20,000 nt of DNA from Rhizaria sp. SCN 62-66 (lineage: Eukaryota), in contig MEDY01000125.1 of NCBI GenBank assembly GCA_001724265.1, positions 50,079 to 70,078 on the forward strand, given 5' to 3'. The notes under the pieces were generated by a model, which worked only from the letters and a program-made list of their open reading frames with translations, was not told the origin of the DNA and did no database searches. The translations under genes and the position numbers were made by a program. Within the stretch, counting starts at the first letter, position 1; each line of letters starts with the position of its first letter. Below are positions 1 to 20,000 of this stretch, one piece after another.

Positions 1-343
1 CCGACTCCGTGGCGCCCTTGACCGCCTGTTGCGCGCGGTCCGCGGCGGCCTTGGTGTCGATCATGCTGCCCTCATCGAAGTGCTGCATGACGCGCGCGTC
101 GTTGGAGCGGTCCGTCACGCGGTTGCCCTCGGCGGACTTGATGCGGGTGTTGCCCTCGCAGTTGAGCGCGCTCGCAGCCTCGGACTTGTGGTCGTCCGAC
201 GCCGGCGCGCCAGGGGTGTGGTTCGAGACGTGGTTGAACAGCTCAACGCTCATGCGGTGCGATGAGTCCGTGCCGTCGCTAGCGGAGCCATGCTTGGACA
301 TGTTGCCGTCGCGCTCGATGGCCTTGGGGGCATTTTCGGACAT
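1..343 (-). CDS. Hypothetical protein, 5' part only (runs off window start); possible HNH/HNN-like motif
   Basis: ATG at 343 on the minus strand, open to position 1: MSENAPKAIERDGNMSKHGSASDGTDSSHRMSVELFNHVSNHTPGAPASDDHKSEAASALNCEGNTRIKSAEGNRVTDRSNDARVMQHFDEGSMIDTKAAADRAQQAVKGATES. Third codon positions are mostly G/C, as in the other genes, and GC content drops sharply just upstream of the ATG. A T-rich tract and ctctatAG lie 5 nt before the ATG. Confidence 0.8.
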   Translation of the reverse strand, partial: MSENAPKAIERDGNMSKHGSASDGTDSSHRMSVELFNHVSNHTPGAPASDDHKSEAASALNCEGNTRIKSAEGNRVTDRSNDARVMQHFDEGSMIDTKAAADRAQQAVKGATES

Positions 344-854
344 GAAAGCTATAGAGGGCTCAATGCGGCGAAAATATACAAACATCACGCAAAACCAAAG
401 AAAACTCTTGATGAATATTTGTACATGCGAATATCGTTTTCCGTGCTCTTAGCATTGTGCTACAGTGTAATTTAGCCTTGCTGTGGAAAGTGAACGCGTT
501 TTGAACGCAAGGGAGTCCTTCCGAACGACTTGAAGTGTTGCGGTGATAAAGTGACTAAAACATCAAATCACGGAATAATACAGATTAAGATAGTCATATT
601 TTGCTGTAATATTATGAAATACAACTTAAAGGTCTCATTTGATCTCTTACTTTAACGAAATGAAGGAGCTCGAAGAGTTCGTTAGTTTACCACTAGTTTA
701 CCACCACAATCGAGTTTTGCGCTTGAGGGCAAACTGTCTGTGGCAAACACGGCAGGAAGTCCGCCTTCTTGTGCAGTCAAGTCATGCTAGACTCAACAAG
801 ACTAGCGACACTGGGGACTGTTGAAGGGTTGAACAGCAGTTGCTGCAGGTGCAC

Positions 855-1446
855 TTACTGCGCCATGGCTGCGACAGCGATGCGGACGAGGTCGATCCTG
901 CGCGCGAGCTCGGCGCCGCGCGCACGCTCTTGCTGCAGACGCATGTAGTGCCAGCACACGTCGTCATGCAGCGCCTGATGCGCGCTGTCGAGTGCGTCGG
1001 AAGCTTTCTGCGCCAGCTGCGTCAGCAGCTCCTGTGTGGTTGGTCCAGGAAGAGTCGCAAAGCGTGTAAATAGTGAGTTGAAGCTTCGGGCAATACGTGT
1101 GTAAATCGGCGCAATGTACATATAAATGACGTGCCTTGGCGTGGAGGTTCATGATGTCGTTGAGTTGGCCGCGGGCCGAGTCAAAGATGGCCTCGGAGGC
1201 CTGAATCGGGCTGTGGAGCAAAGCAAGTGGAGGGGAGGTGAAGTTGCAGGCGTAAGCAGAAGAAAGGGTTTAAGGTCATGAAAGCTTCTGAGAACAAGAG
1301 TCTGAGCAAACGTACGAATCAAAGTTTGAAGAGGCAGGAGCGTCGAAATGGAGGCCAGTGGGAGGCTGGGCGACGCTGGCCCCCATCGCCGGGTTGTGCT
1401 CAGGAGAAAGCATGCGCTGGTTCGCCGTAGAAGCAGGTCCTTGCAT
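855..1446 (-). CDS. Small spliced hypothetical protein (~127 aa; exons 1446-1316, 1210-1135, 1031-855) with a helical/coiled-coil-like C-terminal half
   Basis: The model joins parts of track ORFs 964..1221 and 855..1121 with an upstream exon through phase-compatible introns: MQGPASTANQRMLSPEHNPAMGASVAQPPTGLHFDAPASSNFDS/PIQASEAIFDSARGQLNDIMNLHAK/ELLTQLAQKASDALDSAHQALHDDVCWHYMRLQQERARGAELARRIDLVRIAVAAMAQ*. Exon lengths are 131+76+177 = 384 nt. No family recognised. Confidence 0.7.
1032..1134 (-). other. Spliceosomal intron, probable GC-AG type (103 nt)
   Basis: Donor AAG|GCACGT matches the local GTACGT consensus except at +2; acceptor caaccacacAG|GAG; phase 0 restores the frame. An alternative in-phase GT donor TAT|GTACAT at 1119 is a weaker match. 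Confidence 0.6.
1211..1315 (-). other. Spliceosomal GT-AG intron (105 nt)
   Basis: Donor TC|GTACGT at 1315, branch-like CTTAC, pyrimidine tract and ctccacAG at 1211; the phase 2 join gives ...F-D-S-P-I-Q. Confidence 0.75.
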
Positions 1447-1531
1447 CTACGAAATTAAGATAGAACAAAAAATCGCAAAAGAAATAAGAGTTGCCTCTAA
1501 AATATCTCCAACATCAAAAGGGGTTGCATAC
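1447..1531 (-). other. Putative 5'UTR intron (85 nt) ending immediately before the ATG
   Basis: Donor CTG|GTATGC at 1531; long T-rich tract cttatttcttttgcgattttttgttctatcttaatttcgtAG|ATG. Confidence 0.6.
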
Positions 1532-1826
1532 CAGACGTGAATTGGGACTCCCAGCTGTGTGTCATTTAATTTTCATGTTGCACGCACCGTGACGGAGGTG
1601 GAATATAAAAGTAATGCTAGATGTATTTGTACAACTTGAGCTGCGCGACGCATGAAACAAACGCGTCGACGCATCTTAACTATCATAACAGTTCCTATTC
1701 GTTGAGTTTTTCAGCAACTACAAACAAAACTCGAACCAAACAGGAGGAAAAGAAGGATCTGTGAACTAGACGCCGCACCGGCCAATCCGTCCGTCCATCA
1801 GGGCATGCAGCTGCCATCATTCACGA

Positions 1827-1844
1827 GCGCGCGCGCGCGCGCGC
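1827..1844. repeat. (GC)9 dinucleotide run (perfect palindrome) in the MCTS1 3' region
   Basis: gcgcgcgcgcgcgcgcgc read directly, about 55 nt downstream of the MCTS1 stop. Confidence 0.9.
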
Positions 1845-1900
1845 ATGGAAACGTCGGAGTGTGCATAAAGACGCGATAAGCTCCCAAGCAGTCGGCGCGC

Positions 1901-2636
1901 TTACTTTTCGACGGCGTAGGACTTCCAGAGGCCGTCGCCCATGCAGTGCATATTGGTGACGCCGCAGCCGCGCTTGCCGGCCTTCATATCGGCCGTGGAC
2001 ATCGCGGTGAGCCCCACGGCGATGGGGTGCTCCTTGCCCTCGGCGAAGATCGCCACGGGCTTGCCGGCGTCCAGGTCCTGAAAGATCTTGCCCTTAGGGA
2101 AGATGCCCGCGGCCATGATGGGCGCGGCGTTGAGCACGTATGGAATCGCGCCGACGTCGACCTGGACCTTGGGGCACATCTCAGGGTACTTCTGCAGCAT
2201 GTGCACCGTGGGCAGGAACGGTCCATCGTCGTGCTGGAAGAAGATGATCTCGCCCTCGTACACGATGAACTTGACGTGCATCTTGGTCGTGTAGACGTAG
2301 AACGGCGACTTCTTGGGGTACATGGCCTCGAAGTTGGCCGCGAACGCCGGGTACAGCTCAGCCATCTCCTCGCGCAGCTTGCGCGTGTAGCCTGTCTTCA
2401 TCGTTTCACGCTTCGCAACGGCCTCATTCGCGTCGAACGACCTGGACAGGAAGAAGCGTAGGGACGCGGTGTGGCAGGGAAAATGGAAGAGTAAGCAAGG
2501 CAGCGAACGGATTCAGAATGAGCGTGCAGAAAAGAAGTGGCAAGAGACGTATATGTAACATGGAAGTGTGCGTAATAAAAATAGTGCAAATCAAGTAATG
2601 AACCTAGCCGTTAACGTACGTCTTAAAAAGAGACAT
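1901..2636 (-). CDS. MCTS1: MCTS1/TMA20 translation re-initiation and ribosome-recycling factor (pre-PUA + PUA domain), 185 aa; exons 2636-2620 and 2441-1901
   Basis: Family motifs IFFQHDDGPFLPTVHMLQKYP, QVDVGAIPYVL, VAIFAEGKEHPIAVG and HCMGDGLWK. The N-terminus missing from the track ORF is restored by a 17-nt exon (ATG TCT CTT TTT AAG AC|GTACGT...tgtccAG|G TCG TTC GAC), giving MSLFKTSFDANEAV, similar to the usual MFKKF start. Confidence 0.93.
2442..2619 (-). other. Spliceosomal GT-AG intron of MCTS1 (178 nt)
   Basis: GTACGT donor at 2619, CTTAC branch-like motif, pyrimidine tract and cttcttcctgtccAG acceptor at 2442; the phase 2 join is in frame. Confidence 0.88.
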
Positions 2637-2959
2637 GGTTTCTTGGTCGACTTCTCTCGCTCAGAAATCAGCCGTCCTTTTGGCACCTGTCCTCTCGGCC
2701 AGCTCGGTCGATCGCAGTGGACCGAGACCCACGGTCCCAAGTCAAAGCCTGGAAAGTCCGCCTCGGGAAGCATCGAAATGGACTATATTCACCTGTCAAT
2801 GCAAAATAACTGTCTTGGTATAGCAACCTTGTTGGAATTCATATAATGTTTTAATACTTAGAGTCACTCCTCGTCTGCCCTTGTGTTGCACATCACCCAT
2901 TCTTCCAGCCGCTCACCATCCTCTTTTCTCCCCACGCCTTGCGCCACGCAGAGACCAGC
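2637..2959. promoter_or_regulatory. Compact divergent (bidirectional) promoter and 5'UTR region between MCTS1 and the PPR gene
   Basis: Only 323 nt separate the head-to-head ATGs. The region contains an inverted repeat CTCGGTC-N10-GACCGAG (2703-2726) and a pyrimidine tract with CAG (2949-2951) before the PPR ATG. Transcription start sites cannot be located from sequence alone. Confidence 0.55.
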
Positions 2960-5900
2960 ATGTTTGGTCCCCGGGCAATGCGCACACTTATGCGCACTGC
3001 CTCCGCATGCAGCCGCGCGGCTGCGCCCGCCGCCGAGGCCGTGTCCTCATGCGCGCCCGCGGCGGGCGGCGGCAGCGGCGTCTTCCCCACGCGCCCCCTC
3101 GCCGCCTCCAGCACTGGCGCGTCCTCCGCCACGCTCTCTGCGGCCACGGTGACGGTCCCGTCGCGCGCCATCTCGACGGCGGAGCGCGACTACCTGTACG
3201 GCCCCGGCGGCGCGGACCCGACGCGGCGGCCCAAGGTGGACGCGCGCATCACTGCGATGCAGGTCATGGGCAGCGAGTCGACCATCCGCGCCGACTCGGC
3301 CCCGCTCAACTCGGCGGCCGAGCGCCGCGTCTCGCAGCGCCTCGACTGGGTGCGCGACCAGCTGCAGAACACGGTCTACTTTGCGTCCTTCACGTCGGAG
3401 CAGGTTGAGGACCTGGATGAGGCCTTCCAGGCCGTGCGCTTCGCGGCTCCGGCGAAGTTGTGGCACGACGTGATGAACATGTGGTACCACTGGGGCGCAC
3501 ACAACCCCGACGGCGACCCCGCGCTCGCGGCGCAGCGCGTCGACGGCTACTTCCGCGACCTCGTCAACACGACCTCGCAGGGCGTGTGGAAGCTCTCGTG
3601 CGACGGCCGCGCCTCGTCGCCGTACCCCGCCAACATGCTCCGCTTCTCGCTACGCCCCACGCTCAGCACCTTCAACATCGCCATGCGCGCGCACGCCGCG
3701 GCCAAGAACCCCGCGCGCGTGCGCGCCGTGTACGACCTGCTGCTGCAGCTGCGCGGCTCGATTCCGGACCCGGCGGCCGAGCCGGCGCCGACGCAGCCGC
3801 CCGGGCCGGAGCTAGAGAAGGAGCTACTACGCCGGCGCCTCAACGCGCAGCACCGGTCCGACTTGGCGCCCGCCGCGTCCACACACGCGTCGGCCGTGCG
3901 CGCCGCGCTGCAGTCGAACGACCACGAGTTCATGGACCGGACCGTGGCTCGGCTGGCGACGGTGGACCGCGCGCTGCAGCTGACCGAGGCGGCCCACCTC
4001 GACTACATGGAGTCGCTCGCGCGCCGCGGCATGCACTGGGCTGTCGTCGAGTACATGCGCGTCACCTTCCTCCACCAGCCGCTCCGCCGCGCCCCCGCAC
4101 ACGCACACTTACGCACACAGTCGCATGACACGGCGGCGTCAGGCACGCCCGGCTACGGCCTCACCACGGCGCTCGTCCCGGCCGACGTGGGCATCGTGGG
4201 CGTGGCGCCGGGCGCCAACACGGCGCTGCCCTCCTGGCTCGTCGCCCCCGCGGACGGCAGCGCGGCGCCCGCGGTGTCGCGCAGCCCGTTCCCGCCCTCG
4301 CGCGCGCAGTGGCTGCTGGTCATGGAGTCGCTGCAGGCGCTTCACAGCCCCTCGGCGGCCGAGCGCGCCGCCCTCGCGCTGCCGACGGGCTTCCCGCACG
4401 CCGCGCGCGCCAAGGCCGAGCGCCACCACGCGCGCGCGCTGGCGCAGTCGGGCGCGGCCCCGGGCGCCGTGCTGGAGCTGGACGCGGGCGTGCGCCAGTG
4501 GCTCTACGGCAAGCTCGCCGCGCACGGGCTGCCGGTCGAAGCGGCCTTCTACAAGGCGATGCTGCAGCACGCGCCGACGCCCGCGCACGTGGTGTCGTAC
4601 GTCAACGACCTGCACGCACAGGCCGACGCGCTCCACGCGCGCGCCACCGCCGAGCCCGCCACCGCGGCCGAGACCGCGGCCGAGGCCGCCGCGCAAGAGG
4701 CGCGCCGCAAGCTCGTCGTTGACCTCAATACGCCGTCGCGCGACGCCGCGTTCCGGCGCGTCTTCGGCCGATACGCCGACGTCGCCCGCGCGCGCGGCGT
4801 GGCGCCGCCGACGTACGAGGTCGTCCACGAGCGTCTCGTCGACCTGCTCGTGTTCGAGCTCTCGCGCGCCAGCGCCGAGGGCGGCGTCACGTCGCAGGCC
4901 CCGCAGCCCGCGGCGCTGCGCGGAGCGCTGCGCGAGTCGATCCAGGCCTACGCGCAGTACCTTGCCGATAACGTCCGCAAGCCCGGCGACCCTGCGAGCA
5001 ATACTACTACTGCTGCTGCTGCTGATGCTGCTGATGCTGCTGGTAGCGCCGTGGTGTCGGTGGCGGACGCGCGCGCCGGCGCCCCCGCGACGGTGTCTGG
5101 CGTGTCCGTGCGCGCGCCCGCCGTGCCACACAAGGCAATCGAGCGCATCCTGTCGCGCTCGGGCGCCACGGCGGCGCTGCTCTCTCTCGCGGGCTCCCCG
5201 GCCGCGGCACAGCTGCTCGAGCACGTCATGGAGGTGCGCAAGTGCATCACAGCCTACGGCGTTGCGACCACGTCCGACACCAACACGGCCTACATCCGCG
5301 CGCTCGTGCTGGCGTCGCGGCGCGGCGAGGCGCTGCCGCCACTGGCCGTCAACACGGCGACGTCGGTCGTGCCCGTCGTGGTCGCCCCCGTGCGCGTACG
5401 CGTGCGCGCAGCCGTCGAGGGCGAAGAGCGCGAGCGCGTGCTGGCCTCAGTGCGCGACCGTGTGCAGTTCGCCCACTCGAACATCGTGCGCCGCCACGCG
5501 CAGCTGCAGCTCGTCGCCGATGAGGCCGAAATGCTCGAGGCCGCCGGCGCGACCTTGGACCTCCAGCTCGACTGCGAGCTCATCGAGGCGCTCGCCGAGC
5601 TGGGCACCGACGCCGCGCTGCTGCGCGGCCCCTTCGACGCGCCCGCGCGGGCCCCCGGCGCGAGCGCCGCCGAGGCGAACCCAGACGCCGTGGAGGACGT
5701 CGAGGCGGCGGCGCTGCTGGCGACGGCCGACACGCTGCGCGCGTGGACCACGGACATGCTGCGCGCGACCATGACGCGCCTCGTCTCGCGCGCGCTCGTG
5801 GCGCCCGCCGCAGACCTGCAGCACGTGTCGCTGCTGGGCAAAGACGGCGCCGCGACAGTGGCGACCTACCTGCCCCTGCTGCGCGTGCTGGCGGCGCACG

Positions 5901-8900
5901 GCGCGTACGAGGAGCTTCTGCAGGCCGTGGCGGCCGTGCACGAGCGCCGCGGACTTGTCCCCACACAGGAGGTCTTCAACCTCATGACCATTGCGTGCAT
6001 CAACGGCAACGCGCCGGGCCGCGCGCTGCGCGTGCTGGACCTGATGGCGCTCATGACGCGCCCGGGGCAGCTCGCCGCGCGCGGGATCGACTCGGCGGAG
6101 CTCTCGCGCGCCATCACGGCGGGCAACACGGCCGACCTGGTCGCCGACAAGCTCACCGCCGTCTCCGAGGTCTTCCCCGACGAAGTTGCGCTGTCGCTGC
6201 TGTTGCGCGCGCTGCACCAGAAGGGGCTGCTGCAGCACGCCGAGGAGCTGTGGCGCCGTCTCGCGCACCGCCCGCCGTCGTCGTGGACGTCGTACTCGGC
6301 CGTGGAGGAGCAGCAGGCGCTGGCCGAGGCGCTGGCCGAGCATGAGGAGCGAGAGCTGCGCGACGTGGCTTTCGATGACGGCGCCGAGGCGCTGCTGCTC
6401 GCGGCCTCGGCCTCAGCCAGCGAGGGCGAGTACGACGACGCATACAACCCCGCCAAGAACCCCGTGATCCGGAAGCTGCAGACCATCACGCCCGCCGCGC
6501 TGCAGCGCCCGCTGGCGTCGCTGCTGCCCGAGGGCGCGCGCCGCGCGCTGCCGGCGGGCACGCAGCTGCTGCTGGACGCGCCGGCCGACGCGGCGATGGC
6601 GCAGACGTTCATCCAGCTGGGCCACCCCATGCACGCGCTGCAGCTGTACCTGGACGCGCGCGCGGGCATGCCGCAGCGCCCGCTGCCCGACCCCACCGCG
6701 GGCGCGCTCGCGGGCCGCAACGGCTCGGCGCGCGCGGGCGCAGCGGCCAAGCTCAAGGAGCTCGACCCCGAAAGCACGCTGCGCACGCTCGTGCCGAACA
6801 CGAACTTGCACACGACCTTCACGCACACGAGCTTCGGTGACAAGGTCCGCGGCGCCGCCGTTGGCGAGAGCGCGGCCCGGTCGTCCGGTGACGCGGACAT
6901 GGCCGGCGTGGCCGAAGTGCTGGCGGGCGGCAGCGGAACTGGCGAGGACCCGTTGGAGCAGCTCTACGCCAAGGACAGCAACGCGCTGATCGACGTGTCG
7001 CGCATGCTGCCATCACTGCGCCGCGTGCCGCTGCCGCGCGAGCGCGAGTCGCGCCGCCTCAGCGCGCTGCTCGAGTCCTCGGCCGCGGCGCGCCGCGTGC
7101 GGCCGCGCGGGCACGACGTCTCCGGGCTGGAGGCTGACAGCGCCGCGGAGGGCGCCGGTGACAGCCACCCGCTGCTCAACTACTACTGGCCTCAAGCGGA
7201 CCTGCTGGCGGCCGTGGTGCTCTACTACCAGCGGACCGCGCGCGGCACCGTCACGCGCGCCATGGCACAACTGCAGGCCGGCGCGGCCGCCGTGGCCTCC
7301 GCGGCGACCGATGGGTTGGGCGCGGCCGCGGCCGAGACAGCCGAGGCGGACGAGCTTCTGCTGAGCACCGAGGTGGCCAAGGCGACGCTGCAGCAGGCCG
7401 AGGCCGTGGTGGCGCTCTCGCAGCGTGCCATGACCGAGCTGCGCGACTTCGCGCTGGCGCACCCCTACGTGCTAGGCGACGCCGTGACGGATATGCTCTA
7501 CGCGACGCCACGCCCCGGCAGCATCGAGGCCGACATGCAGACGTGCGTCTTCTCGCGGCCCGCGCTCTTGGTGCCCTACGTCGACGCCACGGCCGAACTC
7601 TACCGCACGCTCGACGAGCTCGCGCTCGCCGCCGTCGCCATGGAGGAGTCGCTCTTTAAGGCGCGCGCCGCCAAGCACTCGGTCTTCGGCCTGCGCCGCT
7701 GGCTGGCCATCTTCCCGGCCGTGGCCAACCAGGCGCGCGCGCTGCTGTCGGCGCACTCGCGCAAGGAGTGGATCCAGGGCAACGTCGACCGCCTGCGGCG
7801 CCAGATCGACGCCTCGATCCGCCAGAGTCTGCGCGCGCGCCGCGACGCGCTCAAGCTGGCCGCGCACGAGCGTGCGCTGCTGTCGGTGCCCAAGAGCGAC
7901 GCAGACAGCTCCTGGGTCGCGCGCTTCTCGCAGTTCCTCGGCGTCCAGGACGCCGACGCTATCGCGGACATCTTCCTCCCCGCCGAGCCCGCGTCGACCA
8001 CTCTGGCGAGCGCCGCCGCGCAGACCGAGCATGGCGCTACCGCTTCGAGCGCTGCTGCTGCTGCTGCTCCGAGTGCCAGTGAAGCTGAGGCGAGTGCGAG
8101 TGCGGCGCCTGCGGAGCCCGAGGTGGACCCGCTGGCCGCGCTCATGGCGAGCCTCACCGCAGCCAACGCACCCACCAGCGCGCTCACGGCCGCGCACGAC
8201 GTCTGGACCGCCTCCTCCACCGGCGCCGGCGCCAACGCGGCCACTGGCAAGACCGCGAACAAGAGCGCGGGCGCGGGCGCGGGCGCGGAGGGCGGACGCG
8301 TGTGGAACCCGCTGGGCCCCGGCGAGCTGCCGATCCCGCTGGCGGACCAGGCCGTGTCGGCGTCGGTGGTGGCGCACGTGGCCCGCATCGTGTCGAAGCA
8401 GAAGCGCGCGCGCGAGGATGCCCGCGTGCGGACCTCGCTGACTGAGTACGACGAGCCGACGCAGGCGGCGCTCTTCATGGACGTGCGCGAGCCGTCGGTG
8501 CTGCTGCAGCCGCTGCGCGCGGAGGGCGTGTTCCACTCGCCCTACGGCCCCGAGGGCAAGGGCGGACTCCTCGCCGGCCAGGGCATGCCCTACGCGCGCG
8601 CCAGCGAGGCCGAGACGCGCCGCCGCGCCGCCAACGCGGTGACGGACCCGGCCGCCGTGCGGACCGCGGGCGCCTCGGCGGGCGGCATGTACGTCGAGGA
8701 GCGCGTGCCGACCGAGACTTCGCCGCTGACGGCCGACGTGGATCCGCGGCCCGTCTTCTCGGAGCAGCAGCTCAGCGCGCTGGGCAAGTACAAGTCTGGC
8801 CGCCTTGCCAAGGAGGTCGACCTGCGCCCCACGCCCAGCTTCCACATCTCGGACCTCAAGCTGGGCCAGACGGGCGCGGCGCGGGCCGTCTCGGAGCAGG

Positions 8901-9538
8901 ACCTGGAACGTCTGCTGCTCGAGGGCGACGCGCAGGGGCTTGAGGTCCGCGCCGACAAACCGCTCCGCGGGGCGCGCAACTACCGCGACCAGGACGACGG
9001 CGACGACGGCAGTGCGGGCAACAGCAAGGAGCGCGTGATGGCGTTCGAGGAGCGTCGCAAGACAGGCGTGCAGGCCTTTCGCGAGCGCACACCGGGCCGC
9101 GCGCTGGCCAAGCAGGTGGCCGAGGACACGCGCTCACGCATGGTCGAGGAATACCAGGCCGCCGCGCAGCAGTCGGCCGGCGCGGTGCAATGGGAGCGAG
9201 GGCTGGGCGCGCGAGGCGGGCTCGAGGCCGAAGAGCGCGAGCGTGTTAGCCGCACTGGCGCAACGCGCGACGGCCAGGCGCGGGACCGCGGGTACAACCC
9301 GGTGAACCCGTTCGGCAACGACAAGTCGCTCAACTCGCTTGTGCACGAGATGCGCGGCGCAGGCAAGAAGCACTCGCCCGCGCGCGGCAACGGCAAGCTC
9401 AGTGGCACGGGCGGGTTCAACGACGCCTGGGCCTCGGCCGCGCCGTCGGCCGCCTTCGAGCAGATCAAACAGCCCATGTCCAAGGTGATGCGTGTCAAGG
9501 AGAAGCTCGAGCGCAAGCAGCGCCGCTCCAGCTACTAA
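2960..9538 (+). CDS. Very large (~2192 aa) pentatricopeptide-repeat (PPR)-containing protein, probably mitochondrial
   Basis: Single uninterrupted ORF from the first ATG (2960). The N-terminus MFGPRAMRTLMRTASACSR is Arg/Ser/Thr/Ala-rich and acid-free, like a presequence. PPR-like motifs: RPTLSTFNIAMRAHAAAKNPARVRAVYDLLLQLRG (~3653-3757), tandem ATVATYLPLLRVLAAHGAYEELLQAVAAVHERRG / LVPTQEVFNLMTIACINGNAPGRALRVLDLMALM (~5852-6056), and FPDEVALSLLLRALHQKGLLQHAEELWRRL (~6172-6262). Confidence 0.75.
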   Translation: MFGPRAMRTLMRTASACSRAAAPAAEAVSSCAPAAGGGSGVFPTRPLAASSTGASSATLSAATVTVPSRAISTAERDYLYGPGGADPTRRPKVDARITAMQVMGSESTIRADSAPLNSAAERRVSQRLDWVRDQLQNTVYFASFTSEQVEDLDEAFQAVRFAAPAKLWHDVMNMWYHWGAHNPDGDPALAAQRVDGYFRDLVNTTSQGVWKLSCDGRASSPYPANMLRFSLRPTLSTFNIAMRAHAAAKNPARVRAVYDLLLQLRGSIPDPAAEPAPTQPPGPELEKELLRRRLNAQHRSDLAPAASTHASAVRAALQSNDHEFMDRTVARLATVDRALQLTEAAHLDYMESLARRGMHWAVVEYMRVTFLHQPLRRAPAHAHLRTQSHDTAASGTPGYGLTTALVPADVGIVGVAPGANTALPSWLVAPADGSAAPAVSRSPFPPSRAQWLLVMESLQALHSPSAAERAALALPTGFPHAARAKAERHHARALAQSGAAPGAVLELDAGVRQWLYGKLAAHGLPVEAAFYKAMLQHAPTPAHVVSYVNDLHAQADALHARATAEPATAAETAAEAAAQEARRKLVVDLNTPSRDAAFRRVFGRYADVARARGVAPPTYEVVHERLVDLLVFELSRASAEGGVTSQAPQPAALRGALRESIQAYAQYLADNVRKPGDPASNTTTAAAADAADAAGSAVVSVADARAGAPATVSGVSVRAPAVPHKAIERILSRSGATAALLSLAGSPAAAQLLEHVMEVRKCITAYGVATTSDTNTAYIRALVLASRRGEALPPLAVNTATSVVPVVVAPVRVRVRAAVEGEERERVLASVRDRVQFAHSNIVRRHAQLQLVADEAEMLEAAGATLDLQLDCELIEALAELGTDAALLRGPFDAPARAPGASAAEANPDAVEDVEAAALLATADTLRAWTTDMLRATMTRLVSRALVAPAADLQHVSLLGKDGAATVATYLPLLRVLAAHGAYEELLQAVAAVHERRGLVPTQEVFNLMTIACINGNAPGRALRVLDLMALMTRPGQLAARGIDSAELSRAITAGNTADLVADKLTAVSEVFPDEVALSLLLRALHQKGLLQHAEELWRRLAHRPPSSWTSYSAVEEQQALAEALAEHEERELRDVAFDDGAEALLLAASASASEGEYDDAYNPAKNPVIRKLQTITPAALQRPLASLLPEGARRALPAGTQLLLDAPADAAMAQTFIQLGHPMHALQLYLDARAGMPQRPLPDPTAGALAGRNGSARAGAAAKLKELDPESTLRTLVPNTNLHTTFTHTSFGDKVRGAAVGESAARSSGDADMAGVAEVLAGGSGTGEDPLEQLYAKDSNALIDVSRMLPSLRRVPLPRERESRRLSALLESSAAARRVRPRGHDVSGLEADSAAEGAGDSHPLLNYYWPQADLLAAVVLYYQRTARGTVTRAMAQLQAGAAAVASAATDGLGAAAAETAEADELLLSTEVAKATLQQAEAVVALSQRAMTELRDFALAHPYVLGDAVTDMLYATPRPGSIEADMQTCVFSRPALLVPYVDATAELYRTLDELALAAVAMEESLFKARAAKHSVFGLRRWLAIFPAVANQARALLSAHSRKEWIQGNVDRLRRQIDASIRQSLRARRDALKLAAHERALLSVPKSDADSSWVARFSQFLGVQDADAIADIFLPAEPASTTLASAAAQTEHGATASSAAAAAAPSASEAEASASAAPAEPEVDPLAALMASLTAANAPTSALTAAHDVWTASSTGAGANAATGKTANKSAGAGAGAEGGRVWNPLGPGELPIPLADQAVSASVVAHVARIVSKQKRAREDARVRTSLTEYDEPTQAALFMDVREPSVLLQPLRAEGVFHSPYGPEGKGGLLAGQGMPYARASEAETRRRAANAVTDPAAVRTAGASAGGMYVEERVPTETSPLTADVDPRPVFSEQQLSALGKYKSGRLAKEVDLRPTPSFHISDLKLGQTGAARAVSEQDLERLLLEGDAQGLEVRADKPLRGARNYRDQDDGDDGSAGNSKERVMAFEERRKTGVQAFRERTPGRALAKQVAEDTRSRMVEEYQAAAQQSAGAVQWERGLGARGGLEAEERERVSRTGATRDGQARDRGYNPVNPFGNDKSLNSLVHEMRGAGKKHSPARGNGKLSGTGGFNDAWASAAPSAAFEQIKQPMSKVMRVKEKLERKQRRSSY
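5001..5043 (+). repeat. In-frame (ACT)/(GCT) trinucleotide run encoding TTTAAAADAADA; similar (GCT)6 run at 8051-8068
   Basis: actactactgctgctgctgctgatgctgctgatgctgct read directly; T-ending codons contrast with the surrounding C/G-ending codons. Confidence 0.8.
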
Positions 9539-9990
9539 GCGAGATCATCTCAGAGTCAGTAATGCGAGACTTACTGTGTAAGTGAGTTAACTGCTGAGCC
9601 TTGATTACTTGCTTTAAAGCAAAAGGAAACATGTTCGGTGGGTGATTTGCAAGCAGAATATGTATTTATTAATGTGTGTATGCGTCGTTTTCTTTCATAA
9701 TACCCAATTAGATGGCAAGAGATCACTAATATCAGTCTAGGAAACATCAATACATTTCATAACTCTTAATCATAACGATAGAAATTAGCATTGTTGTATT
9801 CGGAAATCGAAGCATTCATCGGTGTCACAAGACACATTCCGGCCTGCCACTAACATAACAGGTCAACTCATAAGTCTAATAATAAATCTAGGTATCATTT
9901 CACAACGCGCGCAATCGTAAACTTCACCAGCAGTCTGTTACACACTGTAACAACACCTGCAGTAAAGAAACAGCGCTTAATCTCGCTTTC
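9539..9990. terminator. AT-rich convergent 3'UTR/termination region with candidate AATAAA signals (+ at 9881-9886; - at 9670-9665)
   Basis: Lies between the PPR stop (TAA, 9538) and the lectin-gene stop (TGA, 9991). The hexamers are present, but whether this organism uses them is unknown. Confidence 0.35.
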
Positions 9991-12900
9991 TCAGAGATGA
10001 TCGTCAAACTGCGCGAACCCGCCCTTGTGAACGGCACCGCCGCCGCCGCCGCCCGCCGCGTAGAGCGCGTACGGGTCGTCATCGAGGTCGGTGTCCGTCG
10101 CACCGCCGCCGCCGCCGCCGCCGCCGCCGTTGAAGCGCTGATGCTGCTTGCGCGCGTGCTGCTGCTGCAACTGCTGCTGAGACAGGCCCTTGCCCGCGCC
10201 CGCCGCCGCAGCCTTGCCAGCCGCGCCTGCAGCATCAGCCGCGCCCGCGCTCGAGCCAGCGCCCGCACTGCCGGCCGCGGCCGCGGGCGCCGTGCCGACG
10301 GCGACCTTGGCGGGCGCGCGGCGCGTCTGCTCGGCCAGGTCGCGGCGGTAGCGGAAGACTTCGGTCAGCACGGCCGTAATCATGCCCGTCACCGAGGCGA
10401 TGGGGAAGCGGTAGTAGTTGCTCTGCTGCAGCGCGAGGTCCATGTGGCCACGCGTGCGGTTGCCGCCGTCGACGACGCCGAAGGTGTAGCCGAAGTACAG
10501 CCCACCCATTAGCGCGGCAAAGCACATGAAGCGCATCTCGTCCAGCGAGTGCGAGAATGGCATCTCGGTGCCGGCACCGGCCTTGAGCACGCGCGACAGC
10601 GCCAGCGGCGAGCCCGCGGCCGCAGCGGCGCGTGAGCGGGACGTGGCGAGCCGGCGGGAGGACGCGGAGGCGAAGGCCGAGGGGGCGGTGGGGGCCGAAT
10701 ACCAGCGCGAGCGCGCCGCGGCGTCGGCGTCCTGCTCGAGCGCGGCGGTGCGGATTTTGTAGATGAGGCGCTGTGACACGTAGCCGATCTCGAGCGCGAC
10801 GAAGACGATGCAGAAGGACAACGAGCCGGCGAGCAGGAAGAAGGTGGGGATGCGCAGCGCCGTGGCCAGCGTCAGCAGCGGGACGTGGTGCAGCGACATG
10901 CACAGCGCGCTCGCCAGCGTCAGCGCCACGGAGAAGAGCGTCAGGATGGCCGTCAGCGTGCAGCAGCCGGTGCGGCGCAGCTCGCGCGCCGTGATGGCCG
11001 GCACGGGCGCGGCGGGCACGAGCGAGCGCGCGCCGCCGCCCGGGGAGCGCACGACCTGCATCGGCACCGCCGAGCCGCGCGGGACGCCCTCCAGCGCACC
11101 GGTCATCGCGCCCGCTGCGGGGACGGCGTCGAGCGCGGCGAGCGCGGAGGGCGGCGCGGCGGGGTCGTACAGCGAAGACAGCCCGATACGCGCCTTGTGG
11201 CCGCGAGAGGCCTTGCCACCGCCGCCGTGGCCGTGGCCGAGCAGCCCGGCCTCCTCGCGGCCGGCCGCGGCCGTGGACGCGGCGTAGCCGGCGTAGTCGT
11301 CGTCGTCGTCGTCCGAGCCCGAGGCGGCGTCCAGGTCGCGGAAGAAGGGGATGTGGTCGCGCGAGCCCGCGGCGCGCGAGGCCGCGGCGGCGAGCTGCAT
11401 GCGCCGCACAACGCCGCGGCTCCAGGCGACAAAGACGCCGATGATGAGGTAGAGTAGCGCGAAGACGTAGGAGAACTGGCGCGAGAGCGTGACTTCGACG
11501 AGGACGTTGTTGATGCACACGGCGATGCAGATAGAGCAGAGCGCGCCCACGCACGCGTTGTGCACGCACGAGGTGAGGAAGATGACCCAGCCGGGCAACT
11601 CGTGTGCGTGCTTGGTCGCGTAGTGCTTGACGACGTAGGTGGTGAAGAAGCCGATGATGAGGAGCCCAAAGAAGAAGTCCCACACCAGGTACGCGTCGCC
11701 GTCGAGCGGGCACTCCTCGGCGTGCACGACGATCGAGTCAACGTCAGGGCAGATTGAAAACCACGGGTCGTCTTCGTCGGTCTCGGTCGCGCTCGTGGTG
11801 CCCTCGCCGCCGCCGCCGCCGCTGCCGCCGCCGCCGCCCGCGCCGCCGGAGCCGGAGCCCGAGACGGAGCCTGTGACGGTGCTCTTGACGGTGCTGATGA
11901 GGCTGGCCACGCCGGACGACACCATGCCGCCCGCGCCGCCGCCGCTCTTGCCGCTGCCGCTGCCGCTGCCGTTCTTGCCGCCAGCCGCGCCGCCGTGGTC
12001 ACTGTTGCCAGAGCCAGCGCCGGCGCCCGCAGCGGCAATGCCACCGGCGCCCGCGCCCTTGCCAGCGCCAGCGCCAACGCCAGCGGTGTCGCTCCTGCCG
12101 GCGCCCTTGCCTTCGCCGCTGTCGCCGCCCGCCGCGCCGGCGACGGCGGCCGAGTCGGCGCCTGCGCCCGCGCCCGCGCCCGCGCCGGGCTTGGCAGGCT
12201 TGCCATTGGCGCCTGTGGGGGTCTTGAGCTTGTTCGCCTTGCCCTTGTGGCGGCCGAAGTTGGCGATCGTATCCGCGTCGGGCTCCGTCTCGGGCACGCC
12301 CGCAGCGGCGGCCTTGGCGGCGGCCGCGGCCGCGTTAGTCGCCGCCGCCGCCTTGGCCGCAGCAGCCTCGCCCTCAGCAGCAGCAGCAGGAGTGCCGCTG
12401 CCCGCGTGGCCGCCGCTCGCGTTGGTGGCGTCGCGGGCCTCGATCTGCGTAGCCATCTCGGCGAAGACGGAGAAGAGGTGCCGGTCGAGCCCCATGCCAA
12501 ACTCCATGCCCATGCGGTGCGGGCGACGCATCGCGCGGTACGTCGCCGCGGCCGCCGCAGAGCCCACTAGCGCGCCCGGGATGCAGCGCCGCGTCGACGG
12601 GCACCAGCGGCAGTCGTGCGCGGCCGACACGCACGCGCCGCAGCCCTTGGCCGAGGCCAGCACGCAGGTCCGAGCCGAGAGCGTCGTGTCGACAATGCAG
12701 CTGGGACCGAAAAAACCCGGGTCGCACTTATCCTGCGCGCGCGCCACCGCCGTGCTGCCGCCGCGGGCGCCGGCGGCGGAGCCCGCGCTGGCACCCGCGG
12801 CGCTCGCGTCGGCGCCCGCGGCCGCGGCCTCAACCGCGGCGTCGGTCCCGCTGGCGAGCACCACGCCCGCCGCGGCGGCGTCGGTGCCCGCGGCCGCACT

Positions 12901-15027
12901 GCCCGCCGTCGCCGTCGTGTCCACGGGCGTCAGCAGCTCCACAGCGGCCGCCACGGAGGCGGGCGTCGGGCCCTCAGCGGCGGCCGCGGCGGCCACGGCG
13001 GCCGCGTCGGCCTCGGCCTTGCTCTCGCGGACCGGCGCAGTCGGCAACACCTGTGTTGAAGTAAATAAGACAAGTTACGAAAAAAACAAAAAGGCGAAAT
13101 GAGATAAAACCAGTCGATAAACAAGAAAGTAGCAGAATTGAAGCCAACAATGATCTCGAGTTTGTTTCTGCTTCTGCTTTTGCTTCTGCTGATGTCGTAC
13201 CTGACTGTAGAAAGTAATGCCGTTGGCCGCGGCGGCGGTGACGGCGGCGGGCACTGGCTGCTGGGTCCGCTCGAAGTACCAGTCGCAGAGGCGCATGTGG
13301 TCGGCGCTGCGCGCGTCGGTGGCTGCGGTGAAGCCGACGAGGTACTCCCCGCGGAGCGCGAGCACGCGCGCCTGCAGCAGCGGCGTGGTGAGGTCGTTGA
13401 GGAAGACCGACACGACGCCCTCGTGGTAGTCGATCTGCACGACGTTGACCGGCGTGGCCGACCCCGAGGCCGCCTGCGCGCCCGTGCGGGAGGCGAACGA
13501 GTCGACCACGCGCGACCGCGCGCGGGGGGACAGCCGCGGCAGCGACTTGGAGATGGCCGTGGCCGTCGCGTTGGCCGGGATCACGAGATCCGGCATCACC
13601 GTCAGCGACGCCGCGGCCACAGTCGCCGCCGCCGCCGCCGCGGCCTCGGCAGCCGTCGGGGGCGCGCTGCTGGCCGCGCCCGCGCTGCCGTTGAGCGCGA
13701 GCAGGCTCGGACCAGCAGCAGGGGACGTCGCGGCAGCATCGGCAGCATCAGCAGGAGCAGAAGAGCCCTCGTCACCGGCGCTGCTGGCATTGGCGCTAGC
13801 AGTACCGGTACCCGTGCCTTTGCGATTCTTCTTCTCAGTCGCGGCCGTCACTGCTGCGGCCACGGCCGTGACCGCGGCCTGCGCGGCCGAGTCGGCGGCG
13901 GCGACTGCGGCGGCGGCGGCCTTGGCGGTGCCTTCGTCGGCGCTGTCCATCGCCTCGCGCGCGAGCCGGCGGCGCATGCGCGCGAACTCGGCCACGGGGA
14001 TGCGGTGGATCGCCAGGTTCGCGGGCGCCGCCATCGACGTGATGTCGTGCGTCGACGAGAGCTGGAAGCCCTCGCCCGCGCCCCAGTGCACGGCCACGTG
14101 CGGCGCGGGCGGGTCGTCGCGCTCGGGGTTGGAGACGAGGTCGAACTCGACCGCGAAGCCCTCGCCCAGGTCGGTGAAGCCCAGCCCCGAGCCGGGCGCG
14201 CCCGTGCGGCGCGGCGAGTCGGCCGCGATCACCACAAACGCCAGCCCCTCGCCGGGCCGCAGGCCGATCGTGGGGCGCGCCGACGCCGCGGTGGTCGCGT
14301 TTCCGCTGGCAACCTCGCTTTTGTCGCTCTTGTCTCTCTTCTTGGCGTCCTTGTCCTTCTTGCGCTTGTCCTTGGGCTTACCGCTGTTACTGCTGTTGCC
14401 CGCGCTGGCGGTGCCGTTACCGCCCGCCGCGGCGCTGTCGAGCGCGCCGTCGTCGTCGGTGCCGTCGCCGTCGTCGTCGTCCTCCAGCCCCTCGAGCCAC
14501 TCGGCCGGGTCCTCGTCGATGATGCCCTCGCGGAGAATCTTGAGGTTGAAGGTCGTAAACAGCCCGCGCGGCGGCGGCGCGTTCTCGTCCGTCGGCTCGT
14601 CGAACTTGATGCGTTTCTCATAGTAGGCCGAGTTGGCGGCGACGCGGTCCTTGCGCTTGGACGACATCGACAGACAGCCATCGGGGCCCGCGCGCGCGCC
14701 GTTGAACTGCAGGTTCTTGCGCTCGCGGAAGTTCGAATAGTAGAACCGCGCCTGCGCCGCGCCGACGAACGACGGCAGCACGGACTCGAGAAGACTGCTG
14801 TGGCCAGCGGCAGGGCCAGATAAAGATCCTGAGATCGAGTCAGAGTCTGTGCTCCACATGTGTGAGTTTGTGCTTGATAGAGCAAGGATAAGCGCAAGGG
14901 CAAGCACGACGTGCGACAGCGCCAGGCGGAACAGCTGTGAGCACACCGCGGCAGAGCTGCCAGAGCTCGGCGCCGGTGAGTGCTGACTCGGCTGAGCGCT
15001 ACTGGGGCATCGGGAGGGGAGGCTCAT
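9991..15027 (-). CDS. Multidomain membrane protein (~1628 aa): signal/anchor helix, legume-type (L-type) lectin domain, EGF-like/PSI cysteine module, seven predicted TM helices; exons 15027-13201 and 13050-9991
   Basis: Track ORFs 13075..15090 and 9991..13050 join in phase 0 through CAG|GTACGA...caacacAG|GTG. Lectin motifs: FYYSNF..NLQFNG, GEGLAFVV, GSGLGF, AVEFDLVSN..DDPPAPHVAVH, VGFTAAT, HMRLCDWYF. Cys module: CDPGFFGPSC, CGACVSAAHDCRWCPSTRRC. Seven hydrophobic segments lie between ~11694 and ~10355. The start is the first in-frame ATG; an upstream exon is not excluded. Confidence 0.8.
13051..13200 (-). other. Spliceosomal GT-AG intron (150 nt)
   Basis: AT-rich island within GC-rich coding sequence; donor CAG|GTACGA, T-rich tract, ttcaacacAG acceptor; contains the in-frame TAA that ends the track ORF at 13075. 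Confidence 0.9.
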
Positions 15028-15777
15028 AAGCCCTATGTTTCGAGAGCGACGCTGCAGCGCGAAGCTAGAGCGCGGAGCGGAGTATGGCACGGGACGCGGG
15101 GGTGGGGCTAGTCCGGTGCAAAGCAGCAGGCGGCAAACGGCCTGGAGAGGGCAGGGGGTGACGCGAGCGCTGGAATCGGTGAGAAGAAACGAACTCGCGC
15201 GGGCGCTGCGGGTGTGTGCGGGGATGTGGCGCGGTGGCCGCGGTTGGGGAGCGGGGTAGGCTAGAGTGGTTTGAGTGCAAGCTAGCTGGCCGTGCGTCGA
15301 CTGGAGTTGGGCATAAATTGCACCGGCAAGGCAGGAAAATGAGACTTGAGATATGAAGAGCAGGACAAGGAGACACTATAGAGACGTCCAGGACACCCAC
15401 AGAGACGTTCAATCGTAATGTGTGCAAACCACGCAAAGATATTGTAAGGAATGCCCAGTGTAAATACAAACTGAACGGGTAATGGCGCTGTTGACGGAGC
15501 CCCTAGCGTGATACAGTAGGGTCCTAAATCTGCCGTCAGCATCCCAGCCGGCTTGGTGGCGAGCCAGCGAGCCCACGGTCACTTGGAGCGCTGTTCGACC
15601 ACGCAAAACATCAAAAAGATAGTATGCCACATCATCAAATACGAATGCAATAGTGTCCTGTAATTGCCCCTGTGGGGATCTCTATTGTTCTTTAATTATA
15701 CCCTTGAAAAAGTGTCTCACGGTACCCATATTCCTTGTTGCTTTCACTCTCTGCACTTTCGGCCGCTCTCCACAGGA
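15028..15777. promoter_or_regulatory. Divergent promoter and 5'UTR region between the lectin-7TM gene and DDX51
   Basis: 750 nt between head-to-head ATGs, lower GC, no convincing ORF. Confidence 0.5.
15622..15775 (+). other. Putative 5'UTR intron of DDX51 (154 nt)
   Basis: GTATGC donor at 15622 (same hexamer as at 1531); pyrimidine tract ctttcactctctgcactttcggccgctctccacAG|gaATG. Confidence 0.55.
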
Positions 15778-18700
15778 ATGCAGGCCGCCCGTACGCCGCA
15801 CTCCGCGGCCCGGTCTTCCGGTGACCGCCGCAACAGCTCATCATCTTCTGGTGCGTGGTCTTCCTCCCGCCCCGGGCGCGGCGCCCCCGCGAAGCCCGCG
15901 CCCAAGCCCGCGCCCAAACCCGTGTCTGACTCGGCGCAAGCGCGCATGTCGGACATCGCGGCCGCCGTCGCCGCCATGACTGCGGCGTACTCGCCCGCGA
16001 CGGACGCGACTGCGCTGCACGCCGTCGTCGACGCGCTGGACGCGTCCGTGAACCACGGCTCCGCGGACGCGGTCGAGGTGGCGAAGCGCCACCACGTGAA
16101 GAAGCTGCGCAAGCTGCTCCGCACAGCCGCTCCCGCGACGTACGCGGCGCCGCGCTCGCTCGAGGCGGCGCTGCAGCTGTCCGCGCTGCCCGAGGCGTTC
16201 CGCGCGGCGCTGCAGCGCGAGGAGGCGGCGAAGCGCGCGGCAGCGTTGGTGGTGCCGCAGGGCAAGCAGTTCGCGCAGACGGTCGACGCGCGTAACGAGG
16301 CCATGGAGGCCAGTGACAAGATCCGGGCGCAGCGCGCCGCGGCCGCCGAGGCAGAGGCAGAGGCCGCCGCCAAGGACGCCGCCGAGGGCAAGAAGGCAGC
16401 GCTGACGGGCAAGCAGCTGCTCGACAAGGCGATCGAGAAGCTTAAGGCCGAGAATTCTGCCGCCGCCGACGCCATAGCGGACGCTGAGGAGGTGGAGAAG
16501 GATAAGAAGGACAAAAAGGATAAGAAGGACAAGAAGGCCGCCGCCGAAGCCGCCGCCGCTGCTGTCGCCGCTGCGAAACGCGCTGCGCGTGACAGCGGTG
16601 AGAGCAGTAGCAGCAGCGGCAGCGGCAGCAGCAGCGGCAGCGAGAGCGAGGGCGCACGCGACCGCCGACTGCAGCGCGCCGCCGCCGCCAAGGCCGCGCG
16701 CGCCGCCCGCGCCGGCACCACGGCTCCCGCTGATTCCGTCACGGCTGAGAGCAAGACCGAGAGCAAGACGCGCATGGCCGACAGCGGCAGCAGCAGCAGC
16801 AGCTCGAGCTCCGAGTCCGAGTCCGAGTCCTCTGACAGCGACGCCGACGCCGCCAAGAGTCGGCAGCGCGCCGACGCCGTCGTGGTATCGACCACGTCAA
16901 AGCAGTCGACGACGACCGCGGCGGCGGCGGCGGCGGGCACGGACGCGCAGTCGATGCGCGCGGCGGCGGCGGCGCTGGCGCGCGAGGCCTCGCTGCCCGC
17001 CTGGATGCTCAGCGGGCGCGTGATCCGCGGCTCCGAGGCCTACGTCATCCCCGCCGCCGCAGACAGGCTCGCCGCGCGGCCCGCCTTCGTCAGCGCCTTC
17101 CTCGGCAACAGCAGCAGTGGCAAGGGCGGCAAGTCCACCGCCGCGGGCGACAACAGTGACGCCGACGACGACGACGACGACGACGGTGACGAAGACGATG
17201 GCAGCGCGGGCGGGAAGAAGGGCAAGAAGGGCGCGGCTCTGCCACTGCCGCCGTTCGCGCTGCACCCCGCGCTGTGCGACGCGCTGCGCGCGCAGGGCTT
17301 CAAGTCCTTCCTACCCGTGCAGGCCGCCGTGCTGCCTTCGCTGCTGCCGCCCGCGCCCCCCGCCGCCGCTGCTGCAACCGCCGCCGCCGCCGCGCACGGC
17401 CCCGCGCCCCCGCCCAAAGTCTCCTCCGCGTCCGCGTCGTCCTCGTCGTCCTCGTCATCGGCGTCGTCGTCCTCAGCGTCGCTGCTGTCGACGCTGGCGG
17501 CCCCGCTTGCGCCCTTCATCGGCACCTCGCGCGACGTGTGCGTGTGCGCGCCCACTGGCTCCGGCAAGACGCTCACCTTCCTGCTGCCCGTCCTCAACGC
17601 GCTTGCCGCGCGCCCCACAGCCCGCCTGCGCGCGCTCATTGTGCTGCCGACGCGCGACCTGGCGCGGCAGATCCACACCGTAGCTGTCCCGCTGTGCGCC
17701 GCCGTGGGGCTGCGCGCCGCGCTCTCGGTCGGCCACCGCAGCGCCGCGCACGACGTCGCAGACATGTGCTCCGCCGCGGCCAGGATGCAGGCGCGCGCCG
17801 CCGCCGCGGGCGTCGCCTCCTGGGCCGCCGCGGTCACCAGCGCCAGCGCCAGTGCCAGTGCTGGGACCACCGCGATGACTGACAGCGACTGCGCCTACGC
17901 CAACGCCGAGAGCAGCGCGCCCGTCGACATGGCCTACGCCATGCACAACGGCGCTGAGGAGCTGGCGGTGGACTGCGACATCCTGATCGCGACGCCGGGG
18001 CGGCTGGTGGAGCACCTGCAGGCGACGCCGGGCTTCGACCGCGCACTACGCACTCTCGAGTTCCTCGTCATCGACGAGGCCGACCGGCTCATGACCGACT
18101 CGTTCAACGACTGGGCGCACGCGCTGCTCGCCGCCGTCAATGGACACTCCTCGTCCTCGCAGAGTCACGCCAGCGCGAGCTCTGGCTCTGGGTCTGCCGC
18201 TGTTATGGAGGGCCCGGTGAGCGAGCGCGTGCTGTCGCGCCACGACGGGCAGGCGGGCGCGCGCGGGACGCCGCTGCAGAAGCTGCTCTTCTCAGCCACT
18301 TTCACGCGCAACCCGCGGCACCTGGCCGTGCTAGGGCTCGTGTCGCCGCTCTACTTCTCCTTCTCCGCGCGCGCCGCCGCCGCCGTCGTCGAGGGCCGCC
18401 TCACGACGCTGTGCACAGACGGTGCCGAGGACGATGACGAGGAGGAGCTCGACGAGAGCCTCATTCTCCGCACAGAGGCCGGGTTCGCCGCCAACGACCT
18501 CAAGTTCCGCCTCCCCGACGGGCTGTCGGAGCGCTTCCTGGTGTGTTCGACCGGCGAGAAGCCGCTCATGCTCTACCTGGTCATGATGTACCTCATGCGC
18601 AAGGAGCGCGCGGCCTCCGTGCCCGCCGCCGCCACGCCCGACGGCGCCGTCGCCGTCGCCGACTACGACATCGAAGCAGGTAGTAGCAGCAGCAGCAGTG

Positions 18701-20000
18701 GCAAGCGTGTGCCGCGGTTCCTGATCTTCACGTCTGCGCTCGACACGACGCACCGCCTGTGCCGCCTGTTGGAGCTGTTGTCGCTGTTCCGCGTGCCGTG
18801 CGCCGAGATCTCGTCTTCGCACTCGCAGACTGTGCGCACGCGCACGCTCGCGGCCTTCCGCGCGGGCCGCATCCAGGCGCTCGTGTGCTCCGACGCCGCC
18901 GCGCGCGGGCTCGACCTGCCCGACGTCGACTACGTCATCAACTACTCCGTGCCGGCGACCGCGCGCACGTACGTGCACCGCGTCGGCCGCACCGCGCGCG
19001 CGGGCCGATCGGGCACGGCCGTGACGCTATGCACGCAGCCGCAGGTGATCTTCCTCAAGAAGTTTGTCCGCCTGGCCGTGCACAACTCCAACCCGCTGCA
19101 GCTGACGCTCAAGCGCCCGCGCGCGGCGCTGGCGACGGAGCCCGCGGCCGTGGTGGACCACCTGCTGCACGTCGCCGCGTGCGCCGAAACGGCCGTCGAG
19201 CGTTCGGGCGTCGTGCGCACGGCCTTCGCCAACGCGCGCCACCAGGCCCACAAGCGCGAGCAGTGGGAGGCCGCCAAGGCCACCGGCGCCGCCAGCGCCG
19301 ACGTCGCGCTCACCCAAGAGGGCAAGGCCTCCGCCGCCGCCGCCAAGGCCACGGACGCCGCGACCGAGGCCGTGGCGCAGGAGTGGCACGGCGCCGTGTC
19401 GGCCGCCGCCGCCGCCGTGCCGCGCGCACCGGCGTTGTGGAGCGCGCTGGCTTTCCCGCTGCTGACCGTGCTGGCGGCGGCCGAGCAGGCTGTGCCGTAC
19501 GCGGCCCGCTACGCTCGCGCGCTGCGCGTGCTGGAGCGCGTGCTCGCCGCCGAGGCCGCGCACGCGCTGCTGCCGCACCAGCCGCTCTTCCCCGTGCTGC
19601 TAGCGCACCTCGCCGCCGCGGCCGCCGCGGGCGCGGGGCCTGCGGCCGGCAACGTCGACGCCGTCGCGCTGCTCGCGGGCAGCAGCAACGCTGCCGCGCC
19701 GCCGACGACCGCGCCCGGGATCGTCGCCGCGGCGGCACGCGCGCTGGGCGCCGAAGTAGCCGTGATCACCGAGCGGCCCGACCGCGCCGCCGCCGTGGCC
19801 GCCGTCGAGTCGCTGACGCAGCGCGCCATCGTCGCGGCGACGCCCGCCGCCGCCGCTGCCGCCGCCGCTGCCGCCGCCAACAGCAGCGCGGCCGCCGCCG
19901 TGCGCGCGCTGCCCGCGGGCGCGGCCGAGGCGCTGACGGCGGCGGGCGTCGTGCTGGCCAAGGACTCGCTCGCCGGCGTGGCGCGCGCGGCCGACGGCAC
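15778..20000 (+). CDS. DDX51: DEAD-box RNA helicase DDX51/Dbp6 (60S ribosome biogenesis), 3'-truncated by the window, >1407 aa
   Basis: Open frame from ATG 15778 to the window end. Motifs: LPAWM; Q motif GFKSFLPVQAAVLP; RDVCVCAPTGSGKTLTF; PTRDLARQ; DILIATPGRLVEHL; LEFLVIDEADRL (DEAD at 18073-18084); LQKLLFSAT; ARGLD; YVHRVGRTARAG. RDVCVCAPTGSGKT, LQKLLFSAT and KFRLPDGLSE..KPL resemble the DDX51/Dbp6 subfamily. Confidence 0.9.
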   Translation, partial: MQAARTPHSAARSSGDRRNSSSSSGAWSSSRPGRGAPAKPAPKPAPKPVSDSAQARMSDIAAAVAAMTAAYSPATDATALHAVVDALDASVNHGSADAVEVAKRHHVKKLRKLLRTAAPATYAAPRSLEAALQLSALPEAFRAALQREEAAKRAAALVVPQGKQFAQTVDARNEAMEASDKIRAQRAAAAEAEAEAAAKDAAEGKKAALTGKQLLDKAIEKLKAENSAAADAIADAEEVEKDKKDKKDKKDKKAAAEAAAAAVAAAKRAARDSGESSSSSGSGSSSGSESEGARDRRLQRAAAAKAARAARAGTTAPADSVTAESKTESKTRMADSGSSSSSSSSESESESSDSDADAAKSRQRADAVVVSTTSKQSTTTAAAAAAGTDAQSMRAAAAALAREASLPAWMLSGRVIRGSEAYVIPAAADRLAARPAFVSAFLGNSSSGKGGKSTAAGDNSDADDDDDDDGDEDDGSAGGKKGKKGAALPLPPFALHPALCDALRAQGFKSFLPVQAAVLPSLLPPAPPAAAAATAAAAAHGPAPPPKVSSASASSSSSSSSASSSSASLLSTLAAPLAPFIGTSRDVCVCAPTGSGKTLTFLLPVLNALAARPTARLRALIVLPTRDLARQIHTVAVPLCAAVGLRAALSVGHRSAAHDVADMCSAAARMQARAAAAGVASWAAAVTSASASASAGTTAMTDSDCAYANAESSAPVDMAYAMHNGAEELAVDCDILIATPGRLVEHLQATPGFDRALRTLEFLVIDEADRLMTDSFNDWAHALLAAVNGHSSSSQSHASASSGSGSAAVMEGPVSERVLSRHDGQAGARGTPLQKLLFSATFTRNPRHLAVLGLVSPLYFSFSARAAAAVVEGRLTTLCTDGAEDDDEEELDESLILRTEAGFAANDLKFRLPDGLSERFLVCSTGEKPLMLYLVMMYLMRKERAASVPAAATPDGAVAVADYDIEAGSSSSSSGKRVPRFLIFTSALDTTHRLCRLLELLSLFRVPCAEISSSHSQTVRTRTLAAFRAGRIQALVCSDAAARGLDLPDVDYVINYSVPATARTYVHRVGRTARAGRSGTAVTLCTQPQVIFLKKFVRLAVHNSNPLQLTLKRPRAALATEPAAVVDHLLHVAACAETAVERSGVVRTAFANARHQAHKREQWEAAKATGAASADVALTQEGKASAAAAKATDAATEAVAQEWHGAVSAAAAAVPRAPALWSALAFPLLTVLAAAEQAVPYAARYARALRVLERVLAAEAAHALLPHQPLFPVLLAHLAAAAAAGAGPAAGNVDAVALLAGSSNAAAPPTTAPGIVAAAARALGAEVAVITERPDRAAAVAAVESLTQRAIVAATPAAAAAAAAAAANSSAAAAVRALPAGAAEALTAAGVVLAKDSLAGVARAADG
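16498..16536 (+). repeat. Coding 9-nt repeat giving a KKD tract (KDKKDKKDKKDKK)
   Basis: aag gat aag aag gac aaa aag gat aag aag gac aag aag read in the DDX51 frame. Confidence 0.85.

What the first reader, a model, noticed from the sequence alone, without database searches (positions are those of the whole stretch)
9991..15027. Receptor-like architecture: L-type lectin + EGF/PSI stalk + 7-TM bundle
Seen: after removing one clean intron, a single protein carries an N-terminal hydrophobic helix, a legume-type lectin domain, a Cys-rich EGF/PSI-like module and seven hydrophobic helices (AYLVWDFFFGLLIIGFFTTYVV; VGALCSICIAVCINNVLV; FSYVFALLYLIIGVFVAW; CCTLTAILTLFSVALTLASALCMSL; IPTFFLLAGSLSFCIVFVALEIGYV; FMCFAALMGGLYFGYTFGVV; FPIASVTGMITAVLTEVF). 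An N-out/C-in topology is self-consistent: Arg-rich long loops follow TM3, TM5 and TM7, an NRT sequon lies in the TM6-7 loop, and the ectodomain has many N-x-S/T sequons. Established: L-lectins are usually soluble, single-pass (ERGIC-53/VIP36) or kinase-fused (plant LecRK), and PSI modules occur in plexins, attractin and integrins. Inference: a glycan-sensing multipass receptor (prey, host or mate recognition) laid out like an adhesion GPCR. I do not recognise this combination. TM2-7 shows no GPCR motifs and reminds me of an uncharacterised protist 6-TM family, which I cannot verify.
Basis: partly seen in the sequence, partly recalled or inferred. Interest (0 to 1): 0.7.

Follow-up and report, generated by a model that had tools for sequence, protein, structure and literature searches.

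The report
Lectin-headed seven-pass protist membrane protein
This gene of a single-celled eukaryote encodes a protein with a sugar-binding-type domain on a stalk, joined to a seven-helix membrane bundle that matches no described family; the same design occurs in several rhizarian protists, and it most likely captures cargo or ligands on one side of a membrane and is routed by its cytoplasmic tail.

Summary
One minus-strand gene (15027-9991, one 150-nt GT-AG intron) gives a 1628-aa protein: signal-type helix, L-type lectin, an EGF-like cysteine pair, an eight-cysteine PSI module, seven membrane helices and a D-x-L end. The splice is not shown by RNA (no laid contig crosses it), but 13 homologs carry the whole architecture in one chain, among them transcriptome records of chlorarachniophytes and Lapot (Rhizaria); one relative has it as an intron-free ORF beside the same DEAD-box helicase. 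TM2-7 are homologous to a stand-alone six-helix protein of alveolates (Toxoplasma, Perkinsus, Tetrahymena), also present as a separate paralog in this genome; it has no Pfam family and no clear solved fold. Adhesion-GPCR hallmarks are missing. Lectin metal ligands are invariant, but the sugar-binding Asp is Glu, so glycan binding is unproven. Best reading (0.45): a cycling capture/sorting receptor made by one fusion of a lectin-PSI head onto an ancient six-helix module, routed by a conserved acidic-hydrophobic C-terminus. Rivals: signalling receptor, gated transporter, non-glycan binder. I found no description in 7 literature searches aimed at it.

The parts
13201..15027 (-). Exon 1 (residues 1-609): N-terminal hydrophobic helix and the L-type lectin domain
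13051..13200 (-). Phase-0 GT-AG intron, 150 nt, in the linker between lectin and Cys-rich stalk; inferred, not shown by RNA
   Evidence: GC 37% vs 70-74%, in-frame stop, pyrimidine tract; homologs continuous across this point; no RNA contig crosses it
9991..13050 (-). Exon 2 (residues 610-1628): stalk, seven helices, tail, stop
14872..14934 (-). Signal-peptide-type hydrophobic helix (residues 32-52), about 40 residues upstream of the conserved mature start of the lectin
   Evidence: equivalent helix before the lectin start in full-length homologs; cleavage not tested
13270..14748 (-). Legume (L-type) lectin domain, residues about 94-586, interrupted by Ala/Gly/Ser-rich insertions
14098..14151 (-). 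Metal-binding loop: E294, D296, D305, H310 invariant in 14 of 14 fused rows; N300 in 6 of 14
   Evidence: alignment to peanut lectin
14248..14250 (-). E260, in place of the sugar-binding Asp of legume lectins (Glu in 9 of 14 rows, Asp in 2)
12697..12726 (-). EGF-like cysteine pair C718/C727 (not a whole EGF domain)
   Evidence: invariant in 14 of 14
12583..12666 (-). PSI module, first six cysteines with C-x-W-C
   Evidence: Pfam PF01437 E 6e-4, under cut-off; invariant in 14 of 14
11710..11751 (-). PSI module, last two cysteines (C1043, C1056), after a low-complexity insertion
   Evidence: invariant in 14 of 14
11629..11691 (-). TM1, specific to the fused form
11413..11559 (-). TM2 and TM3 = helices 1-2 of the stand-alone six-helix family
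   Evidence: profile block 1, E 4.3e-10
10783..10965 (-). TM4 and TM5 = helices 3-4 of the stand-alone family
   Evidence: profile block 2, E 3.8e-7
10342..10527 (-). TM6, luminal loop and TM7 = helices 5-6 of the stand-alone family
   Evidence: profile block 3, E 4.5e-13
9994..10008 (-). Cytoplasmic C-terminus ending D-x-L, conserved despite unalignable tails
   Evidence: D-x-L end in 14 of 14 fused rows; [DE]-x-hydrophobic end in 112 of 125 stand-alone, 0 of 15 control proteins
15772..19998 (+). Head-to-head neighbour, DEAD-box helicase; the same arrangement is kept in a relative at about 40% identity in the lectin-7TM protein

Best explanation
A single spliced gene encodes a member of a Rhizaria-centred family that arose once, when a head made of signal peptide, L-type lectin, EGF-like hairpin, PSI module and one extra helix was joined to an older six-helix membrane protein that still exists on its own in alveolates and in this genome (shown by homology; single origin inferred). 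The head faces the outside or an organelle lumen and the tail faces the cytosol (inferred from signal helix, lectin, disulfide-type cysteines, charge bias). Most likely it works as a cycling capture/sorting receptor: the Ca/Mn-loaded lectin binds a glycoconjugate, probably a non-canonical one, at the surface or in the secretory/endocytic lumen; the PSI stalk holds it above the bundle; and a coat, adaptor or PDZ-type protein that grips the free acidic-hydrophobic C-terminus moves the complex between compartments, as ERGIC-53/VIP36 do with a single helix (mechanism inferred, none of it shown). The large size of this copy is lineage-specific padding: 1022 of 1628 residues fall in insertions relative to a compact 623-aa homolog.
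For: 13 homologs with the whole architecture in one chain, 26-45% identical over core columns and colinear from lectin start to last residue (two of the 13 share a 90% cluster); named records are Chlorarachnion reptans, Lotharella globosa, Gymnochlora (same cluster as P0145), Lapot gusevi, a partial Bigelowiella natans model, and one labelled Ploeotia vitrea. A relative has it as one intron-free ORF next to the orthologous helicase. Stand-alone family: 196 hits among 8000 scored candidates, named ones alveolates; paralog in this genome. All 14 fused-type rows are one side of a branch among 65 (SH-aLRT 85, quick tree). Metal ligands invariant. Tail: D-x-L in 14 of 14 fused rows, aromatic-D/N-D/E-x-hydrophobic in 107 of 125 stand-alone, while the rest of the tail and all cytoplasmic loops vary in length and sequence. 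No catalytic cytoplasmic domain. The stand-alone core is kept in ciliates, which have only G-beta, and in apicomplexans and Perkinsus, whose GPCR systems are among the most reduced (PMC3971589, passages). Lectin fold is that of ERGIC-53, Emp47p and VIP36 as well as plant lectins.
Against: No localisation, ligand or partner data exist here. The sugar-binding Asp is Glu in the window and in 9 of 14 rows and the loop-C Asn is kept in only 6 of 14; plant lectin kinases that lost this Asp are suspected not to bind monosaccharides (PMC5485988, passage). The tail fits no tested sorting consensus: no KKxx (0 of 14), and the Retriever-ligand consensus is met by 1 of 14 fused and 0 of 125 stand-alone proteins, not by the window. 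PSI modules are otherwise known from cell-surface receptors (recalled), and this genome has G-alpha genes. A six-helix core this conserved would be more than a sorting anchor needs. The tree support for one origin is moderate and the careful search did not finish. The splice lacks RNA proof and one RNA-run contig includes intron sequence.
Confidence: 0.45

Rival explanations
1. A cell-surface signalling receptor, convergent on adhesion GPCRs: the lectin binds prey, host or mate glycans, the PSI stalk shifts the seven-helix bundle, and the cytoplasmic face signals through G proteins, arrestin-like proteins or a PDZ scaffold.
Confidence: 0.22
2. The lectin domain keeps fold and metals but no longer binds sugars; the head binds a protein, nucleotide or a partner subunit, as some plant lectin receptor kinases do, and the protein is an adhesion, scaffolding or chaperone-like subunit, perhaps paired with the stand-alone paralog.
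For: Asp replaced by Glu, His, Cys or Gly in 12 of 14 rows; loop-C Asn variable; precedent in plant L-type kinases (PMC5485988, passage); both paralogs coexist in this genome.
Against: Glu keeps the carboxylate and is the majority residue; all four other metal ligands are invariant, which in lectins serves to shape the sugar site (established for legume lectins, recalled).
Confidence: 0.15
3. The six-helix core is a transporter or channel, and the lectin-PSI head concentrates or gates its substrate (for example in food vacuoles).
Confidence: 0.13
4. Two separate genes: a secreted lectin and a downstream membrane protein; the intron is an intergenic gap.
For: No RNA contig crosses the junction, and one polyA-run contig (13123-13385) includes intron sequence; automatic gene callers list exon 2 as its own protein.
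Against: 13 one-chain homologs and an intron-free relative with the same neighbour; canonical splice signals in phase; exon 2 has no Met or signal helix before the Cys-rich module.
Confidence: 0.03

Closest known systems
ERGIC-53 / VIP36 / Emp47p (L-type lectin cargo receptors)
   Different: Seven helices instead of one; EGF-like/PSI stalk instead of coiled coil; tail ends D-x-L, not di-lysine/di-aromatic; sequence is nearer legume and bacterial-type lectin profiles than Lectin_leg-like.
Plant L-type lectin receptor kinases and receptor-like proteins (LecRK-I.9/DORN1)
   Same: Legume lectin ectodomain on a membrane protein, with the canonical sugar-binding Asp replaced (PMC5485988, passage).
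   Different: No kinase, seven helices, PSI stalk; replacement is mostly Glu rather than His.
Adhesion GPCRs
   Same: Large adhesive ectodomain on a seven-helix bundle, N-out/C-in.
   Different: No GAIN/GPS motif, no 7tm_2 match, bundle is 1+6 with the six-helix part homologous to a stand-alone protein; structural likeness to GPCRs weak and out of register.
Stand-alone alveolate 'putative membrane protein' family (Toxoplasma B6KFK1/EPT30634, Perkinsus, Vitrella, Tetrahymena Q23H92, Gregarina)
   Same: Homologous six-helix core and acidic-hydrophobic C-terminus.
   Different: No ectodomain or TM1; itself uncharacterised, without a Pfam or NCBIfam family at cut-off.
Plexin, integrin-beta and attractin PSI-containing receptors
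   Same: Eight-cysteine PSI module with C-x-W-C next to an EGF-like element in the stalk.
   Different: Those are single-pass with Sema, vWA or Kelch heads (recalled); here the head is an L-type lectin and the anchor is multipass.

Membership tests
L-type (legume) lectin domain | Beta-sandwich legume-lectin fold | tested here: met
L-type (legume) lectin domain | Metal-binding Glu, Asp, Asp, His | tested here: met
   E294, D296, D305, H310 invariant in 14 of 14; roles recalled from legume lectins
L-type (legume) lectin domain | Invariant sugar-binding Asp | tested here: not met
   E260 in the window; Asp in 2 of 14 rows
L-type (legume) lectin domain | Carbohydrate binding | not testable with these tools
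   needs glycan array or calorimetry
PSI domain | Eight cysteines with C-x-W-C | tested here: met
   invariant in 14 of 14; Pfam score under cut-off
EGF domain | Six cysteines, three disulfides | tested here: not met
   only two cysteines before the PSI module; no EGF Pfam match
Adhesion GPCR | GAIN domain with GPS cleavage motif before TM1 | tested here: not met
   pattern absent in 14 of 14 (pattern recalled); no GPS/GAIN Pfam match
Adhesion GPCR / any GPCR class | Sequence match to a GPCR profile or class motifs | tested here: not met
   no GPCR family among 141 members at E<=0.01 or the window at E<=1; no DRY, NPxxY, CWxP
Adhesion GPCR / any GPCR class | GPCR seven-helix fold | tested here: inconclusive
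Adhesion GPCR / any GPCR class | G-protein or arrestin coupling | not testable with these tools
   G-alpha genes exist in the genome
ERGIC-53/VIP36 family | Single transmembrane helix | tested here: not met
   seven helices
ERGIC-53/VIP36 family | C-terminal di-lysine retrieval signal | tested here: not met
   0 of 14 (motif recalled)
Plant LecRK | Cytoplasmic kinase domain | tested here: not met
   none in Pfam scans
TauE/SafE exporters | Profile score at cut-off and two internal repeats | tested here: not met
   sub-threshold matches in 33 of 141; no repeat; no reciprocal hit to this genome's TauE-like genes
TMEM117 | Sequence or feature match to PF15113 | tested here: inconclusive
   Atlas feature score 0.76, below the level shuffles often reach; no Pfam match
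Retriever ligands (SNX17, LRMDA type) | C-terminal [ILV]-x-[DEQN]-x-[DEQN]-L | tested here: not met
   consensus from 10.1101/2024.03.12.584676 (passages); window does not match, 1 of 14 fused, 0 of 125 stand-alone
Uncharacterised SAR six-helix membrane family | Colinear homology over all six helices and acidic-hydrophobic end | tested here: met
   stand-alone-only profile E 1.2e-24, three colinear blocks, shuffle maximum 1.4 bits

The most novel reading that the evidence does not exclude
An undescribed class of seven-helix receptors unrelated to GPCRs: Rhizaria built a glycan-reading receptor by grafting a lectin-PSI head and one helix onto a six-helix module of a fold not yet solved, and that module, conserved from Toxoplasma and ciliates to Rhizaria, is an unrecognised core piece of SAR membrane trafficking or signalling that acts through its free acidic C-terminus.
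Probability: 0.35. Interest if true: 0.8.

Novelty: new variant of a known kind. Interest (0 to 1): 0.6.

Why it matters
Very little is known about how rhizarian amoebae and flagellates recognise prey, hosts or their own cargo; a conserved single-copy lectin on a non-GPCR seven-helix bundle is a concrete candidate. The fusion is also a functional hint for an orphan six-helix family that is conserved across alveolates, including apicomplexan parasites: it suggests the family handles glycosylated or luminal ligands and has a conserved cytosolic partner, which can be tested in Tetrahymena or looked up in existing Toxoplasma datasets. If the bundle proves to be a new fold, it is an independent origin of the ectodomain-plus-7TM layout. 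The parts list is half familiar (lectin, PSI) and nothing about function is shown, which holds the score at a middle level.

Full report
Observation. The window is eukaryotic, from a 34.9-Mb assembly of 714 contigs, with GC-rich exons and AT-richer spacers. On the minus strand an ATG at 15027 opens 609 codons to 13201, a 150-nt GT-AG stretch follows (37% GC, in-frame stop inside, pyrimidine tract before the AG at 13051), and 1019 more codons run to the stop at 9991. Joined in a script, this is one frame of 1628 residues. Pfam finds a legume lectin domain in exon 1 (E 2.4e-14) and a sub-threshold PSI match in exon 2 (E 6e-4), and nothing at cut-off for the membrane part. Hydropathy alone shows the N-terminal helix and six of the seven helices; TM7 is weak.

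Is it one protein? RNA data do not decide: four runs were laid, all as low-depth contigs; none of the listed pieces or joints crosses the junction (only part of each table was shown), and one contig of a polyA run reads into the intron. Homologs do decide it in practice. A search of 1.84 billion representatives with the membrane part returned 19 proteins, the window's own included; 7 of them are single chains with lectin-like, PSI and membrane parts (one is N-terminally incomplete and scored PSI only). A profile search added compact 600-680-residue forms that cluster look-ups name as Chlorarachnion reptans, Lotharella globosa, Gymnochlora and a partial Bigelowiella natans model; a Lapot gusevi transcript has the same layout. 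These are Rhizaria (for two of them; the other three recalled as chlorarachniophytes); one record is labelled Ploeotia vitrea, a euglenid, unexplained. I aligned 13 full or near-full homologs (two from one 90% cluster; truncated records left out): the spliced window protein is colinear with them from the lectin start to the last residue, 26-45% identical over core columns, and the intron falls in the variable linker after the lectin. A metagenome contig holds a 40%-identical relative as one intron-free ORF (1 locus confirmed among 174 pattern matches), head-to-head with a DEAD-box helicase whose best match in this genome is the window's own neighbour (E 3.7e-46 against 8.8e-18 for the next). 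So gene model, architecture and orthology are well supported.

Anatomy. 1022 of the 1628 residues lie in insertions relative to a 623-residue homolog and are 53% Ala/Gly/Ser. AlphaFold2 of that homolog (64-row alignment, mean pLDDT 79, pTM 0.56, so domain packing is unsure) gives a beta-sandwich, a small Cys-rich module and seven helices; the sandwich matches legume lectins, ERGIC-53, Emp47p and VIP36. Against peanut lectin the metal ligands are kept and invariant in 14 of 14 rows, but the sugar-binding Asp is Glu (9 of 14; Asp in 2) and the loop-C Asn is kept in 6 of 14. A review notes that plant lectin kinases lacking this Asp are suspected not to bind monosaccharides (PMC5485988, passages seen). 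The stalk is a two-cysteine EGF-like hairpin plus an eight-cysteine PSI module, all ten invariant. Charge bias fits N-out/C-in (Lys+Arg near the helix ends 2, 6, 4, 4 for inside segments and 1, 1, 3 for outside loops); the sequons add little, 8 of 9 being in insertions.

The tail. Cytoplasmic loops and tails differ wildly in length, yet 14 of 14 fused rows end D-x-L and 107 of 125 stand-alone proteins end aromatic-D/N-D/E-x-hydrophobic; 0 of 15 bacterial lectin proteins used as a control end [DE]-x-hydrophobic. A free C-terminus conserved across two SAR lineages implies a conserved cytosolic partner (inference). I tested candidates: no di-lysine signal; the Retriever-ligand consensus (10.1101/2024.03.12.584676, passages seen) is not met although the genome has Retriever genes; the recalled class III PDZ pattern is met and PDZ domains exist. 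The partner is unknown.

How it most likely works. Shown: one chain, domain order, family membership, invariant metal site, conserved end. Inferred: topology and single origin. Proposed (0.45): a cycling capture/sorting receptor, lectin on the outer or luminal side, routed by an adaptor that binds the acidic end, like ERGIC-53/VIP36 in logic but not in family. The main argument against a G-protein receptor is that the core and its tail are kept in ciliates, which have only G-beta, and in apicomplexans and Perkinsus with strongly reduced GPCR systems (PMC3971589, passages seen), and that no cytoplasmic loop is conserved. The main argument for signalling is the PSI stalk, the seven-helix layout and the G-alpha genes of this genome; I give it 0.22. 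A non-glycan binder gets 0.15, a gated transporter 0.13, two genes 0.03.

Novelty. The sequences are in public collections as unnamed or hypothetical proteins. Five paper searches aimed at the architecture or at the family's accession numbers and two side searches listed nothing that describes it; I saw listings and abstract starts only, subscription journals and supplements were not searched, and parasite proteomics supplements may already hold a location for the stand-alone ortholog. It fails membership of adhesion GPCRs, ERGIC-53/VIP36 and plant lectin kinases on tested features, while working, on my best reading, like a lectin receptor. I rate it a new variant of a known kind, interest 0.6; the bolder case, a non-GPCR seven-helix receptor class built on an unsolved SAR-wide fold, has probability about 0.35 and would deserve 0.8.

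Noticed in passing
window 2855-9538 (+): A 2227-codon open frame, Ala-rich, with what looks like a mitochondrial targeting start and helical-repeat (PPR-like, by eye) stretches; no Pfam match whole or in halves.
   Followed up: partly
window 15772-19998 (+): DEAD-box helicase with long low-complexity N-terminus, head-to-head with the lectin gene; the pairing is conserved in a distant relative.
   Followed up: yes
window 1901-2512 (-): Pre-PUA + PUA protein (MCTS1/Tma20-like by domain content).
   Followed up: partly
L002 1120-1788 (+) = G000:C225: Stand-alone six-helix paralog in the same genome; its first exon was not located.
   Followed up: yes
L019/L020 = G000:C79 about 27600-40700 and L021/L022 = G000:C59 about 94300-105600: Two giant surface-type proteins (open frames of 4373 and 3769 codons) with an L-type lectin domain and filamin/GEX2-type Ig repeats; the first also has the N-terminal domain of Dictyostelium integrin-beta-like Sib proteins; both end in the same short basic motif. 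Worth a separate look as adhesion or gamete-fusion-related receptors.
   Followed up: partly
L007, L010, L011, L014: Ubiquitin genes that start with an extra Met-Ser before the usual first residue, several as single units with a short C-terminal extension; fits a recalled rhizarian ubiquitin insertion.
   Followed up: partly
L044 = G000:C209 and L037 = G000:C195: A clear VPS35L ortholog (E 9.6e-139 to human) with the SNX17-binding pocket residues conserved, and a VPS26C-like gene: Retriever appears intact in this protist; whether it has an SNX17 was not checked.
   Followed up: partly
P0009: A full lectin-PSI-7TM protein in a transcriptome labelled as the euglenid Ploeotia vitrea, nested among the fused forms; contamination or a wider range.
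   Followed up: partly
P0150: The Bigelowiella gene model joins the lectin directly to TM2-5 and lacks the stalk, TM1 and TM6-7, while a near-identical unnamed record (P0146) is complete: probably a faulty model.
   Followed up: no
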